Notes under the pieces: model-generated
Told to the model about the DNA's origin: nothing
Databases searched by the model: none
The model's input: only the letters and a program-made list of their open reading frames with translations
In this document: in pieces, positions 1-64,000 of the stretch
How the letters are laid out: the number at the start of each line of letters is the position of its first letter
How positions within the stretch are numbered: position 1 is the stretch's first letter
Program-made: the position numbers and the translations under genes
IMG/VR virus record: IMGVR_UViG_3300020477_001105
Coordinates: 47,663-111,662 of that record
Reading direction: 5' to 3' (one strand)
DNA from: a virus
Length of the DNA stretch: 64,000 bases

Positions 1-342
1 AGCTAATAGCTTATTTACTAAGCTATCTATAGGTTCATCCTCCTTATTGTAAGTTAAATTGTCAGCAGAATTTGCTTCATACGGATCCATATATCCACCA
101 GCATCTTCACCCCAGTTGAAATTAATACCATCATTCAGCTTCTCAAAAAACTTGCTTTGAGTCTCAAGCGTGTCCCATGTATGCTTTGTATAATTATGAA
201 AATATACTAAAGCAATTTCACCTAGATATTTGTCTAATGTGTTAGTGTAGCTGCTAGCAGCAATATGAAAATCAATAGAGTTAGCAACATCTGTATCAAC
301 AATGTGAGCTATTCCTGTCTTTACTGGAAACTGACTACCCAT
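1..342 (-). CDS. Partial hypothetical protein, probably baseplate region (runs off window)
   Basis: ATG at 342 overlaps the upstream stop (TAATG); open to position 1 (MGSQFPVKTGIAHIVDTDVANS...); absent from the ORF track. Confidence 0.7.
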   Translation of the reverse strand, partial: MGSQFPVKTGIAHIVDTDVANSIDFHIAASSYTNTLDKYLGEIALVYFHNYTKHTWDTLETQSKFFEKLNDGINFNWGEDAGGYMDPYEANSADNLTYNKEDEPIDSLVNKLLA

Positions 343-1862
343 TATGCTAACTGTGTCTCCTCTCCGCTCATGTCTATTCTCAACCCACCTGGTGTACCTG
401 GAGCGTCTAATAACAACGGTTCATACGTAAACGGTCTCACACATGATATATGATTAGCATATGCATTTTGTTCAAGCATGAAGACATGGCTGACTTTAAT
501 ACCTAACCAATCTCCCATCAATAATTTCTCGAAAGGTGTATCATTATTAGACGTCTTATCAGCTAACGTGTAAAATCTTCCTGCTTGTCTGTGAGTAGAG
601 CCATGTACAGTAAAGCTAATTCCTGGACTAAACGCTAAAGCCTTATTCATAACTCTACCAATTGTCTTTTTATACCAAGATCTAACACCAGTATCAATAT
701 TCTTAAAAACTCTATTTTCTAACTTATCTGCGTTGACAGGAAAAACGGCGTTAACAGTATGAGATACTAATTTATCATTTACTAGTTGCTCATACTTGTC
801 TCTGATAGATTGTATGTGAGTCTCTTTGCTTCTTATAATAAACTCTTTATTTCTACGGTCATACGTATGACCTAGGGTAGTAACTAACTCACTCATACTA
901 TCTGCATTTGATGTATTTAATAATTCAAAATTAGTTAATGAATCAAACATCTCTAATGTACCAGTGTCAATTTGTTTTGGTGATTTACCTTTTGGAATCT
1001 TACTGTTATTGACACCTTTAGTGTCTGTAGTTGTTCCACTATGGAGTGCAAATACATCTGCGTTTGCAGGTCCCAATCCTTCTCCTCGATCACCAACTGT
1101 GCCTTGAAAATAATCTGATACCGATCTTAATGAAAATAAACTAATATTAGGTGACCTTTCTGCTCGCAGGAAACAATTATCATCATCGCTAGACATATGA
1201 TCGTCTAGAACATACTCAATGTCATCGAACAGTGTTGTATCACCTGTAGACGTATAAAATATTTTGTTTGAACCTAATGACCAATCATCAGCCCACATTA
1301 ACTCAGCTCCTTTACCTTCTAAACCAGTTGTTAATAGGCTTTGAATCGCATCACCAGTATACATTGATCTATGTTCATCTGATAATTGACCAATATTAGG
1401 CATTATACCAGCCGCACCAGCAGTAGACCATCTTGTATTAATCTCTCTTAAATATTGTTCTCGAATATCTCTTAAATGATATATCTTTGTTTTGTTATTA
1501 GTATCACCATTAATAACCTCTTCTTCATCATATATAAAGAATGCAAAATTTAATCCCCATAACTCAATCGGAAACTTTCTTTCATCCCCAGCTTTATGTA
1601 CAGGTTTAATATCTACTAAGACTGTATCTCTACTATCAATATTAAACGTTGGAGTTAAGGGAGAGTTGTCTAATGCATTATGACTACTATTAATAGTCAA
1701 CTTACCTGTATGGAATATAGAGTATATATTATCCTCAATTAATATTTCTTGAACAATACCTCGAGGCAGTCTCTGAGCTGGGCTGTTACCATTAATCAAA
1801 ATTACGCTAATGTCGTAATTTTGATTATTCAGGCTAACAGTTAAAGTGCTTTCAAAACTCAT
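342..1862 (-). CDS. Putative baseplate hub protein (gp27-like)
   Basis: 506 aa; IEDNIYSIFHTGKLTI N-terminus and G...R.AG...GDW....V.H C-terminus resemble hub proteins; follows a gp53-like gene. Confidence 0.5.
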   Translation of the reverse strand: MSFESTLTVSLNNQNYDISVILINGNSPAQRLPRGIVQEILIEDNIYSIFHTGKLTINSSHNALDNSPLTPTFNIDSRDTVLVDIKPVHKAGDERKFPIELWGLNFAFFIYDEEEVINGDTNNKTKIYHLRDIREQYLREINTRWSTAGAAGIMPNIGQLSDEHRSMYTGDAIQSLLTTGLEGKGAELMWADDWSLGSNKIFYTSTGDTTLFDDIEYVLDDHMSSDDDNCFLRAERSPNISLFSLRSVSDYFQGTVGDRGEGLGPANADVFALHSGTTTDTKGVNNSKIPKGKSPKQIDTGTLEMFDSLTNFELLNTSNADSMSELVTTLGHTYDRRNKEFIIRSKETHIQSIRDKYEQLVNDKLVSHTVNAVFPVNADKLENRVFKNIDTGVRSWYKKTIGRVMNKALAFSPGISFTVHGSTHRQAGRFYTLADKTSNNDTPFEKLLMGDWLGIKVSHVFMLEQNAYANHISCVRPFTYEPLLLDAPGTPGGLRIDMSGEETQLA

Positions 1863-2233
1863 TGATTCTTAACTTGTCTATCTATCTCATCCAATACAGA
1901 TCTAACAACAGTTGGAGATATAATTCTCAATATAGTACCAGGTTCAGGATTATGTACCGGGTTAGTTATACCACTTGATATACATATTAACCACCACAAA
2001 TTAATCGTACCATATTCTAAATAACTTATCTGCGGCCAAGTCATGTTTCCACGTACATTGACATATGTAACGGCTCCTTCTGGTAAATCTCTAGGTATCT
2101 TGATCTTCTTCAGAATATTAAATGCATAATGATCACCTTCTTTATACATCTTAAAGATCTTCTCATACAAGAACTCATGAAGCTGTGGTAAAGCAGTAAT
2201 ATCGTTTTGCACCTTATCTAGTTCTGTTTTCAT
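1859..2233 (-). CDS. Baseplate wedge subunit (gp53-like, LysM-type)
   Basis: WPQISYLEYGTINLWWLI...NP motif typical of gp53. Confidence 0.75.
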   Translation of the reverse strand: MKTELDKVQNDITALPQLHEFLYEKIFKMYKEGDHYAFNILKKIKIPRDLPEGAVTYVNVRGNMTWPQISYLEYGTINLWWLICISSGITNPVHNPEPGTILRIISPTVVRSVLDEIDRQVKNQ

Positions 2234-3648
2234 TTTGACTTTCTTTGTATGTGATTAGTGTTTTGGTTCCAAGCCGTGGCAGTTGATTTTGTTTGCGGAC
2301 CTACTGCGGCATCATTAATGAACACTTCGTAGATATCTGCTCCTTGAGTAATAGCATGGAACATAAGATTTTTAGTTTCCGGTAGCAATGATTTTAAGGT
2401 GATATTTACTTCCCATGCTTCAGGTATTTGAGTTTTTATGCCACGGATTTTAGGATCAGGAGAACCTTGACTTGATCCTGCTTCCGTAACGTTTACACTT
2501 TTACCTTCATGTGATGTACTACCAGTACCATGGCGACGAACATAATCCGTTCCAGTTGATGGTTTCTTCTTCTCATACGGAGGATCTGTAAACGTCTTGG
2601 GATGAAAATTTGATCTATCGTCTACTTGTACAGGTACAACCATCTCGCGCTGAGTGCCATGGCTCTTAATTTGTAATCCTGAAATATATGCGTAAGGGAA
2701 ATAATGTAACCCATCAACCTCTACTTCATATATTACAGGAGGTTCTAAGAGTATCTTAGACGTCTTATTAGCTAAATTTTGATAAACTAACATGAACACT
2801 AATTGCCAGTTTTTTACCACATCCTCCCAAGAATTTGTATTATATAAATAAAATGTAAATTTAACGTCAGGTGTTGCTGTTTGATCGTAATGATAAGACT
2901 TTGGTAAATCTATATACGCACCTTTAGCTACAGTTTCAAACTGAGATGTAATCATTTGAGCTAACCCTACTGGTGCATCTTTTAATATTGTACTAAATAT
3001 ACCACCTCCACGAACATCTCCCCATGCTTGACCTACTGATTTATATTCATCAACAAAATAAGGCATTATATATTGAAACCCTGTAGGTTGTACACCATAT
3101 AACCCCCAATAAGGTGTTAACCACGGTACATCATTTTTTATATTATCTGGAGGGTTTACTGTAATTTCAAAGTTTCCTGCATCTGGACCAAGTACAGTTT
3201 TTTTAACTTTTGTTTCTATTTCCTTAATTTTCTCTACAGCCTTTTCAACTTTTGCCTTATGTTCTTTTAACTTTTCATTAGCCGGGGAAGATCCAGAACC
3301 AGCTTGGCCGAATATACCTTCACCTATCGTTAATCCCTTATCCACTGCGTCTGTACCCATCGTAAGAAGATATCTTAACTGTTGCATTACAGAGTTAAAC
3401 TCTATCTTATACTCCGACAGTTTGACGCGAGGTACTTCGTTACGACCTATAGAAGGTGTATGTGTCCATTGATGATCTGTAATAACATTAATTATCTGAG
3501 GGTCAAAATTACCCCGACTCGATGCCCGTGATTTTTGAGGTATGAGCTCAGGAGCCGCAGCGTTGTTCATATTAGGAAGGCTTACCTTGTTAAAGCCTAG
3601 GTCCTCCTTATCCATTGTCTTTATCTTAAATAGATGTCTCTCGTTCAT
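2230..3648 (-). CDS. Putative baseplate/tail-tube junction protein (gp48-like)
   Basis: FTFYLYN and PPVIYEV motifs; position in tail module. Confidence 0.45.
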   Translation of the reverse strand: MNERHLFKIKTMDKEDLGFNKVSLPNMNNAAAPELIPQKSRASSRGNFDPQIINVITDHQWTHTPSIGRNEVPRVKLSEYKIEFNSVMQQLRYLLTMGTDAVDKGLTIGEGIFGQAGSGSSPANEKLKEHKAKVEKAVEKIKEIETKVKKTVLGPDAGNFEITVNPPDNIKNDVPWLTPYWGLYGVQPTGFQYIMPYFVDEYKSVGQAWGDVRGGGIFSTILKDAPVGLAQMITSQFETVAKGAYIDLPKSYHYDQTATPDVKFTFYLYNTNSWEDVVKNWQLVFMLVYQNLANKTSKILLEPPVIYEVEVDGLHYFPYAYISGLQIKSHGTQREMVVPVQVDDRSNFHPKTFTDPPYEKKKPSTGTDYVRRHGTGSTSHEGKSVNVTEAGSSQGSPDPKIRGIKTQIPEAWEVNITLKSLLPETKNLMFHAITQGADIYEVFINDAAVGPQTKSTATAWNQNTNHIQRKSK

Positions 3649-6029
3649 ATGTTAAGCTTCCTCGCGCTAGTATTCGGACCAGTACCAGCTGGCATCTGTA
3701 TCTGTTGGCCGCCCGGGGCTACCATTGCTACTGTACTCGGCTGTATACTCTCTATTGCTGTTATTAATTTCTCGTTACTTGTTTCAATAACCTCCATTAA
3801 AGTCTTACCAGTATTACCTACTAATGCACCTACAATACCATCTGTTACTTTCTTGAAATCAGCATCTAATTTAATTGATGCTTGAGGTTGAGGTTTAGCA
3901 TCCGGGTCTGCAGGTTTTTCAGGTTTAGCTTCTGGTGCAGGTTTTTCATCTCCAGGTGTTAGGAACGATTTTACTTTCTGCTCTGCTTGTTGTTGGAACA
4001 TTTTAAGTACATCACCTTTTGCACCATGCCTCCAAGCAGCGCCTTTGAGTATTAGATTACTTTGAAGTTTCATAGCTTCAGCCGCTGTGTTTTGGCTTTT
4101 TATTATTTCATCTAAGTTAACCCCGGCTCCGGTAAGTTTGGCGACAGCACCCTTATCCTTTTTAATTTGTTCAAGACCGGTATCTATAACTCTATCAAAC
4201 CCGGGGATAAATTGACCTATCTTTAATATACCCTGGAGCCAGTTTCCATCTGCGATATCGGTAAACCCGCTTATAACAGTCTTGACAGGCTCTAGCACGT
4301 TTTGTATTAGTGGTGACTCTACGAATCCTTTCCAAACATCACCAGGTGAAGGGATTTTATCTATACCAAATTCTTTTCCTAAATTCTGAATAGCTTCTAC
4401 GGGCCCTTTTTCCAAGAGTCTACCGATACTAGGGAATAATGCTCCTTCACCTTGACCAAATAACATCTCTACTGGTCGACGTTGGAAATTTTCAATCCAG
4501 TTCCCTAAATTTGTACTATAAAACCACTCTCCAAGATCGAAGCTTAATATATCTTCTTTGAGTGCAGTTTTGAAATCTTTATCAAGCATTGCCATTATAC
4601 TGTTTACTGTCTCTTCGCTCGCCACTAATCCTAAAGCAGTCTGCAATGGCTTCTCTTGCATTCCAGTTAGAAATGCTTGTACACTTGTATATAAATTACT
4701 ACTTGTAATCTTATCCCAGAAACCACCTTCTCCTTTAACATTGAGCAATCCACCAGCATCAAAAATGCCTTTATCACTGCTAAGGAAGTTTATTATTCCT
4801 TGAGGTAGGATAAATTTCAATTCATTCCAGTCTCCAGATTTTCCAAACTCATTAATGTGATCGAAGATAGTTTTATCGCCTTCTCCAGCAAATAGAGATT
4901 TAAATCTCTTCTGTAAGCCAACTACTAATTTGTTCAGGAACCCTCCAAGGTCAATTTCTTTAAATCCGAACAAGTTTACATTTTCTACAACATCAACACC
5001 ACCACCGGCGTCTATAAATTTCTTAATTGAATCTAAAATAGGCTTTAAAGGCTTAATTGCATCACCCATAGCAGTTAGATCAAATTTGCCTGCTGCTTCT
5101 AAGAACTGGCCAATATTTTTAAAGAATGTTTTCTCTTTTAAGCTTGTTATAAATCTATTAATAACACCTAGCAGTCCACCTTCAAGATTAACCTGATCTA
5201 ACCCAAGTGCTGCTATTGTAGTACCGGGTAAAACCTTCTTCCAATCAATCTTAACAATTGCATCGCCTAAAATGGGTACAATTTGTTCTATAGCAGATGC
5301 TAAAAATGAACCGAATTTATCTTTAATCGCTTTCCATAAGTCATTAAATCCCTTACCAGCGTCAACTCTTTTTATCCATTCACCGCCAAGCGCACCTGCG
5401 GGCATCCTCTCGGTTGTCTTTCCACCTACCCATTTCAAGAACGTACTAAATCCTGGAATAGCTACAGCCATTCGTGCTATGCCACCTTTAATATTACCTT
5501 TAGTGACTTCCAATATACCTGTAAGAAGGTGCTTTAAGTGGAAGAATGGGAACTTACTCAACAACCCGTCTTTCTCGTTTAAGAGCTTTTTACCAAAATC
5601 TACAAAACTAATTTGACCTTCTAATAGCGCTTTCCAATCAGCTCCTAATATAGAGCCTATAACTGCACCTGCTGCACCTCCAAAGAATATCATCTTAAAC
5701 ACTTTGCTTAAAAATCCTTCCTTCTGCTGTACCTTTACGTTGGGCATTTGCATTTGAGGCATAACCTTAGCAAGATAATCAGCAAAATGAGTTAATGGTC
5801 TAACGGAATTTCCTACTGAGTATCCTTGAATTACAACTTGTTGTACGTTTTTAAACTGACTACGGCTGTTATTTGCTATAGCATTAGGAAGAGCAGCCAA
5901 TGTCTTATTAACACTATCTAGAGAAGATTTTTGCTGCCTTGCAACATTAACTAGAGTATTAGTAGACGTAGATAGCCCGTTAAGGGTACCTAGCATTCTA
6001 TTAAACATTGCAGCGGATTGGTCGGCCAT
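3645..6029 (-). CDS. Putative tape-measure-like tail protein
   Basis: 794 aa, helical and Gly/Phe/Trp-rich, N-terminal hydrophobic segment; tail-module context. Confidence 0.5.
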   Translation of the reverse strand: MADQSAAMFNRMLGTLNGLSTSTNTLVNVARQQKSSLDSVNKTLAALPNAIANNSRSQFKNVQQVVIQGYSVGNSVRPLTHFADYLAKVMPQMQMPNVKVQQKEGFLSKVFKMIFFGGAAGAVIGSILGADWKALLEGQISFVDFGKKLLNEKDGLLSKFPFFHLKHLLTGILEVTKGNIKGGIARMAVAIPGFSTFLKWVGGKTTERMPAGALGGEWIKRVDAGKGFNDLWKAIKDKFGSFLASAIEQIVPILGDAIVKIDWKKVLPGTTIAALGLDQVNLEGGLLGVINRFITSLKEKTFFKNIGQFLEAAGKFDLTAMGDAIKPLKPILDSIKKFIDAGGGVDVVENVNLFGFKEIDLGGFLNKLVVGLQKRFKSLFAGEGDKTIFDHINEFGKSGDWNELKFILPQGIINFLSSDKGIFDAGGLLNVKGEGGFWDKITSSNLYTSVQAFLTGMQEKPLQTALGLVASEETVNSIMAMLDKDFKTALKEDILSFDLGEWFYSTNLGNWIENFQRRPVEMLFGQGEGALFPSIGRLLEKGPVEAIQNLGKEFGIDKIPSPGDVWKGFVESPLIQNVLEPVKTVISGFTDIADGNWLQGILKIGQFIPGFDRVIDTGLEQIKKDKGAVAKLTGAGVNLDEIIKSQNTAAEAMKLQSNLILKGAAWRHGAKGDVLKMFQQQAEQKVKSFLTPGDEKPAPEAKPEKPADPDAKPQPQASIKLDADFKKVTDGIVGALVGNTGKTLMEVIETSNEKLITAIESIQPSTVAMVAPGGQQIQMPAGTGPNTSARKLNI

Positions 6030-6057
6030 AAATACTGTAAGTATTTATCGGAAACGC

Positions 6058-6921
6058 TTATAACCCGATGAAGAGATTTGCATCTACTGCAAGAATAGCA
6101 TTTTTACCGGAAGCGTCTTTATAAGTTAAAGGTCCGTCTCTAAACTTCTTAAGCTTATTGATATAATTAGAAACTCCAGATATTACCCCAGATGGAAGTT
6201 TTTGTAAAATTGCAATATTGTCGTCTAATAAGGAGACATCAGTGAAATTTAACGTTGTGCTTTTGTCTCCCTTGTTGATCACAATGGACTTAATATATTT
6301 GCATATCTCAACAAAGAACACCTCAGATACGACCTTCTCAATATCTTGAACTACCTTTTCGGCATCTTTTGTCTCGAAGTTGTCTTTATAGACATTTTGA
6401 AAATACGTATTCAGAGCATAATCAGTTTCTATGGACGGGATACCGAGATTAACGTCAATGTTACCTGACTTGTATTCATACGTTTTGCTATAGGTCATAA
6501 GACCGTCATCGATGCGGGTCTTTTTGAGTTTATCTACTATCTTACCTAGCTCAACTACCACGGTTTTATCGTCATCTATGATGTCAATAGTGTCGTTGGA
6601 ATATGCACGGAGCTGCAGCATAATAGCATCTCTATCTAGAGTAGTTAGAGTATAGCCGAGCTTAGCATCATCCTCAGTACAATTGTTAGCTATGATTTGA
6701 TTGAAATTGTTGACAACTTGTAATCCGGCAGAAACTCCATATACATCTTTTTGTGCACCGATCTGAAGCTCCATAATGCCCTTCATCTGCGATACATCTA
6801 GTGGTCTAAATTTAATTGTCTTGCCAAGAGTAGGGCACCATGCTTCAACTGGATTGTCTGTATAAAACTCTTCAATATCCTGCAGGACATCCATGTAGTT
6901 GGTTTGTGCAGTATTACTCAT
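6058..6921 (-). CDS. Baseplate hub assembly protein (gp26-like)
   Basis: CPTLGKTIKFRPL and LTTLDRDAIMLQLRAYS motifs; ATG at 6921 lies 6 nt below TAAATA. Confidence 0.65.
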   Translation of the reverse strand: MSNTAQTNYMDVLQDIEEFYTDNPVEAWCPTLGKTIKFRPLDVSQMKGIMELQIGAQKDVYGVSAGLQVVNNFNQIIANNCTEDDAKLGYTLTTLDRDAIMLQLRAYSNDTIDIIDDDKTVVVELGKIVDKLKKTRIDDGLMTYSKTYEYKSGNIDVNLGIPSIETDYALNTYFQNVYKDNFETKDAEKVVQDIEKVVSEVFFVEICKYIKSIVINKGDKSTTLNFTDVSLLDDNIAILQKLPSGVISGVSNYINKLKKFRDGPLTYKDASGKNAILAVDANLFIGL

Positions 6922-6950
6922 CAATGTTATTTACAGAAAGAACTCGTTTT

Positions 6951-7832
6951 TCAACCTTTCAGGCTGTTGTTAGGGTTTACAGATTGTCCGGATTGTTGTT
7001 TCTGTTCTTCTTCTTTCTGCTTTTTAATTTCCTCGTTAATAATATTATAATATAACATTAGTTCAGCAGGGGCACAGTTGTTTATACTTTCATGCGTGAA
7101 GTTAAAGTGTTTAATTAGCGTGTATTCGGTTTCATAAAACTGCTTGAGATCTGTATTGAAGAATAACCTGATTATCTCTGCAATTGATCTATTGATAAAA
7201 GATAAGTGCATTTCTTGATCTGATCCTAGCTTAATTACAGGTGTCGTTTTTAGTATTTGTTCCTGTTCATATAAAAACTCTAATACACTAGATAATACAA
7301 ACGAAGGCAACTTATCAATTACCTCTCTCCTCTGATCTAGAGTTAATTCTCTTGCGTCAATAGCATTACCGTTAAACTCAATAACATCAATACTACTAGT
7401 AATCATATCTAACTGATTTTCCGCAGCTAACACTTTAGGTATTGTTCCTTCAACCTTAATACCATTTTTATCAATATTAAAAGTGTGTGCTACTTTATGC
7501 TGTTTAATCTTATCAATGACATCATTAACACTAATTTCAAATTGCTCTTGCCTGCCTTTGTCGACGATAGTTGTAAATTTAGCAACTGGTGAGACATTGT
7601 ATGCTCTAATACCTAATAATATTCCTAATTTGTCAATACACGAAAGGTTGTCAGTATCAATATCATTAACTGATAGATCCTTAATAAGAGTACTAACGAA
7701 CATTTCTAGAATATTTGTATCACCGTTAAGAAGTACTTTAACAAAATTTTTATTTTGCCTGTGAGTGAATTGTTTGAAGTATAGAACGCTATCAGTAGAT
7801 ATTTGTTCTACAGGGTATATAAAGTCACTCAT
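6951..7832 (-). CDS. gp26-like paralog with gp51-like C-terminus
   Basis: LSCIDKLGILLGIRAYNV; C-terminal LIKHFNFTHESINNCAPAELMLYYNII resembles gp51. Confidence 0.55.
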   Translation of the reverse strand: MSDFIYPVEQISTDSVLYFKQFTHRQNKNFVKVLLNGDTNILEMFVSTLIKDLSVNDIDTDNLSCIDKLGILLGIRAYNVSPVAKFTTIVDKGRQEQFEISVNDVIDKIKQHKVAHTFNIDKNGIKVEGTIPKVLAAENQLDMITSSIDVIEFNGNAIDARELTLDQRREVIDKLPSFVLSSVLEFLYEQEQILKTTPVIKLGSDQEMHLSFINRSIAEIIRLFFNTDLKQFYETEYTLIKHFNFTHESINNCAPAELMLYYNIINEEIKKQKEEEQKQQSGQSVNPNNSLKG

Positions 7833-7845
7833 GTATAATGACTTA

Positions 7846-9222
7846 TTACAAGCCTAACATATTACGACCAGAATTCATAATACCATTAGCTATTCGACCA
7901 GGCATACCTAATAATCCACCACCGCTTCGTTTAGATTTAGCAGGAAGGGATACCGCATTACCGCCAAACGCTGCATCGTCCCATGCTGCCATTTCTAGTG
8001 CATGATTAATGCCTCCCTCAGGTAAAATAGCTTGATATCTCGTAAATACAAATTCAACGTCTCTTCTATCTGGGCCACCTTCCGGTGTATACGAGTACCT
8101 CTCGTTAGCAACGTTAATAGGGAAACAATCCTTAAAGTGGAACATTTTTCTTAATACAAATCCACGCACGTTAGCCATCTGACCGGGATCACCTCCACCA
8201 GCAGCATGATGAGAAGCTGGATCTACACCCATGCGACCGAAATTTAACAGGAACATATCTGTCTTAATATCCAAATCAGCGACTGGTCTAGCTACTAACC
8301 CATAATGTGATGTTTGAATAACCCACGGACGTATCAAAAAATCAACAAACGATACATTTGTTTCTAAAAATTCTACGTTTAAAGATCCGAACGGGTTACG
8401 CTGTTTCACAACAGGGGCCTTAATAAAGCCTCTATTAGGAATACCAACAGTTTCAGTACCTAAATTCTCTGGCGGGATACCAACTGTTTGTGCAAATGCA
8501 CATCCAATATGAGATCTATACATTGGAGGTGTATGTACAGTTTCACGTCCCATATCAACACCCCATGATGCATTAATCTCTTCACCCCATCCCTGCATAC
8601 CATAACTAGTGGTACCAGGAGCTGGAGCGTCATTGCTTTCTTCATTTACAGAAGTTAGATTATCTTTAATAGCTGGTGGAACGTTAAATACTAGACACCA
8701 TAGCTGATTTAATGGCAATGAAGATTCCCACTTACTTAAAACATTAAAAAAGTGGCTTCTAACAGCTACCGGGTTACCTGTTGCATCAAACACATTATTA
8801 ATGATTTGCTCGCTGTTACCTATTAATTTTTCTAGATTAGTTTTTAAATCTAACCCGTAAGCATTTTTTGTGATAGGTTTATTAGTGGCGGTGTAATCTG
8901 TAGCAGGCTTCGCTGCAGCGGGTGGAGCAACCGGAGCAGTAGGGTTCGGTGTTCCCTCTAATCCTTCACTGCCTACCCTGTTCCCTGCAGCATTTAATTT
9001 TGCAAGATTCTCACGAGATACGGGTCGAGCTTGAACACCGGGGTCAGTAAGAGCTTTTCCGCTCTGTGGATCTATATACCCCATCTGAGACGCGTTATTA
9101 TCAGGAAGGTCACTAACATCCTGTTGCGGGGTTCCCATTCTCTGAACACGCCTTTGGTTATTGACCCGTGCACGAGCTATTTGAGCCTGTTGATAGTTCG
9201 GAGGTGGTTGTGGTGCCGCCAT
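7846..9222 (-). CDS. Tail-tube-fold baseplate protein (gp54-like)
   Basis: LNVEFLETN...IRPW, FKDCFPINV and VEFVF tail-tube-fold motifs; Pro/Gln-rich N-terminus. Confidence 0.55.
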   Translation of the reverse strand: MAAPQPPPNYQQAQIARARVNNQRRVQRMGTPQQDVSDLPDNNASQMGYIDPQSGKALTDPGVQARPVSRENLAKLNAAGNRVGSEGLEGTPNPTAPVAPPAAAKPATDYTATNKPITKNAYGLDLKTNLEKLIGNSEQIINNVFDATGNPVAVRSHFFNVLSKWESSLPLNQLWCLVFNVPPAIKDNLTSVNEESNDAPAPGTTSYGMQGWGEEINASWGVDMGRETVHTPPMYRSHIGCAFAQTVGIPPENLGTETVGIPNRGFIKAPVVKQRNPFGSLNVEFLETNVSFVDFLIRPWVIQTSHYGLVARPVADLDIKTDMFLLNFGRMGVDPASHHAAGGGDPGQMANVRGFVLRKMFHFKDCFPINVANERYSYTPEGGPDRRDVEFVFTRYQAILPEGGINHALEMAAWDDAAFGGNAVSLPAKSKRSGGGLLGMPGRIANGIMNSGRNMLGL

Positions 9223-9228
9223 ATAAAA

Positions 9229-9236
9229 TATTTATC
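9229..9236 (-). promoter_or_regulatory. T4-type late promoter (GATAAATA)
   Basis: TAAATA 6 nt upstream of ATG 9222; the same 18-nt context occurs at 12228-12245. Confidence 0.75.
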
Positions 9237-9260
9237 CCGCAACGGTCAGTTACGGGATAA
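9232..9260. terminator. Hairpin after the tail tube gene, overlapping the next late promoter
   Basis: TTATCCCG...CGGGATAA inverted repeat. Confidence 0.5.
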
Positions 9261-9281
9261 CTAATGTGATGTTAATCGGAA

Positions 9282-9827
9282 TTAAACTGGTAGAATATTA
9301 CGTCTCCAGTATTGATATGCTAATGTTGCTTGGAATTCAACAACTTCACCGTTACCGGTAGTGTTATAAACCAGCTCACCAACAGTAATCGGCCAAACAC
9401 CGACTAATTGGTAAACTCTAACAACATCTAAGTTAGCATTTAATTGTGCAAGAGAAACTGTAGAATTAGCATACAACCTATAAGCACCAGTACTTGTCTC
9501 ATCATCAAAGATTGAACGAGACCAATTTTCAAAGACGGTTCTAATTGCATTGTCACCATCAGCTCTAAATGTAATCTGATAACCAGTGGCATCAGGGTAC
9601 TCAACGGAGCCAGGAAGGTTAAACTGCAAGCCCATGAAAGGGGTGGGTACATTCTGAATGCCACGGGCAGGAAGGTTGGCGGCAGTAGCGTAGACTAAGT
9701 CGTCTTGTGTTAATACCGGTGCACCTCTATCAGAGACGTCAAGCACTCTGAACTGGAAATCGCGTGCGAAATCGCGTTCTTGTGCAACTCGATAGAAATC
9801 TTGAATTCCTTGTTGTATGTTTGGCAT
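9282..9827 (-). CDS. gp19: Tail tube protein
   Basis: FENW, YQLVGVWPITVGEL and EFQATLAYQYW motifs; directly after the sheath gene. Confidence 0.9.
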   Translation of the reverse strand: MPNIQQGIQDFYRVAQERDFARDFQFRVLDVSDRGAPVLTQDDLVYATAANLPARGIQNVPTPFMGLQFNLPGSVEYPDATGYQITFRADGDNAIRTVFENWSRSIFDDETSTGAYRLYANSTVSLAQLNANLDVVRVYQLVGVWPITVGELVYNTTGNGEVVEFQATLAYQYWRRNILPV

Positions 9828-9847
9828 ATCTTGTAATTATTTAGTCG

Positions 9848-12232
9848 TTAAGCTATTAATTCGTTAAAGTCCTGACCAGTTCTTGTTGCGTAGAAGTTAA
9901 CCAGGATAAACTCAGCAGCACGTACCGGTTTAATGTAGATGTCAACTACTAACTCGTTCTGATCAATAACGTCAGGTGTGTTGTTTCTTTCATCACAAAT
10001 GATGAGGTAGTCATACATACCTTGTGTGTTTTTAACTCTATCAAAGATAGGTGTTAAATTATTCAGTACCTGTGTTCTTGTTAGTACTGTGTTTGGCTCG
10101 AATACGTAGAACTTCATCGTTTGTCTTACGAGCTTCTCGAGGTACAAGAACAACCTTCTTACATTAACTCTATCGAATGCGCTCGGCTTCTTGAACATGG
10201 TCTTCTGACCCCAAATTACGAAACCTTCATTCGGGAATTGATGTACTGGGTTAATACTGATTCTATATAACTGATCTCTGTGCTTCTGCGCAGGAATTAC
10301 TGCGAGATCATTTACACCACCAAATCTACCACGGGTAAATCCAGCAGGAGCCCACCATGGGTCATATGTGTTATCAGTATTAGCAAATGTTGCTGCTGCT
10401 ACACCGGAGAACGGTGCCCAGATTTGAGTATCAGATGTTCCATCATATACTCTAGCCCAGTTACCATATACAGTTGCGAAACTAGTATTAATCGAACCAT
10501 ATACGTGCCTCAACGGCCAATATACAGCTTGTGTAAATACTCTGGTCTTATCATTAAGAACCTTATCGTTTCTACCTTGTACAAAGATCCATCTCGGTGT
10601 ATCAGCAATAAAGATGTGATCTTTTCTCTTGAATTCAGCAAAATTCTGGAATTCATTAAATACTGCTCTGTAATTCTGCTGCAGGTTATAACCTTCACCA
10701 TGTAAGCTAGCATCAGAATTTACACCCTCGCTTAACTTATATAAACCAGTAGAATTACTGTAATCACCCATATCAAATCTCAGGGTATCATCAAATGTCT
10801 CTAATCCAGTACCGGATAATTGCTGATACTCAGAACCAGCATAAACCGTACCTAAACCAGCTTCAACAGAAACATCAATCTGCTGTGCATCAACATTTAA
10901 CAGGTTATCCATTACACGTCTAACCTTGGTCGGTACAGAACCAACAATCTTATTAACAGGATTAGCAGGCTGATATAAACCTAATGGTAGCAACGCATCC
11001 GTCATAGCTAAGCCAGTAGAGGCGTGATGTAAGCTTGTTAATACGTTTCTAGGTACACCAAAGTTACCAGAAAGTGATACGCTTGCAGAATCCGTAAGAG
11101 CTCTTTGAGATAAGAACCTTACCATCTTATTAGGTTCATTATTGGCACTATTTGCCCATGTACCAGTATTAAGACTGATATTGGGGTTAATAATTACTTC
11201 AAGGTTAGGTGAACCGTCTTCAATATCACCTAAGAAGAACGTCTTAGGTGTACCACCGTTTTGATTCTGTAGCTTGCGATACCCGTCAAGAGATCCCATA
11301 TAAGACTCAGCTAATACATTATCTAATTTTAACGTATCAGTTGAGAACACTGATGTTCTCATCTTGAACAACCCTAAGATTGCGGTATCCTTAAATTCGT
11401 CACTAGAAACGTCAAATGTTGGTAGATTCTCAAGTTTCTCAGAAACATTACCATTACTATCTGTTGCAGTACCAGAGAGTGAGAAGTTTCTTCTCTCTGC
11501 AGGAACAACTAATGGGTTACCTACTAAGTTTTGACCGTTGCTGCTAGCATTAACACTATAGAAGTTGTTAACACTGTCAAAATCAGTCGCAGGATTCATC
11601 TGCGAGTTGTCAGTTAATGTGATGTAATAACCTTCATACTTATCATTAATAGTAGTTTTAGCTTTATTAGTGATAATCATGCCAGCTTTACCCCAAGTAT
11701 TGTGATCATTGGAGAAGCTCTCACTCGGTTTTACATGGTTAGTCCAACTAAACTGTCTTCTGTTTACTAAATCGTATTGCTCTTTACTCAGCTCAACTAA
11801 GGTTGGTCGACCAAATACATATCCAGTACCACCTGTATCACCCACACCCGATAACGATGCACCAGCTGAATGTACGGTTGTAGGTAGTGCCTGCTCACCA
11901 TTATAAGGGTAGCAAGGGAAGAATAACGCGGAATAGCTATCACCAAAGCCCAATCCAGCTGCTGACCCGTATGGCAAGCGGGTCGTTAGCACATTTGCGT
12001 CGCTGTTAAATATACTCTTTACTGTGTGATAGAAATATCTTTCTGCTGCATTGGTAGGTTTCCCGTATACTGTCTCAAATTCAGAGAAGCTGGCGACCTC
12101 CAGTAACTCGTCTGTTGGCCCTTGAGCTGCGAAGCCGGGTACCATGATATGAGTGCCGATAGGAAGCACAGGACGCAGAGATAAATCAATCTCATTAATT
12201 TCTACACCTGGTGATTGTATTGTACGTGCCAT
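9848..12232 (-). CDS. gp18: Tail sheath protein
   Basis: SPGVEINEIDLS, WWAPAGFTRG, WGQKT, RVNVRRL, CDERNNT, IKPVRAAEFI. Confidence 0.97.
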   Translation of the reverse strand: MARTIQSPGVEINEIDLSLRPVLPIGTHIMVPGFAAQGPTDELLEVASFSEFETVYGKPTNAAERYFYHTVKSIFNSDANVLTTRLPYGSAAGLGFGDSYSALFFPCYPYNGEQALPTTVHSAGASLSGVGDTGGTGYVFGRPTLVELSKEQYDLVNRRQFSWTNHVKPSESFSNDHNTWGKAGMIITNKAKTTINDKYEGYYITLTDNSQMNPATDFDSVNNFYSVNASSNGQNLVGNPLVVPAERRNFSLSGTATDSNGNVSEKLENLPTFDVSSDEFKDTAILGLFKMRTSVFSTDTLKLDNVLAESYMGSLDGYRKLQNQNGGTPKTFFLGDIEDGSPNLEVIINPNISLNTGTWANSANNEPNKMVRFLSQRALTDSASVSLSGNFGVPRNVLTSLHHASTGLAMTDALLPLGLYQPANPVNKIVGSVPTKVRRVMDNLLNVDAQQIDVSVEAGLGTVYAGSEYQQLSGTGLETFDDTLRFDMGDYSNSTGLYKLSEGVNSDASLHGEGYNLQQNYRAVFNEFQNFAEFKRKDHIFIADTPRWIFVQGRNDKVLNDKTRVFTQAVYWPLRHVYGSINTSFATVYGNWARVYDGTSDTQIWAPFSGVAAATFANTDNTYDPWWAPAGFTRGRFGGVNDLAVIPAQKHRDQLYRISINPVHQFPNEGFVIWGQKTMFKKPSAFDRVNVRRLFLYLEKLVRQTMKFYVFEPNTVLTRTQVLNNLTPIFDRVKNTQGMYDYLIICDERNNTPDVIDQNELVVDIYIKPVRAAEFILVNFYATRTGQDFNELIA

Positions 12233-12238
12233 ATAAAA

Positions 12239-12246
12239 TATTTATT
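12239..12246 (-). promoter_or_regulatory. Late promoter (AATAAATA)
   Basis: TAAATA 6 nt upstream of the sheath ATG. Confidence 0.75.
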
Positions 12247-12289
12247 CGTTTCGGAATTATTTTATTCTGGTTGAACCTAAAATTGTCGA

Positions 12290-12877
12290 CTAAAGTAAGT
12301 TAACATGTAGCTGAGAGAACGAGAATGTTAGGGTACTTTCAGCTTCTTGAGGATCTCTGTAATTGTACATTATTTCACCTAATCCGATGGGAAACGCTTT
12401 TGTGTAAGTAAACTCGACCACGTTTTTATTGTACTCATTCATACCAAACACGGTAAAGTTGGTTTGATAGTCATCTAGCAGCATTCTAGGCTCCCTTTCA
12501 CCTTGGGCATCATATATAGAGAGCTTGTCGTCGTTTAGTACATCTAGCCATCTCCATATATGCCAGTAGTTGTTAAATTGATTGTCGATGGTAAAGTTTA
12601 CTGTAACGTCATCGTACTTAGATCTAGAGTGAGTGGATACGTTTAAGTGTTGACCTGCATACGGTAGATCGTTAGGTAATATAGTTACAGCTGGTACTAC
12701 AACACCATATACGGAAAATTGTAGTGTATCAGGCATCGTTCTAGCATCGCTATGGTTATGTGTTGCTCGTTCTACTTTTGATACCGTATTCTTCAAAGCA
12801 GCAGGGACAGATAAAGATAGTAAAAATTTATCTAACCGGGCTTTGTTTAGTACTGACTGTTTTGCTTTATCTGCCAT
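12290..12877 (-). CDS. Tail tube terminator/completion protein (gp3-like)
   Basis: VNFTIDNQFNNYWHIWRWL and FTYTKAFPIGLG tail-tube-fold motifs. Confidence 0.65.
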   Translation of the reverse strand: MADKAKQSVLNKARLDKFLLSLSVPAALKNTVSKVERATHNHSDARTMPDTLQFSVYGVVVPAVTILPNDLPYAGQHLNVSTHSRSKYDDVTVNFTIDNQFNNYWHIWRWLDVLNDDKLSIYDAQGEREPRMLLDDYQTNFTVFGMNEYNKNVVEFTYTKAFPIGLGEIMYNYRDPQEAESTLTFSFSQLHVNLL

Positions 12878-12879
12878 TA

Positions 12880-14658
12880 TTAAAAGTCTCCATAGTAATG
12901 CATGTTGTCACCTTTTTGGTTATCCCAAATATCATTAAACTGATCTTCGTGTCTAGGTGAGGGGAATTCCCACCCTAACGTTTTAAGCTCATCAATATCA
13001 CTACTCTGCTCGGTACTAGTGAAAACTATTGGTAAAGCATTTCCGTGACTACCTATCACCTTTTCATTTGAATACATAGATACCGGATTTACAAAATGAC
13101 GAGTACCGTAGTCTATAGATTTTATCATTTTAGGTTTATGGTTGTCATCGAACTCAACAATTTCATAATATCTATCAACAACAGTTTCTTCCAACCCAAT
13201 TAAAGACCATATCAACGACATAACTCTATCATCTAGATAATTACCCTCTTTCTTTGCTGCCCAGGTACCATTAGGGTACCGTACAAATGATCTCATTTCA
13301 TTAACAGTGCTAATATCATTGAATTTAACAACCTGTAAATGGTTTACCCAATATCTCATATTAACCACACCTTTATATTTGGTATTAGTATGGGCAATAA
13401 CACCTAACCTATTATCATACGACTTTGAGTGTGAGCCTTTTGGTGAAAAGGTAATTAAGTTAGAATACCCGTGCTGATTGAAAAGGTTATCAACTACTTG
13501 AGCTCCACAGTTGTTTCTCTCTACTGCAATAGGAGGACTTCCCCAGTGTTGAGCTATCTCAAAAACCTTTGTGGTGAAATTATAGGGGGAAATAGTATTG
13601 TTATGGTATACGGCGACTTGAACAATATTCGTCAAATCTGTTATATCTAGAACTTGTACAACACTAGCATTTTCACCGACACCCTCTGCAATATCAACAC
13701 CTATACCATATAAGTGGTCTTCTTTTGGTTCTTCCCACAATAGATACTTACCTTCATCAAACACAAATTCTGGCTCAGAACAACCTAGCTTTAACCGTTC
13801 GAATAATTCTTCATCAATTACTGATTCACCTGTTTGTAAGAATACATTTCCAAATTCTTGACTAAAAGCCTCAACACTCCCAAGGGACTTCATAGTCTCC
13901 TCTTTCCACTCTTCGTCACGACCAGGGATCTCCCACCAATCTACTCTCTCTGCCTTCCAGTTACTTTCACCCTTCTCTGCGTTGGTGTAAATTTCATGAA
14001 ACAGGTTCTCGGTACCGTTAGGTGTGCTCGCAATAAAAATTTTAGATTTTTTAGAAGATGAAATGATAGGATAGACTGATCTCCAGAAATCCTGAACTAA
14101 GTGATCATCAATAAATGCTAACTCATCAAGAACCAATACATTACAGGAATCACCACGACCAGCATCCGATGACGTGGTTGAAATACCAATACTAGATCCA
14201 TTATCTAATGCCATAGCGGTCTTACCGTACTCTACAACACCAGGTTTTAAGTGATTAGGTAACATCTCATATGCTAATCGCACTCTCTTAAAGATGTTAA
14301 TAGCAGTCTGCTCTTTGTTAGCTACGATAAGTATTCGCTGATCTTCTTGAAAGCATGCTATCCATAAGCAATATATTGTCATTAAGGTAGTTTTACCAAT
14401 CTGACGGCTAGCTAATAAACTAACAAATCTATTATCTCTTAAACTACGTAATACTCTCTTTTGACATTTATATAAGCCAATCCTCTCTCGGCCACGGTCT
14501 AGGTTAACAATATAAAAGAAGTTTTCTGCAAAATATAGTATATTACGCTTACTTTTCTTAAGCTCATTGATCATCTCCGGAGTCCACTCAAACTCAGCAT
14601 CCGGTCTAGGAAGGTTCTTATTTCCTAGATAATATTTTTGATCATCTTTTTTGTTCAT
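12880..14658 (-). CDS. gp17: Terminase large subunit
   Basis: YLGNKNL, Walker A SRQIGKTT, Walker B VLVLDE, STPNG, nuclease GVDIAEG and DDRVMS. Confidence 0.97.
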   Translation of the reverse strand: MNKKDDQKYYLGNKNLPRPDAEFEWTPEMINELKKSKRNILYFAENFFYIVNLDRGRERIGLYKCQKRVLRSLRDNRFVSLLASRQIGKTTLMTIYCLWIACFQEDQRILIVANKEQTAINIFKRVRLAYEMLPNHLKPGVVEYGKTAMALDNGSSIGISTTSSDAGRGDSCNVLVLDELAFIDDHLVQDFWRSVYPIISSSKKSKIFIASTPNGTENLFHEIYTNAEKGESNWKAERVDWWEIPGRDEEWKEETMKSLGSVEAFSQEFGNVFLQTGESVIDEELFERLKLGCSEPEFVFDEGKYLLWEEPKEDHLYGIGVDIAEGVGENASVVQVLDITDLTNIVQVAVYHNNTISPYNFTTKVFEIAQHWGSPPIAVERNNCGAQVVDNLFNQHGYSNLITFSPKGSHSKSYDNRLGVIAHTNTKYKGVVNMRYWVNHLQVVKFNDISTVNEMRSFVRYPNGTWAAKKEGNYLDDRVMSLIWSLIGLEETVVDRYYEIVEFDDNHKPKMIKSIDYGTRHFVNPVSMYSNEKVIGSHGNALPIVFTSTEQSSDIDELKTLGWEFPSPRHEDQFNDIWDNQKGDNMHYYGDF

Positions 14659-14675
14659 AAAAGGTTCCTACAATA

Positions 14676-14688
14676 TATAAATATTTAC
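14676..14688. promoter_or_regulatory. Bidirectional late promoter (TATAAATATTTA)
   Basis: Palindromic TAAATATTTA between the divergent terminase and 14689 genes. Confidence 0.7.
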
Positions 14689-15606
14689 ATGCCAGTACGA
14701 CATATTGATGAAATTGGTGAACTATATTCCAAGAATGTTTCACCCGTAACAGATAAAGAGCTGAAACTTGAAGAACAAGAAGCTGCCAATCGCAAGAGTC
14801 TTCTTACAGAAGGTGAGGCTGTGAAGGCTAAACCCGCTAAAGATATAGCTTTTGAAGGTGAACCTAAAAAGGAAAAAGGGTTCGACGGCGCGACGACTCC
14901 TGATGGTGTAGAGAAGGCAGAATTGGATACCCAAAACAGCTCAACTGGCGAGTCTGCTTTTGGTGTTGAAAGTTTCTCTAACCCGGTGAAAAAAGAACAA
15001 AAAGAAATAAATAATTCTACAATGAAGGAAAATCAACAACAATCACAGTCAACATTTGATCGCCTATTCGAAGATGTAATGGGTGGCGAAGAAGTAGATT
15101 TAGGCATGGAAGCTGAGCCCGGCATGGACGACATGATGGGTGGCGAAGAAGAGGACCTCGGTGGAGGTGATCTTGCTAGCAGGCTCCGTGAAGTAGCAGA
15201 ACTTTTAGTTGGTATCGCTGACGACATGAGTGGAGAAGGCGGTGAAGAGGAAATCGAAGACATGGAAGATGTCGCCGAGGTTGAGGGAGATGAGTTTGGC
15301 GAGAGCTATACTAATTTCGACCACGACCATAACTTCACTGGCGGGCAGGCAGTAGTCGACGGTGCTCACGAAAATACCGGCTTACAAGGTAAGAGTAACA
15401 AAGTATCCGGTTCCGGTCACCAAGTATCTGGTCACGGGCACGGCGAAGGTGGTGCAGGTGGACAGGAAGACGGTGGAAAACCTAAGCCCGTCGCGGGTGG
15501 TCAAGCAGTAGTTGATGGTTCTCACGAGAACGTTGGCTTGCAGGGCAAGAACAACAAAGTAGGTGGTAAAGTTTCTGGCGGTAATAAAGACTTATTCAGA
15601 GCTTAA
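14689..15606 (+). CDS. Acidic probable prohead core/internal protein with internal repeat
   Basis: Start reassigned to ATG 14689, 5 nt after TATAAATA; very Glu/Gly-rich. Confidence 0.6.
   Translation: MPVRHIDEIGELYSKNVSPVTDKELKLEEQEAANRKSLLTEGEAVKAKPAKDIAFEGEPKKEKGFDGATTPDGVEKAELDTQNSSTGESAFGVESFSNPVKKEQKEINNSTMKENQQQSQSTFDRLFEDVMGGEEVDLGMEAEPGMDDMMGGEEEDLGGGDLASRLREVAELLVGIADDMSGEGGEEEIEDMEDVAEVEGDEFGESYTNFDHDHNFTGGQAVVDGAHENTGLQGKSNKVSGSGHQVSGHGHGEGGAGGQEDGGKPKPVAGGQAVVDGSHENVGLQGKNNKVGGKVSGGNKDLFRA
15340..15567 (+). repeat. Two copies of a 24-aa coding repeat (GGQAVVDGxHENxGLQGKxNKVxG)
   Basis: Copies at about 15340-15411 and 15496-15567. Confidence 0.85.
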
Positions 15607-15630
15607 TTCACTACAACATCCTTCATTTAG

Positions 15631-15660
15631 ACCCGGTCAATATATTGACCGGGTTTTTTT
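15631..15660 (+). terminator. Rho-independent terminator
   Basis: ACCCGGTCAA-TATA-TTGACCGGGT followed by a T run. Confidence 0.9.
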
Positions 15661-15673
15661 ATAAATACTTTTA

Positions 15674-16078
15674 ATGAAGGATAAGGATCAAAAACTAATT
15701 TGGGAAGCTTATATAACTGAGGATAAATGGCAGATTCTTCACGCCCAAAAAGCGCGCGCGCGCCCGCTAGCGGGCGCCGGTGTCCCAGACGGTAAGGCTG
15801 GTCCGCTATCTCCCATACAATCTATGATGATGGACTATGGTATCTCACCTCAAGCACAGCAACAACACCGTCTAGATCCAGATTTTTTGACGCTGCAAAC
15901 CAAAATGGGAGAATTCACCAATCCAAAAGGTTACAGTGTGCCAGCGAATTGGTGGGAGAAAGAAGCTCCAAGATTTGGGGCACAAAAAGATAAGCTTGGT
16001 CAACCGTTACCTGCTCGAAATTGGGGAGATGTAATTCGACAATTTGGTGGCCGGTTTCCTGGATCTGGTCCAATTTAA
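15674..16078 (+). CDS. Hypothetical late protein, probably head-internal
   Basis: TATAAATA at 15660; N-terminus MKDKDQKLIWEAYITE. Confidence 0.65.
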   Translation: MKDKDQKLIWEAYITEDKWQILHAQKARARPLAGAGVPDGKAGPLSPIQSMMMDYGISPQAQQQHRLDPDFLTLQTKMGEFTNPKGYSVPANWWEKEAPRFGAQKDKLGQPLPARNWGDVIRQFGGRFPGSGPI

Positions 16079-16082
16079 AATT

Positions 16083-16268
16083 ATGTTATGGCTTAAACAA
16101 GTTATCGCAGCAATCTTAGAATTCTTCTCGGCTGAAATGAAGCAAGATAAGAAAGCGTCTAATGCAGATAAAACACCTGACAAGTTGAAAAATGCATGGC
16201 GTGATCGTATAATAGAGGCAGAAAGAAAATCTAAAGATGAAAGTACTAAAGACACTTCTACTGATTAG
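16083..16268 (+). CDS. Small protein, possible inner-spanin-like
   Basis: ATG 16083; hydrophobic N-terminus, charged tail; overlaps a lipoprotein gene. Confidence 0.4.
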   Translation: MLWLKQVIAAILEFFSAEMKQDKKASNADKTPDKLKNAWRDRIIEAERKSKDESTKDTSTD

Positions 16269-16467
16269 CACCGCGGCCATACTTATGGGATGTGGATCCA
16301 CTAAGGTTGTCTTCGTTGACACCCAATCTCAAATTGTACGCATTGGCCCGAACGTCACTGGTAAGGTGTATGTTCTCAAAAACGGTGAATGGGTGCTATC
16401 TAAGAATAACATGCAATTACCTGAAGGGTGGTACGCTGGAGCTCTTCCTGCAGACGCAGAAGATTGA
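16237..16467 (+). CDS. Lipoprotein, possible outer-spanin-like
   Basis: Signal peptide II with lipobox ILMG-C. Confidence 0.6.
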   Translation: MKVLKTLLLISTAAILMGCGSTKVVFVDTQSQIVRIGPNVTGKVYVLKNGEWVLSKNNMQLPEGWYAGALPADAED

Positions 16468-16490
16468 CAGCTCACGGACTAAATACTTAC

Positions 16491-16679
16491 ATGAGCTGGA
16501 TATTAGAACATAGAAATGAACTGATCGGAATCATAACAGGCATCGTCACTGTTGCCTCCGCCATCGCCGCGCTGACGCCAACACCTAAGGACGATACCAT
16601 CGTAGGTAAGCTCTACAAAGTAGTCGATTTCTTAGCCATTAACGTAGGTAAGGCTAAAGACGGTAGTAAAAAAAACTAA
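16491..16679 (+). CDS. Small membrane protein, holin-like
   Basis: ATG 5 nt after ACTAAATA; TM helix then TPTPKDD...LAINVGKAK. Confidence 0.55.
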   Translation: MSWILEHRNELIGIITGIVTVASAIAALTPTPKDDTIVGKLYKVVDFLAINVGKAKDGSKKN

Positions 16680-16708
16680 ATAAAAAACCCGTTACAGTTC
16701 TATAAAGT

Positions 16709-16740
16709 AACCTCACCTTAGGGTGAGGTTTTCTTTTTTT
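16709..16740 (+). terminator. Rho-independent terminator
   Basis: AACCTCACC-TTAG-GGTGAGGTT followed by a T-rich tract. Confidence 0.85.
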
Positions 16741-16755
16741 ACATAAATACTATTG

Positions 16756-17148
16756 ATGAGACCTTTAAGTGAAGATGTACTAGGGGGCGAGATGCCTAGC
16801 TTTAAGGATTTCTTTAGGTTTACATCTGCAGAAAGCGGGGATACGGACGGTAATAGAGTAAAAGACGTCAATAATACTCGCATTCAAAAAGGTCTTACGG
16901 GTATGACCCGTCAAAGACAGAATCTAGTACCTGATAAAGATAAAGTTAATCCAGAACTCGTCCGTAAGGTTGAGATATTAAGAAACTCTATATCTGGTAA
17001 GCAAGTACTTAATGGAAAAGATTTAAAAGATATCTTAACAATATACAAGATCAAAAATCTGACACCTGACCATCCTCGTGATCTAGGTACAACAGGTATC
17101 ACGGTATATTTTGATGATAAATTAAACTCATACTGTATAGGGAAATAA
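16756..17148 (+). CDS. Hypothetical late protein
   Basis: ATG 6 nt after CATAAATA; coupled to the next gene (TAATG). Confidence 0.65.
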   Translation: MRPLSEDVLGGEMPSFKDFFRFTSAESGDTDGNRVKDVNNTRIQKGLTGMTRQRQNLVPDKDKVNPELVRKVEILRNSISGKQVLNGKDLKDILTIYKIKNLTPDHPRDLGTTGITVYFDDKLNSYCIGK

Positions 17149-17867
17149 TGCCACGACAATATTACGGAGATGAAGTAACAGTACCTGGAACGTTTAGAAT
17201 CGGTGACAAGTCGTTTAACGATAATGAACGTGACAACTTCGCGTTGTGGTTTAATGAGCAAATTAAAATTTATGGACAAGAGGTTCACTACTATGTAAGT
17301 GGATATGCTCTTTCTGCTCACGATGCCTTCTACGGTGAACAACCATCTGCTACTTATAGTGATCCTAGTAGAGTGGTTATGATGATTGAGTTAAATGAGC
17401 AATCAGTAATATTAAGCAAATTTGGTATAGAGGGTCAGGACGATGTTACTGCATGGATAGCAGTTAGTGCGTATTATGATACCTTCGGTCAAGGTGCAGA
17501 GCCAAAAGCAGGTGATGTGTTTCAATTGACAGAGTTTGGTAACGATAGACCCGGTGACCGTAATGGTAAGTTTTTCGAAATCACAGCTCGTCGTGATCAA
17601 GAAGTAAGTACAATTAACCCGCTAATGGGTCATTATGTTTGGTTAATACAAGCTAAGCGTCACGACTGGTCATTCGAACCTGGTCTGTCAGGTGAAAAGG
17701 GGCAAGACCAAGTATATGATGACTCTTTCTCAGGTAGGTTATCTGGTCATACTAACACACAGACTGATACCAAGGCATATACAGATAATGTTGATACAGA
17801 TTCTAAGAGCGTATGGAATTATAGCGCTTATGGGGATGACGATGATGTATATGGAGACTACAATTAA
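17148..17867 (+). CDS. Neck/head-closure protein (gp14-like)
   Basis: YGQEVHYY, FYGE, SKFGIEGQDD, EPKAGD motifs. Confidence 0.75.
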   Translation: MPRQYYGDEVTVPGTFRIGDKSFNDNERDNFALWFNEQIKIYGQEVHYYVSGYALSAHDAFYGEQPSATYSDPSRVVMMIELNEQSVILSKFGIEGQDDVTAWIAVSAYYDTFGQGAEPKAGDVFQLTEFGNDRPGDRNGKFFEITARRDQEVSTINPLMGHYVWLIQAKRHDWSFEPGLSGEKGQDQVYDDSFSGRLSGHTNTQTDTKAYTDNVDTDSKSVWNYSAYGDDDDVYGDYN

Positions 17868-18088
17868 GCCTTATTAGAAGAATAATAAGCTTCGTAGTCC
17901 GGAAGTGCTTCTTTTCTAGCTGTAGCAATATATCTGTCAGCTTGCGCTGTATCTTCAAACGTCATATCGAATTTGTCACCGGTTGATTCCTTAAAAGTGT
18001 AAACAAGTTTCTCTTGGCGGACAGCGATATTATATACTGTTAATTGTTTACCGGATTTAACAAATTGTGTACCTACTATATAATGCAT
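17864..18088 (-). CDS. Hypothetical protein
   Basis: 74-aa ORF overlapping the end of the upstream dehydrogenase. Confidence 0.6.
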   Translation of the reverse strand: MHYIVGTQFVKSGKQLTVYNIAVRQEKLVYTFKESTGDKFDMTFEDTAQADRYIATARKEALPDYEAYYSSNKA

Positions 18089-19170
18089 AACTTTTTAAGA
18101 TTCTTTTCAAACTTTTCGAACGGTATATCAGAGTAATTTAATACGTTAGGTAACTTAATATCACCACCTCTATTCTGCTGTACGCGATTATCAAATATAC
18201 CTCTACCCATTAAATCAGCAACACTAGAAATAGAAAATGCAGTACATTTCTGCATAGCGGTAAAGGTCTCATCACATTCAACTACATATTCTCTCTTCCA
18301 TGTTAAACCTGAATTGTTTGTAACCTCAGTCATTATGATAACTACGTCGTCTCGTGTTGATTCATATTCCGCGCTTGCTTCAAGTATACGTTTTAATTCA
18401 TCATCAGACATCTTACATTTATTCATGAAGAAATCAATTAATTCGTGATGACCTACCCATCTCAATGTCTTGTAAATGCAATTTTTAACACCTCTATCCT
18501 TCATACGACGAGTAGTATGAGCAGCACCACCACTAGTACAAAACGCCTCTAAAGTAATACAATTTTCCCACTCCGGGTCAACTAATTCACAGTGACTCAA
18601 ACCTGGTACAGTCTGTATCTCACCATCTCGTAATATCTCACAATCATCTCTATATTCGTTTAGTAACCCATCTAACGACCACGTCATGAAATACTTTAAC
18701 GGGCCAACGGGTCTCTTAAGGGGTATACCGCCAACCATCATCCTAACATCTGTCGCACCACTAACACGCGCATACCCTTGCTCTGCTAAAATATTAACCC
18801 ATCCTGGAGCCAATCCCAAGTCAGTAAATACTGGAGCTGTTGCTTTTTTTGCATAGCTATTAATATTATCTGAAACATCAACTCTTCCACCTAAATCACA
18901 ATACCGTAATCCATTATCAACACACCACGTGGCAACCTCTTCTGTCTGGTGGTATGGTAGAGATGAGATAACAATATCAGGATCATAGTCCTTAACATAA
19001 TCAAAATTTGGAGAAGATAGTGTAAATGATATATCTTTATTAATTAATCTCCGGAGATTATCTATACCTGTGCGATCTACATCAACACCTGCAACATCAT
19101 ACCCTAATTCATTCATGGCATAGCCGATAGCTTGCCCCATTCTACCTACGCCATAAATTAATGCTTTCAT
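18076..19170 (-). CDS. Saccharopine dehydrogenase / lysine 6-dehydrogenase family protein
   Basis: Rossmann YGVGRMG, YCDLGG, GLAPG, WSLDGLLNEY, LEAFCTSGG, KTLRWVGH. Confidence 0.88.
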   Translation of the reverse strand: MKALIYGVGRMGQAIGYAMNELGYDVAGVDVDRTGIDNLRRLINKDISFTLSSPNFDYVKDYDPDIVISSLPYHQTEEVATWCVDNGLRYCDLGGRVDVSDNINSYAKKATAPVFTDLGLAPGWVNILAEQGYARVSGATDVRMMVGGIPLKRPVGPLKYFMTWSLDGLLNEYRDDCEILRDGEIQTVPGLSHCELVDPEWENCITLEAFCTSGGAAHTTRRMKDRGVKNCIYKTLRWVGHHELIDFFMNKCKMSDDELKRILEASAEYESTRDDVVIIMTEVTNNSGLTWKREYVVECDETFTAMQKCTAFSISSVADLMGRGIFDNRVQQNRGGDIKLPNVLNYSDIPFEKFEKNLKKLCII

Positions 19171-19298
19171 TTTTTAAACCTCTTTCTAGGACCTCCTTGA
19201 CCTCTATACTTTTTATTTCCTCTACTATTATTACTACACCCTTGACGCGTCTTCTTACCGCGAGGCTTCTGATACCCCATTATATCCCGTCTAGACAT
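19167..19298 (-). CDS. Small basic peptide (43 aa)
   Basis: MSRRDIMGYQKPRGKKTRQGCSNNSRGNKKYRGQGGPRKRFKK; ATGA coupling to the next gene; below the ORF-track size cutoff. Confidence 0.7.
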   Translation of the reverse strand: MSRRDIMGYQKPRGKKTRQGCSNNSRGNKKYRGQGGPRKRFKK

Positions 19299-19301
19299 AT
19301 A

Positions 19302-19379
19302 CTAGTTACCTTTCTTCTTTCGCTTTTCTTTCTTAGGTTTCTTTTTCTCTCTCTTCGGTTTGTCTCTTCCTTTTCCCAT
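19302..19379 (-). CDS. Small Lys/Arg-rich peptide (25 aa)
   Basis: MGKGRDKPKREKKKPKKEKRKKKGN fills the gap between two genes. Confidence 0.55.
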   Translation of the reverse strand: MGKGRDKPKREKKKPKKEKRKKKGN

Positions 19380-19382
19380 AAA

Positions 19383-19730
19383 TTACTCCCATTCCTTTAA
19401 AATTGCTCTAAATTTATTATACATTACCTCTTCAAACTCTAATTGCTCTTTCTCGTTCCACGGTGAATCATGATAACAGCAAGGTCGATGCTTTAAACTC
19501 ATTATATAAGCAGCCTCTCTCAACAATCTATCCGGTTCTAAAGCTTTGTCCATAAAATTTTCCTGGACACTATGTTCATCGAAACGTCTACCCGGGCAAT
19601 GCTTATAGATGTATTCCATATATTCACCATATGGTACCCAACCAACAGTATCCCTATATTCTTCGATTTCAGTGAGAGTTCTCATCCCGTTATCTTTCAA
19701 ATTTTTATCTATTTCTTCTCTTTTATTCAT
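19383..19730 (-). CDS. Hypothetical protein
   Basis: 115 aa, ATGA-coupled to the aldehyde dehydrogenase. Confidence 0.65.
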   Translation of the reverse strand: MNKREEIDKNLKDNGMRTLTEIEEYRDTVGWVPYGEYMEYIYKHCPGRRFDEHSVQENFMDKALEPDRLLREAAYIMSLKHRPCCYHDSPWNEKEQLEFEEVMYNKFRAILKEWE

Positions 19731-21268
19731 TTTGACATTCCTTGGGGAAAGGCGATATCCTCACCGTGATTAACGGTCCAAGACATAGTATGAGTGACAG
19801 CTAGCCATGTTTTAGCTGCAGACGGAAAGCCATTGCCGCTCTTCTTTACACCTCCAAACGACAAATGACTTTCCGCTGCAATGGATCCACCATTCCAGTA
19901 ACACATACCCGTGTCACAATTATCTCGACAGTAACGAGCTGTACGATAATTATTAGTTAGAATGCCAACTGCCAATCCATATTCTGTATCATTATAAATC
20001 CGCACCCCTTCTTCAATAGTATCAAACGGAACTAATGCTACATGAGGACCGAAAACTTCATTTCTTAAGTACGGTGCCTCGTGACCTCTCCACTTTGTCT
20101 TATATACCATTGGTGTAATATAATACGCACCATTATCAGATGTATATTCAGGTACTACTAGAATTTGAGCATCATGATCTACAACAACTTCTTCGTTATA
20201 CTCGGAGATCTTATCAAATCCTTGTTTATTGATAATAGGACCATAATACATGCTCTGATTTGGTGTACCATCGTCATTGAACGGGTTACCTGTCTTTATT
20301 TCTTTAGCCTTAGCGGCAAATTTTTCACAAAACTCATCATATACTCCACGCTGAACAATCATTCTACCAGATGAGACACAACGTTGACCTGATAACTTAA
20401 ATGCACTAGCAATTGCTGCATCAACAGCCATATCAACATCAGCATCATCAAACACAATACAAGCTGACTTACTACCCATTTCGCAACTGGTCGTTTTATG
20501 CCAGCTCTCAGCAGCTACCTTTCGAATGTGTTGACCTACATCTGCACTACCAGTGAAGCAAATATGATCTACATCTTCATGGATTAATGCATTACCAACC
20601 AATCCGTCACCATGTAACACCTGCAATACACCGGCAGGTAGACCGGCTTCGTGATATAATTGAGCTGCGGCATGAGTAGACCAAGGAGCATCTTCAGAAG
20701 GTTTAATGATAACTGTATTACCTTCGACTAATGCTGGAGCTGCACACCAAAACGGTCCGATAGCTAGTGGAAAATTAAAAGGAGATACTATCGCAATGAC
20801 GCCTTTAGGCTTACGGATCATATACGAATCCTTCTCTGCAAGCTCAGATGAGACAATATCTCCAGTGGGGGTTCTACCGGACCCGAACGCGAACTGAGCC
20901 ATGTGCAGCGCCTCGTTAACTTCCGCAATTGACTCGTTGTAATTTTTACCTGTTTCAAGAGAGATAATACGCGCTAATTTCTCTCTACGCTGTACAATTA
21001 AATCTGCAACCTTATTTAAAATCTCTGCTCTCTCCAATCTACTTTTAGCCTTCCAAGAACTGAAAGCTGTCCGAGCGTTATCGTATGCCTCCCACACTTC
21101 TTCAGGAGTAGATTGAGGAAACATACCTAACACCTCCCCAGTAGCAGGATTGATATTAGCATATTCATCTGTGTCAAAATCTGCTCCCCCGACACCCTTT
21201 CTCCACGCTACAAATTCCCCGTTAACATAATTACGGCCTTCTACTAATTCGTCTGTCATTGTACTCAT
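19727..21268 (-). CDS. NAD-dependent aldehyde dehydrogenase
   Basis: PFNFP, KPSE, FTGS, catalytic E (CEMGSK), catalytic C (GQRCVS), EVFGP, FGGVKKSG. Confidence 0.95.
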   Translation of the reverse strand: MSTMTDELVEGRNYVNGEFVAWRKGVGGADFDTDEYANINPATGEVLGMFPQSTPEEVWEAYDNARTAFSSWKAKSRLERAEILNKVADLIVQRREKLARIISLETGKNYNESIAEVNEALHMAQFAFGSGRTPTGDIVSSELAEKDSYMIRKPKGVIAIVSPFNFPLAIGPFWCAAPALVEGNTVIIKPSEDAPWSTHAAAQLYHEAGLPAGVLQVLHGDGLVGNALIHEDVDHICFTGSADVGQHIRKVAAESWHKTTSCEMGSKSACIVFDDADVDMAVDAAIASAFKLSGQRCVSSGRMIVQRGVYDEFCEKFAAKAKEIKTGNPFNDDGTPNQSMYYGPIINKQGFDKISEYNEEVVVDHDAQILVVPEYTSDNGAYYITPMVYKTKWRGHEAPYLRNEVFGPHVALVPFDTIEEGVRIYNDTEYGLAVGILTNNYRTARYCRDNCDTGMCYWNGGSIAAESHLSFGGVKKSGNGFPSAAKTWLAVTHTMSWTVNHGEDIAFPQGMSK

Positions 21269-21819
21269 AATTCTTGTGTGCTTAACATTAAATCTTTTAC
21301 ATTGTCTTCACAGAAGCCGTCTCCTTCCCGTGAAATTAATTCATATATTACACCTGTAAGTTCAGATGGTTTTGTGAAAACTTGTTTTAATCCCGGGCAA
21401 GTAAGAGGTTCGTTAGAAAGAAATTCAGCATACCCTTCCTCTTTCCATTTCTTCATAGTATCTTCAACACTATCACACTGATAAGCCACATGATGAACAC
21501 CACCCACCCCACCGCGAGCAGCAACCCAATCACCAACAATAGATCCGATTTTACCATCGCTGACAAAGATCTCAGCCGGTGCATGATACGTGATATCTTC
21601 TTCGTCATACTCATTAAAACTTAAACAAGTATTTAGAGTCCAATCACGAGTTGAATCTGGTCGTTTTTCTGGTGGCACAAGAGCTAGACAATCAGCTTTA
21701 GAGCCATCATCAAACTCAATTTGAAATTCAGTGCCTATAGTGTAACCGAGTGTGTCTTCAAAAAACTTAGCAGTCTTATATCGATTCTTTACTCGATAGG
21801 CAATATGATCTAATCTCAT
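21265..21819 (-). CDS. VOC-family metalloenzyme resembling the HPPD catalytic domain
   Basis: LDHIAY, GGVHHVAY, LKQVFTKP...YELISREGDGF; His-His-Glu metal triad. Confidence 0.8.
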   Translation of the reverse strand: MRLDHIAYRVKNRYKTAKFFEDTLGYTIGTEFQIEFDDGSKADCLALVPPEKRPDSTRDWTLNTCLSFNEYDEEDITYHAPAEIFVSDGKIGSIVGDWVAARGGVGGVHHVAYQCDSVEDTMKKWKEEGYAEFLSNEPLTCPGLKQVFTKPSELTGVIYELISREGDGFCEDNVKDLMLSTQEL

Positions 21820-21826
21820 ATATATT

Positions 21827-21854
21827 ATTTTAACACATATGAAAAGGAAGTCAA
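21827..21854 (-). promoter_or_regulatory. Sigma70-like promoter
   Basis: TTGACT-N16-TAAAAT, 7 nt upstream of ATG 21819. Confidence 0.7.
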
Positions 21855-21862
21855 CCTACCAA

Positions 21863-22153
21863 TTAAGCTGCGGTAGTCTCATCTACCTTATCCAGCTGTG
21901 CCTTAATCTCTGTCACCGCAACTGGTGTCTCTTCGTCGACAAATTTCTGCAATGCTAAAGGCTTGATCCAGGACTTGTCTGTATCTAGGTTTATCTTTAA
22001 ATGCTTAGCTTTTCTAGTTATAACGTCTAAACCTTGGAGCAGGGCGCACCAGCGGGCGGCTTCGTATAATGTCATATTATGTTTATCGGTCTGGCTGCTG
22101 ATCTCAACCGGCTGTGTTACGTCAATGTTTAGGATTTTATCTGGTTGTTTCAT
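21863..22153 (-). CDS. Hypothetical protein
   Basis: 96 aa in a tight minus-strand run. Confidence 0.65.
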   Translation of the reverse strand: MKQPDKILNIDVTQPVEISSQTDKHNMTLYEAARWCALLQGLDVITRKAKHLKINLDTDKSWIKPLALQKFVDEETPVAVTEIKAQLDKVDETTAA

Positions 22154-22155
22154 AA

Positions 22156-22608
22156 TTACTTGAGTACTTTCTTAACACATTCGTGTACGTACCCATGCAT
22201 TATAGGTAAAATTAAATTATTGTCAAGCTTAAAATTCATGCTTTTGAGGACCGAAACGGATTCCTTTAAAACCGTCGATGCAGTCTTCAATTGATTCAGT
22301 TTTATCTGCTTTTTTTCGATATTATCGACCGTATCTTCAATATTATCTCTAATACCTTGTATTATAGTGTCTATAAATAAATGCAGAGCTATATCATACG
22401 TAGCATCACTGGCGGTATACTTTTGACCAATTAACTCACCTTTCTTATATTGATAATATAAATTCTTATCTTTTTCCTTCCACAATTGAAGAATCTTTTC
22501 GTCAACCTCTTTAAAGACAACTCTAGGCTTTACTTCTTTCTGTGGTGTTATCGCTGACGGTTGTTTATCGTCGAATGAATCCCATAAATGCTTATCGTTT
22601 TCTACCAT
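22156..22608 (-). CDS. Hypothetical protein
   Basis: 150 aa in a tight minus-strand run. Confidence 0.65.
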   Translation of the reverse strand: MVENDKHLWDSFDDKQPSAITPQKEVKPRVVFKEVDEKILQLWKEKDKNLYYQYKKGELIGQKYTASDATYDIALHLFIDTIIQGIRDNIEDTVDNIEKKQIKLNQLKTASTVLKESVSVLKSMNFKLDNNLILPIMHGYVHECVKKVLK

Positions 22609-23009
22609 TGCTTAACCTTTATCGATTCAGAGCTATCTTCGCCTAATGGATTTGTTACTTGCGCTGATTCTACCTCAATATACACTGCGTTCTCCTTATC
22701 ACACTCGTCACACTTAAACGTATTGTTAATATCTAATCTGATAGGTGTCAAATTAACCTTCTTACACGCTGCACACGGGATACTGATCGTTTGCTTACCT
22801 AGTTCTTCTAAGATCTGGATCTCCATCTCCGCAGCTTTAGTAGCAGTTCTAACACTAACGACATACTTTACAATTTCCCATATAACAAATTGAGCTACAG
22901 TAGCAGCGAGAAATGTAGCCCAAAAATTTATATCAAACTGTAGCAGAAAAAATGCTATAGAAGAACTTACAACTATAAGTATAGCTAGTGGCCTAATTAA
23001 CTCTTTCAC
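22602..23009 (-). CDS. Membrane protein with Zn-ribbon
   Basis: Two N-terminal TM helices; CAAC...CDEC. Confidence 0.65.
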   Translation of the reverse strand: MKELIRPLAILIVVSSSIAFFLLQFDINFWATFLAATVAQFVIWEIVKYVVSVRTATKAAEMEIQILEELGKQTISIPCAACKKVNLTPIRLDINNTFKCDECDKENAVYIEVESAQVTNPLGEDSSESIKVKQW

Positions 23010-23024
23010 TATACTAATATTAAC

Positions 23025-23462
23025 CTACTTATCCCTTTTATCCACGGGAAGATTGTCATCACTGACATATGATTGGTCAGTTTCAGATTCAATTGAAAAA
23101 CCATCAATATCAATGCTTATTGAATTTATAATCTTCTGAATTGTTTCAATTTTTTTGACAATTTTTTGGATTTGAGCTTTAGCTTTTGTCTTATCGTCTA
23201 AGACGGGATTTGCTTTGGCTAATAATAGAGATTTCTTAACTTCAGCCGATTGAACGTATAAGTCACCTAATAGCTGTACAAGATTTTGTACTGAATGAGG
23301 CATCGAACCTGGTGCCTTTACGTAGTTCGGATGTTGGTTGTCACTTTTCTTGAGCATATCTAGTAGTGACATTGGCTCTGGACCGACATTGCGACCTGAC
23401 GTACCAGTCGCCCATTTGTCGGACATTGCTAATACATCTTCAAGTAAAAATTTGCGCGCCAT
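23025..23462 (-). CDS. Hypothetical late protein
   Basis: AATAAATA 6 nt upstream; N-terminus MARKFLLE. Confidence 0.65.
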   Translation of the reverse strand: MARKFLLEDVLAMSDKWATGTSGRNVGPEPMSLLDMLKKSDNQHPNYVKAPGSMPHSVQNLVQLLGDLYVQSAEVKKSLLLAKANPVLDDKTKAKAQIQKIVKKIETIQKIINSISIDIDGFSIESETDQSYVSDDNLPVDKRDK

Positions 23463-23468
23463 TGTAAT

Positions 23469-23493
23469 TATTTATTCGCTATAAAGATAAATA
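23469..23493. promoter_or_regulatory. Divergent pair of late promoters
   Basis: AATAAATA on minus (23469-23476) and GATAAATA on plus (23486-23493). Confidence 0.7.
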
Positions 23494-23503
23494 CTTATAG
23501 CTT

Positions 23504-23920
23504 ATGAGCATCTATGATAAGAAGTTTAATGTATTACTTGAGCAAGAGGCTGATCCTGCGGCTCAAATGGGACCTGCAACTCCACCCGGGCCAGTTGAAG
23601 GTGAAATGAGTGATAGTGGCGCGACGTTAGCTGCAGTTAGCGATGTTGCGGATAATCCTGTCGTGAATTACCAAAAAGAGCAAAATGCTGCAATGACTCA
23701 GGCTATCGGTGGGTGGATTGGTCAAATTGAGGACTTTACTAACTTCTTAAACGGGCTGGATGGTAACTCATTACAGTCGCAGTTGAATAATGCTGAGTGT
23801 GATACCCTATTTAACAATGTCTCCAAGAGTGAGACGAAAAAGATTTCAAGAATTGCGCAAGATCTTAGAGGTTTAGTTGAATCTCTCAAGGGATACTTGC
23901 TCTCTTCAGAAGAAAAATAA
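23504..23920 (+). CDS. Hypothetical late protein, probably head-internal
   Basis: N-terminus MSIYDKKFNVLLEQE. Confidence 0.65.
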   Translation: MSIYDKKFNVLLEQEADPAAQMGPATPPGPVEGEMSDSGATLAAVSDVADNPVVNYQKEQNAAMTQAIGGWIGQIEDFTNFLNGLDGNSLQSQLNNAECDTLFNNVSKSETKKISRIAQDLRGLVESLKGYLLSSEEK

Positions 23921-23941
23921 CCCTAAAGAATAAATATTGAT

Positions 23942-24343
23942 ATGGCAGTAATATGGAACAATAATAAAAACGATGGCCAATCAGCGTCTACTATCACATC
24001 GTATCTATGCGGTGTAGCTGGTAACTTCGCAGCCAGTGCCTCTACACTGAACTTAAGTGGTTTTGGTACCGCCATCCTTGAAGGTAGCAAAGGTTACAAT
24101 AACTGGGCTGTCGGTCACGAATTTACAATTGAGGGAGACGGTACTCTCTATTCGATTACAGCCATGTCTAACTTGTCCGCTGATTCAACTACCGGTGACT
24201 GGAGTGCTGGTACAATTACTATTAGCCCTGTTTTATCCGGTGCAGCGAGAGTTGGTGCCGCTATAACAAAAGAAGACAGCTACAAGGGTAATCAAGGTAG
24301 TGCTGAGAACCATATCAGACTCAGACGCTTAGGTTACATTTAA
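23942..24343 (+). CDS. Probable virion structural protein
   Basis: AATAAATA 5 nt upstream; Gly/Ser/Thr-rich, beta-type composition. Confidence 0.55.
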   Translation: MAVIWNNNKNDGQSASTITSYLCGVAGNFAASASTLNLSGFGTAILEGSKGYNNWAVGHEFTIEGDGTLYSITAMSNLSADSTTGDWSAGTITISPVLSGAARVGAAITKEDSYKGNQGSAENHIRLRRLGYI

Positions 24344-25348
24344 TAGTACTCTAACTTTTAATCCCGTATGAGTGTTATCTAGAATAAACTTATACGGGAT
24401 TTCGCTTATATTGAGAGCTACTGCCATATCATTGAAATCCTTAAACCGTTTACCGTATTTCTCAGGCCATACGAAAACTCTATGACCTTGTTCCGCCAAT
24501 TTCAACGTTTTACTCTTACTCGCACTATCCTGCCATTGAGAGTCTAATACCCATATCTGATCAAAGAAGTTATAGTGTGTTAATTGGTCTCTCTGCTTAG
24601 CAGATAGCGATCGATCACTGTTCTCTTGAATCCCTGCAACAGCTGTACCATTCCTAACAAAGCACGCATCAATAGGACCTTCGAATATAAACAGATGATC
24701 AATATCTGAATTAATATTATTCAGATTAAACAGTGTCTTTTCGCTGTTAGATTTAGATAGATATTTCGGAAGAGAAGAGTTCGGAACAACAGTTCTACTC
24801 TGATAAAACGCTATGTCACCTGACTGGTCATAAAATGGAATAACTAGTCTATTTTTATGTGTAAAGTCTGTTAAGCTGACGTATAATGACTTAGGTCTAT
24901 TGACTGCACTATGTAAACGTCTGCTGTGAATTAACTCTAAGCACATCTTTACAGGTTCATTATCTTTATGGTACTCGACTTGATGTTCATCAAATAAATT
25001 GATAGAGTCATGAGGTAATATTTCTGTACTATAATTAGTGCGGGTATACTTATCTTCAGAAACATCTTCAGGTATTAAATCATAATCTTTCGCTTCATTC
25101 ATTATCTCCTCATATGTGAGATGACCAACCTCCTTAATGAACTTAATAGCATTTCCTGACCAACCACAATTATGGCAATATATAGTACCAGATTTTACGA
25201 TGTAGTATAGCCGGCGCTTTCTTCCCCAGCTCTTCCCCTCTTTGCACATAGGGCAACCACCTTCATACACATTAGTTGAGCGCTTAAACTTAACGTAACC
25301 GGCTAATTGATGAAACTTTTGAGCAATATAGTCTTCTGGTAGGACCAT
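24329..25348 (-). CDS. gp61: DNA primase
   Basis: Zn-binding CPMC...CHNC; TOPRIM FEGPIDA; KDFND. Confidence 0.92.
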   Translation of the reverse strand: MVLPEDYIAQKFHQLAGYVKFKRSTNVYEGGCPMCKEGKSWGRKRRLYYIVKSGTIYCHNCGWSGNAIKFIKEVGHLTYEEIMNEAKDYDLIPEDVSEDKYTRTNYSTEILPHDSINLFDEHQVEYHKDNEPVKMCLELIHSRRLHSAVNRPKSLYVSLTDFTHKNRLVIPFYDQSGDIAFYQSRTVVPNSSLPKYLSKSNSEKTLFNLNNINSDIDHLFIFEGPIDACFVRNGTAVAGIQENSDRSLSAKQRDQLTHYNFFDQIWVLDSQWQDSASKSKTLKLAEQGHRVFVWPEKYGKRFKDFNDMAVALNISEIPYKFILDNTHTGLKVRVLLNVT

Positions 25349-25385
25349 GAAGATATTATAGTATCAAGATGTGAGAAAACTACTT

Positions 25386-25763
25386 TTAATGCTTATGCTT
25401 ACGACCTTCAACCATTACTAGATCTTTGGCAGGAATATTCTTCTCAATACCATTGTCCCACTGAACATCATAGTATTCAACTTCACCTTGTTCATTAATA
25501 GTATGGTGAGTGACTGTCCCTACAGATTCTTTTTTAGCGTCAGACCGACGCTTTCGAACTGTTTTCCATCAGTCGTGAGATTTGTGAGAATTATCTTTGG
25601 CCTTCTCCTCGACAATGCCTTTCTGGATAAATTGTCCAGTAGACGGGCAGTACCAATGAGCTTCAACAACAACACGGTCGTAGTACTCGATAGTTCTCAA
25701 CTTAGGAGTAGAATATTCTCCTGTAAAGGGAGACATAATTTTCTTTGGTTGTACGAAATCCAT
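25386..25763 (-). CDS. Candidate selenoprotein (125 aa, in-frame TGA at codon 65)
   Basis: The 64-aa ORF continues in frame past TGA (25569-25571) for 60 codons to TAA; SECIS-like hairpin follows the TGA; late promoter upstream. Confidence 0.7.
25536..25552 (-). promoter_or_regulatory. Bacterial SECIS-like hairpin
   Basis: AGCGTC-GGTCT-GACGCT; the stem starts at nt 17 and the loop at nt 23 after the TGA; GGUCU loop as in the E. coli fdhF SECIS. Confidence 0.7.
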
Positions 25764-25768
25764 TTTAA

Positions 25769-26131
25769 TTATTTATGCTTTTTGTTATTTTTTCTATACT
25801 GTGCCTGGCATACCATATACACATCGGTAGGTAATGGTTCAATCTCTTCTAATATTTCATTCTGCAATCCATACTCTACATCACTGCGCGGCACTGATCT
25901 AACGTGTAAATCCGGTAAAGATAGAAACATATATTGATCCTTTCGCTTCTCCATTAAAACAAAGAACTCTCCTCTATAATCACCATGAGCAACAGCATAA
26001 ACTGTCCGTTCTTTTATACTACCCTTATCGGTACCACTGGATGGTTTGTTCCAAGCCTTCTTTAAAGTCTTTATAATCGATTTTAGCAATTGAATTAAGT
26101 TTATCTGAGTTAATTGAGTACCTAAAGTCAT
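25769..26131 (-). CDS. Hypothetical protein (start uncertain)
   Basis: Fills the gap below rmlB; the 5' part overlaps rmlB. Confidence 0.55.
   Translation of the reverse strand: MTLGTQLTQINLIQLLKSIIKTLKKAWNKPSSGTDKGSIKERTVYAVAHGDYRGEFFVLMEKRKDQYMFLSLPDLHVRSVPRSDVEYGLQNEILEEIEPLPTDVYMVCQAQYRKNNKKHK
25770..25777 (-). promoter_or_regulatory. Late promoter (CATAAATA)
   Basis: 6 nt upstream of ATG 25763. Confidence 0.7.
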
Positions 26132-26969
26132 GACCTAGCCTATCATCTACAAACTCAATCAAATCATGAGGTTTTCCGACAATATCTAAGATCAATTTGA
26201 CCATCTCTATATTCTGAATCTCTTTTCCAGATCCAATATTATATACTTCTCCCGCTTGACCGTTTTTATATACTTCATATATAGCCTTGCAGTGATCTTC
26301 TACGTAAATCCATTCTCTAACATTCTCACCCTTACCGTAGACAGGAATAGGTTTATCGTTTAATGCATTAGAAATAACTTTAGGAACTAGCTTCTCATCG
26401 TGCTGTCTGGGTCCATAATTATTACAGCATCTAGTAGTTACTACGTCTAACCCGAAAGTCTTATTAAACGATCTAACGATTAAATCCGCTGATGCCTTTG
26501 ATGCCGAATAAACATTATTAGGTTCTAGAGGGTTACTCTCTTTAAATGACGGGTCGTCTAAGCCTAATGCACCATATACTTCATCGGTTGATACATGAAC
26601 AAACCTAGGCACATTATACTCTCTCGCTTTTTGTAAAAGATTAAACGTTCCATATACATTAGCATCGATAAAAATCTCCGGACCAGTGATACTATTATCT
26701 ACGTGGCTCTCAGCGGCAAAGTGAAATATAGCCTTCACATTCTCACCATTAAGTGCATCGGCTATGACGCTCTTACTAGTAGCTAAATCACAACACGTAA
26801 CAACAACCCTGTTATCTTTATAATTTTTTTGTAAGATGTTACCGATATCAGCAGCATATGTCATCTTGTCGAGCACATGAACAGTACCATCCGTATGGTC
26901 ACACAAGTAATTGACAAAATTACTCCCGATAAAACCACAACCACCTGTTACGATATAATCACGCGTCAT
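26025..26969 (-). CDS. rmlB: dTDP-glucose 4,6-dehydratase
   Basis: TGGCGFIG, AAESHVDNSI, STDEVYG, YSASK, NNYGP, DRLGHDFRY. Confidence 0.95.
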   Translation of the reverse strand: MTRDYIVTGGCGFIGSNFVNYLCDHTDGTVHVLDKMTYAADIGNILQKNYKDNRVVVTCCDLATSKSVIADALNGENVKAIFHFAAESHVDNSITGPEIFIDANVYGTFNLLQKAREYNVPRFVHVSTDEVYGALGLDDPSFKESNPLEPNNVYSASKASADLIVRSFNKTFGLDVVTTRCCNNYGPRQHDEKLVPKVISNALNDKPIPVYGKGENVREWIYVEDHCKAIYEVYKNGQAGEVYNIGSGKEIQNIEMVKLILDIVGKPHDLIEFVDDRLGHDFRYSINSDKLNSIAKIDYKDFKEGLEQTIQWYR

Positions 26970-27858
26970 ATTTTCTCTCCAAATATGTTCTATATTGACA
27001 ATTAGGCAGTGAAGAGATTACATTACAAAATTGGTTATAGCTAATAAATTCTTTTTTATAGGCGATCTCCTCAACACAACCAATCATCAACCCTGTTCTA
27101 GATTGAATGGATTTTACAAACATCGACGCTTCGAACATAGCTTCTGGTGCACCGGTATCAAACCAAGCAGCGCTATCTCTAAGCAACTTAACCTTTAGTT
27201 TTTTATCCTTGATGTAAAGGTTATTTAAATCCGTAATTTCAAGTTCACCTCTAGGTGAGGGTTTAAGAGAGCGTGCCTTGCTCACAGCAGAAGAATCATA
27301 AAAATATAACCCTGGTACGGCATAATTAGACTTAGGGTTTGCTGGTTTCTCCTCAATACCTTTAACTCTAACATTTCTCTCATACATGTCAGATGGTCGC
27401 TCAAAATCGACAACACCGTATTCTTCCGGGTTAGCCACCCTATATCCGAACACGCAATTTTCATTCATCTTACTAATGTACATTAAGTCCTTATAGAAAT
27501 CCTCTCCGTAAAAGATATTATCACCCAGTGCTAATGCACACGGGTCACCTTTAAGAAATCCAACGTTCTCAGCAATTAAAAATGCTTCTGCAATGCCATT
27601 AGGTACGTCTTGTGTTGCGTACTCAATATTCATACCCCAGTCATTACCATTACCCAGAGTGCTATTAAACTGTAATATCTGATCAGGCGATGATATAATT
27701 AATACATCTCTGATGACAGCTGACATCAAGGACGCTAGCGGATAATAAATCATAGGCTTATCATACACTGGCAATAGCTGCTTATTGACACCAGCGGTCA
27801 TAGGATACAACCTCGTACCCTTTCCGCCTGCTAGAATGATTCCTTTTCTGTAACCCAT
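26959..27858 (-). CDS. rmlA: Glucose-1-phosphate thymidylyltransferase
   Basis: GIILAGGKGTRLYP, KQLLPVYDKPMIYYPL, LGDNIF, EEKP, PSPRGELEITD. Confidence 0.97.
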   Translation of the reverse strand: MGYRKGIILAGGKGTRLYPMTAGVNKQLLPVYDKPMIYYPLASLMSAVIRDVLIISSPDQILQFNSTLGNGNDWGMNIEYATQDVPNGIAEAFLIAENVGFLKGDPCALALGDNIFYGEDFYKDLMYISKMNENCVFGYRVANPEEYGVVDFERPSDMYERNVRVKGIEEKPANPKSNYAVPGLYFYDSSAVSKARSLKPSPRGELEITDLNNLYIKDKKLKVKLLRDSAAWFDTGAPEAMFEASMFVKSIQSRTGLMIGCVEEIAYKKEFISYNQFCNVISSLPNCQYRTYLERKYDA

Positions 27859-27859
27859 T

Positions 27860-28765
27860 TTAAAATGTTCCTACACCACCGATACCATATTTTAATTCCA
27901 TATCATACTTCATGCCCATAACACACTGATTTAGAGCATACTGTACTGATGGGAGTTTAATTCCGTATTTAGATAGTTTATCAGTGCTAAGTGTACAATT
28001 AGACCGCTTACATGCTAAATCTAAATCTTGCTCTTTGACTTTAGTCCAATCTGCATACCCCATTCCATGCTTTCTTAAAACATCCAATATACCGTGAATA
28101 TTAATCTTACCTTCATTGACTACATTGAAAATACCGGGTGGAATTTCGTGCCTATTTTCACATATCTTCTCTACAACCGTACACAAGTCTTCTACTCGCG
28201 TAATAGAGTTAACAGCGTCAATAACACGCTTGTATTTTCTCAATTTCACTAGTAGATTCTTATCGTGATCCTTACCGATAACAGGCATTCGAATTCTTAA
28301 CGTGTAGCAATCCATGTCCTTTAAAAGTAGCTCACCGGCATGTTTCGAGCGACTGTAAAAACTGCTGTCGTTATTATATACACCGAAATTAGGTACATCT
28401 TCCTCAGTAAAGTCTTGGTCTCCTTGATAGATACACCCGCTAGAAATATGAATTACAGGTGTTCCGAAGTGTTCATTAATAAGGCGAGTTGTTCTAGCAG
28501 GAGCTACTACGTTGTATAACCAGCAATCTTCTTTATTAGATTCACAACCATCAACATTTGGGGAACCTGTATACCCGGAACAATTCACTACCACATCATA
28601 AGCAGGATTGGCTTCACTTAGAAAATGTCTGAGAGATTTAGCACCATTACCAGTCAAAGCGTAATCAACATCTCTTTGTGTGATTAAATCCGTGTTATGG
28701 TAGTCTGATAAATGACGGTGTACGGCCTGGCCGATGAATCCTCCACCTAATACTAATAACTTCAT
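27860..28765 (-). CDS. RmlD-like NDP-4-keto-6-deoxyhexose reductase, possibly bifunctional epimerase/reductase
   Basis: GGGFIG, GYTGSPNVDGCE, SSGCIY, YSRSK, LRIRMP. Confidence 0.8.
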   Translation of the reverse strand: MKLLVLGGGFIGQAVHRHLSDYHNTDLITQRDVDYALTGNGAKSLRHFLSEANPAYDVVVNCSGYTGSPNVDGCESNKEDCWLYNVVAPARTTRLINEHFGTPVIHISSGCIYQGDQDFTEEDVPNFGVYNNDSSFYSRSKHAGELLLKDMDCYTLRIRMPVIGKDHDKNLLVKLRKYKRVIDAVNSITRVEDLCTVVEKICENRHEIPPGIFNVVNEGKINIHGILDVLRKHGMGYADWTKVKEQDLDLACKRSNCTLSTDKLSKYGIKLPSVQYALNQCVMGMKYDMELKYGIGGVGTF

Positions 28766-28781
28766 GCTATAATATTAACAC

Positions 28782-29201
28782 CTATAGTTCGAATTCTCCA
28801 CCCGGAGGGAAGGGCGGAGGCTTGGCCATAGAAAATACATACTTCTGAAGAGCGACACTCAAAGCATCGTAATCCTTGTCAGTCTTACCTTGAGTTACCT
28901 GTACTAGCTCACCATCCATGTCATAACCTAGCACAATATATGCAGACATATATTCATCTATTAGACTACATAATTGCTTTTTATTTTTCCTTCTACGACG
29001 ACCAGCTGAATCTTCTAATCCAAAAAATAATGCTTCTAGACCCTTACTTATACCTTCCGGCTTATACTGGCCATTGTTATTACCACTAACCTTTTTAGAA
29101 GCTGATTTCTTAGCAGCTGGCTTTTTTGGTGCTACTTTCTTACGGGTACGCTTAGCCGGCTTTTTAGGCTCGTCTGGTTCAGGATGATCGCTTTTTACCA
29201 T
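28782..29201 (-). CDS. Hypothetical late protein with Lys/Ala-rich N-terminus
   Basis: ACTAAATA 6 nt upstream; KKPAKRTRKKVAPKKPAAKK. Confidence 0.65.
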   Translation of the reverse strand: MVKSDHPEPDEPKKPAKRTRKKVAPKKPAAKKSASKKVSGNNNGQYKPEGISKGLEALFFGLEDSAGRRRRKNKKQLCSLIDEYMSAYIVLGYDMDGELVQVTQGKTDKDYDALSVALQKYVFSMAKPPPFPPGGEFEL

Positions 29202-29532
29202 TTGAATTATTTAGTGTAGATTCTCGACCGATAACGTTATATTCGGCTAAATAGCTTATAACAACTTCCATGGAGTCAGTACTAACTTTAAAATTCTTAG
29301 GCAGTGATTTACCACCATCATTGAATTCATATAACCCTCTACCACTAAACTCCTCGTCCTTATAGCATGTGACAAAAACAGATTCATGATAAGGGTTTAG
29401 CATAACAGTCCATCTTCTATCATCTTCATCCCCATATCTATCAAATAATCTGCACGCATAATAGCCGTTATCTCTAAGCCTCTTGAGAAAGTAGCTTTGA
29501 TTTGTTATTTTATTTTTAGGCATGGTCTTCAC
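29179..29532 (-). CDS. Hypothetical protein
   Basis: 117 aa following the clamp gene. Confidence 0.65.
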   Translation of the reverse strand: MKTMPKNKITNQSYFLKRLRDNGYYACRLFDRYGDEDDRRWTVMLNPYHESVFVTCYKDEEFSGRGLYEFNDGGKSLPKNFKVSTDSMEVVISYLAEYNVIGRESTLNNSNGKKRSS

Positions 29533-30272
29533 TTACTCAATCCAGATACGATATATGTCATCTTTACATCATTAGTATTAACCTCGAAAGTAAGGACATT
29601 CAACTCAGTATTAACATATACGGCAACCTCTTCACATCTAGTTCCTGCCAATACACGAATTGTTTCAAAGCTTATAGGTAGCGGTTCAGTTATCTCGTCA
29701 CCATATATGCCATTACACAATTTCATACAAAAGCTATCAACGTTATGACGCTCTTTATCGTCAATCTCTGCATATACTTCACCATTCTTTGAGAACAGAT
29801 ACACTTTATTGATATCTAAGGCAAATGATCCATTCTTAATCAAATTTATCAATGATGTATAAGGTACTTTAAATGAAGCGTTGTAATTCTTAACAGTCTG
29901 CTTAATCTTATCAACACTAACCGGTGGGGCGGACAGAATACCATCATCTAATAAATGATATTTAAATCTTACGTCACTAGAACTATACTTGATGTGGTTA
30001 GATTCAAGTTCTAAAGATATATTATCCTTTTCAATGCATTGCAGAATCTTAATCAACCTATTAAGATCTGGTAAGTTGAAGATATGAGTGCCCTCTACTT
30101 CTTCACACTCTACATCATACTGACCATATAAAATAACAGTATTATCAGCTGCTGACATAAGAGTACTAAACCCTTTATTAGTCAATTTAAGAATACAGCT
30201 ATCGTTAATCTTACTAACAGGGCTTAGAAACTTATTAACGAAGTCAGGCTTATTTCTTATCTTTAGGATCAT
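29529..30272 (-). CDS. gp45: Sliding clamp
   Basis: About 250 aa, PCNA-like pattern (NLPDLNRLIKILQC, VRFKYHL); near the SSB gene. Confidence 0.7.
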   Translation of the reverse strand: MILKIRNKPDFVNKFLSPVSKINDSCILKLTNKGFSTLMSAADNTVILYGQYDVECEEVEGTHIFNLPDLNRLIKILQCIEKDNISLELESNHIKYSSSDVRFKYHLLDDGILSAPPVSVDKIKQTVKNYNASFKVPYTSLINLIKNGSFALDINKVYLFSKNGEVYAEIDDKERHNVDSFCMKLCNGIYGDEITEPLPISFETIRVLAGTRCEEVAVYVNTELNVLTFEVNTNDVKMTYIVSGLSK

Positions 30273-30744
30273 CTAATCTAAGTGTAATCTGTTTTACACG
30301 ACCTTCAACACCTTTTTCCATGAACTTACTAAACTTTTTATCTAAGGCTCCAAGCTTAGTCAGTGTATCACTGATGTCACTTAATGTCTTTTCAATATTA
30401 GTCAGTCTTTCCTCTACGTTTGGAGGTAGTGTAATATGAGCCTGCACGGCCTGTTGCGGTGGTGCGACATATTGCACTTGCTGCGGTGGTGCAGCCTGAG
30501 GAATCATGTCTTGAGGGTTTACATATTGTGGTTGTGGTTGTGGTTGAGATGGTGGAGGAGGTGGCAGTGCTCCCTCAGCCTGTGCTTGCTGTACATGTGT
30601 CTTCAGAAAGGACTTAGCATCAAAATTACCTGCCTTAAGGCTTTCCGCCTCGGAGACCATATTTTCTTTCTGCTCATTAACAAACGCATTAGTGTGCGCT
30701 GCTAATGCCGCCACAGCCTCTAAGTCTTTCAGTGGATCCCCCAT
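30250..30744 (-). CDS. Hypothetical Pro/Gln-rich protein
   Basis: 164 aa between gp32 and gp45. Confidence 0.65.
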   Translation of the reverse strand: MGDPLKDLEAVAALAAHTNAFVNEQKENMVSEAESLKAGNFDAKSFLKTHVQQAQAEGALPPPPPSQPQPQPQYVNPQDMIPQAAPPQQVQYVAPPQQAVQAHITLPPNVEERLTNIEKTLSDISDTLTKLGALDKKFSKFMEKGVEGRVKQITLRLDDPKDKK

Positions 30745-30747
30745 GTA

Positions 30748-31608
30748 TTAGTCTCCTAATCCATCGAGTAGCTCTTTGACCTTGTCATCATCCAGCGGAT
30801 CGACTTCAACCTCATCAGGTACACTTACTGTCTCAGCCTTTACAGTTTTTCTAGGCTTTTCCTCTTTAGGTTCAGGGTTCCAGGCTTCCTCGACACCTCC
30901 CTTCTTGCAATGAAAGTGCTCGTCAAGCATAGCCTTGAGCTCATCACTACTCTTAATAGTAAATACAGTCTCAAGATCATGAGCTCCACGGTACACCTTA
31001 TCGATATCATCTTCTTCCAGATTAATATCAGATGGAGGAGCGAACCTAGATGATACATACGTCGGATATTCCCCCTGTCTCTCTACTTTAATCTTAAAGC
31101 TACAACCCTTAGAGGATAAATCAAAAATTCTAGGACCGAAATCATCAGCATCCTCACCCTCAATCGCTTCTACGATAATCTTATGTAGTTGTCTACCAAA
31201 GCGCAACAGCTTAACTTGACCGTTATTGTCAGGATTGCGAGGATCATCAACAACATATACGTTCGCTAACCAATTTTCACGACGAAGAATTTTCTCAGCC
31301 TTAGACTTCTCTTCATCAGTACCATGCTTCAGCAACGAGTACTTAGCAGTTGCAATAGGATCGGTCTCACCGAACGTTTGTGGGCTCACTGCGGAAATAA
31401 ACTGGCCAGTGGCGAAACTCTCCCAAGAATGAGAGTAATAGTTAAAAAACGTCTTTCCGGGGTCTTCGATATTAGGAACAAACCTAACAACATAAGTATT
31501 ACCGGGCTCGAGTCTCATAATCTCCTTATAAGTGCTATTCGAAGAAGTAGTCTTAGTCATGGCACTCTTAATTTGATCAAACATGCTTTGTGTGTATGTA
31601 GTTGACAT
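30748..31608 (-). CDS. gp32: Single-stranded DNA-binding protein
   Basis: VVRFVP, ANVYVVDDPRNPDNNGQVK, FDLSSKGCSFKIK, YVSSRF, acidic tail. Confidence 0.92.
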   Translation of the reverse strand: MSTTYTQSMFDQIKSAMTKTTSSNSTYKEIMRLEPGNTYVVRFVPNIEDPGKTFFNYYSHSWESFATGQFISAVSPQTFGETDPIATAKYSLLKHGTDEEKSKAEKILRRENWLANVYVVDDPRNPDNNGQVKLLRFGRQLHKIIVEAIEGEDADDFGPRIFDLSSKGCSFKIKVERQGEYPTYVSSRFAPPSDINLEEDDIDKVYRGAHDLETVFTIKSSDELKAMLDEHFHCKKGGVEEAWNPEPKEEKPRKTVKAETVSVPDEVEVDPLDDDKVKELLDGLGD

Positions 31609-31615
31609 ATTAGTA

Positions 31616-32299
31616 TTATTGATTTTCTTTATTTTGATTTATTATAGTATCTTCTTTGTGTTTAAGCAACAGTTTTTTAATCTGATTAGCACATTGTTTG
31701 GCAATCCTTTTAGCCTTTTTCGAGCTGTAAAATCTAGTTCGATGCAAAGGCACATCTGATGCATACTTACCAATAGTAAACTCTAATCTGTCATTATCAA
31801 CTGTTGAAATTATATTTTCGAAATCATCTATTCCGAATAGCGCTGCTATGTAGACGTCGTGATTCCGTATATGTAAAATGAACGTGTTCAAGTCGTTAGT
31901 CATATGCTGCAAATATTCGTCTAGACACATATTATTCTGTTTGCAAAACTTAAAAATATACATATATGTATTTTTTATATCTTCGATTCTGTTATCAGGA
32001 GAGGATGAATCTTGTTTTGCCATATACATAGAGTATATTTTAATGGCTTTTGGAGAAGTGTAGAATTTTAGATCAAACTCAACATCGTCCGGGTATAGCT
32101 CATAAGGTGCATTAAAGAAGTCATTCCACTTAATGTTAGTGTGTTTGGCAAAGAGCCTAACCAATCTACGAACGTATGTATGCTTATCTGTATCTACAAA
32201 GCTATCGAAATTTTTACGAATTTTATATGGTACACCCTTTCGGGTGCGGTTAATTCTTAAATACGTGTTATACACGTTTTTTTCTTCGTTTGTTACCAC
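31616..32299 (-). CDS. Hypothetical protein (occupies the gp59 helicase-loader position)
   Basis: 227 aa, basic and aromatic; directly upstream of gp32; positional inference only. Confidence 0.4.
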   Translation of the reverse strand: MVTNEEKNVYNTYLRINRTRKGVPYKIRKNFDSFVDTDKHTYVRRLVRLFAKHTNIKWNDFFNAPYELYPDDVEFDLKFYTSPKAIKIYSMYMAKQDSSSPDNRIEDIKNTYMYIFKFCKQNNMCLDEYLQHMTNDLNTFILHIRNHDVYIAALFGIDDFENIISTVDNDRLEFTIGKYASDVPLHRTRFYSSKKAKRIAKQCANQIKKLLLKHKEDTIINQNKENQ

Positions 32300-32597
32300 G
32301 TTTTTTTGGTGTCTTATATGTTGCGTTAAGATATTTTTTGATGTACTTACTCTTATGCAAAGAACTATCGTAATCTAGAAACGATTTAAATGCTTCATAG
32401 TCGGTATCAAAATCAGCCATATCCTTATACAGCTTTTTTACTTTATCTTCCTTCAACAATAATAAGAAAATATTTGGTAAATTCAACTTTTTATTATGAA
32501 CTATGCACAAAAACGAACAAAAATTGAGAAATAAATCCTTGAGCTCTTCCTCACATACACGCACGCTAGGGTTTGGATTTATCGATGAAGGTTTCAT
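32268..32597 (-). CDS. Hypothetical protein
   Basis: 109 aa, coupled to its neighbours. Confidence 0.6.
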   Translation of the reverse strand: MKPSSINPNPSVRVCEEELKDLFLNFCSFLCIVHNKKLNLPNIFLLLLKEDKVKKLYKDMADFDTDYEAFKSFLDYDSSLHKSKYIKKYLNATYKTPKKRGNKRRKKRV

Positions 32598-33517
32598 GGT
32601 ACTGGTTTAAACAATTTAGTAAACTGTAAAAATTTACTACCGATCGACCCACCGGCTGCATATTTGTGTCCACCTCCTTCATCTGACAATTTTTGAGCTA
32701 ATTGTGATAGGTCTAAATCCACGCTTTTATTCTTCCTAAAACTAACCTTATTAGATTTTAAATTTACAACAAGACCTACGTCAGCTCTGTTGTCTTTAAT
32801 AATATGTTCCGCAACTTCGTTTATACAATCACTGGCGAAAGTAGAAACGAACTTATACGTTTTCTTTTTAATAGGTATGTCTGCAGCGTGTATTTGCAAT
32901 TCCGACTTTATAGAGTTTAACTTATTATGATAGAATTGTATGATAGCATTTTGGTCTTTAGTGAACCCGCTAAACCCGTCACCGAAGTCATTTATAAATT
33001 TACGTAGCCTGTCACCTTGGTAGTTTCTAAACAAAAAATTTAACGATAGTGTATCTTTCAGAGCTAATTTATAGCAATCATAATCATCGGCTAATAGTAA
33101 TAAGTGCTTTTGCTGGTCAGTCAATTTATTATCAACTTTTTTATGTAGAAGATTGTATATATGCTTACAGCAGCTAGATTGCTCATTAATAAACGTCTTA
33201 GCCTTCTTATACTTATGCTTATTCTCTACGTGGGAAGTATGATGGTCTATAATTACAACGTTCGGTAGATCAATTAGGTCTATGCAGTCCGATGTGTCTA
33301 AATCAAACACATATATTTGATCGTATTTTTTAGGGTTATTAGTTTTTAGCCAATTTGAAAACGCGGGCCTGCAATCATTAACTCTGACCGTAGAATACGG
33401 TATATCACTATGACCGGTTAACCAGCTAAACACCAGATAACTCATAGACCCGTCCAAATCTATATCTGTAAAGACAAACTTTTTCTTCAAGAGAAAAGTA
33501 TTTACATCCAAATCCAC
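32594..33517 (-). CDS. DHH/DHHA1 phosphoesterase
   Basis: DIDLDG, IIDHH, GGGHKYAAGG. Confidence 0.88.
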   Translation of the reverse strand: MDLDVNTFLLKKKFVFTDIDLDGSMSYLVFSWLTGHSDIPYSTVRVNDCRPAFSNWLKTNNPKKYDQIYVFDLDTSDCIDLIDLPNVVIIDHHTSHVENKHKYKKAKTFINEQSSCCKHIYNLLHKKVDNKLTDQQKHLLLLADDYDCYKLALKDTLSLNFLFRNYQGDRLRKFINDFGDGFSGFTKDQNAIIQFYHNKLNSIKSELQIHAADIPIKKKTYKFVSTFASDCINEVAEHIIKDNRADVGLVVNLKSNKVSFRKNKSVDLDLSQLAQKLSDEGGGHKYAAGGSIGSKFLQFTKLFKPVP

Positions 33518-33527
33518 AATATTACAG

Positions 33528-34859
33528 CTAATCCTCGACTAAAGATCTCAGAGTTCTATCAATAGCCATTGATTGTTCAGTGTTGTTCATCGACTCCGCT
33601 TCTGATAACGTCAGTGTAGTGTAGTCAACACTCATCTCAACTGACCCGAAATTTTGACCATATCTATTCTTAATCATCCCCATTCGAATAATACCTAGCT
33701 CAACATCTTCATCTTCTTGCCAGATGCTCATGATACAATCAGCTGTAGCGGCTAGACCGATACTTTCACTAATATTTTCTACACCTGGATTGTGTTCGTT
33801 TAAGCCACTTCTGTTAACTTGTGTAGCTGTTACGAACGGACAATTAAACGTATACGACAAGGCTCTAACCTGCTCTGATGTATGTTTAATTCTCTCATAT
33901 GAGTTGTTCCCGATTGGTGAATGTAGCAAGTTAATATAATCTAATACTACTATATCAGGCTTAATACCTTGATGTATTAGCTTTTGCAGATATGCACTTA
34001 ATTGTGTTGAAGATATAGCGTTAGGAGGAAATTCTTTAATAATTAATCTAGAGTCTGGGTGACTATCTTTATATGTCTCTATATTTCGCTTAACAATATC
34101 AGAACTACCGGTTAAATCACTTATAGGTATTTGACTGATACTAGTAGATATACGCTTAGCATACATTAGCTCAGACATTTCTAATGATATCAAAACAGCA
34201 GTCTTACCCTGTGCTGCTACGTTACACGCAATGTTACCTAAAAATATTGACTTACCAATATTAGTTGCTCCTGCGAACAAATATAAAGCTTTACCTTTCT
34301 CTAAAAAGCCACCACCTAGCTTTCTATCCAACCACTCCCAATTGGACGGTATATGTTTTTCTTCTTTCTGTAAATCAGCAATATGCTCGTCGATATTAGA
34401 AAAGAACTCCATTCCCAGTCCACCGGTGAGGTTTACGCCACAAGCCTTCTCAAACTTGTCCAATATATCAGCAGTATCTATGTTACCTGCCTGGCAGTCA
34501 TCTGCTACGTCTATCATAGTATGATACACGCTTTTCTCTTTTATAAACCTCTCTGTATTTTCATATAGCTCATCTCTATTAAACTTTCTATCAATATCAT
34601 TAAACTGGTTAACGATGTATTTAAATTGCTCTTTGAGCTCTGGTGTAGTCAGCCGAGATTTAATTTCAGTTATAGTAGGTGTACTATTACGTTTAATAAA
34701 AAAGTCCGTAATTAATTCAACGATAGAAGAGATTTGCTTATTCTTGAAATATCTAGGTTCAATAGTATCAACTAACGTTCCCAAATACTCAGGGTTAGTT
34801 AACATATTGTATATTACGACAATCTCAAAAAAATCAGTATCTAGCTTTTGCTTGTCCAT
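33528..34859 (-). CDS. gp41: Replicative DnaB-like helicase
   Basis: AGATNIGKS, SLEMSE, IIKEFP, VLDYINL, TATQVNR, ISESIGL, KNRYG. Confidence 0.95.
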   Translation of the reverse strand: MDKQKLDTDFFEIVVIYNMLTNPEYLGTLVDTIEPRYFKNKQISSIVELITDFFIKRNSTPTITEIKSRLTTPELKEQFKYIVNQFNDIDRKFNRDELYENTERFIKEKSVYHTMIDVADDCQAGNIDTADILDKFEKACGVNLTGGLGMEFFSNIDEHIADLQKEEKHIPSNWEWLDRKLGGGFLEKGKALYLFAGATNIGKSIFLGNIACNVAAQGKTAVLISLEMSELMYAKRISTSISQIPISDLTGSSDIVKRNIETYKDSHPDSRLIIKEFPPNAISSTQLSAYLQKLIHQGIKPDIVVLDYINLLHSPIGNNSYERIKHTSEQVRALSYTFNCPFVTATQVNRSGLNEHNPGVENISESIGLAATADCIMSIWQEDEDVELGIIRMGMIKNRYGQNFGSVEMSVDYTTLTLSEAESMNNTEQSMAIDRTLRSLVED

Positions 34860-35554
34860 TTATTCAAAAAATAACTTTGACTGTCAAGAAACTCTTGATT
34901 AACGTCTCCTAATCCAGGGCTATCGTGGCGCACCCATATAGGCCATGTTGTTAATTTTAACCCATGTTTGTTAGCTTGCAAGCAAAAATCTAAATCATAA
35001 TGATGAGCTATGGCTGGAAGGTTTTCGTCGAACCTAACTTCAGGTTTTAAACTACTAACTTTAATAGCTAAAAATAAACCATCCATTATAACACATCTAT
35101 TCGGTACAGGTCCGAAATTAGTTACAAACTGTTTACCATCTCCTGTTTTATGTGCTACTGCACCTGACCAATCGTTTTGATTAGACATTAAATGCCATAG
35201 TGCAGGTTCCTTAATCTGAGCCTGTGTAGCACCGGCTAGGCCTACTATGTCATTATCCTTAAATGCTTCTTGTAGCTTTTCAGTCCAACCCAAATCATCC
35301 ATTTTAACATCATCATGCATTAGTATGACTGTATCATACCCCTCAGTCACTGCCATGTCTAATACTTTGTTGTAATGCTTTCCGATATTCTCTTTATTAT
35401 TCTTTTTAACGACGGCCTGAAAGTGCATATCTGTATATAAAATATGATCGTCACAATCTTCTCTAGCACAGCCAATAAGCATAGAGTTATATGTAGAAGT
35501 TTCTTCAAACCCCTCTACACCATGTTTTGTGCAGGTTCCAATTAAAGTTGTCAT
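34841..35554 (-). CDS. Glycosyltransferase (GT-A fold)
   Basis: ILMHDDV, IVGLAG, DGLFLA, FDE, HHYDLDFC, HDSPG. Confidence 0.8.
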   Translation of the reverse strand: MTTLIGTCTKHGVEGFEETSTYNSMLIGCAREDCDDHILYTDMHFQAVVKKNNKENIGKHYNKVLDMAVTEGYDTVILMHDDVKMDDLGWTEKLQEAFKDNDIVGLAGATQAQIKEPALWHLMSNQNDWSGAVAHKTGDGKQFVTNFGPVPNRCVIMDGLFLAIKVSSLKPEVRFDENLPAIAHHYDLDFCLQANKHGLKLTTWPIWVRHDSPGLGDVNQEFLDSQSYFLNKWTSKS

Positions 35555-36216
35555 AATACGAAAAACGGTGAACTGTACTCAAACTCACCGACTGGATCTA
35601 TAGTATCTGTAATCTTATACAATACACCCTCTCTTAGAGGTACGAGAGTATGGTATGGATCCTGGATGGATGAAAAGTAATTATCTCTTACATCTCTGAA
35701 AAGTGTACTACCTACTCGGGCAAGATATTTGTTATTACTATTTTCATTATATATCCATACACCGAATGTACCCTTTAATGCACCTAAAGCGCATGTAATA
35801 GCTTTGATTTCGTTTTCGTCGCTGTCCTCACCTATATAACAGTGATCAATGAATGCTGGTATAACTGACGAGTCAACATTATTAACTGTATCCGGAGGTG
35901 AGCCTATCCAATACTCTTGTATAATATCTCTATCATTAGACAATACACCGTTATGTGCCACAACCCAGTCATTATGTCGAAACGGGTGGCTAGTAGCTAC
36001 GCCATGTTCACGCTCAATTGACGTCGGGGCCTGTGTATGCCCTAGATAGTAGTCGGAGTTGTCGAGTGCCATGTCAGGTTCCCCTGGTACTCTATGTATA
36101 ATCGAACCGGTTGATGATACATATACACCCCCGTAAGCGAAGTCTCCACGCTGCTTATTCATAGCGTAGAGTGTTTTAAATTGTTCTAAGCGAGTGCTAC
36201 CAAATATTCCACACAT
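35551..36216 (-). CDS. Class II glutamine amidotransferase (stand-alone)
   Basis: N-terminal MCGIFG nucleophile, RG, GHTQAPT, HPF, AHNG, DS. Confidence 0.9.
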   Translation of the reverse strand: MCGIFGSTRLEQFKTLYAMNKQRGDFAYGGVYVSSTGSIIHRVPGEPDMALDNSDYYLGHTQAPTSIEREHGVATSHPFRHNDWVVAHNGVLSNDRDIIQEYWIGSPPDTVNNVDSSVIPAFIDHCYIGEDSDENEIKAITCALGALKGTFGVWIYNENSNNKYLARVGSTLFRDVRDNYFSSIQDPYHTLVPLREGVLYKITDTIDPVGEFEYSSPFFVL

Positions 36217-36219
36217 AAT

Positions 36220-36429
36220 TTACTGCTCCATGTACCTATCGTCTATATGTGTATCAGTTCTTGGGCGGATTGCTGATGCCAGCTCTCTGTCCCGCTGTCG
36301 GCAAATCTGCCATTGTTTTTCTTCATCTCTAGTCTTATAATCCTTAGGGTTATGTCTACCTGTTGTTAACACAGTCCAGCACAATCTGATTCTAGTCAGC
36401 CAGCTGTATGTATCCTTAAATTCCATCAT
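36220..36429 (-). CDS. Hypothetical protein
   Basis: 69 aa; similar to 39542-39796 (RIRLCWTVLTTG vs RLKLCWMALTKG). Confidence 0.6.
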   Translation of the reverse strand: MMEFKDTYSWLTRIRLCWTVLTTGRHNPKDYKTRDEEKQWQICRQRDRELASAIRPRTDTHIDDRYMEQ

Positions 36430-37067
36430 TGTTTTTTCGCTGTAAAGACGAGTACGTCCATGTACCCTGGTTCATCATTCTCTATAAGCTGTATACTTCT
36501 CCCGTTATGCCACAGATAACTATCATCCACAATAGCCATAGTGCCTGGATCGAGAATTGCTTGTAAGAACGGTGGGTCCGTCTTACTTGTTGATAATAGT
36601 AGCTCACCACCGATAATATTGCAACGATCAATTCCAATAACTGCAATGCAATCATATCCGTCTTGGTGCCAACCTTCAGGAGACAACTGAGTAGCTCCTC
36701 CTTTAGCGCGTACTCTCATTTGATGTATATCCATCGTATACGGTGACGACAAGCTACATGCCCTATAAAATACATTACACATCTCTCTAAGACATGCGCT
36801 ATTAATTACATCTTGATCGATGTTATCGAACGCGCGCGACATTCCACCTTGATGCTGATTATACTTACTGCTTTGATTAAATTCTTTGACACGTAAATCT
36901 GTCACTACCGCGGTAGACTTATCACAGTCGACACTAACACGGGAATATCTTCGCAGTCTATAATTACCGTCGCGGTGATCAGTTTCCGGTAAGTGATTAA
37001 ATGAGTCTCTAATCTCCTTAGCATACTCAGGGTTAACTTTAGTAATTTGTAATATTGTATTAGTCAT
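36426..37067 (-). CDS. 2OG-Fe(II) dioxygenase (isoleucine-hydroxylase-like family)
   Basis: [19 protein letters not shown] (HxD), distal WH. Confidence 0.82.
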
Positions 37068-38091
37068 TTTTTCCGAATATTTCGTTTGATTGTTGTGTTA
37101 CTCTAACGAATGTCGCGCACTTGGGCATATATCTAATTGCGCTAGCTCCAATGTAAGTACAAGCGCTTCTCAGACCACCTAAGATGCTAGTCACAGTCCC
37201 TCTGACGGGTCCTTTATAGGGTACGTTGACTGTCTTACCTTCTGAACTTCGATATTCTGCGACCCCGCCACTATATTTGTTCATAGCGGTATCGGAGCTC
37301 ATTCCATAAAATTGTTTATATTGTCGTCCTTCTTCTTCGACGATCTCCCCACTACATTCTGCATGACCAGCAAGCATGCCGCCCAGCATAACATAATCAG
37401 CCCCAGCAGCAAAGGCTTTGGATATGTCCCCAGGACAACAACAACCACCATCAGCCATAATATGCCCACCAACCCCGTGAGCAGCGTCAGCGCATTCAAT
37501 GACCGCGCTGAGTTGAGGATATCCGACACCAGTCTGAATACGAGTAGTGCAAACACTACCACTCCCAATACCAACTTTAACCACATCAGCTCCATTTAAT
37601 ATTAACTCCTCCGTCATTTCACCGGTAACAACATTACCAGCTATTATTACTTTATCAGGAAACTCTTTCCGTACAACTTTTACAAATTTGGAAAATCTTT
37701 CCGAATAACCATTTGCTACATCAATGCATATAAACTTAACATCTAGATGTCGCAATACTGGTTTTATTTTATCATATTCCGTATATGTTATACCAGTTGT
37801 CACTGCAGCGTTATCCTTAATCTCTTGCCAATTATTTTGATACTGCTCCGGTGTGTGATGCTTATGTAAGCAAGTCAGCATAGCATGTTGCTTTAAGGCA
37901 TGTGCCATCTCCATAGTACCGACATGATCCATATTAGCGGCTACTACTGGGTGACCAAGCCATTCATAATCACTATGTCTAAAGTGAAATTGACGTTTTA
38001 GCATTACTTCTTTTCTTGAGTTTAAAATAGACCGTTTAGGTCTCAGAAGTACGTCTTTATAATCTAACTTGATATCTTGTTCAATCCTCAT
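37060..38091 (-). CDS. guaC: GMP reductase
   Basis: [53 protein letters not shown]; start at ATG 38091. Confidence 0.95.
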
Positions 38092-38425
38092 ACAGCGTAG
38101 CGTGTCCTTCGTCAATAAGTCTCGAGTTTACAGAGTAATCTAAATCATCTCCGACAAATATGTACCCTATACATCTACCATACTTACCAACTTTTGTTGA
38201 TTCGATTATAAATTCATTATCACAATCTTCAAGTGTTTGTTTGAGCCATTCTTTAGCCTTGAGACCTTTCGCTTTCTCCTTCTTGTCTCTAGTACGACAT
38301 TCCCACGCATCAATACCACCTAACCTGATTCGCTTCTTGACCCATGTATCGAAACCTAAGTCAATCATGGCATCTACAGTGTCACCGTCGATGACCCTGA
38401 TTAACTTTGCTCTGTATTGGTACAT
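38081..38425 (-). CDS. Thermonuclease (SNase-like)
   Basis: [21 protein letters not shown]. Confidence 0.88.
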
Positions 38426-38838
38426 CTATTCACTAATTCCGATGATGAACGAATTTTTTCTCCTAGACCGTCTACCATTTCAATATTAAGCTGTCTACAA
38501 ATATTAGCTTCAGGAATTTCTTCCTCCTTTCTATCACCGCCATTAGCAAAAATGTTCGGTCTGATCATATCAAGTGATTTACATACAGATAGATCTTCGT
38601 CAATCGACATGACCGCCACGTCTACACATTTTAATGCCTTAACAATTCTAAGTCGGTCCTCTAACTTCATAAACGACTTACCCTTCTTTTTATGAGCTTG
38701 TATATCATTGTTTACAATTACAAATAACCTATCACCTAAGCCCTTGGCCATTTCAAGATACTCTAAATGACCTACATGTAGAGGGTCAAAATACCCGCTA
38801 GCTGCTACTACCTTTACTGTTTCAATGTCAGTCTCCAT
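38401..38838 (-). CDS. HIGH-family cytidylyltransferase
   Basis: SGYFDPLHVGH, KGKSFM...R, ANGGDR, KIRSSS. Confidence 0.9.
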   Translation of the reverse strand: METDIETVKVVAASGYFDPLHVGHLEYLEMAKGLGDRLFVIVNNDIQAHKKKGKSFMKLEDRLRIVKALKCVDVAVMSIDEDLSVCKSLDMIRPNIFANGGDRKEEEIPEANICRQLNIEMVDGLGEKIRSSSELVNRCTNTEQS

Positions 38839-39124
38839 TACCTGGTTTCATCTCTTTTAACTTTTTGACATCGTACCCGTCTTCTTTAGCTATACCCTTT
38901 TCGAATAGCTCTATAAAAAACTCTTGTACCCCCTTTTTGCTAACTCGCTTACGATTTTTTTCTTTCTTAAAGAGTTCGTCAAAAGCCTTATTGGTAGAAA
39001 TTTCCATAGAGCAGGTATCGTCTGGGTTATCTTTAATGTCATGTATATAAACCCTCGGAAAATCACTGGCCATAACTTCTTCAAAGTTATTGTCGTTAAG
39101 GGGTATTCCTTTATGTTTCTTCAT
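38828..39124 (-). CDS. Hypothetical protein
   Basis: 98 aa, coupled to its neighbours. Confidence 0.6.
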   Translation of the reverse strand: MKKHKGIPLNDNNFEEVMASDFPRVYIHDIKDNPDDTCSMEISTNKAFDELFKKEKNRKRVSKKGVQEFFIELFEKGIAKEDGYDVKKLKEMKPGNGD

Positions 39125-39252
39125 GAGTATTTTTTATATAATTTGATCATTAGATATACCGCAATCGCTGCTGGAACTAGCCAAATCAGCCCATTTACTG
39201 TATGTTCGGGGTGGTTACAAAGACCATTTACACATTTAATTGTATTATTCAT
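39121..39252 (-). CDS. Small membrane peptide (43 aa) with C-x4-C-x-H-x2-H
   Basis: MNNTIKCVNGLCNHPEHTVNGLIWLVPAAIAVYLMIKLYKKYS; ATGA-coupled. Confidence 0.6.
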   Translation of the reverse strand: MNNTIKCVNGLCNHPEHTVNGLIWLVPAAIAVYLMIKLYKKYS

Positions 39253-39274
39253 ATTTCGTTCTCACTCGACTTTA

Positions 39275-39505
39275 TCATCCATCGTTGCCTATTGCTTCAA
39301 CAGGACAAGCGTCCATAGCTTCCGCGCATAACGTCTCCTCCTCTTCATTTTCAGGTTGTTTGAAAACGTAGGAATAACCTCCGTCTTCGTTTCGTGTAAA
39401 ATTGGCGGGTGCGGTTTCGCGGCATAGATCGCAGTCAATACACTCTGTATCGCAATAGTATTTACCCGCTGCGTTATCTTCGTATTTATCTTCTTTCGTT
39501 GCCAT
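39275..39505 (-). CDS. 4Fe-4S ferredoxin
   Basis: CIDCDLC...CPVEAIG; own promoter TTGCTA-N17-TATAAT. Confidence 0.95.
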   Translation of the reverse strand: MATKEDKYEDNAAGKYYCDTECIDCDLCRETAPANFTRNEDGGYSYVFKQPENEEEETLCAEAMDACPVEAIGNDG

Positions 39506-39541
39506 AATTTATTATAACGATTAAAGTCCTAATTAGCAAAC

Positions 39542-39796
39542 TTATATTTCTTCATTATTTATCCACTCCGCTAATTCTTTTGCTTCTTCTTTACTCAAAA
39601 TTAGTTGATCGTCATAATAGTTGCCTTTCGTTAACGCCATCCAACACAACTTCAATCTCATCCACCAAGTTAACTTAACGGGATTTAAGCCCTCTCGCCA
39701 AAAACTAACATACAGTTCTTCCTCGTCATCAAACTTGGTAAGTAGCATACCTTCGCCGTGACAACTGCATTTAATGAATTTCTCTCGACTTTTCAT
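39542..39796 (-). CDS. Hypothetical protein
   Basis: 84 aa with CSCH motif. Confidence 0.6.
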   Translation of the reverse strand: MKSREKFIKCSCHGEGMLLTKFDDEEELYVSFWREGLNPVKLTWWMRLKLCWMALTKGNYYDDQLILSKEEAKELAEWINNEEI

Positions 39797-40044
39797 TCTA
39801 AATTAAATTTATCCATCAACCTAGACACGCCAATTATTTCAATACCCACCTGAGTGTTCACTTCGTCTGTGTCTATTGATACCATATTCCCCTGCTTGTC
39901 TCTGTACACCATTACTGCACCGACTCGACCTTGCGGCGGAGCCACGTAGATATACATGGAATCCGCTTCTTCGTCATAACTAATTCTGTTATCGAAATCG
40001 TATTCGTTATACTTTCCGTAGCCTTCTGGAAATTTGGCTTTCAT
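39793..40044 (-). CDS. DUF2283-like protein
   Basis: ISYDEEADSMYIY...IDTDE...VGIEII pattern. Confidence 0.65.
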   Translation of the reverse strand: MKAKFPEGYGKYNEYDFDNRISYDEEADSMYIYVAPPQGRVGAVMVYRDKQGNMVSIDTDEVNTQVGIEIIGVSRLMDKFNLE

Positions 40045-40085
40045 TAATGTGAGTGATGTAATCTAAAAATTAGTTCTGCGACGAC

Positions 40086-40796
40086 TTACTTTCCTATCAT
40101 GTTTAGTAATTTATCCCACGGAATCTCTCTGCTATACTCAAGAGGATCCTTAATACCTGCGTCGATAAACCCTTGGAGCCTAGATGAGCAGGCGGTACAT
40201 TCTCCACACGCTTTGTCTTCTCCTTTGTAGCAGGTCCAGGTATGTCCAAAACTAACATCTAACTCAGTTCCCCATTCGATAATTTCTCTCTTCGACATCT
40301 CTATAAGAGGTGCTTCAATCTTAATTCTATGCTTTCTGTTCAAGGAAGTCAAGCTATTAATTGTTTCCAGAAACTCCTTGCTACCGTCCCAATAACCAGC
40401 TTGTGTATCTACTTGTGCAGCTCCGTGAAATACTGTATTAGCCTCTAACGATTCAGCGATTGCACAACAAATAGACAATAACATCTGATTCCTGAACGGT
40501 ACATAATTGACTGTCTGTGCATCTCCTAATACATCTCGTGTTAAGGCTACTTCAATCTCAGGGTTTGTTAGAGATGATGTGTTGATGTCCTTAAAAAAGT
40601 CTAACCTGATCAATTTATGGTTAACCCCGAGTTTTTCTGCCGTATATTCTGCAGATATTAACTCCCTACTATGTCTTTGACCGTAGTGAAAGGAAATTGC
40701 ATGAACTTCGTCAAATTTATCCGATTTTACAGCATGATAAAGTAATACTGTCGAATCTATTCCACCTGATATTGGTACTACACACTTAGTTGCCAT
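40086..40796 (-). CDS. queC: 7-cyano-7-deazaguanine synthase
   Basis: SGGIDS, YGQRH, YVPFRN, TCY...CGECTAC. Confidence 0.95.
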   Translation of the reverse strand: MATKCVVPISGGIDSTVLLYHAVKSDKFDEVHAISFHYGQRHSRELISAEYTAEKLGVNHKLIRLDFFKDINTSSLTNPEIEVALTRDVLGDAQTVNYVPFRNQMLLSICCAIAESLEANTVFHGAAQVDTQAGYWDGSKEFLETINSLTSLNRKHRIKIEAPLIEMSKREIIEWGTELDVSFGHTWTCYKGEDKACGECTACSSRLQGFIDAGIKDPLEYSREIPWDKLLNMIGK

Positions 40797-41838
40797 ATTG
40801 ATACTTTTCGTTTAGGACTTCTTCCAGCTTTGGAAGGATTGTCTCTTCCCAGAGCTTTTCATCCTTCCTCCAAGTTTTATAATATCCTAACTTCGTACCA
40901 TCTTCAAGCGAATAAGTGGAACCACTTTGAATAATTACACCATGATTAACAGCGACCTCTTTTAAACCGGCATATTTGTCTAAGCCAGTTTTAAAATTTA
41001 AGTACATTTCACATTCTAGGAACGGTGGAACGAACCTATTCTTAACTGTTAATGCTCTAAGTGTCGTCCCGCTATATTTTTTAGCTTCGGGCAACATTTC
41101 GTCGTCTTCATTAGCACCATCTTGCTTTTCACTTCTTGAAGCTAGCTGTACTAGTACACTCGCCAGATAAATCGGACCCTTACCACCGGCCTGATTCTTT
41201 ACTAATGATGGAAACATAGCGGCAGGGTCGTCGTATGTATGATTAGCGAATAGGATAGTAGTACCAGTCCTGGCCGCTTTATACGTCAAAAGCCTCATCA
41301 TACTTTTAAGTGACTTAGCTCTCATGCCCATGTCCATAGCAGCCTTACCCTTCTCGGCATCCGTTACTTCCTTCTGTGAAGCCAGGTTACCCAGTGAGTC
41401 GATTGAGATAATGAACTTACCGTTCATACCACCAGCCTCAATACCATCTAAAAGGGCAATGAGTTGGTTTCTACAATCTTCAATAGTATTAACAGGCACG
41501 TACTTAGTCTTCTCAGGATCTAAACCTACAGCGCTAGCGTTTCCATCATCAACAGCCATCTCAGTATCGAACACGACAGGGATTAATCCCTTCTTCTGTG
41601 CCTTTCCGAGAATCTTATTAATAATATAAGTCTTACCACACATCGAGGGACCAGCTAATCCAGTAATTCTACCTTTAGGTATACCCTTATATAACGAACC
41701 GGAAATAATTGAGTTCAATACCATGCACCCGGTGTCAAACCACTCGTCAACATTTGATAGTGACGTATCAGACAGGAGGCTAGCTTCCGGGTTAAGCTTA
41801 TCTAAAGCTTTGAACACATCTAATGCTTTTTTATCCAT
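40786..41838 (-). CDS. uvsX: RecA-like recombinase
   Basis: GPSMCGKT, FDTE, IDSLGNLAS, DMG, ANHTY, KNRF. Confidence 0.93.
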   Translation of the reverse strand: MDKKALDVFKALDKLNPEASLLSDTSLSNVDEWFDTGCMVLNSIISGSLYKGIPKGRITGLAGPSMCGKTYIINKILGKAQKKGLIPVVFDTEMAVDDGNASAVGLDPEKTKYVPVNTIEDCRNQLIALLDGIEAGGMNGKFIISIDSLGNLASQKEVTDAEKGKAAMDMGMRAKSLKSMMRLLTYKAARTGTTILFANHTYDDPAAMFPSLVKNQAGGKGPIYLASVLVQLASRSEKQDGANEDDEMLPEAKKYSGTTLRALTVKNRFVPPFLECEMYLNFKTGLDKYAGLKEVAVNHGVIIQSGSTYSLEDGTKLGYYKTWRKDEKLWEETILPKLEEVLNEKYQYGN

Positions 41839-41839
41839 T

Positions 41840-42220
41840 TTAGTCGTCGAATAATTTGACTACTGGGCTATTGGCATTACCTGCACCAGGGGTAACCACT
41901 TGCGGGGCATCTGGAGTTACAATAGCGGAAAACATTCTGCTGTATTGGTCTAGGAGACGAGCATCGAGCTGTACACCCTTTCCTAAAACTAAATTATCCT
42001 TCTTAAAGGACCACGTAGTATCACTATCACCTTCAGCAAATTCCTTAAAGAAGAAAGGCACTAGCTGTACTTGAATCTGGCCGGTTTGTGGGTTCGGTTG
42101 TACGTGAACAATAGCCGGATTTTTAACGTCTACATGGGTGTCGTCAGACCCCTCAAGTTCACCTACAATGGTTCTACCGATGCCATCAACAAAAACTTCA
42201 ATATCTTTGGTATCACTCAT
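41840..42220 (-). CDS. Hypothetical protein
   Basis: Between gp43 and uvsX; start at 42220 or 42226. Confidence 0.65.
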   Translation of the reverse strand: MSDTKDIEVFVDGIGRTIVGELEGSDDTHVDVKNPAIVHVQPNPQTGQIQVQLVPFFFKEFAEGDSDTTWSFKKDNLVLGKGVQLDARLLDQYSRMFSAIVTPDAPQVVTPGAGNANSPVVKLFDD

Positions 42221-42253
42221 ATCCATATATATTAAACTCGTGTATGTGGTAAA

Positions 42254-44893
42254 TCAACCCTTTAATAGGTCAAATAAATCAGTTTGCACGATTTGACCAG
42301 GTTTACGGCACTTCCAACCTACCCCTTCATAAAACCTCTCAACAACACTATGTACAATTTTCTGGAACATTTGTTCCGTATCAGGTACAATGACGTCTTT
42401 AAACTCTTCAGGGTAGTAGTATTTGTAAGCTACGCACTTAATACCAAATTTATTAGGCTGAGACACATAAAAATATCTAACCTTGTCACCGGAATTAATA
42501 GCTTCATACTTATTACTTAAATCAAATCTATCTAATAACAAATTATAGTAATATGCCGCCTTAACGTGAATAGGCATTCCCTTATACGTGTAGAAGTTGT
42601 CGCACTTATCTATAACGTCACCATAGTCGTTCCGCTTTTCAGTCTTATACTGACTAATACCCATGACAAACGCTATATCCTCGATAGGTAATGACTTAAA
42701 TATGTCATACGTCTCGTTAAATAGGTCATTAGTAGTGTTCAGGTCCTTAGTCATCAACATAGTTTCAATGATCTTCTTGACATACGGCTTAATAGGCTTG
42801 GGCATTGTAGTCCTTACAACCTCGACACCTGTATACTTAAACTTATTGACCGCGATACCTTCGTCGTCTAACACATGAAGAACGTATCTCTTCTTTTGTA
42901 GGAACATTCCTACATCACATATACTCTCTCGCTTAAATACAAACCTACAATCTTGTGAATTCAGGACCGCGCGCCCCCATTCTACAATCTTATCGTTCAA
43001 ATGTGACTCAATCTCCCTAACCACCTTGTGAGCATCCTTTGTAACCTTGCCCCTCTTAGTCTTAAACGGAACATTAAACTTGTCAATAATGTGTTTGATA
43101 GTAATATATACAGAGTCCGTGTCGTTGTAGATGATAGGGGAATCTTTCTGTATCTGCTCGTCGGTTAGATCACATTTATCCTTGATATAGTCACATAGAA
43201 TCTTATTTGATTGTTTAATGATAGCCTGACCAGTGAGTGTAATAGACCGAGCGATATCCGGATCACCCATAATAGAGTGCTTATTACCGAAATAACCATA
43301 TATACGGTTAATTAAAATCTTAATAGTGAACTGCTTAATGTTTAGCTTATCCGCTTTATCTTGTAAAGCGGTTCTACTTGGATCATTATCAGGTAAATCG
43401 GCGAGTTCATGCTTAATCTTGTTTAACTCTCGCTTAACGACAACCCGCTGTGCATAAAACTTATCAACAATTGCAGGAAAAATGCCTTTTTTGTTTTGTG
43501 AGAACAAGGCTCGTGACTTAGATATAGATAAATTATTATCTTTAACAAACTTACCAAAGTTAGGCTTACTTAAGAGATAGGATTCACCATTGACATGGTT
43601 AACTCTAACATTATCTTGCTCTAAATCAAACGTACCCATCTTCGTTTCGGGAGATAAATTCAACGAGATCATAATATTAGGGTACAGACTATTAACATCA
43701 AACGAAACTATATAATCCTGAAAGCCTCTTTGTGGCTCACCAACATAAGCACCCTCGTATTTAACATCTTTCTGAGAAGCATCCTCAACAAAGCTGGGTA
43801 TAATTAAACCACGCTCTCTGCTCTCTTTAACAACAGCACCAGTGACAACATTTAAGGTACCCATTGCGTTCTCAAACGGTGTTAGCCCTACGTACGCTAG
43901 CATACGAAGTAATTCTAGGTACTGGAGCTTTTCCTCCATTCTAACGAGCAGGTTAACGTCTTGAATATTGTAATCTACAAACGTCTCCCAATCGTCATCA
44001 GCTAAACTTGATAGATTGGTATTACCGAAATCTACTTTCTTTTCACCAAGTTCATGTTCAGCTATATCATTAAGTTTATATGACTCACGGAGACCTACAC
44101 TGAACACCTTATACACATCTAGGTAGTCAACACACGACATGCCCTTAATATGCCACCTAGTTGACTCTCTACCAAAGCTACTCATTAACTGTCTACTATA
44201 AAGTACACCTATAGGTGACAATCTCCGACTATACTCTTCACCGAATATCTTCTGAATACGGTTAACTAAATACGGTATATCAAACAATTCACTATTCCAC
44301 CCAGAGAGCATGTCAGGTGGATCGGCATGAATAAATTCTACAAAATTATATAACAAATCACGCTCCGACTTGCAGTGAACGTATATATGATTATCGTCCT
44401 TAGCCTTATAAGGCTTTAATCCCCAGGTATGAAACTTTTTACTTAAACTATCATAGACAGTAATTACGTTAACAGTGTCTTTAGCTTTCTCCGGTGTAGG
44501 GAACTCATTTGGACTATACGTCTCAATATCAATAAACTGAACCTTTATGGGGAATTGAGTAAACTCTGGTTCGTCATTAACTTCATGATACCTATCAATT
44601 AGGAATTGCTGTAGCACAGACACGTTCTCGAACAATCTAACCTGTACATTCTTTTTATCACGTTGCTGACCTTTAACCATTTCAGATATTCTCAATTGAC
44701 GAGTATACTGATCAGGGAACGATATCTTCTTTAATGGATTATTGTATAATGATGTGGCATCCGGGCGACCTTTGGTTTCGACGTAGTAATATGGCTCATA
44801 CGGTACATCGTACGACACTCTATTACCATCCTTGTCCCAAGTGTATAGTCTGACTACACGGTCTTTAGATAAATACGCGACGTTTCTGTACAT
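42254..44893 (-). CDS. gp43: Family B DNA polymerase
   Basis: Exonuclease DIET, GWNSELFD, YNIQD; polymerase FDVNSLYP, KILINRIYG, YNDTDS, KKRY. Confidence 0.97.
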   Translation of the reverse strand: MYRNVAYLSKDRVVRLYTWDKDGNRVSYDVPYEPYYYVETKGRPDATSLYNNPLKKISFPDQYTRQLRISEMVKGQQRDKKNVQVRLFENVSVLQQFLIDRYHEVNDEPEFTQFPIKVQFIDIETYSPNEFPTPEKAKDTVNVITVYDSLSKKFHTWGLKPYKAKDDNHIYVHCKSERDLLYNFVEFIHADPPDMLSGWNSELFDIPYLVNRIQKIFGEEYSRRLSPIGVLYSRQLMSSFGRESTRWHIKGMSCVDYLDVYKVFSVGLRESYKLNDIAEHELGEKKVDFGNTNLSSLADDDWETFVDYNIQDVNLLVRMEEKLQYLELLRMLAYVGLTPFENAMGTLNVVTGAVVKESRERGLIIPSFVEDASQKDVKYEGAYVGEPQRGFQDYIVSFDVNSLYPNIMISLNLSPETKMGTFDLEQDNVRVNHVNGESYLLSKPNFGKFVKDNNLSISKSRALFSQNKKGIFPAIVDKFYAQRVVVKRELNKIKHELADLPDNDPSRTALQDKADKLNIKQFTIKILINRIYGYFGNKHSIMGDPDIARSITLTGQAIIKQSNKILCDYIKDKCDLTDEQIQKDSPIIYNDTDSVYITIKHIIDKFNVPFKTKRGKVTKDAHKVVREIESHLNDKIVEWGRAVLNSQDCRFVFKRESICDVGMFLQKKRYVLHVLDDEGIAVNKFKYTGVEVVRTTMPKPIKPYVKKIIETMLMTKDLNTTNDLFNETYDIFKSLPIEDIAFVMGISQYKTEKRNDYGDVIDKCDNFYTYKGMPIHVKAAYYYNLLLDRFDLSNKYEAINSGDKVRYFYVSQPNKFGIKCVAYKYYYPEEFKDVIVPDTEQMFQKIVHSVVERFYEGVGWKCRKPGQIVQTDLFDLLKG

Positions 44894-44900
44894 CAGGTAT

Positions 44901-44928
44901 ATTATAGATGCTTATCTGTTACATTCAA
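44901..44928 (-). promoter_or_regulatory. Sigma70-like promoter
   Basis: TTGAAT-N16-TATAAT, 7 nt upstream of the polymerase ATG. Confidence 0.7.
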
Positions 44929-46150
44929 GGCTATGAATTCGGGTACGCTTTTCGTGATGATACGGATAACGGTACATCTCTTGATACATGTCAATATTCT
45001 TATCTAATTCAAGCCATCGACCTTCTGCCACTTTACGGCCTTCGTCAGAATGCTTCATGTATGTACCTGGGTCTTTTAAAGTCTTTTTCAGCTGATCAAT
45101 TAGCTCGTCACCAGTTCTAAATCTAATCGGAGCATCCTCATATGTGCACAGGTCCTGACACGCTATAGGTAGACCAAAGCAACAAGCTTCAATATGCTTC
45201 AAGTCACTCTTAGCCTTATTAAAAACATTATCCTGTAACGGTGCTATTAACATATTACAATTAATCTCATCTAACAAGCCTGGATATTCATACAAACGTC
45301 TCCATTGATGAAACTCTACATGCCCTTGAGCGACTAAGTCCTGTACACCTAACGGAAATGCTCCTAAAAATACCCAATGGTAATCTTTATATGTCTTTCT
45401 TATGACAGGGACAATGTGATGGAAGTCATCTCTCTGCTTTACCCTATTTTCGACATCGAAATGTGCACCACTAGCAGGATATACAATTCTAGGTCTCTTT
45501 TTGAACTTCTTATAGTTCTTAATAATCTTATCTCTGTCATAATAATTACCTATCCACCACTTTGGAGGGAAATTAGGTATGACAGTTACGTTCTGATTAC
45601 CTGTCTTAGCTCTATAATACTCTTGCATGAACTTATTAGTGACGGTAATCTCATCAACGTTCTGCATAATAGCGCATGCGCATTCACGAATCTTTGGATC
45701 AGTAAATGCAGTTTTAAATTTATTATAATCCGGAATATCTTCGTGAAAAACAATATCATCAATTTCGTATACAATGTTAAAGTTGTGTTTCTGTGCGAAG
45801 TTTTTCAGTAAACCTAGGAACTGCAGTTGTTGCTCAGTAGCCTGTCGCTGCAGCCTGACTGTTCTTGTATTAACATACCATCTCTCATCTAAACACATTA
45901 ACGTAGTACTGTGAATGACTGCTTTTTGATGAGCATTAAGCATATGCTCTGGCCAAATCATACGCCAAAACCCACAACCACTATAGTCAGCTAGATAGTT
46001 AATACTTCTATCAAAATCTGCTTCAGGGGGTTGGATATTCTCCCGGTCCGGTGGCTGAGGCTGGTTCGCAGGCGGTACCGTAGGTACAAAAAGCTGAGAA
46101 CCGAACGGGTTACCTAAACCAGGGGCTCCAATTGCAGGAGGGATAATCAT
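44912..46150 (-). CDS. Glycosyltransferase (GT-B-like)
   Basis: GCGFWR, YEIDD, VIPNF, IAPLQDNVFNKAKSDLKHIE...G.P. Confidence 0.75.
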   Translation of the reverse strand: MIIPPAIGAPGLGNPFGSQLFVPTVPPANQPQPPDRENIQPPEADFDRSINYLADYSGCGFWRMIWPEHMLNAHQKAVIHSTTLMCLDERWYVNTRTVRLQRQATEQQLQFLGLLKNFAQKHNFNIVYEIDDIVFHEDIPDYNKFKTAFTDPKIRECACAIMQNVDEITVTNKFMQEYYRAKTGNQNVTVIPNFPPKWWIGNYYDRDKIIKNYKKFKKRPRIVYPASGAHFDVENRVKQRDDFHHIVPVIRKTYKDYHWVFLGAFPLGVQDLVAQGHVEFHQWRRLYEYPGLLDEINCNMLIAPLQDNVFNKAKSDLKHIEACCFGLPIACQDLCTYEDAPIRFRTGDELIDQLKKTLKDPGTYMKHSDEGRKVAEGRWLELDKNIDMYQEMYRYPYHHEKRTRIHSLECNR

Positions 46151-46165
46151 ATTAATAATTAGGCA

Positions 46166-47983
46166 CTAATCCTTAAATTCAACCCGTCTCGTGACACCGT
46201 TTTCTTTCTCTAAAAATATAACCTCACCCGGGTTTGCGTAATGTGAACCAATCTTAACGCTTTCTTTTCTGTGACTGATAACCATGACACACTCATTATG
46301 CTTTTCAACACGTTCTCTTAGGATATTCAATACTAATTCAACACCCTTTTCATCTAAACTAGTGTCTAATAGCTCATCATATATGCTAATATTGTAAGCT
46401 ACGTTGCCTTGCAAACGCCTAATGTCCATAAAAGCGAATAAACAAGATAAATCGATGTTCTTTCTCTCAGCGCCACTGAAATTAAAATATGAACATTCCT
46501 TATTAGTTTCTGTTACGATTTCTTCCTCGAAATATTCATTAAAGATGCAGCAACAATTAGCATCCATAAGCTGTAAGTAGTGTTGTAACTTAGAATTAAA
46601 GACTTGTAATATCTTCTTAACAATATATGACTTGACACCCTCCTCTGATACTACAAACTTAACTACATCAACAATAGATAGGGTATGTCGAATCTTACTT
46701 AATGATTTACTGATATCTTCTAATCGTTTTTTAGTAGAATTAATAAGCTTATCGTGCTGATCAGTATCGTTATCAAAGTTTTTCAAGTCTTGATCTAGCT
46801 GCTTATTCCATTCTTTTAACTGATTCATGCGGCTAGTTCTGCTATCGTTATCTTTGATCTTTAATTGATTGCTATTATATAATCCATTCTGATTAGTGAT
46901 AGCTAACTTTAGTTTACTCTTTAACCCGTTTAGAGTTAACAAGGTAGCTCTACATTTTTCAATTTCTTTATTCTTTGCATCAATAGACCCCTGAAGCTCT
47001 ACTTTCTCTTCTTCAATTTGTGACCGATCATGATCCGTCACTGGTCTTAAGCATACCGGGCACTCATCTTTATCAGTACCTATCTTACTCAATTGCTGAT
47101 CTACAAATCTAATCTCAGTCTCATACGTAGATATCTCTTTATCTACCTTCGTAATCTTATCATTACATGTATCTAAATTTTGCTCAATAGTCGATATCGT
47201 ACCCTTAATCTTTTCTAATTCTTCAGTATTAATATCGACTAATTTCTTTTGCAGCCGGTCTAACTCCTCTGTATTATCTATCTTTCTCTGCTCGTACCTA
47301 TTCTTTCTATCTGACTGCTCCTTAACATATTGTGCCTTTTGCTCTTTGTGTGTTGATAGTGTGTGATCAACTTCCTCAAACTTAGCTCCCTCCACTTCAT
47401 AGGTTCGCTTAGTATCATTGTGCTCAGATCGTACAAGTGATAACATATCACTAAACACTTCTAAGTTAAAAATACCTTCAACAAATTTTCGCTTCTCAAC
47501 TTTCTTCTTCGCCATGAAGGGAATAGTGTTATTGAGAGTCATTATGACACAGTTTTGAAAAATGTCTGTTGATGCACTTAAAATGCTGCAAATATACTCT
47601 GTAGTATTACTGATAGAATCTCTAGTCTTGTCTTCACCATCAACATACAACCTACATCTAGATGGTTCTAACATTCGTACAACCTTGTAATCTCTCTTTT
47701 TATCATTCTTGATAACTTCAAACTCTAACACTACTTCGCATCCCTTATATGCTAAATTGTGTACAATGTTTTCCTTTTTTAGCTCCCTAATAGTGCTACC
47801 GAAAATAGCAAAATGAATAGCATCAGCAATAGTAGACTTACCTACACCATTTCTTCTATCTAGCTTATCCTTGTTCGTTCCCGTTATAACATGTAAACCT
47901 GGCTTAAAGTCCACAGTTACAGGCTCTTCACCTACAGACAGGAAGTTCTTAATGGACACCGTTTTAAAGTTTACATATTTCAT
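46166..47983 (-). CDS. gp46: Recombination ATPase (Rad50/SbcC-like)
   Basis: KNFLSVG, NGVGKST, CPVC hook, FSGAE, DE, ISH. Confidence 0.95.
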   Translation of the reverse strand: MKYVNFKTVSIKNFLSVGEEPVTVDFKPGLHVITGTNKDKLDRRNGVGKSTIADAIHFAIFGSTIRELKKENIVHNLAYKGCEVVLEFEVIKNDKKRDYKVVRMLEPSRCRLYVDGEDKTRDSISNTTEYICSILSASTDIFQNCVIMTLNNTIPFMAKKKVEKRKFVEGIFNLEVFSDMLSLVRSEHNDTKRTYEVEGAKFEEVDHTLSTHKEQKAQYVKEQSDRKNRYEQRKIDNTEELDRLQKKLVDINTEELEKIKGTISTIEQNLDTCNDKITKVDKEISTYETEIRFVDQQLSKIGTDKDECPVCLRPVTDHDRSQIEEEKVELQGSIDAKNKEIEKCRATLLTLNGLKSKLKLAITNQNGLYNSNQLKIKDNDSRTSRMNQLKEWNKQLDQDLKNFDNDTDQHDKLINSTKKRLEDISKSLSKIRHTLSIVDVVKFVVSEEGVKSYIVKKILQVFNSKLQHYLQLMDANCCCIFNEYFEEEIVTETNKECSYFNFSGAERKNIDLSCLFAFMDIRRLQGNVAYNISIYDELLDTSLDEKGVELVLNILRERVEKHNECVMVISHRKESVKIGSHYANPGEVIFLEKENGVTRRVEFKD

Positions 47984-49048
47984 CTAAGTACATCTATCAT
48001 ACACATCTAAAGTATAATCAATAATTTCTTTCTTATTATCAATCTCTAACAAGTTAATAAATTCTTCAATAGCCGACTTCACTTCTATACCTGCAAAATC
48101 ATGTCTACTGTCTTCATCTAAATTATATTGGTTAAAACTCTGAGAGTAGTCAACATTAACAGCTTTTGCATTTAATGATGATAACTTTCTTAGAATAACA
48201 TCCATGTCATCAGGTGCAACGTTTTTATCAACTACCAACTTAACGAAGTTATTTTTAAACCACTTTTTAACTTTAGCATTAATACTTCCGACTTTAACGA
48301 GTTCAGATAAATGGATTTTCTTGTGCTTAGGTGACAGAGTGTTTTCAGTAAAATCATATTTCAGAGTATCCAAATCTAAAATGTAGTACCCCTTAGTACT
48401 ATCCGCATCACCGAAAGTCATTTCGAATGGTGATCCGAGATATAATATGGTACCGTCGTCATACTTCCTCTCTTCTCTTAAATGAAAGTGACCAGAAATT
48501 ATGAGACCGGATTTGCTAAGTAAATCTTTACTCCGAATACCTTCAGAACATATCTTAAACGTGTTTTGCTTAAATGTGGTTATCTCGAAATGACCAAATA
48601 CAACATCCGACCCTGGAATATCTTTAACTTTAGTTCCCCATGGGCAAAATGTAACACTCTTACCGAATAATGTAGCAGTAGTTGGATCAGATATAACCTT
48701 TATATTAGACCAACCGCTCAAAATAGATAGTGAATTAACGTCCGACCGATCTTTATACCAAGCATCGTGGTTACCTACTAGAATAATGATATTGAACTGT
48801 CTCCATTCCTCCAAAATACTGGTGACAAAGTGTATAGTGTTGACTGCTATCTCGTCACGGTAATGAAAGAAGTCACCACTAATGATAATATCACTTATAT
48901 CCTTACTCTCAAGCTCTGATCTTAACCACTTAGCCCATTTTAGAATGATATTATGCCACTGAGTACTGTTCTGATGTACCCCGACATGTATATCACTTAT
49001 ACAACAAACTTTGGATTTGTTGAGAAAGATATCTTGATTACTGGTCAT
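47984..49048 (-). CDS. gp47: Recombination nuclease (Mre11/SbcD-like)
   Basis: SDIH, GDFF, GNHD, GHFE, SGHFH, YLGSP. Confidence 0.95.
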   Translation of the reverse strand: MTSNQDIFLNKSKVCCISDIHVGVHQNSTQWHNIILKWAKWLRSELESKDISDIIISGDFFHYRDEIAVNTIHFVTSILEEWRQFNIIILVGNHDAWYKDRSDVNSLSILSGWSNIKVISDPTTATLFGKSVTFCPWGTKVKDIPGSDVVFGHFEITTFKQNTFKICSEGIRSKDLLSKSGLIISGHFHLREERKYDDGTILYLGSPFEMTFGDADSTKGYYILDLDTLKYDFTENTLSPKHKKIHLSELVKVGSINAKVKKWFKNNFVKLVVDKNVAPDDMDVILRKLSSLNAKAVNVDYSQSFNQYNLDEDSRHDFAGIEVKSAIEEFINLLEIDNKKEIIDYTLDVYDRCT

Positions 49049-49601
49049 CAGAATTTCCGTCCGCAGGGTCTACATAAACGGAATTATTTGTATCTTGGTT
49101 CATTTCATCAGCATACACAGCCTCTTGATAGTTGGCTATTGTTTCCCTATGCTTCTTCTCCTTTTTAATTCTATTAATAAAGGCGTGAAATGCTATTGTC
49201 GTAAAATACGAAAACGGATTGTTACCGGTATCAATATTAAACTTCTTATTCTTTAAGGCTGAGAACATCTTAACTACAGCGTCACCGACCATCTCGTCTT
49301 TATATGAGTAGTTGATGAAGTTAGGTGCAAAGCTTAAACCCACGGCAATCTTATACACAGACTCAGCGAGGTGATCTGGAATAATATCTGTCCTGTAGTA
49401 TTCTTTAATCTCCGCATAGAACTCTTTAGCGTTTACATAGTTCTTCTCTGCATCAGCCTTGCTCTGCTTCTTTCGCTTTCGCTTCTTAGGTGCCGCCTTA
49501 GCTGTCGCCTTAGCAGGTTTAGGTTTTGTTGCAGTTTTAGCTTTCTTAGCTACCGTTTTCTTTTTCGATACTATTTTTTTCTTTGATGGTTTGGAGGCCA
49601 T
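49038..49601 (-). CDS. gp55: Late-transcription sigma factor
   Basis: YVNAKEF, PNFINYSYKDEM, NPFSYFTTIAFHAFINRIKKEKK. Confidence 0.92.
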   Translation of the reverse strand: MASKPSKKKIVSKKKTVAKKAKTATKPKPAKATAKAAPKKRKRKKQSKADAEKNYVNAKEFYAEIKEYYRTDIIPDHLAESVYKIAVGLSFAPNFINYSYKDEMVGDAVVKMFSALKNKKFNIDTGNNPFSYFTTIAFHAFINRIKKEKKHRETIANYQEAVYADEMNQDTNNSVYVDPADGNSDDQ

Positions 49602-51021
49602 GTTCAATATTCTCCCTATTATAAAACTCTATTCGCTTAGCCAAGTGACGTGTGCCATACCGTAAGCTATCTCCTATATCAAAAATTATAAGCTGGTCTT
49701 TGTTCTTATGCAACCTAAGACCTCTACCTATAGACTGAATGATTTTAATTTTAGCTTTTCCGCCACTAGCAAAAACAATATAGTGTAAGTTTTTGATATT
49801 TATTCCTGTCGAAAAGATCTTAGAAATGGCAACAACAATAACATTGTCGTCTTTTTCCATTAACTGTTTAACCTTTTCTCTGTCTTCAATATCTACATTA
49901 CCTCTAATAAAGTAAACCTTCTTATCAGCACAGTCTCTATTAAACTGTTCATACAACACTGTACCATGTTCAATATAATCTACAAGTACTAGTGCGTTAT
50001 TGGTAACTTTATTGCAAAGTTTTGTCAATATATCATTTCTGAAGTCATTGTGTATCAGAAAATCTATCTCCCGTCGAAACATTTCTGACGGTTGAAGAGA
50101 CTCTCCAGGAAATTTTATATAGGTAGGCTCGTCTTCATACTCTAATTTTAATATTTGTATTTTAGCATCAGCTATATACTTTTCTTTTCTTAACTCATAG
50201 CTATTCTTCTCATATACAACAGGCCCGATCTTACCCATTATATTCCATTGATCGATTGTCTGCTCAGGCATAGTGCCAGTAAAACCAAACCTACATTGCG
50301 TCCTAATCTTCTTTAGGAGCTTATTAACCTTATTACCTTTTCTAAGCTTGTGAACTTCATCGACGACACATGCATCTATATATGTTAGCCAATCTGTATC
50401 AGACTTATTACTCTGTAATATACCTAGATTACAGACAATTACATTTGCACTCAAGTCTAATTCGTCATCACCTGTCCACTTAGTAGTCTTAAAAGTTGTA
50501 TTATAGTCTTTGAAATCATTATACGTTTGTGTAACTAGACCTCTGTCTGGTACGATTAAGGCGCATTTAAAGTCAGGATTCAACTTGAACATAGTTTCAA
50601 GAAGAGTGGCGATGATGAGCGTCTTACCACCAGCAGTAGCTAGCACCACAGTACCTCTACCGTACTTGCAACACTTTTTAACTACATCATACTGATAGTC
50701 TCTTAGATCTAATTTTAACTTCTCAGGCTCTACATCATCTGTCGTACTAAGTACGTTATCAAACACTTCCTTAAATGCAGGTGTGTGTCTTATTCGCTCC
50801 GTGTAACCTTCATCTTTGATGAATTTGACAATCTCACTATATAAGCCTAAGTCAAATCTACCCGTAGGGGTAATGACGTAATTACGAGCAGGAGCGTAAT
50901 AACCTCTCATATGAGCGAATCTAGCGTTCTTGTTAGCTACAGAGAAACGCTCTCTCACTTCATCAAAGTGATTACCTGACATCATTGCTTGTCGGCGCCC
51001 TGGATCCCAATCGAATGTCAT
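49546..51021 (-). CDS. uvsW: SF2 DNA helicase
   Basis: LRDYQ, ATAGGKT, DEVH, GFTGT, FSTGINI, QSIGRGLR. Confidence 0.95.
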   Translation of the reverse strand: MTFDWDPGRRQAMMSGNHFDEVRERFSVANKNARFAHMRGYYAPARNYVITPTGRFDLGLYSEIVKFIKDEGYTERIRHTPAFKEVFDNVLSTTDDVEPEKLKLDLRDYQYDVVKKCCKYGRGTVVLATAGGKTLIIATLLETMFKLNPDFKCALIVPDRGLVTQTYNDFKDYNTTFKTTKWTGDDELDLSANVIVCNLGILQSNKSDTDWLTYIDACVVDEVHKLRKGNKVNKLLKKIRTQCRFGFTGTMPEQTIDQWNIMGKIGPVVYEKNSYELRKEKYIADAKIQILKLEYEDEPTYIKFPGESLQPSEMFRREIDFLIHNDFRNDILTKLCNKVTNNALVLVDYIEHGTVLYEQFNRDCADKKVYFIRGNVDIEDREKVKQLMEKDDNVIVVAISKIFSTGINIKNLHYIVFASGGKAKIKIIQSIGRGLRLHKNKDQLIIFDIGDSLRYGTRHLAKRIEFYNRENIEHGLQTIKEKNSIEKENGS

Positions 51022-51022
51022 A

Positions 51023-51418
51023 TTAGGTAGTTTCTAACTTCATAATCTCAGTTAGATTCTTAATATCAAATGTCATACTGTTTAATATCCTTTCAGCTTT
51101 TTCTAAAAACAGTATAACAACTTCGTTGTCTCTGATCTGCTCATCAATATCTTGAATATCATCCAAGTCTTGTACTTTCTTTTCTGCGATAGGTAGGCTT
51201 AGCTTAACCGGACTATCTTTTACCAATTTTTGAGTTAGATCTTTAATAACCTTTTTCTTCTTTCTCTCTAGCTTACTATTATCGGACTTAGCTCTCATCA
51301 ATCTACCAGCCCATTTATGTTTTATCGCTGGTAATTTCATCTGAACATCTCTGACATTGAATTCGTCCAGAGCCGTATCCTCACCTAGCTCTTTGATATA
51401 TTGGTCTAACAGGTCCAT
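51023..51418 (-). CDS. uvsY: Recombination mediator
   Basis: Helical 131 aa next to uvsW; P..KHKW and MTFDIKN motifs. Confidence 0.75.
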   Translation of the reverse strand: MDLLDQYIKELGEDTALDEFNVRDVQMKLPAIKHKWAGRLMRAKSDNSKLERKKKKVIKDLTQKLVKDSPVKLSLPIAEKKVQDLDDIQDIDEQIRDNEVVILFLEKAERILNSMTFDIKNLTEIMKLETT

Positions 51419-51444
51419 TATAGATTAAATAATAGTATACGATC

Positions 51445-51672
51445 GTGAATAATCAATCGTTATATTCTAGAATCTTCAACAAAGTACTTTCGGAGAATTC
51501 CGTGGGAAGTGCATTTGGTGCATTTGGTGCTGATCAGATGACGGCTAATCAGTGGTCTCAGGATACATATGCTACTGGTGATGCTAGACATCCTAGTATA
51601 TTAGGTGCTGTAACTAGAAGAACCTTTCCAGAAACCGTAACTAAGAGTCGTAAACGTAAAGTTAAACGTTAA
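51445..51672 (+). CDS. Hypothetical late protein
   Basis: GTG start below TAAATA; FNKVLSE N-terminus; DTYATGDAR. Confidence 0.6.
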   Translation: MNNQSLYSRIFNKVLSENSVGSAFGAFGADQMTANQWSQDTYATGDARHPSILGAVTRRTFPETVTKSRKRKVKR

Positions 51673-51681
51673 ATACCTTCA

Positions 51682-52104
51682 ATGGATCTAGGTCATTGGG
51701 AGTACGACGGTGAATTTCCAGAAGACGCTTATGGCTTTATCTATCAGATCACCAATAACACGAATAACAGAAAATATATTGGCAAAAAACAAACTGTTAA
51801 GGTGATCAAACGGCCTCCTCTAAAAGGTAAAAAGAATAAGCGGCATGTAATCCAAGAATCTGACTGGAGAACGTATACTGGAAGCTGTTCTGAACTGAAT
51901 ATTGACATAGATGAATTAGGAAAAGAAAATTTTGCTTTCACAATTCTCAAAATATGTTATAATAAGTGGGAACTTGCTTATGAAGAAACTAAGCTACAAA
52001 TACAACAAGACGTACTATTGCTAGATGAGTATTACAACGGAATTATTAACTGTAGGATTGGAAAAAGACCAAGACAACGTGACAATAACAGTCCCAATAC
52101 ATAA
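51682..52104 (+). CDS. Short GIY-YIG-like nuclease-domain protein
   Basis: GFIYQITN...KYIGKK, ESDWRTYTGS, YYNG. Confidence 0.75.
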   Translation: MDLGHWEYDGEFPEDAYGFIYQITNNTNNRKYIGKKQTVKVIKRPPLKGKKNKRHVIQESDWRTYTGSCSELNIDIDELGKENFAFTILKICYNKWELAYEETKLQIQQDVLLLDEYYNGIINCRIGKRPRQRDNNSPNT

Positions 52105-52648
52105 TATCAGGATTATTGACTTCTCAGGCCTGTTTCGATCCAAAATCGAACCTGAACTTCTAAATGATTTACACTCATACAATCTAATTAAAGATGATGA
52201 GGTAAATATCCGGAATAAAGACGTTAAGAAGCTGATATACCACCACGTAATACACGGTCTCTGTGAATATATCCTATCTCTCAGAGGTAAAGAGCGAATA
52301 GTGGTACTATATAGTACGTTAGTACCTCCAACCAAGGATATGACCCAGTTTACACACATAGACGAGTGTCAGAAGTTTTTTGATGCGTTTATACCTAAAA
52401 TGATCCGGATATTACCCATTAAATTCCTGTGCGTCAAGACTACATTCAATAAAATCAAAGCAGACATCAGAAAAAAGAGTGGAGACAGTATAGAGCATAT
52501 TAATGCTGCTAAATCCATCGTAGAACAGTTTGATACTTCAAAATATACGTTTTCTAAAGCACGAAATTTCGCAAAAAGGTATGATCTTCAGTTTCTGTCG
52601 AAAAATTATTTTACAAAAGTTAAAAATAAGCAGTTGATTTTCTGTTGA
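52025..52648 (+). CDS. Hypothetical protein (possible GTG start at 52079)
   Basis: 207-aa ORF overlapping the previous gene. Confidence 0.6.
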   Translation: MSITTELLTVGLEKDQDNVTITVPIHNIRIIDFSGLFRSKIEPELLNDLHSYNLIKDDEVNIRNKDVKKLIYHHVIHGLCEYILSLRGKERIVVLYSTLVPPTKDMTQFTHIDECQKFFDAFIPKMIRILPIKFLCVKTTFNKIKADIRKKSGDSIEHINAAKSIVEQFDTSKYTFSKARNFAKRYDLQFLSKNYFTKVKNKQLIFC

Positions 52649-52748
52649 CCCATGAATAAAGACTTATGAGGATTTGGGACCGCCCTTTACTATGCGCCAT
52701 GCGCCGGATTAAGCTAACTCCCACTGACTCAGCATAAATAATAATGAT

Positions 52749-53144
52749 ATGGGTGCAAAACTTGACAAACTCATTGAAGAGTACACGAAAAAGACTAATT
52801 TACTGAACGAACAGATGCCACCTGGTGATCCTTCCATGGCTGGTGGTGCACCTCCAATGGATCCTGCCATGGCTGGTGGTGCTCCTCCCATGGGAATGCC
52901 AATGGTTCCGATGGCCCCTCCTCCTGAAAGGAAAGAATTAACTTCACCCGGTAGAGAGTTTCTTATTGAACTGGTTAGAAAAGCATTAGCCATCAGTCCC
53001 GAAGAATTAAACGAACACGAAAAGGCTATCTTCGAGAAAGATGTTAATACTGACCAAAGTCAAGGTGATGTGTATACTGCAGATGATTTATTAGACGAGT
53101 TAAACGATATTATCGAAGCTCATAGCGTAGGTGGAGTGGAATGA
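52749..53144 (+). CDS. Hypothetical late protein with MAGGAPP repeats
   Basis: CATAAATA 8 nt upstream; MGAKLDKLIEEY...LLNEQ. Confidence 0.65.
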   Translation: MGAKLDKLIEEYTKKTNLLNEQMPPGDPSMAGGAPPMDPAMAGGAPPMGMPMVPMAPPPERKELTSPGREFLIELVRKALAISPEELNEHEKAIFEKDVNTDQSQGDVYTADDLLDELNDIIEAHSVGGVE

Positions 53145-54247
53145 TCTCATTTAAGAAATATTGTAACCTGTTATGTGAAGGTGGCGCGGGTGGTCATATG
53201 GCTCACCCGTTTGATTTACCCAGCATTAACACAGGTAAGCAACTTCTTAAATTATTCGAAAGGGTTGGACGCCATCTTGAAAAGACTCCCGGTGCAGTTA
53301 AGGTCGACGGTGTCAATGCTGCAGTTAAATTAATCGAAACAGAAGATGGTGGACGTGTTTTTGCCATGGATAGAGGTTCGATGAAACAGATTGATGTAGA
53401 TGGTATTACGATTGATAGGTTAGCAGAAAGGTTTCCACCTAAAATCAACGCTGAAACAGGAGAAGAGACTGCTCATGGTATGATTAACGCAGGTAACACT
53501 GTACTAACAATTTTAAACAACAGTATTCCGTATGTTGAAAAGGAATTAAAGAAGCTTCGTATGTGGAACAACTCAAACATCTTACTCAACTTAGAGTTTG
53601 TAGAGGCAGGTGGTACGAATGTTGTAACTTACGATAACAATTTTCTCGCATTTCATGGAATATTGAAATCAAGTCTCAAGGCTACTGGTAAAAGTAGGCA
53701 ACAGAAAGAATCTGCTTACAATGAAGAGGCATTTAACTCATTCGTACACAAAGTTTCTCATGTAGCTAAGGAGCATGGGTTTGAAGTATACGGATCTATA
53801 CCGACTCGTATTACTAACATCATTGACTTTACAGAAGCTCTTCAAGAGCAAGTTACTTTACAGCTAACAGCTGATATTGCACACACTAAATCATTAATGC
53901 AGTGGTTATCAGAATCACGTAACCCCCACAATGCCAAAGTACGCACTGCTGATGGTAGAAATATTCAAGCACTAGCTAAAGAAGTTTATACATACCTAAT
54001 TGATGAACCAGGTGGTCCATTGGAAGATTATATCCCTGATAAAAGCCACGCTAAATTAGCTATCGGTGGTGCAATCTTCTGGCATGCCACTCGTCAACTA
54101 GGTAATGTAATACTTAATAACTCAACATCACCTGTAGGTAACGTCGGTGAAGGTATCGTCGTAAGAGGCTTAGGAGATATCCCCTTTAAGATCACTGGCG
54201 ACTTTATTGTACAGGGTATGCAATCTAAATTTCAACAAGTAGTATAA
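53141..54247 (+). CDS. RNA-ligase-like covalent nucleotidyltransferase-fold protein
   Basis: KVDG (motif I), NLEFV (III), FLAFHG (IIIa), EGIVVR (IV), PFKITG (V). Confidence 0.6.
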   Translation: MISFKKYCNLLCEGGAGGHMAHPFDLPSINTGKQLLKLFERVGRHLEKTPGAVKVDGVNAAVKLIETEDGGRVFAMDRGSMKQIDVDGITIDRLAERFPPKINAETGEETAHGMINAGNTVLTILNNSIPYVEKELKKLRMWNNSNILLNLEFVEAGGTNVVTYDNNFLAFHGILKSSLKATGKSRQQKESAYNEEAFNSFVHKVSHVAKEHGFEVYGSIPTRITNIIDFTEALQEQVTLQLTADIAHTKSLMQWLSESRNPHNAKVRTADGRNIQALAKEVYTYLIDEPGGPLEDYIPDKSHAKLAIGGAIFWHATRQLGNVILNNSTSPVGNVGEGIVVRGLGDIPFKITGDFIVQGMQSKFQQVV

Positions 54248-54894
54248 TGAACTATCATCATCATTGTGACGATAAAATGATAGAGCTTTACAGAGAAGCT
54301 ATTATACAAGACTATCCAACTGAAAATACAAACGTGGGTGTAGTATTTGTTTGTGGTAGGATGAATCCACCTACAATTGGTCATCAAAAGCTTATCGACA
54401 AAGCAATTGAAGTTGCTAATAGTGAAGGTAAAGAATTATTTGTTTTTATCACACGTACTCAAGATAGAGTTAAGAATCCTCTCGCATTTGAAGACAAAGC
54501 ATACTTATTAGACTCTATCTACCCCGATGTTAGATTTGTAGATGATCCTAGCGCAATTAATCCTTTCATGGCTGCTTATTGGTTAAGGGATCATGGATTT
54601 AAAGATGTCATTTTAGTAGCAGGTAGTGATCGTATTGGTTCATTCGAAGCTCAATTCGAAAAATATCTTGCGCACCCAGATCCACAGAAGAGTTTAAACT
54701 TTGTTCGTTTCAGAGTAGAGAGTGCCGGTGAAAGAGATCCTGATGCTGGTGGTGCTCAAGGAGCAAGTGCTACTGCAGCTCGTCAATTAGCTTTAGATGG
54801 TGATCTTGAAGGCTTTGGAAGGATCTTACCCCCACAAGCAGCACCAGAACACGTTGAAGACATATACAATAAGATCAGAGCAGCAATGTTATAA
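54247..54894 (+). CDS. HIGH-family nucleotidyltransferase (cytidylyltransferase/NMNAT-like)
   Basis: GRMNPPTIGH, KNPL, VAGSDR, SAGERDPD, SAT.AR. Confidence 0.85.
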   Translation: MNYHHHCDDKMIELYREAIIQDYPTENTNVGVVFVCGRMNPPTIGHQKLIDKAIEVANSEGKELFVFITRTQDRVKNPLAFEDKAYLLDSIYPDVRFVDDPSAINPFMAAYWLRDHGFKDVILVAGSDRIGSFEAQFEKYLAHPDPQKSLNFVRFRVESAGERDPDAGGAQGASATAARQLALDGDLEGFGRILPPQAAPEHVEDIYNKIRAAML

Positions 54895-54902
54895 ATAATG
54901 AT

Positions 54903-55331
54903 ATGGCCAGTAAATTTGACAAATTAGTAGATTGGGTTCTAGGGGAACAAGAAGTCCCAGCTACATCTCCGGAGATTTTAAACCTCCGGAAGGAATTAGA
55001 GCCGATCCGCGCATTAAATGCGCGACTGGGTCAAATGAAATTGACGCCACCTAAATCGAAAACAGATTACGAAAACTATCTAACGCTTATCAAAGCCGGG
55101 GAACCGGCGGCTGCTGAAATGTTATATCCACAATTTGCTACACCCGGTAAAGCTAATGAATTTGAATTTCAGGGCCTAGAGGCTCCTGCGCATGCTAACG
55201 TCTCTCTATTAAAGCAAGCACAAGCTGCGTACCCAGGACAGTCACCTGAGACGTATAAAGGGATTGTTAATAGTATGACAGGAGGATCTGGTCCACTCAG
55301 TCATTGGCAAGGACCTGTTAAAGGTCCCTAA
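54903..55331 (+). CDS. Hypothetical late protein, probably head-internal
   Basis: TATAAATA 5 nt upstream; MASKFDKLVDWVLGEQE. Confidence 0.65.
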   Translation: MASKFDKLVDWVLGEQEVPATSPEILNLRKELEPIRALNARLGQMKLTPPKSKTDYENYLTLIKAGEPAAAEMLYPQFATPGKANEFEFQGLEAPAHANVSLLKQAQAAYPGQSPETYKGIVNSMTGGSGPLSHWQGPVKGP

Positions 55332-55501
55332 CAAAGTCATAAAACTTTTATAAAAGCCATCGCATAATCCATAATTGTAATTACGTAGTGCCACAACAAC
55401 AACGCTAAATACCCAGCGGCTACCAGGCTTAAAGCTTCCCAAGGTTCTCTATGTTCTTCTTGCATTTAGCTATTATAAATCTCTTACAAAGTCATAAAAC
55501 T
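55331..55501. repeat. 16-bp direct repeat ACAAAGTCATAAAACT
   Basis: Identical copies at 55331-55346 and 55486-55501. Confidence 0.7.
55337..55465 (-). CDS. Small membrane peptide (42 aa)
   Basis: MQEEHREPWEALSLVAAGYLALLLWHYVITIMDYAMAFIKVL, directly after folE. Confidence 0.45.
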   Translation of the reverse strand: MQEEHREPWEALSLVAAGYLALLLWHYVITIMDYAMAFIKVL

Positions 55502-56114
55502 CTTGTCGAGTTAAATCAGTCTTATCTAAGAATGCACCTGACATGCGAGCTGTCTTCATAGTGCTATCGTGTTTAACCCCTCGAAGACCTGCGCAAGTAT
55601 GATTTGCTGATACATATACAGCTACACCTTTGTTACCTACACACACTTCGTCAATGTGTTTATGAATTTGCATAGTTAGGTTCTCTTGAACTTGAGGTCT
55701 ACGCGAAAACCATTCAACAATTCTGTTTAGTTTACTCAATCCAATCACCTTACCGTCTTTACCTGGTATATATGCAACATGTGTTTGACCAATAAACGGT
55801 AAATGGTGATGTGAGCAAAAAGAATTTGTCTTAATGTTACCTTGAAATACGATACCGTCATATTGATCAACATTATCAAATGCTGTAATTTTTGGAGGAT
55901 CAGTAAAACAACCTTCTGCGAGATCATTTACGAAAGCTTTTGCAACTCTTCTTGGTGTGTCAGCGCTGTTTGGATCATCTTGCCAATTAAACCCAAGAGC
56001 TGTCATATATTGTCCATAATGATATGCAGCCTTTTCAATAATCTTTTCCTTTTCCTCATCTGTTCGAGGCATATTTCCATTAGCATAAGGTAATTTGTAC
56101 TCATCAACACTCAT
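55473..56114 (-). CDS. folE: GTP cyclohydrolase I
   Basis: DTPRRVAK, CSHHHLPF, GLSKLNR, RRPQVQE, HTC...RG; start ATG 56114 below TTGAAC-N16-TATAAT. Confidence 0.96.
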   Translation of the reverse strand: MSVDEYKLPYANGNMPRTDEEKEKIIEKAAYHYGQYMTALGFNWQDDPNSADTPRRVAKAFVNDLAEGCFTDPPKITAFDNVDQYDGIVFQGNIKTNSFCSHHHLPFIGQTHVAYIPGKDGKVIGLSKLNRIVEWFSRRPQVQENLTMQIHKHIDEVCVGNKGVAVYVSANHTCAGLRGVKHDSTMKTARMSGAFLDKTDLTRQEFYDFVRDL

Positions 56115-56163
56115 TCCTGTAATTATAGTATAACACAAGCAAAGTTCAATAAATATTTGTAGA

Positions 56164-56472
56164 ATGTTTGTATTTGTTAAACAGATTGAGGATATGTTAG
56201 GTGGTTTAGAAGATCCACGAGCAGAGACTCAAGTAATACCTGATAGTGTCTTCAAAAAATTCAAACACTTCACTGTAAAGTACATGCAAGAACATGACGA
56301 ACTGGCTCCTGACCATCCTGCTATGGAACACGTTATGAATAGCACTACAGTAGACGAAGTTGAGCAGTTTCTTAGAGCAAATTTAGATTATTGTGATCCT
56401 TGCATACTAAAATTGTTTAGACGGTTTATTCATCATGATCTAGAAGATAAAGGTGACCATCCTTGTGCTTGA
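56164..56472 (+). CDS. Hypothetical late protein
   Basis: AATAAATA 8 nt upstream; CDPC motif. Confidence 0.6.
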   Translation: MFVFVKQIEDMLGGLEDPRAETQVIPDSVFKKFKHFTVKYMQEHDELAPDHPAMEHVMNSTTVDEVEQFLRANLDYCDPCILKLFRRFIHHDLEDKGDHPCA

Positions 56473-56496
56473 CTTTCCTCTCTAGTATAGTATAAT
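56469..56496 (+). promoter_or_regulatory. Sigma70-like promoter for the queD-queE operon
   Basis: TTGACT-N16-TATAAT, 9 nt upstream of ATG 56506. Confidence 0.75.
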
Positions 56497-56505
56497 TATT
56501 ACATC

Positions 56506-56826
56506 ATGGTAACCGTAGATGTCAAAATTGATCACGATGTGCACACAGTTACTCTATCTCCCGATCAAGCTGCTCGCGAGCTTGAAGCGTTTTTAAATAG
56601 AGTGGAAGCCCCTAGTAGAAAAGAGTGGATTGCTCGTGTCACAGATAAACCCGTAGAAGAGAAAGCAGACAACCCGTCAGGTGTTGAGTCTATTCCTATT
56701 GAGAATACTCCATCTACTCAGCAAAGTACAACCCAATCAAGTGACCCTAGGCCTGCTACAAGCATAGATAAGCCTAGAGATACTGATCCAAACAAAACAT
56801 GGGATTTTGGTACTAAGTGGATGTAG
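56506..56826 (+). CDS. Hypothetical protein
   Basis: 106 aa, first gene of the operon. Confidence 0.6.
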   Translation: MVTVDVKIDHDVHTVTLSPDQAARELEAFLNRVEAPSRKEWIARVTDKPVEEKADNPSGVESIPIENTPSTQQSTTQSSDPRPATSIDKPRDTDPNKTWDFGTKWM

Positions 56827-56835
56827 AATAGGGGT

Positions 56836-57279
56836 ATGGCAAAATTTCAAAGCACGAAAGTAATTGATCTAGGTAGCTGTGCGTTTCGACAACCCCGCGC
56901 GGATTCACACTGTAGGTGGATTCATGGTTATAGATTAAAAGCCAAGTTTTGGTTTGAATCAGAGAATCTAGATGATAATAACTGGGTAGTTGATTTTGGA
57001 GGGCTTAAGGATCTCAAGAGACAGCTAAGAAATCAATTTGATCATACTCTATGTTTGGATAGGGATGATCCAGCGTTATTAACGTTTCAAACATTATCAG
57101 AAAAAGACGCAGCTGATGTTCGTATTATGAACGGAGTTGGTATTGAGCTGACAGCTAAATGGTGTTACGATTTAGCTAATGAATATTTACAAAAAACTTA
57201 CGTTAATAAAAACGGAGCACATTGTGTGAGAGTAGAGGTATGGGAGCATGAAGGAAATAGTGCAATCTACGGAGACTGA
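56836..57279 (+). CDS. queD: 6-carboxy-5,6,7,8-tetrahydropterin synthase
   Basis: CAFRQ, HCRWIHGY, VVDFGGLK, FDHT, VEVWE. Confidence 0.9.
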   Translation: MAKFQSTKVIDLGSCAFRQPRADSHCRWIHGYRLKAKFWFESENLDDNNWVVDFGGLKDLKRQLRNQFDHTLCLDRDDPALLTFQTLSEKDAADVRIMNGVGIELTAKWCYDLANEYLQKTYVNKNGAHCVRVEVWEHEGNSAIYGD

Positions 57280-58060
57280 ACCAGCAACACTAGCACTGTC
57301 AGAGAATTTCTATTCAGTGCAATGTGAGGGTGCATCAACCGGGTACCCTGCATACTTTATTAGGTTAAAGGGGTGCAATTTAATTTGTGGTGGTAGTAAT
57401 GGTGCCTTAATGAAGCGAGGTAAAGCTACTTGGTGGTGTGACTCGGAAGCTGTTTGGCGCCAGGGTGAACAGACTCATATTGATGCTTTAATTGAAGATT
57501 GGGAGAAGGAAGGAATACTCGATTGGGTATTAAGCGGTAGAGTGCATCTCATATGGACTGGGGGTGAACCGACATTACTTAGCCACCAACATGATATTGT
57601 TAGATGCATTGAATACCTTAACGAAAGATATCATGATAACAAAATATGCCAATATCACAAGCTACCATTATATAATGAAATAGAAACTAACGGTACTCAG
57701 TGGCTTGATAATGAATTTTTTGAAGAAATAGATCAAATTAATTGTAGTGTTAAGTTGGCGAACAGCGGTATGCCACATAAGAAGCGATTCAACCAGTTAG
57801 CTCTAGAGCGGATTATGAGTCATAGCAATTATTGGTTTAAATTTGTTATCAGTAGCGAGAAGGATATGGATGAAATTCAGAGAGACTTTATCGAGCCTTT
57901 AGATATACCTGCTAATAGAATTCTTATGATGCCTGGATTAGATAGTCAAGACGATTTTCATGAGAGAACTGAGTTCTGTTTGCAGATGGCTAAAAAGTAT
58001 GGCTATATTGGTATGACTAGATTGCATATTTCTGCTTGGGATCAAACAACCGGAGTATAA
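57248..58060 (+). CDS. queE: 7-carboxy-7-deazaguanine synthase (radical SAM)
   Basis: FYSVQCEG...G.PAYFIRLKGCNLIC, WCDS, TGGEP, EIETNG, KFVI, RLH. Confidence 0.9.
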   Translation: MKEIVQSTETEPATLALSENFYSVQCEGASTGYPAYFIRLKGCNLICGGSNGALMKRGKATWWCDSEAVWRQGEQTHIDALIEDWEKEGILDWVLSGRVHLIWTGGEPTLLSHQHDIVRCIEYLNERYHDNKICQYHKLPLYNEIETNGTQWLDNEFFEEIDQINCSVKLANSGMPHKKRFNQLALERIMSHSNYWFKFVISSEKDMDEIQRDFIEPLDIPANRILMMPGLDSQDDFHERTEFCLQMAKKYGYIGMTRLHISAWDQTTGV

Positions 58061-58065
58061 ATATT

Positions 58066-58392
58066 ATGGAGATGAGTTTCACTAATAGAAATGTTTGTAA
58101 GTCTTGGAAGCAAACTGCTACTACTTCCTGGACGGCACTGACTGCGCAGGAATGCAGTGAGGTAATTATTGTTAACAAAACCGGGGGTAACGACTTAATT
58201 ATTCATACCGACAATTCTGACCCGACAGCTCCTGCTACGACACACAATTCATTCTTACTGGAGAACGATGATTCGTTCACTTTTAGAGGTATTACTAACT
58301 GCAATCAAGTGAGTGCTAAGAAATCATCCGGATCTGGAGATTTTTATTATAGGACGCAATTTTATAGCTCTTCTGTTGAGAACATGTATTAG
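58066..58392 (+). CDS. Probable small virion protein
   Basis: TATAAATA at 58056; start at 58066 or 58072; beta-rich composition. Confidence 0.55.
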   Translation: MEMSFTNRNVCKSWKQTATTSWTALTAQECSEVIIVNKTGGNDLIIHTDNSDPTAPATTHNSFLLENDDSFTFRGITNCNQVSAKKSSGSGDFYYRTQFYSSSVENMY

Positions 58393-58415
58393 TCGTCCGA
58401 ATAAATAATTAAGTA

Positions 58416-58802
58416 ATGCGTGACTTAATTGTAGATGACCCAGAGAACTGGATCCTACAAATTTTATATAATGCTAATAGACCGGATGAGGAATCATTAA
58501 GAATATATAAATGTCTTCACCGATATATACATGATAATAGAAACTTTATCGGTGTATTAGAGCATATTTCTCCAACCGAACTTCGAGTTAAACCTTTACC
58601 CGTTCTCGCTGATGATTGCTTTTTCAGTGTTACATTTTGCTCTGGATATATAGCAAACAAAGCTAAAACTCGAGGTTTACCGGATGTAGAATTCTACAAA
58701 CAAACTGGTCAAAACGCTTACTCGAGCATTGGCTACTCTAATATAGCTAATAATTGGGACTTCTGGTCATCTTACGTAACTGAATACATAATATTAGATT
58801 GA
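58416..58802 (+). CDS. Hypothetical late protein
   Basis: AATAAATA 8 nt upstream. Confidence 0.6.
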   Translation: MRDLIVDDPENWILQILYNANRPDEESLRIYKCLHRYIHDNRNFIGVLEHISPTELRVKPLPVLADDCFFSVTFCSGYIANKAKTRGLPDVEFYKQTGQNAYSSIGYSNIANNWDFWSSYVTEYIILD

Positions 58803-58832
58803 TTTATCAGTATAGAGATATATAATATATAC

Positions 58833-59564
58833 ATGAGACTCCAGATAAGTGGAACTGCAAGTCAAGGTAAATCAACCTTCTTAAATGACTTCCTTCAAGA
58901 GTGGCCGGAGTATAAAACTCCAAATAAGACGTACCGTGATCTCCTGAACGGTAAGCATAGTAAGAAGACAGATAAGGATATTCAGTGGAGGATTCTCAAT
59001 TGTATGGTAGATGAGATTATTACTCACGGTGAAGGTGATAAAGTAATTTATGACCGAGGTCCAATTGATAATATTGCTTATACTGTATGGTGTAACAGTA
59101 AAGGAGTCGGTGAAGTTGACGATGCTTTTGTTGAAAAGTGTCTACCTCTGTTACGTGAAACAAATAAGTTTTTAGACATTATTTTCTATATTCCTATTAC
59201 TGGTGTAGCGACTGTTGAGCACGATACTGAGAAGTTTGGTGAAAGTGTCAAAGAAGGATTGACTGACGATGAACATAGAGAGGAGATTGATCACATCTTT
59301 AAAGCGTTAAAGTATGATTGGTCAAATAATGCTAAGTCCAAGTTCTATGATCCAGATGATAAACCAGCTATTATTGAAGTATTTGGTCAACCACGTGAGA
59401 GGATCGAGATTTGTAAGTTATACTTAGATGTCGACGGTGATCTGATCGATAATGTTGGTATTATGACTGAAGAACAGATACGTGAAGTAGAAGAGATGAA
59501 AGGTAAGCTAGGTATCAGCGATGATCAGAGCCAGGCTTTCAGAAATCCCAATACATATGAATAA
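58833..59564 (+). CDS. P-loop nucleotide kinase-like protein
   Basis: SGTASQGKST, IYDRGPID; TTGATT-N16-TATAAT upstream. Confidence 0.8.
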   Translation: MRLQISGTASQGKSTFLNDFLQEWPEYKTPNKTYRDLLNGKHSKKTDKDIQWRILNCMVDEIITHGEGDKVIYDRGPIDNIAYTVWCNSKGVGEVDDAFVEKCLPLLRETNKFLDIIFYIPITGVATVEHDTEKFGESVKEGLTDDEHREEIDHIFKALKYDWSNNAKSKFYDPDDKPAIIEVFGQPRERIEICKLYLDVDGDLIDNVGIMTEEQIREVEEMKGKLGISDDQSQAFRNPNTYE

Positions 59565-59572
59565 ATATTCAT

Positions 59573-60073
59573 ATGCCTAAGAAAACAGATGATCCGGTAG
59601 AAATTCTAAGCAGTAAAATTAGCGCTCAGCTAAATACTATCATTCACAGCGAAGATGTAGACTCTCTCCAAGCTATCAGCGAAGGTCTCGACGGTTTACT
59701 AGAAGATAGAGAAAAATCGGTATCTAAATTAGACAAGGTTCTCGAAGGTTACAAACCTGTTCGCTTAGGTAGAATGTTTTACCCTCGCAATTTTCAGTTA
59801 AGCGAAGATTTTATTAATGCATTTCACCGTGAATATGACCGACTAGTTGGTGAAGGTCAAAATTCAAAAAGCTTAGTCGAGAGATTCGGTAAGGCTATGA
59901 AGTTCCACGCTGGAGATACTCGCAAGTATCATAAATTAGACGAGAAGAGTGAAAAGAAATCTGGTAAGAGTTTACCGCCATGGCTCAAGAATAAAAAGGG
60001 TGATAAGTCAGAAGAAGATCATGAACATGACCTTAATGCAACCGGAGATCACCCTCACGGTGATGACAATTAA
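59573..60073 (+). CDS. Hypothetical late protein
   Basis: AATAAATA 5 nt upstream; LPPWLK and His/Asp-rich tail. Confidence 0.65.
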   Translation: MPKKTDDPVEILSSKISAQLNTIIHSEDVDSLQAISEGLDGLLEDREKSVSKLDKVLEGYKPVRLGRMFYPRNFQLSEDFINAFHREYDRLVGEGQNSKSLVERFGKAMKFHAGDTRKYHKLDEKSEKKSGKSLPPWLKNKKGDKSEEDHEHDLNATGDHPHGDDN

Positions 60074-60840
60074 ATAGTCTTAACCTTCTTTACAACATAC
60101 TTACAGAGCTCAGATCTCATAATATCATCTTCATCAAACGCGAAGGTGTGTATACCCATTGCTTGACTTTCTTGATCTGTAAATACCTTATACAGCTTTT
60201 CAAATCCACCAATAGCGTCTCTATGACGTAAATCAGTTTGCATAGGGTCAGCTAAGACAAAGCATCTACTACCTTCACCTAGCCTTGTTAGTACTGTGGT
60301 TATCTCCTTCAGGGAGCTGTTTTGTGCTTCATCAAGTATAATACATTTACTTTTCCAGTTCATCCCTCGAGCAAAATTAACCGGGAACATACTAATCCGA
60401 CCTTCTTGCTCTAACTTTTCTGCTCGTGTTGTTGGTAGTAGTTCATCCAACTTATCTAAGAAAGGTAGATTGTAAAACCTTAGCTTATCTTCTGCAGTAC
60501 CAGGTAAGTAACCTAACTTACTGTCTGAAGACTCTACAGCGGATCTTAGATACATTATATCACTAATAGCCTTCATATTAAGAAGCTGTAAGCCACAATA
60601 TACTGATAGTAAGGATTTAGATGTTCCTGCCGGTCCGTTAACGAAGATTATTTTAGTTTCGTGATTTAGAGCTATTTTGAAGAATTCTTTTTGTTTATCT
60701 GTCCATGGTAGTTGATTTACCTTAATTGTCCGTTTAATTGGATTTGGATTATTGAATGGATCAATAAAGGACTCCGAGATAATTTCTTGAGCTTCTCTCT
60801 TCTCCCGGGCCCGCTTGCGAACCGGCTTCTTACTTTTCAT
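60070..60840 (-). CDS. phoH: PhoH-family ATPase
   Basis: GPAGTSKS, LGYLPG, RG, ILDEAQN, LTRLGE, D..Q.D, DIMRS. Confidence 0.93.
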   Translation of the reverse strand: MKSKKPVRKRAREKREAQEIISESFIDPFNNPNPIKRTIKVNQLPWTDKQKEFFKIALNHETKIIFVNGPAGTSKSLLSVYCGLQLLNMKAISDIMYLRSAVESSDSKLGYLPGTAEDKLRFYNLPFLDKLDELLPTTRAEKLEQEGRISMFPVNFARGMNWKSKCIILDEAQNSSLKEITTVLTRLGEGSRCFVLADPMQTDLRHRDAIGGFEKLYKVFTDQESQAMGIHTFAFDEDDIMRSELCKYVVKKVKTI

Positions 60841-60894
60841 CTATAATTATTTATTCTCCTTGAATATTTTCAAAGATAGATTATTATAGATATA

Positions 60895-61719
60895 ATGAGT
60901 AACAAAATCGGTGTAGGCATTGTAACATGCAATAGGGAAGACTTTTTTAGGAAATGCCACAAATCTATACCTCTAGACGTGGTAGATGAGTTGGTATCTG
61001 TCAATGATGGTAAGCCTTACGATGATGTACCTAGTGAAGGTCATTATATTCAACATAAGACCAATAAGTGTGTAGGTGTATCTAAAAATGACGCTATTAG
61101 ATATTTGATGGAGAAGGATTGTGATCATATCTTTATTATCGAGGATGATATCATCGTGAAAGACAAAACAGTCTTTGAGAAATATATTAAGACAGCTGAA
61201 GCGTCTGGTTTGTGGCACTTAATGTATGGTTATCACGGGCCTGCTAATAAAGTTAACGGTGAACCTAAGCCTAGACTAATCGTTGACTACGGTGAAGAGA
61301 AGGTAGCATTAAATCATCATTGCGTTGGAGCGTTTTGTTATTACTATAAAGGTATTATTAAAAATGCAGGTTTAATGGATGAAAAATTCAATAACGCATG
61401 GGAACATGTAGAGCACTCTTATAGGATTGTAAAAGCAGATCTACTCCCAGGTTATTGGTGGTGGCCTGATGTAGCAAATTCATACGATTATCTAGATGAA
61501 TTAGCATGCAGCGAGGAGAACTCCACTATCAGATGGGAAGACCCGAAAACTAAAACACCTAAACCGGATTGGCAGAAGAACATTCAAGAAGGAATGGAGC
61601 ATTTTATTAATAAGCACAAGTATGCACCTGTAGGTGTACCGGATACACACCCGGATATTGTAACTCAAAGGCTAGGAGACATCAAAAAAGCGTACAGTCG
61701 CAAAGTCTTGACTGCATAG
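60895..61719 (+). CDS. Glycosyltransferase family 2
   Basis: GIVTCNR, VNDG, FIIEDD, MDEKF...EH. Confidence 0.85.
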   Translation: MSNKIGVGIVTCNREDFFRKCHKSIPLDVVDELVSVNDGKPYDDVPSEGHYIQHKTNKCVGVSKNDAIRYLMEKDCDHIFIIEDDIIVKDKTVFEKYIKTAEASGLWHLMYGYHGPANKVNGEPKPRLIVDYGEEKVALNHHCVGAFCYYYKGIIKNAGLMDEKFNNAWEHVEHSYRIVKADLLPGYWWWPDVANSYDYLDELACSEENSTIRWEDPKTKTPKPDWQKNIQEGMEHFINKHKYAPVGVPDTHPDIVTQRLGDIKKAYSRKVLTA

Positions 61720-61731
61720 TAAATATACGCA

Positions 61732-62502
61732 ATGAAGATTGGGTTGTTAGTACCATCACGAGAGAGATTGAATCTCAAATTTACACTAATCAACTCTATT
61801 ATTGCAACTGCGGACGATATAGACAATATAACTCTATATTTTGGCATAGACGAAGACGATCCTACTGCGGATATAGTCTGGAAGATTGCGGATGCTATAC
61901 CATTTGTTAGAAAGGTGGATATTAAGAATGAAGGTAAGTTCATCGGTATTAATCGGATATGGAATGATCTAGCCTTTTGGTGTGATGAGGATATATTTGG
62001 TTATATTGGTGATGATATGATTTTTCAAACACCGGGATGGGATACGAAGATATTAGAACAGTTTAAAGATGAAAATTGCCCTGAAGATAAAATAAAGATG
62101 GTTCATTGCAACGACGGGTTCCGTGGTGATGCAATCTCGGTTAATGCATTTGTACATAGAAAGTATTATGAAGTGATGGGCTATTTTACAAGACCTGAAT
62201 TTTTAATTAATTGGTCTGATCAATGGATGTGGCAATCATTTAAAGCATTTGATAGAATCAAATATATTGACGATATTATGATTTATCACAACCACTGGGT
62301 GTTTGGCGGTCGTGATAGAGATAAAACAGCTGATAGAATGCTGTCAGATAGTCATGATAAGATCAGCGACAAATTGTGGTACGAGCTGACACCAGATAGG
62401 ATTAAGGATGTTAAGAAGTTAGCAGAGTATTTAAATTTAACACCAGAGTGGAAGTATGTTGATAATACTTTACCTGATGGTACAAGAATGAAGATAGAAT
62501 AA
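61732..62502 (+). CDS. Glycosyltransferase family 2-like
   Basis: LVPSRER, DEDD, GDDMIF...GWD, WSDQW, HNH. Confidence 0.8.
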   Translation: MKIGLLVPSRERLNLKFTLINSIIATADDIDNITLYFGIDEDDPTADIVWKIADAIPFVRKVDIKNEGKFIGINRIWNDLAFWCDEDIFGYIGDDMIFQTPGWDTKILEQFKDENCPEDKIKMVHCNDGFRGDAISVNAFVHRKYYEVMGYFTRPEFLINWSDQWMWQSFKAFDRIKYIDDIMIYHNHWVFGGRDRDKTADRMLSDSHDKISDKLWYELTPDRIKDVKKLAEYLNLTPEWKYVDNTLPDGTRMKIE

Positions 62503-62503
62503 T

Positions 62504-63529
62504 ATGTCTAAACGAGTTATAGTAACGGGTGTAACAGGTCAAGATGGTAGCCATATGGTAGACTACCTACTGGCTAATACGGATTATAAAATTTACGGAG
62601 GTGTTAGAAGATTGAGTGTAAAGAACCACGTCAATATCGAACATATCAATGACCCTCGATTTGAATTGTTTGACTTTGACCTAACAGATCCACACACTAT
62701 CCAGCATGCAGTGGCTAAGATTAATCCACACTACTTTATTAATTTTGCCGCTCAATCCTTTGTAGCAGGTAGTTGGTCGTTCCCATGGCAAACATTTACT
62801 ACTGATGCTACCGCTGTGCTAACCATATTGGAAACACTGAGACAAAATTGCAAATATTGTAGATTCTATAATGCTGGTAGTAGTGAAGAGTTTGGTGACG
62901 TTCAATACGAACCTCAAGATGAAAATCATCCTCTTAGACCCAGAAGCCCTTATGCAGCGGGTAAATGTGCCGCTAGACACATCGTAAAAGTGTATAGAGA
63001 ATCATACGGGTTATACGCAGTACAGGGGTGGCTGTTTAACCATGAAGGTGTACGTCGTGGTGAAGAGTTTGTTACAAGGAAGATCACCAAGAATGTAGCA
63101 AGAATTAAAAATCATCTGGATACGAGACTATCTATTGAGATATTTAAACCTATTAAGTTAGGTAATGTCGATGCTAAGCGTGATTGGAGTGATGCAGAGG
63201 ATTTTATGTCTGGTGTATGGGCTATGCTTAACCAGGATAAAGATCCTAAGCAATTACAAGAGTATGTTTTAGCTAGCGGTGAGACACATACCGTTAAGGA
63301 GTTTCTCGAAGAAGCGTTTAAAGCAGCAAAAGTTGACATCTATGATAAGGAAGGCAACATTGACCCTAAATTTGTAGAAGTTGACCCGAAATTGTTTCGA
63401 CCTGCTGAGGTTACAACCTTAACAGGTGACCCTAGTCGTGCAAAACAGGAACTAGGATGGGAACCAAAAAGTGGCTTCGTAGATTTAGTTAAGAAGATGG
63501 TACATAACGATTTAAAAGATTATGATTGA
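62504..63529 (+). CDS. gmd: GDP-mannose 4,6-dehydratase
   Basis: TGVTGQDGS, AAQSFV, PRSPY, FNHE, FVTRKIT, LGNVDAKRDW, RPAEV. Confidence 0.96.
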   Translation: MSKRVIVTGVTGQDGSHMVDYLLANTDYKIYGGVRRLSVKNHVNIEHINDPRFELFDFDLTDPHTIQHAVAKINPHYFINFAAQSFVAGSWSFPWQTFTTDATAVLTILETLRQNCKYCRFYNAGSSEEFGDVQYEPQDENHPLRPRSPYAAGKCAARHIVKVYRESYGLYAVQGWLFNHEGVRRGEEFVTRKITKNVARIKNHLDTRLSIEIFKPIKLGNVDAKRDWSDAEDFMSGVWAMLNQDKDPKQLQEYVLASGETHTVKEFLEEAFKAAKVDIYDKEGNIDPKFVEVDPKLFRPAEVTTLTGDPSRAKQELGWEPKSGFVDLVKKMVHNDLKDYD

Positions 63530-64000
63530 TATTAGTATAGCAGAAAATAGAGAACTTTATACTGACTACGAGAAATGTCTAGAATTTCTCAGAGAGGTTA
63601 ATCAATCTGACTATGAATACCCTTCTGAGAAAGTAAATTTTCATGTATACTCGGAAATCAGAAATGAAAAGGAACAATTATGTATTGATTCGTATTTTGC
63701 TACCCAAAATTTAGATCATACTAATTTAATTTTATGGTCTGATTGGGATGTTAGAGATAATGAGCGATTAGCTCCATATAAAGATCATATTGACTTCAGG
63801 GTGTACGATCCTCTAGAGGAAGCTAAAGGAACTGTGTTGGAAGAGCACACAGAGCAATTAACTGCTACTGATAGCCTGTATTATCTTAAGAGCGACCTGT
63901 TAAGACTGCTATGTTGTCACAAATATGGCGGTATATGGATTGATATGGACATTGTCTTGTTGAGGGATTTTAAACCTCTATTAGATCAAGAGTATTTGTA
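63522..64000 (+). CDS. Partial glycosyltransferase (GT32-like, DxD)
   Basis: Open to the window end; KSDLLRLL...KYGGIWIDMD. Confidence 0.8.
   Translation, partial: MIDISIAENRELYTDYEKCLEFLREVNQSDYEYPSEKVNFHVYSEIRNEKEQLCIDSYFATQNLDHTNLILWSDWDVRDNERLAPYKDHIDFRVYDPLEEAKGTVLEEHTEQLTATDSLYYLKSDLLRLLCCHKYGGIWIDMDIVLLRDFKPLLDQEYL

What the first reader, a model, noticed from the sequence alone, without database searches (positions are those of the whole stretch)
18076..21854. Phage-borne operon resembling lysine catabolism, with a single-domain HPPD-like enzyme
Seen: one promoter precedes a VOC metalloenzyme, an aldehyde dehydrogenase, small ORFs and a saccharopine/lysine dehydrogenase. Established: lysine 6-dehydrogenase or saccharopine dehydrogenase yields aminoadipate semialdehyde, an ALDH oxidises it to 2-aminoadipate, and the VOC-fold Fe(II) enzyme hydroxyglutarate synthase converts 2-oxoadipate to 2-hydroxyglutarate. 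The 184-aa VOC protein looks like only the catalytic half of HPPD (H, H, E triad; QVFTKP...E...R.G.GF). Inference: a nearly complete amino-acid catabolic route on a phage, lacking the aminotransferase, with a possibly new minimal alpha-keto-acid dioxygenase.
Basis: partly seen in the sequence, partly recalled or inferred. Interest (0 to 1): 0.7.

Follow-up and report, generated by a model that had tools for sequence, protein, structure and literature searches.

The report
Phage lysine-breakdown gene trio
An uncultured marine T4-like phage, like dozens of related viral contigs, carries three enzymes that most likely break down lysine using parts different from the bacterial pathway, including a very small virus-only oxygenase; no enzyme has been assayed.

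Summary
On the minus strand, behind a sigma70-like promoter, lie a 184-aa VOC metalloenzyme, a 513-aa aldehyde dehydrogenase (ALDH), small ORFs and a 364-aa saccharopine-dehydrogenase-family protein.

The lysine reading gained independent support:
- **Co-occurrence:** of 67 viral contigs with the VOC, 56 have the ALDH directly downstream and 42 have all three genes.
- **Cellular counterpart:** the dehydrogenase's closest cellular homologues (28-36% identity) sit next to curated L-piperideine-6-carboxylate dehydrogenases. In at least three genomes a hydroxyglutarate-synthase (HglS) gene follows directly.
- **Swapped first enzyme:** a sister group of phages keeps VOC-ALDH but has a lysine epsilon-aminotransferase-like gene instead of the dehydrogenase.
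- **ALDH residues:** it keeps the ALDH7 substrate residues (Glu, Arg before the catalytic Cys, C-terminal Gln).
- **VOC fold:** it matches the catalytic domain of hydroxymandelate synthase/HPPD best (Z 15-17) and has HglS's His-x3-Arg motif.

Caveats:
- The ALDH fails the P6C-dehydrogenase model.
- The VOC has no significant sequence match to HglS and resembles methylmalonyl-CoA epimerase about as well.
- No 2-aminoadipate aminotransferase lies nearby.
- SpeD-like genes in some related loci keep a polyamine reading open.

Verdict: a new, virus-restricted variant of a known pathway. Confidence about 0.5. The scan's other note on this stretch, read in another window, gave the same reading.

The parts
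21827..21854 (-). sigma70-like promoter (TTGACT, 16 nt, TAAAAT, TG before the -10)
   Evidence: scan and sequence. It is a consensus match only, because the number of such sites in the region equals the shuffle expectation. No T4-type late promoter TATAAATA lies on this strand nearby.
21265..21819 (-). 184-aa single-domain VOC metalloenzyme, proposed Fe(II) alpha-keto-acid dioxygenase (2-oxoadipate to 2-hydroxyglutarate)
   Evidence: Pfam Glyoxalase_4 and Glyoxalase. AF2 model pLDDT 79. VIA-align Z 16.7 (HMS), 14.9 (HPPD), 14.5 (MMCE) and 10.2-10.4 (HglS 6w1k, 3lho). H5, R9, H110 and E160 are invariant.
19727..21268 (-). 513-aa aldehyde dehydrogenase, proposed 2-aminoadipate-semialdehyde (P6C) dehydrogenase analogue
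   Evidence: Aldedh 431 bits, but no NCBIfam equivalog is passed. E119, R296-C297 and the C-terminal F-P-Q are invariant in 52-56 of 56 homologues. ATGA overlap with the VOC gene.
19383..19730 (-). orf115, unknown and not conserved in related loci
   Evidence: No Pfam, NCBIfam or PHROG hit. No tblastn match in 75 related loci.
19302..19379 (-). 25-aa very basic mini-ORF (K/R-rich), status uncertain
   Evidence: Read from the sequence. Not tested further.
19167..19298 (-). orf43, basic 43-aa peptide whose C-terminal 28 residues recur next to the module
   Evidence: tblastn at 57-83% identity in about 17 related loci, usually just upstream of the dehydrogenase, once upstream of the VOC. Weak phrog_516 hit.
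18076..19170 (-). 364-aa saccharopine-dehydrogenase-family enzyme, proposed NAD-dependent L-lysine 6-dehydrogenase
   Evidence: Sacchrp_dh_C 82 bits. Best PDB match is 3abi, L-lysine dehydrogenase, at E 1.5e-16. Foldseek E 3e-22, TM 0.79/0.83. Cellular homologues pair with P6C dehydrogenase.
17864..18088 (-). orf74, unknown, overlaps the end of the dehydrogenase gene
   Evidence: Weak matches in only three close relatives.

Best explanation
This is an early-expressed phage metabolic module that degrades L-lysine.

Step 1 (inferred): the 364-aa saccharopine-dehydrogenase-family enzyme acts as an NAD-dependent L-lysine 6-dehydrogenase. It releases ammonia and gives 2-aminoadipate semialdehyde, which is in equilibrium with piperideine-6-carboxylate (P6C).

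Step 2 (inferred): the ALDH oxidises the semialdehyde to 2-aminoadipate. An Arg next to the catalytic Cys, a Glu and a C-terminal Gln would hold the amino-acid end, as in ALDH7.

Step 3 (not encoded in the module): a host aminotransferase, or another phage one, converts 2-aminoadipate to 2-oxoadipate.

Step 4 (inferred, the least certain step): the 184-aa VOC protein binds the 2-oxo acid on an Fe(II) held by His5, His110 and Glu160. Arg9 would hold the distal carboxylate. With O2 it decarboxylates and hydroxylates the substrate to 2-hydroxyglutarate, as HglS, HMS and HPPD do. Host enzymes can then return 2-hydroxyglutarate to 2-oxoglutarate.

The net effect would be to free lysine's nitrogen, carbon skeleton and reducing power during infection.

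Shown here: the genes, their families, their folds, their conserved residues and their co-occurrence. Not shown: any substrate or product.
For: - **Co-occurrence:** 56 of 67 viral VOC loci have the ALDH directly downstream, 43 have the dehydrogenase and 42 have both. Among loci with at least 6 kb of downstream sequence the figure is 39 of 52. An independent scan seeded with the dehydrogenase found all three genes in 7 of 8 loci; in the eighth (L004) the ALDH runs into the start of the fetched stretch, so the VOC could not be seen.
- **Dehydrogenase:** the best solved relative is P. horikoshii L-lysine dehydrogenase 3abi (E 1.5e-16; Foldseek E 3e-22, TM 0.79/0.83).
- **Cellular counterpart:** 67 of 401 sampled Gammaproteobacteria have a homologue of about 365 aa at 28-36% identity. 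In 16 of 20 fetched loci an ALDH gene comes next, adjacent to it. The three tested pass NCBIfam NF050084, L-piperidine-6-carboxylate dehydrogenase, at 748-779 bits against a cut-off of 730. In L035, L036 and G318 the next gene is a 265-aa PF07063 HglS protein. That protein matches rice hydroxyglutarate synthase at E 4e-28.
- **Swapped first enzyme:** in L100, L101, L103, L105 and L108 the VOC-ALDH pair is followed not by the dehydrogenase but by a class-III aminotransferase. Its best matches are L-lysine 6-transaminase TIGR03251 (472 bits; next family 222) and M. tuberculosis LAT 2cin (E 2e-100; next 1e-43). Both enzyme types make the same aldehyde from lysine.
- **ALDH residues:** E119, R296 and the tail Gln align with ALDH7A1 Glu121 and Arg301, which ion-pair with aminoadipate, and with the family-7 'crook'. 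They are invariant in 52-56 of 56 viral homologues.
- **VOC:** the best fold matches are the catalytic domains of HMS and HPPD (Z 16.7, 16.1, 14.9). HglS structures align at Z 10.2-10.4 over 140-158 residues. The motif D-H-I-A-Y-R matches HglS/FLO7 D-H-F-A-F-R, where the Arg binds the distal carboxylate of 2-oxoadipate and is needed for activity. The VIA-align range (model 1 on chain 56) puts R9 on FLO7 Arg64. R9 is invariant in 42 of 42.
- **Aminotransferase gap is natural:** no aminotransferase was identified among the genes next to the cellular operons that were scanned. Two direct neighbours, of 478 and 425 aa, gave no family hit.
Against: - The ALDH scores only 268 bits on the P6C-dehydrogenase model (cut-off 730). 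That is lower than on the SSADH, KGSADH and BADH models (about 320 bits). It is only 25-30% identical to the cellular P6C dehydrogenases.
- The VOC has no Pfam HGLS hit. BLASTP against a cellular HglS gives E 1.4 and hhalign gives 6% probability. A profile search of the PDB finds MMCE (E 8e-11) and HPPD (E 1e-4) but no HglS. The Arg9 match could therefore be convergent or coincidental.
- MMCE is nearly tied by fold (Z 14.5).
- The dehydrogenase is only 21-23% identical to 3abi. It differs from the cellular clade at 10 positions that are conserved in both groups.
- No 2-aminoadipate aminotransferase or 2-hydroxyglutarate dehydrogenase is among the recurrent neighbours, which are replication genes.
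- Ten related loci carry a SpeD-like pyruvoyl decarboxylase just upstream of the dehydrogenase.
- The aminotransferase-type loci also carry an arginine-dihydrolase-like gene, which hints at ornithine.
Confidence: 0.5

Rival explanations
1. Only the dehydrogenase-ALDH pair belongs to lysine breakdown (lysine to 2-aminoadipate). The VOC is not a 2-oxo-acid dioxygenase. It would be an MMCE-like epimerase or isomerase, or a glyoxalase-type enzyme, acting on some other chelating substrate.
For: The strongest sequence matches are to MMCE: phmmer E 2e-6, profile E 8e-11 and TIGR03081 at 42.6 bits. Fold Z is 14.5 for MMCE. A Glu at position 31 (34 of 42 homologues) may correspond to the catalytic Glu of MMCE; that mapping is from memory and was not tested. 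There is no significant sequence link to HglS.
Against: The MMCE model cut-off is not reached (42.6 against 114.95 bits). The C-terminal helix and the Q-x-F and GF...N motifs are HPPD-type and absent from MMCE (TIGR01263 local hit; HMS and HPPD cover residues 1-184, MMCE only 1-166). The VOC is tightly coupled to the ALDH by an ATGA overlap and in 56 of 67 loci. The cellular analogue operon has an HglS in the third position.
Confidence: 0.2
2. The module handles the C5 series. Ornithine, in some phages made from arginine by the dihydrolase-like enzyme, is converted to glutamate semialdehyde and then to glutamate. The VOC would act on 2-oxoglutarate or another keto acid.
For: The aminotransferase-type loci carry an arginine-dihydrolase/DDAH-like gene next to the aminotransferase (NF052232 at 234 bits). 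The ALDH scores slightly higher on glutamate-semialdehyde dehydrogenase models (304 bits) than on the P6C model (268 bits). Ten loci have SpeD-like genes, a family that includes ornithine and arginine decarboxylases (PMC10407285).
Against: The aminotransferase matches LAT far better than ornithine aminotransferases (472 against about 155 bits; 340 against 130 bits in the PDB). The cellular homologues of the dehydrogenase pair with P6C dehydrogenases, not P5C dehydrogenases. The Arg before the catalytic Cys is ALDH7-like; from memory, P5C dehydrogenases have Lys there. The dihydrolase-like gene is below its cut-off (234 against 450 bits).
Confidence: 0.13
3. This is a polyamine module. The saccharopine-dehydrogenase-family enzyme works on diamines, as homospermidine synthase, carboxyspermidine dehydrogenase or a putrescine/cadaverine dehydrogenase. 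The ALDH would be an aminoaldehyde dehydrogenase.
For: HSS and CASDH belong to the same fold family. SpeD-like genes sit immediately upstream of the dehydrogenase (gap -3 to 2 nt) in five of the ten loci that have them, two of them as HAD-SpeD fusions. Bacterial SpeD-type ornithine decarboxylases cluster with HSS or CASDH (PMC10407285). The ALDH scores 304 bits on the aminobutyraldehyde dehydrogenase model.
Against: phmmer finds no CASDH or HSS. Foldseek ranks them below the lysine dehydrogenase (E 3e-16 and 4e-9 against 3e-22). The protein is 364 aa against about 400-470. An invariant Arg beside the catalytic Cys suits a carboxylate-bearing aldehyde, not a cationic one. SpeD-like genes occur in only 10 of 43 dehydrogenase loci and not in this window. 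Neighbouring genes overlap here whatever their function. This reading gives no role to the VOC or to the LAT swap.
Confidence: 0.08
4. This is an aromatic meta-cleavage pair. The VOC would be a one-domain extradiol dioxygenase and the ALDH would oxidise the ring-fission semialdehyde.
For: VOC followed by ALDH is the classic order in meta-cleavage operons. The ALDH of L100 scores best on HpaE (318 bits), and the window ALDH scores 293 bits on HpaE and 277 on the hydroxymuconic semialdehyde dehydrogenase model.
Against: Extradiol dioxygenases match the model clearly worse (Z about 10) than HMS and HPPD (Z 15-17). All ALDH scores are far below the cut-offs. This reading does not explain the linked lysine dehydrogenase or lysine aminotransferase.
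Confidence: 0.04

Closest known systems
Bacterial L-lysine 6-dehydrogenase / P6C dehydrogenase (AmaB type) / HglS operons, seen here in Gammaproteobacteria loci L034-L036, and the Pseudomonas putida 2-aminoadipate to 2-oxoadipate to 2-hydroxyglutarate route (Thompson et al. 2020, PMC7286885)
   Same: The same three enzyme types are linked together: an omega-amine dehydrogenase of the saccharopine-dehydrogenase fold, an ALDH, and a VOC-fold Fe(II) enzyme with an H-H-E triad and an Arg four residues after the first His. No aminotransferase was identified next to the cellular operons either.
   Different: Only the dehydrogenase is a recognisable homologue (28-36% identity). The phage ALDH belongs to another ALDH lineage. 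The phage VOC is 184 aa and not a PF07063 member. The gene order is reversed, with the VOC first.
HPPD and hydroxymandelate synthase (TIGR01263; PDB 1cjx, 3isq, 2r5v, 3zgj)
   Same: Best fold match to their catalytic C-terminal domain, including the closing C-terminal helix (Z 14.8-16.7). They share the H-H-E triad, the Q-x-F motif, the E-x-I-x-R motif and the GF...N motif.
   Different: The phage protein lacks the whole N-terminal domain. It scores 23.8 bits against a cut-off of 277. It has Arg, not Asn, four residues after the first His (the HPPD residue is from memory). The aromatic-binding Phe of the C-terminal helix is Val174.
HglS / DUF1338 hydroxyglutarate synthase (PF07063; PDB 6w1k, 3lho, 2rjb)
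   Same: The D-H-x-A-x-R motif with the specificity Arg, the second His, the Y-x-E-x-x-x-R motif and the GF...(I/L)(F/M)EST C-terminus all occur in the same order. The fold aligns over 140-158 residues. The gene context is analogous.
   Different: No significant sequence similarity (BLASTP E 1.4, hhalign 6%, no Pfam hit). The protein is much shorter (184 aa against 254-465). Z is only 10.2-10.4.
Methylmalonyl-CoA epimerase (TIGR03081; PDB 1jc4, 6wf6)
   Same: Single-domain VOC of similar size. It is the best sequence match over the second beta-alpha-beta-beta-beta module. Fold Z 14.5.
   Different: Below the family cut-off (42.6 against 114.95 bits). MMCE lacks the C-terminal helix. The phage protein has an insert of about 30 low-confidence residues (50-80). 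Nothing in the context involves CoA esters.
ALDH7A1 / bacterial P6C dehydrogenase (NF050084) and Thermus ALDH (6fkv)
   Same: Equivalents of Glu121 and Arg301, and a C-terminal tail ending in a conserved Gln ('crook'). Only P6C-type models and structures align through to the C-terminus.
   Different: 268 bits against a cut-off of 730. The tail reads F-P-Q-G-M rather than L-A-Q-G-I. Only 25-30% identity.
Phage polyamine auxiliary genes (Li et al. 2023, PMC9992855)
   Same: Marine phages carry SpeD-like genes. In 10 related loci these sit inside this module.
   Different: That survey does not mention saccharopine-dehydrogenase-like or ALDH genes (0 occurrences). This window has no SpeD-like gene.

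Membership tests
VOC (glyoxalase/bleomycin-resistance/dioxygenase) superfamily | Pfam Glyoxalase or Glyoxalase_4 above the gathering score; paired beta-alpha-beta-beta-beta modules | tested here: met
   PF13669 at 29 bits (cut-off 27) and PF00903 at 27.7 bits (cut-off 20.6). The AF2 model shows the two modules.
HPPD / HMS (TIGR01263) | Two-domain architecture and a whole-protein score above 277 bits | tested here: not met
   184 aa, one domain; 23.8 bits, with only residues 144-178 matched.
HPPD / HMS (TIGR01263) | Catalytic-domain fold with a 2-His-1-Glu triad and a C-terminal gating helix | tested here: met
   Z 16.7 (3zgj 177-365) and Z 14.9 (1cjx 157-347), 152-153 residues aligned at 2.6 A rmsd. 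H5, H110 and E160 are invariant.
HglS / DUF1338 (PF07063) | Significant match to the Pfam model | tested here: not met
   No hit at E <= 0.01. No hit in the whole contig at E <= 1. BLASTP E 1.4 and hhalign 6%.
HglS / DUF1338 (PF07063) | H-H-E triad plus the 2-oxoadipate-binding Arg (HglS Arg74, FLO7 Arg64) | tested here: met
   D4-H5-I-A-Y-R9 against FLO7 D-H-F-A-F-R (PMC7286885). The VIA range 1..184 on 56..311 places R9 on residue 64. R9 is invariant in 42 of 42.
HglS / DUF1338 (PF07063) | Fold similarity to solved HglS structures | tested here: inconclusive
   Z 10.2 (6w1k) and 10.4 (3lho). This is a real VOC match but lower than HMS, HPPD and MMCE.
Methylmalonyl-CoA epimerase (TIGR03081) | Equivalog score of at least 114.95 bits | tested here: not met
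   42.6 bits, residues 93-162 only.
Aldehyde dehydrogenase superfamily (PF00171) | Pfam match and the catalytic Cys and Asn, with the general-base Glu | tested here: met
   431.5 bits. N165, E263 and C297 are invariant in 56 of 56; the assignment of E263 as the general base is from memory.
P6C / 2-aminoadipate-semialdehyde dehydrogenase (NF050084, ALDH7) | Equivalog score of at least 730 bits | tested here: not met
   268 bits. The cellular neighbours of the homologous dehydrogenases score 748-779 bits.
P6C / 2-aminoadipate-semialdehyde dehydrogenase (NF050084, ALDH7) | Substrate-anchoring Glu121 and Arg301 and the C-terminal crook Gln | tested here: met
   E119, R296 and Q509 align with the cellular P6C dehydrogenases. 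They are invariant in 52-56 of 56. Their roles are taken from PMC11362210 and PMC6127216.
Saccharopine dehydrogenase family (PF16653 / PF03435) | Pfam C-terminal domain above cut-off; Rossmann GxGxxG motif | tested here: met
   PF16653 at 82.1 bits (cut-off 31). PF03435 reaches only 21.5 bits (cut-off 25.1). G7-x-G9-x-x-G12 is conserved.
L-lysine 6-dehydrogenase | Closest solved relative and gene neighbourhood of the homologues | tested here: met
   3abi is the top hit by sequence and by fold. An adjacent ALDH gene comes next in 16 of 20 cellular homologue loci, and all three tested are P6C dehydrogenases. 42 positions are conserved in both clades.
L-lysine 6-dehydrogenase | NAD-dependent oxidative deamination of the epsilon-amino group of L-lysine | not testable with these tools
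   This needs an enzyme assay. Identity to 3abi is only 21-23%.
Carboxyspermidine dehydrogenase / homospermidine synthase | CASDH His-Glu-Glu catalytic triad; length of about 400-470 aa | not tested
   The triad was not mapped. Indirect evidence only: phmmer finds neither family, both rank below 3abi by fold, and the protein is 364 aa.

The most novel reading that the evidence does not exclude
The 184-aa protein founds a virus-restricted family of minimal, single-domain intramolecular alpha-keto-acid dioxygenases, a stripped-down relative of HPPD, HMS and HglS. Together with a non-orthologous ALDH and either a lysine dehydrogenase or a lysine aminotransferase, it would give many marine phages their own lysine to 2-hydroxyglutarate route. 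That route could salvage nitrogen and 2-oxoglutarate for nucleotide synthesis in nutrient-poor hosts. Alternatively it could flood the cell with 2-hydroxyglutarate, a known inhibitor of 2-oxoglutarate-dependent enzymes.
Probability: 0.35. Interest if true: 0.75.

Novelty: new variant of a known kind. Interest (0 to 1): 0.62.

Why it matters
Auxiliary metabolic genes of marine phages are known for photosynthesis, nucleotide, phosphate, sulfur and polyamine metabolism. I found no paper describing a conserved phage lysine-catabolic module.

The module is common in metagenomes. There are about 1,400-1,560 protein clusters at 90% identity for the dehydrogenase and for the VOC, and the Atlas clusters nearest to them are mostly viral. 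It was not found in the GenBank phage collection: the dehydrogenase has no match, and the VOC matches only two uncultured huge phages.

If the chemistry holds, three things follow:
- Phages re-route an amino acid that many oligotrophs may not catabolise (my assumption, not checked) into ammonia or glutamate, NAD(P)H and 2-oxoglutarate.
- It would provide the smallest known member of the HPPD/HMS/HglS mechanistic class, useful for enzymology and engineering.
- The swap between a lysine dehydrogenase and a lysine aminotransferase is a clean example of a pathway rebuilt from non-orthologous parts.

Tried and rejected
- I used viral contigs, genome contigs and the genome search instead.
- **Sugar or polysaccharide role:** this idea came from the ALDH-dehydrogenase pair lying among glycosyltransferases in a 'SAR202 MAG' contig. 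I dropped it because that MAG's VOC sits on another contig beside ThyX, GMP reductase and mannose genes. The two contigs therefore look like a mis-binned large phage.
- **Sequence link to HglS:** hhalign of the VOC alignment against three cellular HglS proteins gave 6% probability. BLASTP gave E 1.4. A profile search of the PDB found no HglS. The link is not statistically supported.
- **PHROGs:** only 'unknown function' families for the VOC and the ALDH.
- **Dedicated aminotransferase or 2-hydroxyglutarate dehydrogenase:** I clustered all ORFs of the 67 loci. The recurrent neighbours are UvsX/RecA, DnaB-type helicase, primase, GMP reductase, a deoxyribosyltransferase-like gene, a PD-(D/E)XK nuclease and a PHP domain protein.
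- **Genes between ALDH and dehydrogenase in two loci:** unrelated (MotA-like, ClpP).
- **Literature:** searches for the trio in phages found nothing. The pelagimyophage and virosphere-polyamine papers do not mention these genes. The 3abi paper (PMC2832993) is not held, so active-site residues of the lysine dehydrogenase could not be mapped.
- **Cellular search for the phage-type VOC:** in 400 Gammaproteobacteria only the probable phage contig of G002 and two marginal hits (E 7e-7) turned up.
- **Not run:** no tree was built for the ALDH or the dehydrogenase. The one search of protein representatives was not used.

Full report
**Observation.** All genes lie on the minus strand at the stated coordinates.

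| Gene | Coordinates | Length |
|---|---|---|
| VOC protein | 21819..21265 | 184 aa |
| ALDH | 21268..19727 | 513 aa |
| orf115 | 19730..19383 | 115 aa |
| basic mini-ORF | 19379..19302 | 25 aa |
| orf43 (basic) | 19298..19167 | 43 aa |
| saccharopine-dehydrogenase-family protein ('SDH-like') | 19170..18076 | 364 aa |
| orf74 | 18088..17864 | 74 aa |

- Pfam gives Glyoxalase_4 and Glyoxalase, Aldedh (431 bits) and Sacchrp_dh_C (82 bits).
- A sigma70-like site, TTGACT-16-TAAAAT, lies at 21854-21827 just before the VOC start. Such sites are no more frequent here than in shuffled sequence.
- No T4-type late promoter lies on this strand.
- VOC/ALDH, ALDH/orf115 and orf43/SDH-like overlap by ATGA.

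**Setting.** The window is the second half of a 111.7-kb IMG/VR virus contig, estimated 53% complete.
- It encodes T4-type terminase, tail sheath, primase, DnaB-type helicase, family-B polymerase and SbcC-like genes.
- The polymerase is only about 30% identical to cyanophage gp43, so this is a distant T4-like lineage.
- No tRNA genes were found.

**The three enzymes one by one.**
- *SDH-like.* Its best solved relative is Pyrococcus horikoshii L-lysine dehydrogenase 3abi (E 1.5e-16). The AF2 model (pLDDT 86) matches 3abi best (Foldseek E 3e-22, TM 0.79/0.83). Next come the saccharopine reductase domain of AASS and LYS9, then carboxyspermidine dehydrogenase, then homospermidine synthase.
- *ALDH.* It passes no NCBIfam equivalog. 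SSADH, KGSADH and BADH models give about 320 bits, and the P6C-dehydrogenase model gives 268 bits against a cut-off of 730.
- *VOC.* By sequence it matches methylmalonyl-CoA epimerase over its second module (E 2e-6; profile E 8e-11). It matches HPPD over its C-terminus (TIGR01263, residues 144-178; profile E 1e-4).

**Co-occurrence.**
- A scan of IMG/VR seeded with the SDH-like protein gave 8 loci. VOC and ALDH were upstream in the same order in 7. In the eighth (L004) the ALDH runs into the start of the fetched stretch, so the VOC could not be seen.
- A scan seeded with the VOC gave 67 loci. Of these, 56 have the ALDH directly downstream, 43 have the SDH-like gene and 42 have both. Among loci with at least 6 kb downstream, 39 of 52 have both.
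- The family is viral. The Atlas clusters nearest the SDH-like protein are 65-95% viral, and those nearest the VOC are 90-100% viral.
- A pattern scan of 185,579 species genomes found two loci. One is a 9.9-kb contig with the full trio. The other lies in a 'SAR202 MAG' whose two relevant contigs carry ThyX, GMP reductase and sugar-nucleotide genes and look like a mis-binned large phage.
- No cultured phage in the GenBank collection has the SDH-like gene. Only two uncultured huge phages have the VOC.

**A cellular counterpart.**
- In a sample of 401 Gammaproteobacteria, 67 have a homologue of the SDH-like protein of about 365 aa, at 28-36% identity.
- In 16 of 20 fetched loci an ALDH gene comes next, adjacent to it.
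- The three ALDHs tested pass the curated equivalog for L-piperidine-6-carboxylate dehydrogenase (748-779 bits, cut-off 730).
- In L035, L036 and G318 the gene after that is a 265-aa PF07063 HglS protein. In L039 it lies 5 kb away.
- That protein matches PDB 3lho (E 3e-79) and rice hydroxyglutarate synthase FLO7 (E 4e-28).
- So bacteria have a lysine dehydrogenase / P6C dehydrogenase / HglS module, and I identified no aminotransferase among the adjacent genes I scanned (two direct neighbours gave no family hit). That is the same logic as the phage trio.
- The phage and cellular SDH-like clades share 42 positions that are conserved in both. They differ at 10.

**A swapped first enzyme.**
- Five VOC-ALDH loci lack the SDH-like gene (L100, L101, L103, L105, L108). 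They share a conserved downstream array.
- In L100 the array begins with a DDAH/arginine-dihydrolase-like gene, followed by a class-III aminotransferase.
- The aminotransferase matches L-lysine 6-transaminase far better than anything else. It scores 472 bits on TIGR03251 (cut-off 521; next family 222). It matches M. tuberculosis LAT 2cin at E 2e-100, against 1e-43 for GABA aminotransferase.
- A lysine dehydrogenase and a lysine aminotransferase give the same product, 2-aminoadipate semialdehyde. I regard this swap as the strongest single argument that the conserved VOC-ALDH core works downstream of that aldehyde.

**The ALDH in detail.**
- Aligned with the cellular P6C dehydrogenases, the phage ALDHs keep the second Glu of 'EVxE' (E119), the Arg before the catalytic Cys (R296 in 'GQRCVS') and a C-terminal tail ending F-P-Q-G-M opposite L-A-Q-G-I.
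- These residues are invariant in 52-56 of 56 viral homologues.
- In human ALDH7A1, Glu121 and Arg301 ion-pair with bound aminoadipate (PMC11362210).
- The tail 'crook' with its Gln is considered a mark of ALDH family 7 (PMC6127216).
- Only P6C-type models and structures align with the phage ALDH through to its C-terminus.
- The enzyme thus looks built for a carboxylate-bearing amino-acid semialdehyde, although it is not an orthologue of known P6C dehydrogenases.

**The VOC in detail.**
- The AF2 model (pLDDT 79; residues 50-80 have low confidence) matches these structures under VIA-align:

| Structure | Z | Coverage |
|---|---|---|
| HMS 3zgj, C-terminal catalytic domain | 16.7 | residues 1-184 |
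| HMS 2r5v | 16.1 | residues 1-184 |
| HPPD 1cjx | 14.9 | residues 1-184 |
| HPPD 3isq | 14.8 | residues 1-184 |
| MMCE 1jc4 | 14.5 | residues 1-166 |
| 3lho (DUF1338) | 10.4 | 140 residues aligned |
| HglS 6w1k | 10.2 | 158 residues aligned |

- 'The catalytic half of HPPD' is a fair description of the fold.
- Invariant residues include H5, R9, R13, E83, W98, H109, H110, Q146, F148, E160, R164, F169 and V174.
- The N-terminal motif D-H-I-A-Y-R equals D-H-F-A-F-R of FLO7 and D-H-I-A-L-R of the cellular HglS proteins.
[quoted passage not shown] It is needed for activity and is kept in over 99% of bacterial homologues (PMC7286885).
- The VIA range (model 1 on chain 56) places R9 on residue 64.
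- Later motifs follow in the same order: (N/H)-H, L-x-Q-x-x-T, Y-x-E-x-x-x-R, and GF...(I/L)(F/M)-E-S-T.
- Against this, BLASTP of the VOC on a cellular HglS gives E 1.4, hhalign gives 6% and PF07063 gives no hit.
- I therefore treat the protein as working like HglS but not as a member of that family.

**What is missing.**
- The step from 2-aminoadipate to 2-oxoadipate needs an aminotransferase. None is among the recurrent neighbours, which are replication and nucleotide genes.
- The contig has one class-I/II aminotransferase 54 kb away, and it is HisC-like. It has no class-III aminotransferase.
- The step is probably left to the host, as seems to be the case in the cellular operons, where I identified no aminotransferase.

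**Rivals.**
1. The VOC is an MMCE-like epimerase or another VOC enzyme, and only lysine to 2-aminoadipate is encoded.
2. The module handles ornithine. This is suggested by the arginine-dihydrolase-like gene and by the ALDH's similar scores on P5C-dehydrogenase models.
3. The module is for polyamines. The space between ALDH and SDH-like in other loci often holds a small HAD-like phosphatase (26 loci). In 10 loci it holds a SpeD-like pyruvoyl decarboxylase, which ends within 2 nt of the SDH-like start (or overlaps it) in five of them and is twice fused to the HAD. Bacterial SpeD-type ornithine decarboxylases cluster with HSS or CASDH.
4. The pair is an aromatic meta-cleavage module.

The LAT swap, the cellular operon, the Arg beside the catalytic Cys and the fold ranking argue against rivals 2 to 4. 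Rival 1 remains serious.

**Verdict.**
- This is a virus-restricted variant of a known pathway, built largely from non-orthologous parts.
- Confidence in the full four-step reading is about 0.5. It is higher (about 0.65) for lysine to 2-aminoadipate alone.

Noticed in passing
L057:11296-12048, L078:11814-12530; also L058:7504-7884, L082:11119-11472 and others: Between ALDH and the dehydrogenase, related viral loci carry a small HAD-like phosphatase (motif D-I-D-E-T, about 138 aa, 26 loci). Ten loci carry a SpeD/AdoMetDC-like pyruvoyl enzyme (motif W-K-E-S-G, about 118 aa). In two loci the two are fused into one ORF. The SpeD-like gene often ends within 0-2 nt of the dehydrogenase start.
   Followed up: partly
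window 19167-19298 (-) and 19302-19379 (-): Two consecutive tiny, extremely basic ORFs (43 and 25 aa). The C-terminal 28 residues of the 43-aa peptide are 57-83% identical in about 17 other loci, always beside the module, usually just before the dehydrogenase and once before the VOC. Function unknown.
   Followed up: partly
L100:3824-18482 (also L101, L103, L105, L108): Phages of the aminotransferase type surround VOC-ALDH with an arginine-dihydrolase/DDAH-like gene, a LAT-like aminotransferase, a short nucleotide-sugar dehydrogenase-like ORF (280 aa), GlmS and a 3-hydroxyacyl-CoA dehydrogenase-like gene. This is a dense metabolic island.
   Followed up: partly
G000:C1:11953-12660 (-), outside the window (L114:1417-2370): The same phage contig encodes a 317-aa class-I/II aminotransferase whose nearest solved relatives are histidinol-phosphate aminotransferases (E 3e-20). 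It is a weak candidate for the missing 2-aminoadipate aminotransferase.
   Followed up: partly
L011 and L014 (contigs VFHP01000009 and C13 of a 'SAR202 cluster' MAG): Two contigs of a published SAR202 MAG carry the phage-type ALDH, dehydrogenase and VOC beside ThyX, GMP reductase, phosphomannomutase and many glycosyltransferases. They look like pieces of a large phage binned into the MAG.
   Followed up: partly
L087 (532-kb contig), L111 (373-kb contig); GenBank LR756511 and LR756504: Huge-phage genomes carry the VOC gene alone, with no ALDH or dehydrogenase within 9 kb (L087, L111). One 72-kb contig has two VOC copies, one inside a trio and one alone (L076 and L113). The neighbourhoods in the two GenBank records were not checked.
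   Followed up: no
L036:7900-9336 and L035:10711-12117: In the cellular lysine dehydrogenase / P6C dehydrogenase / HglS operons a conserved protein of about 470 aa with no Pfam or NCBIfam hit lies directly upstream. It may be an uncharacterised part of that pathway, for example a transporter.
   Followed up: no
L007:833-1999, L048:3596-4756, L014:8415-9467: A GMP-reductase/IMPDH-family gene recurs within a few kb of the module in about 15 loci, together with UvsX, helicase and primase genes. The module therefore sits in the replication and nucleotide-metabolism region of these phages.
   Followed up: partly

What the first reader, a model, noticed from the sequence alone, without database searches (positions are those of the whole stretch)
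25386..25777. Candidate phage-encoded selenoprotein: in-frame UGA plus bacterial SECIS in a late gene
Seen: the 64-aa ORF (25763-25569) ends ...SHKSHD-TGA, but the frame stays open for 60 more codons (WKTVRKRRSDAKKESVGTVTHHTINEQGEVEYYDVQWDNGIEKNIPAKDLVMVEGRKHKH-TAA). The extension fills the otherwise empty gap before primase, and its only in-frame ATG lies 9 codons from the end. Starting at nt 17 after the TGA is a perfect hairpin AGCGUC-GGUCU-GACGCU, with the loop starting at nt 23. Established: bacterial Sec insertion uses a hairpin just 3' of the UGA with a G-led apical loop bound by SelB; the E. coli fdhF loop is AGGUCU. Inference: the phage borrows host SelB/tRNA-Sec to make an H-D-U protein whose His-rich C-domain (HDU, HH, HKH) could bind metal. 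From memory, the domain resembles T4-like phage proteins with HDC...YDV.F..GIE..P...L...H.H, which would place Cys at the UGA. The late promoter suggests a virion protein with a short (stop) form and a selenium-dependent long form.
Basis: partly seen in the sequence, partly recalled or inferred. Interest (0 to 1): 0.95.

Follow-up and report, generated by a model that had tools for sequence, protein, structure and literature searches.

The report
Phage gene encoding a selenocysteine protein
A small late gene of this uncultured marine T4-like phage has an internal UGA "stop" that related phages keep where other relatives have cysteine. An RNA hairpin of the bacterial selenocysteine-insertion type always follows it, so the gene most likely encodes a selenoprotein, which I found reported for no virus of bacteria.

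Summary
ORF 25763-25572(-) runs into TGA 25571-25569, and the frame stays open for 60 more codons to TAA 25388-25386. A perfect hairpin, AGCGUC-GGUCU-GACGCU, starts 17 nt after the TGA.

The TGA is neither an error nor a broken gene. Four independent metagenome contigs (62-78% aa identity) keep CAC-GAC-TGA-TGG and the same hairpin. At least 27 IMG/VR phage contigs of sister subfamilies have TGA at the same motif position, H-x-U-x-x-[H/K/T]-V.

Cyanophage and other relatives (P-SSM7_192, S-B64 gp080, many metagenome proteins) have Cys there. Both sides of the TGA are under purifying selection.

The hairpin stem avoids synonymous change in this subfamily. In the sister subfamilies it shows compensatory changes, with 175 of 175 cells paired.

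TGA is an ordinary stop elsewhere in this genome. None of the phage records searched carries tRNA-Sec (11 records) or selA/B/D (5), and a complete 284-kb relative has no UGA-suppressor tRNA. The host must therefore supply the machinery. The host is unknown.

The domain folds as a small SH3-like barrel with conserved His residues. Metal binding is inferred, not shown.

This scan had already found the same superfamily on other DNA (e1-5319761). I found no paper reporting it.

The parts
25770..25777 (-). T4-type late-promoter-like motif CATAAATA, ending 7 nt before the ATG. It overlaps the stop of the upstream ORF.
   Evidence: ATAAATA is not enriched in the window overall (25 found, 31 expected), but many copies, this one included, lie about 6-15 nt before ORF starts. 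The motif is kept in L003 and L004 but not in L005 or L006.
25572..25763 (-). Codons 1-64: an N-terminal beta-rich domain that ends ...SHKSHD. In other phages this domain also occurs as a stand-alone protein of 55-70 aa.
   Evidence: pLDDT about 90 for residues 1-55. pN/pS is 0.20-0.41 against L003 and L004.
25569..25571 (-). In-frame UGA (codon 65), read as selenocysteine. It is the third residue of the conserved H-x-[U/C] motif.
   Evidence: The TGA is kept in L003-L006 and in 27 IMG/VR contigs of sister subfamilies. Cys stands there in P-SSM7_192, S-B64 gp080, L019-L021 and many metagenome proteins.
25536..25552 (-). SECIS-like hairpin AGCGUC-GGUCU-GACGCU. The stem starts at nt 17 and the GG-led loop at nt 23 after the UGA. 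It encodes K-R-R-S-D-A.
   Evidence: The stem is identical in all 5 sequences of the subfamily. None of its 4 stem codons shows synonymous variation, against 23 of 32 other conserved codons. The loop codon varies (GGUCU, GGUCC, AGUCU).
25389..25568 (-). Codons 66-125: the rest of the H-x-U domain, a five-stranded SH3-like barrel that ends H-K-H.
   Evidence: pN/pS is 0.13-0.34 in this frame. AlphaFold model, pLDDT 79. BFVD matches to the cyanophage family at TM about 0.8. PHROG 764 matches at E = 2.5e-5 across residues 46-125.
25386..25388 (-). TAA, the true stop of the 125-codon gene.

Best explanation
Window 25763-25386(-) is one gene of 125 codons. Its codon 65 (UGA) is decoded as selenocysteine. 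When a ribosome of a Sec-competent host reaches the UGA, the host's SelB-GTP-Sec-tRNA(Sec) complex binds the hairpin that starts 17 nt downstream. It delivers Sec in competition with release factor 2. The product is an N-terminal beta domain fused to a roughly 65-residue SH3-like barrel. The first strand of the barrel carries H-D-U and the last strand ends H-K-H. When Sec insertion fails, the product is the 64-residue N-domain alone, a module that other phages encode as a separate protein. Shown here: the conserved TGA, the Cys/TGA pairs, selection on the protein on both sides of the TGA, selection on the hairpin, TGA used as a normal stop elsewhere, and the absence of Sec machinery in every phage record searched. 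Sec as a metal ligand has precedent in formate dehydrogenase and [NiFeSe] hydrogenase (my own knowledge).
For: (1) The TGA is kept across deep divergence. The window and L003-L006 read CAC GAC TGA TGG. 27 IMG/VR contigs read GHT-TGA-[L/A]THV or PHN-TGA-ATHV. L018 reads EHK-TGA. Synonymous sites are near saturation (pS 0.5-0.8).
(2) Cys aligns with the TGA in all TGA-free relatives: HDC, HMC, HAC, HSC, HNC and HLC.
(3) The conserved domain straddles the TGA. The His two residues before it is invariant in both Sec and Cys forms.
(4) pN/pS is 0.13-0.34 downstream and 0.20-0.41 upstream.
(5) A hairpin follows every TGA form (weaker in L018: 6 bp, -4.6 kcal/mol), starting 12-17 nt after it; the loop is GG-led except in L003 (AGUCU) and L018 (AGUU). 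In the sister groups 175 of 175 cells pair. One pair appears as CG, AU and UA; another as AU, GC and GU. The 3' arm was not part of the search pattern. In the window's own group 0 of 4 stem codons vary synonymously, against 23 of 32 others.
(6) Cys forms lack a consistent hairpin.
(7) TGA ends about 34 of about 120 genes in this genome, with a median 5-codon extension.
(8) These are the criteria the field uses for a new selenoprotein: Sec/Cys pairs, TGA-containing homologs and a SECIS-like structure just downstream (PMC12013277).
Against: The host is unknown, so its Sec machinery could not be checked. Host inference through RfbA failed, and the nearest cultured phages are only 26-28% identical in primase. 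No Rfam family matched, although bacterial SECIS elements are poorly covered there. I could not run bSECISearch or deep-Sep. The window's own subfamily shows no compensatory change, only conservation, and the compensatory changes come from about 3-4 lineages of sister subfamilies. The loops vary (GGUCU, GGA, GGG, GGU, AGUU), and the common subtype GGA lacks the G-U step. No partner Cys for a redox pair is conserved. No selenium or protein data exist.
Confidence: 0.8

Rival explanations
1. The UGA undergoes programmed read-through by an ordinary tRNA (near-cognate Trp or Cys). The hairpin acts as a read-through stimulator or ribosome pause, and selenium plays no part.
For: A conserved UGA followed by a conserved downstream structure also fits read-through signals. 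The host's Sec machinery is unproven. Phage records carry no tRNA-Sec or sel genes.
Against: The position holds Cys in every TGA-free relative and is never a true TGG. It lies in an invariant H-x-C motif where Trp would not substitute. The hairpin position (stem starting 12-17 nt after the UGA) and its loop, which is G-led or has G second, fit the bacterial SECIS type. Near-cognate read-through is inefficient for a protein that is otherwise well conserved.
Confidence: 0.1
2. The TGA is a real stop. The region makes a 64-aa protein and, separately, a downstream domain translated by re-initiation or from an unusual start codon.
For: Public gene callers split many relatives in this way (short N- and C-fragments). 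The N-domain exists as a stand-alone protein in other phages.
Against: No conserved start codon or Shine-Dalgarno sequence follows the TGA. The codon after it is TGG, CTG, CTA, CTT, GCG, GCA, GCT or GTG. The first in-frame ATG in the window is 9 codons from the end. The conserved motif H-x-[U/C] lies before and at the TGA, so the domain cannot begin after it. In L005 and L006 the part before the TGA is only about 25 residues long.
Confidence: 0.04
3. UGA is reassigned, either by a code-4 or code-25 host or by a phage-encoded UGA suppressor tRNA, so that UGA is sense throughout late genes.
For: Some phages recode stop codons. Public catalogues translated these genes with table 4.
Against: TGA ends about 28% of this genome's genes, with short extensions. 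A scan for other TGA-interrupted frames found only this gene. No tRNA was found in the 111-kb record. A CheckV-complete 284-kb relative has 8 tRNAs, none with anticodon UCA. A reassigned code would predict Trp or Gly, not Cys, in the homologs.
Confidence: 0.04
4. The TGA is a nonsense mutation (pseudogene) or an assembly error.
For: TGC or TGT to TGA is a single base change.
Against: The same TGA occurs in 5 independent assemblies of this subfamily and in 27 or more contigs of sister subfamilies. The frames are intact and pN/pS is low on both sides.
Confidence: 0.01

Closest known systems
Bacterial selenoprotein genes with an in-ORF SECIS read by SelB (prototype E. coli fdhF)
   Same: Both have an in-frame UGA at a Cys-homologous position. 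Both have a stem-loop just 3' of the UGA inside the coding sequence with a G-led apical loop; the window's loop GGUCU resembles the fdhF loop (my own knowledge). Both have Sec/Cys homolog pairs (PMC12013277).
   Different: The gene is in a virus of bacteria that carries none of the Sec machinery itself. The protein family is phage-specific and is not one of the known redox enzyme families. I found no paper in the library reporting a phage selenoprotein.
Cyanophage T4-like gene cluster 715 / PHROG 764 ('possible cytitidyltransferase': P-SSM7_192, S-B64 gp080, MED4-213 M4QDN5)
   Same: It is the same domain. PHROG 764 matches at E = 2.5e-5. tblastn hits span the TGA. Structural matches reach TM about 0.8. 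The H-x-C ... H[ST]L.E.G..YDV ... H.H motifs are shared.
   Different: These relatives have Cys instead of UGA and lack a consistent hairpin. The domain sits in proteins of 133 to about 1000 aa with other partners. The 'cytidyltransferase' label has no support in the domain itself.
The H-x-U-x-x-H phage family already reported by this scan on other DNA (e1-5319761; first-reader notes e1-5997729, e1-5319756, e1-5872628)
   Same: It is the same superfamily and the same Sec position. My loci L007-L014 and L106-L132 (IIGHT-U-LTHVKRK) are that group, and P0070 from L128 retrieved those notes.
   Different: The window's gene belongs to a separate subfamily (H-D-U-W-K-T-V). It has a different N-terminal domain and a hairpin of different sequence set one codon further from the UGA. 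It has no IMG/VR relatives other than the window's own record.
Poxvirus selenoproteins (molluscum contagiosum GPx1-like, fowlpox GPx4-like)
   Same: Both are virus-encoded selenoproteins that depend on the host's Sec machinery (PMC8310308).
   Different: The poxvirus genes belong to eukaryotic viruses, use eukaryotic SECIS elements and were captured from cellular GPx genes. Here the gene has a bacterial-type SECIS and belongs to a family with no cellular counterpart found.
Small SH3-like barrels (NusG/Spt5 KOW, Tudor, SH3)
   Same: The predicted topology is five-stranded. Best VIA-align scores are Z 5.0-5.5 with rmsd 2.6-3.4 over 48-55 residues.
   Different: These Z values are in the range of common arrangements. 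There is no sequence relation, and none of these domains has the His/Sec motif.

Membership tests
Bacterial-type selenoprotein gene (UGA-Sec with in-ORF SECIS) | An in-frame UGA conserved among homologs with intact frames on both sides | tested here: met
   5 sequences of the subfamily and 27 IMG/VR contigs of sister groups. pN/pS is 0.13-0.41 on both sides.
Bacterial-type selenoprotein gene (UGA-Sec with in-ORF SECIS) | Cys-containing homologs aligned at the UGA, with conserved flanks | tested here: met
   H-x-C in P-SSM7_192, S-B64 gp080, L019-L021 and at least 15 metagenome proteins.
Bacterial-type selenoprotein gene (UGA-Sec with in-ORF SECIS) | A stem-loop just 3' of the UGA with a G-led apical loop, under selection as RNA | tested here: met
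   Compensatory changes and 100% pairing appear in the sister groups. The window's group shows synonymous-site conservation in the stem. bSECISearch itself was not available.
Bacterial-type selenoprotein gene (UGA-Sec with in-ORF SECIS) | selA, selB, selC and selD present in the translating cell | not testable with these tools
   The host is unknown. The phage records have none of these genes.
Bacterial-type selenoprotein gene (UGA-Sec with in-ORF SECIS) | Selenium actually incorporated at the UGA | not testable with these tools
   This needs 75Se labelling or mass spectrometry.
PHROG 764 / T4-like GC 715 domain family | Sequence and fold match to the family's N-terminal domain | tested here: met
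   PHROG 764 matches at E = 2.5e-5, residues 46-125 against profile positions 48-124. BFVD matches reach TM 0.72-0.82, probability 1.00.
Cytidylyltransferase (the label carried by PHROG 764) | A nucleotidyltransferase domain | tested here: not met
   No Pfam cytidylyltransferase match at E <= 1. The matched part is a 65-residue beta barrel.
Stop-codon-reassigned phage (table 4 or 25) | TGA used as sense throughout and rare or absent as a stop | tested here: not met
   TGA ends about 34 of about 120 ORFs. No other TGA-interrupted gene was found.
KOW/Tudor/SH3 small-barrel domains | A fold match clearly above background | tested here: inconclusive
   Best Z is 5.5 (1m1g NusG KOW), tied with many SH3, Tudor and chromo chains. 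Foldseek against the PDB gave no hit at E <= 0.001.

The most novel reading that the evidence does not exclude
The UGA and SECIS work as a selenium- and SelB-dependent switch that sets the ratio of two phage products: a free 64-aa N-domain when translation terminates, and an N-domain fused to a His3-Sec metal-binding barrel when Sec is inserted. The barrel would be a widespread module of marine T4-like phages, delivered in or with the virion, because many relatives carry N-terminal leaders that resemble T4 capsid-targeting sequences. Phages of Sec-competent hosts would have upgraded its Cys ligand to Sec, while cyanophages keep Cys.
Probability: 0.25. Interest if true: 0.9.

Novelty: new variant of a known kind. 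Interest (0 to 1): 0.8.

Why it matters
Selenoproteins are known from cells and from two poxviruses. I found none described for bacteriophages, and surveys of marine selenoproteomes report few or no viral sequences. A phage-specific family that keeps UGA-Sec and its own SECIS across dozens of uncultured marine T4-like phages would have four consequences.

- Phages would be shown to exploit the host's recoding machinery.
- Sec competence would become a new host-range marker: the Sec form would imply a Sec-decoding host, and cyanophages would keep the Cys form.
- A systematic annotation error would be exposed. Public catalogues split these genes or translate the UGA as Trp.
- A small, tractable domain would be available for studying why Sec replaces Cys next to conserved His residues.

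Tried and rejected
I fetched the DNA of close relatives through the search for related loci instead.
- Peptide-based scans of IMG/VR with the window's protein or its subfamily alignment found nothing. A DNA pattern for the window's subtype also found nothing. This subfamily is known only from the window's own record and 4 metagenome contigs.
- An alignment of all subfamilies was too divergent for the locus search.
- MAFFT misaligned the window's group against the sister groups, because the hairpin sits one codon further from the UGA. I therefore counted covariation only within the sister groups.
- Rfam gave no credible match.
- Host inference through the adjacent RfbA gene failed, with about 50% identity to many phyla.
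- The primase is only 26-28% identical to cyano-, Pelagibacter and Acinetobacter phages.
- No cultured phage carries the GHT-U subtype.
- The phage records contain no tRNA-Sec, selA, selB or selD. The sub-threshold tRNA-Sec hits I examined with ARAGORN are ordinary Leu, Ser, Arg, Asn, Thr, Lys and Met tRNAs, and all of those in the complete record G006 are covered by its whole-genome scan.
- A scan of the 111-kb record for other TGA-interrupted genes gave only chance in-frame neighbours.
- Foldseek against the PDB with the whole model gave nothing significant.
- Rejected: the 'Trp at the TGA' reading of P0004-P0007. It is a table-4 gene-call artefact.
- Rejected: the 'cytidyltransferase' label.
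- Rejected: the overlapping TGATG as a coupled restart. That frame closes after 9 codons.
- I did not use the sequencing-run tools or the complex-prediction tool.

Full report
**What is in the sequence**

On the minus strand an ATG at 25763 opens a 64-codon ORF that ends ...SHKSHD-TGA, with the TGA at 25571-25569. The same frame then runs 60 more codons (WKTVRKRRSDAKKESVGTVTHHTINEQGEVEYYDVQWDNGIEKNIPAKDLVMVEGRKHKH) to TAA at 25388-25386. The primase start follows 37 nt later.

The only in-frame ATG after the TGA is 9 codons from the end. A perfect 6-bp hairpin, AGCGUC-GGUCU-GACGCU, occupies 25552-25536, so its stem begins at nt 17 and its loop at nt 23 after the UGA.

Taken alone the hairpin is unremarkable. 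The 76-nt fold has z = -1.66. About 3% of coding windows in this genome reach -11 kcal/mol, against -12.7 here.

**Context**

The window is the last 64 kb of a 111,662-bp IMG/VR virus record that CheckV estimates to be 53% complete. It is a T4-like phage, but a distant one: its primase is only 26-28% identical to those of cyanophages, Pelagibacter phage HTVC008M and Acinetobacter phages.

TGA is an ordinary stop in this genome. Of about 120 long non-overlapping ORFs, 71 end in TAA, 34 in TGA and 15 in TAG. The median open extension after a TGA is 5 codons. A scan for other TGA-interrupted frames found only this gene; the other candidates were neighbouring genes that happen to share a frame. 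Global recoding is therefore excluded.

**Homologs with Cys**

tblastn of the read-through protein against cultured phages hit 27 records. All but one are cyanophages; the exception is an unannotated single-virus genome (Marine virus AG-345-E15). In several the alignment runs straight across the TGA, covering residues 28-125.

P-SSM7_192 (T4-like gene cluster 715, labelled 'possible cytitidyltransferase') reads ...KSKSHDCASKV...HYDVLFSHGIEKNVPVENLEIVKEGVHEH. S-B64 gp080 reads ...KGHDCAKLV.... Cys therefore aligns with the UGA, and the His two residues before it is invariant.

PHROG 764 matches residues 46-125 at E = 2.5e-5, again across the TGA. Pfam gives nothing credible and no nucleotidyltransferase match.

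**The 'Trp' trap**

The closest proteins in the large catalogue, P0004-P0007 (58-75% identity), read HD-W-WKTVRKRRSDA.

The DNA says otherwise. The four related metagenome contigs L003-L006 all read CAC GAC TGA TGG. L006 is the 1305-bp contig that P0007 comes from, and L005 encodes P0006. The W is therefore a UGA translated with table 4 by the gene caller.

The exhaustive HMMER search tells the same story. Many hits are short N-terminal fragments that stop near codon 64. Others are short C-terminal fragments that begin just after the motif. A third set has 'W' in H-x-W. A fourth set has Cys: HDC, HMC, HAC, HSC, HNC and HLC.

**Sister subfamilies**

Locus searches with two sub-alignments, and then a DNA pattern, retrieved IMG/VR phage contigs that carry an in-frame TGA at the same motif position. 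27 contigs (25 distinct sequences) read IIGHT-TGA-[L/A]THVKRK or PHN-TGA-ATHVEWK, and one more reads EHK-TGA. In most of them the frame is open for 45-80 or more codons before the TGA. Three contigs have Cys instead (VHDCPKHV).

The family motif is H-x-[U/C]-x-x-[H/K/T]-V ... G.V..H[ST]L.E.G...Y[DN]V.[WF] ... [IV]P...L ... H.H. The record in which the window lies has a single copy.

**Selection on the protein**

Within the window's subfamily, synonymous sites are close to saturation (pS 0.32-0.79). Non-synonymous change is low. pN/pS is 0.13-0.34 downstream of the TGA and 0.20-0.41 upstream. Both halves are therefore translated in this frame.

No conserved start codon or ribosome-binding site follows the TGA. 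The next codon is TGG, CTG, CTA, CTT, GCG, GCA, GCT or GTG, depending on lineage. Because the conserved His precedes the TGA, the domain cannot start after it.

**Selection on the RNA**

Every TGA form has a hairpin that starts 12-17 nt after the UGA. The loop is GG-led except in L003 and L018, where G is the second loop base:

| Group | Hairpin | Loop |
|---|---|---|
| Window's group | AGCGUC / GACGCU | GGUCU, GGUCC or AGUCU |
| Sister groups | 7-bp stem | GGA, GGG or GGU |
| L018 | AAACUG / CAGUUU | AGUU |

In the 25 distinct sister-group sequences, all 175 stem cells form standard pairs. One pair occurs as C-G (18), A-U (4) and U-A (3). Another occurs as A-U, G-C and G-U. A third alternates between G-U and G-C. 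Sliding the 3' partner by 1-3 columns drops pairing to 42-57% (the smaller set is).

The 3' arm was not part of my search pattern, so its complementarity is not circular. The invariance of four 5'-arm bases (GGAA) is partly by construction. The compensatory changes are non-synonymous on both sides, for example Arg CGG with Ala GCU, Arg AGG with Ser UCC, and Trp UGG with Thr ACU. The protein has changed to preserve the RNA stem.

In the window's own subfamily the stem never varies. None of its 4 stem codons shows a synonymous difference, against 23 of 32 other conserved codons. The loop codon and both flanking codons do vary. By simple binomial reasoning that is about 0.006; this is my own arithmetic and ignores relatedness.

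Cys forms have no consistent hairpin at the same place, with fold energies from 0 to -8.3 kcal/mol and no shared structure.

**Who decodes the UGA**

The window has no tRNA gene, and the whole record has only a tmRNA-like gene. Searches found no tRNA-Sec in the eleven phage records tested and no selA, selB or selD in the five tested. The sub-threshold tRNA-Sec hits examined are ordinary tRNAs.

One relative, G006 (284 kb), is CheckV-complete. It has 8 tRNAs and a tmRNA, and none has anticodon UCA. The decoder must therefore come from the host.

I could not identify the host. A 2026 preprint uses 135 Pelagibacter genomes as a selC-free negative control and reports full Sec machinery in Actinomarina. 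SAR11 is therefore an unlikely host, while Sec-competent marine hosts exist. Every cyanophage member I examined has Cys. That fits picocyanobacteria lacking Sec decoding, but this last point is my own knowledge and is only indirectly supported by PMC5029168.

**What the protein is**

AlphaFold models the 125-residue protein as two beta domains, with pLDDT 82 overall and about 90 for residues 1-55. Modelled alone, the C-domain (residues 61-125) is a five-stranded barrel with pLDDT 79.

Its best solved-structure matches are NusG/Spt5 KOW, Tudor and SH3 domains at Z 5.0-5.5. That is the range of a common arrangement and not evidence of relationship. Among viral models it matches the cyanophage family at TM 0.72-0.82.

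H-D-U lies on the first strand and H-K-H on the last. In such barrels these two strands are usually neighbours. A site made of His-x-Sec and His-x-His, perhaps with the invariant His of 'HHT', is therefore a reasonable inference. I could not inspect coordinates, so it remains an inference. No second Cys is conserved that could form a redox pair.

The N-domain occurs as a separate 55-70-aa protein in other phages and is fused to unrelated C-terminal parts in others. Termination at the UGA would therefore still give a plausible product.

**Late promoter**

CATAAATA ends 7 nt before the ATG. ATAAATA is not enriched in the window (25 found, 31 expected), but many copies sit about 6-15 nt before ORF starts. 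The motif also overlaps the stop of the upstream ORF. Late expression is plausible but not shown.

**Literature and earlier notes**

Full-text searches found viral selenoproteins only in poxviruses (PMC8310308). Marine selenoproteome surveys mention no phages (PMC2398784) or report that the selenoprotein families examined had few or no viral sequences (PMC9402790). Reviews and prediction tools do not mention phages either.

The criteria those papers use for a new selenoprotein are Sec/Cys pairs with conserved flanks, TGA-containing homologs, and a SECIS-like structure just downstream. All three are met here.

This scan has already reported the sister group (H-x-U-x-x-H, 'IIGHT-U') on other DNA with the same conclusion (e1-5319761; first-reader notes). 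It has also reported other candidate phage selenoprotein families. I treated those notes as leads and re-derived the evidence here.

**Verdict**

The gene most likely encodes a 125-residue selenoprotein of a phage-specific family, decoded by the host's SelB system through an in-ORF SECIS (confidence about 0.8).

The main remaining rival is selenium-independent read-through (about 0.1). Metal binding, virion location and a switch between two isoforms are hypotheses.

Noticed in passing
P0004-P0007, P0015, P0028, P0031, P0036, P0046, P0050, P0053 (public protein catalogue): Public gene calls translate the in-frame TGA of this family as Trp, using table 4. Other calls split the gene into N- and C-terminal fragments with invented starts such as MTHVKRK... 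This systematic annotation artefact hides the family.
   Followed up: yes
window 25593-25763 (-), residues 1-57: The N-terminal domain (..VQPK.I.SP..G....P........D....EA.W.CP..G.FI.KG.V) is a separate conserved phage module. It is stand-alone in many contigs (55-70 aa) and fused to a different acidic C-terminal part in others (P0013, P0022, P0024, P0025, P0069). It has no Pfam or PHROG match. AlphaFold pLDDT is about 90.
   Followed up: partly
L106-L132 (e.g. L128:6330-6728:-), L005:795-1057, L006:761-1027: Many family members begin with MKITRKQLR.II.EEL or MKFNDLWKVLFE followed by Lys-rich sequence. This resembles T4 capsid-targeting leaders with an L/I-x-E prohead-protease site (my own knowledge). 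It would imply that these proteins are packaged as internal head proteins. The window's own protein lacks this leader.
   Followed up: no
G000:C1:5-397 (-), 47 kb before the window: ARAGORN calls a tmRNA-like gene with an unusually long tag (GKNKVSELFAKVADMFQATPKQELALA). A first-reader note (e1-5976370) also mentions it.
   Followed up: no
L148:12995-13358 (-) (G006, 284-kb complete relative): A phage-encoded tmRNA with tag ANDNVEYDYALAA lies next to a cluster of 8 tRNAs. It might help to place the host of that relative.
   Followed up: no
window 26025-28765 (-): Directly upstream lies a dTDP-sugar cluster of RfbB-like dehydratase, RfbA-like thymidylyltransferase and a reductase-like gene. The RfbA-like protein is about 50% identical to bacterial ones from many phyla, so it gives no host signal.
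   Followed up: partly
window, 25 sites of ATAAATA (e.g. 23469-23475 -, 23487-23493 +, 23930-23936 +, 52734-52740 +, 58401-58407 +): The motif is not over-represented in the window, but many copies lie about 6-15 nt before ORF start codons. This fits T4-type late promoters set very close to the start.
   Followed up: partly
P0021 (543 aa, metagenome): A protein with 7 tandem stretches resembling the barrel part of the domain (..YD[IL].Y.DG..E..V..E.[IV]R..) but without the His/Cys motif. The barrel scaffold therefore also exists outside the H-x-[U/C] family.
   Followed up: no
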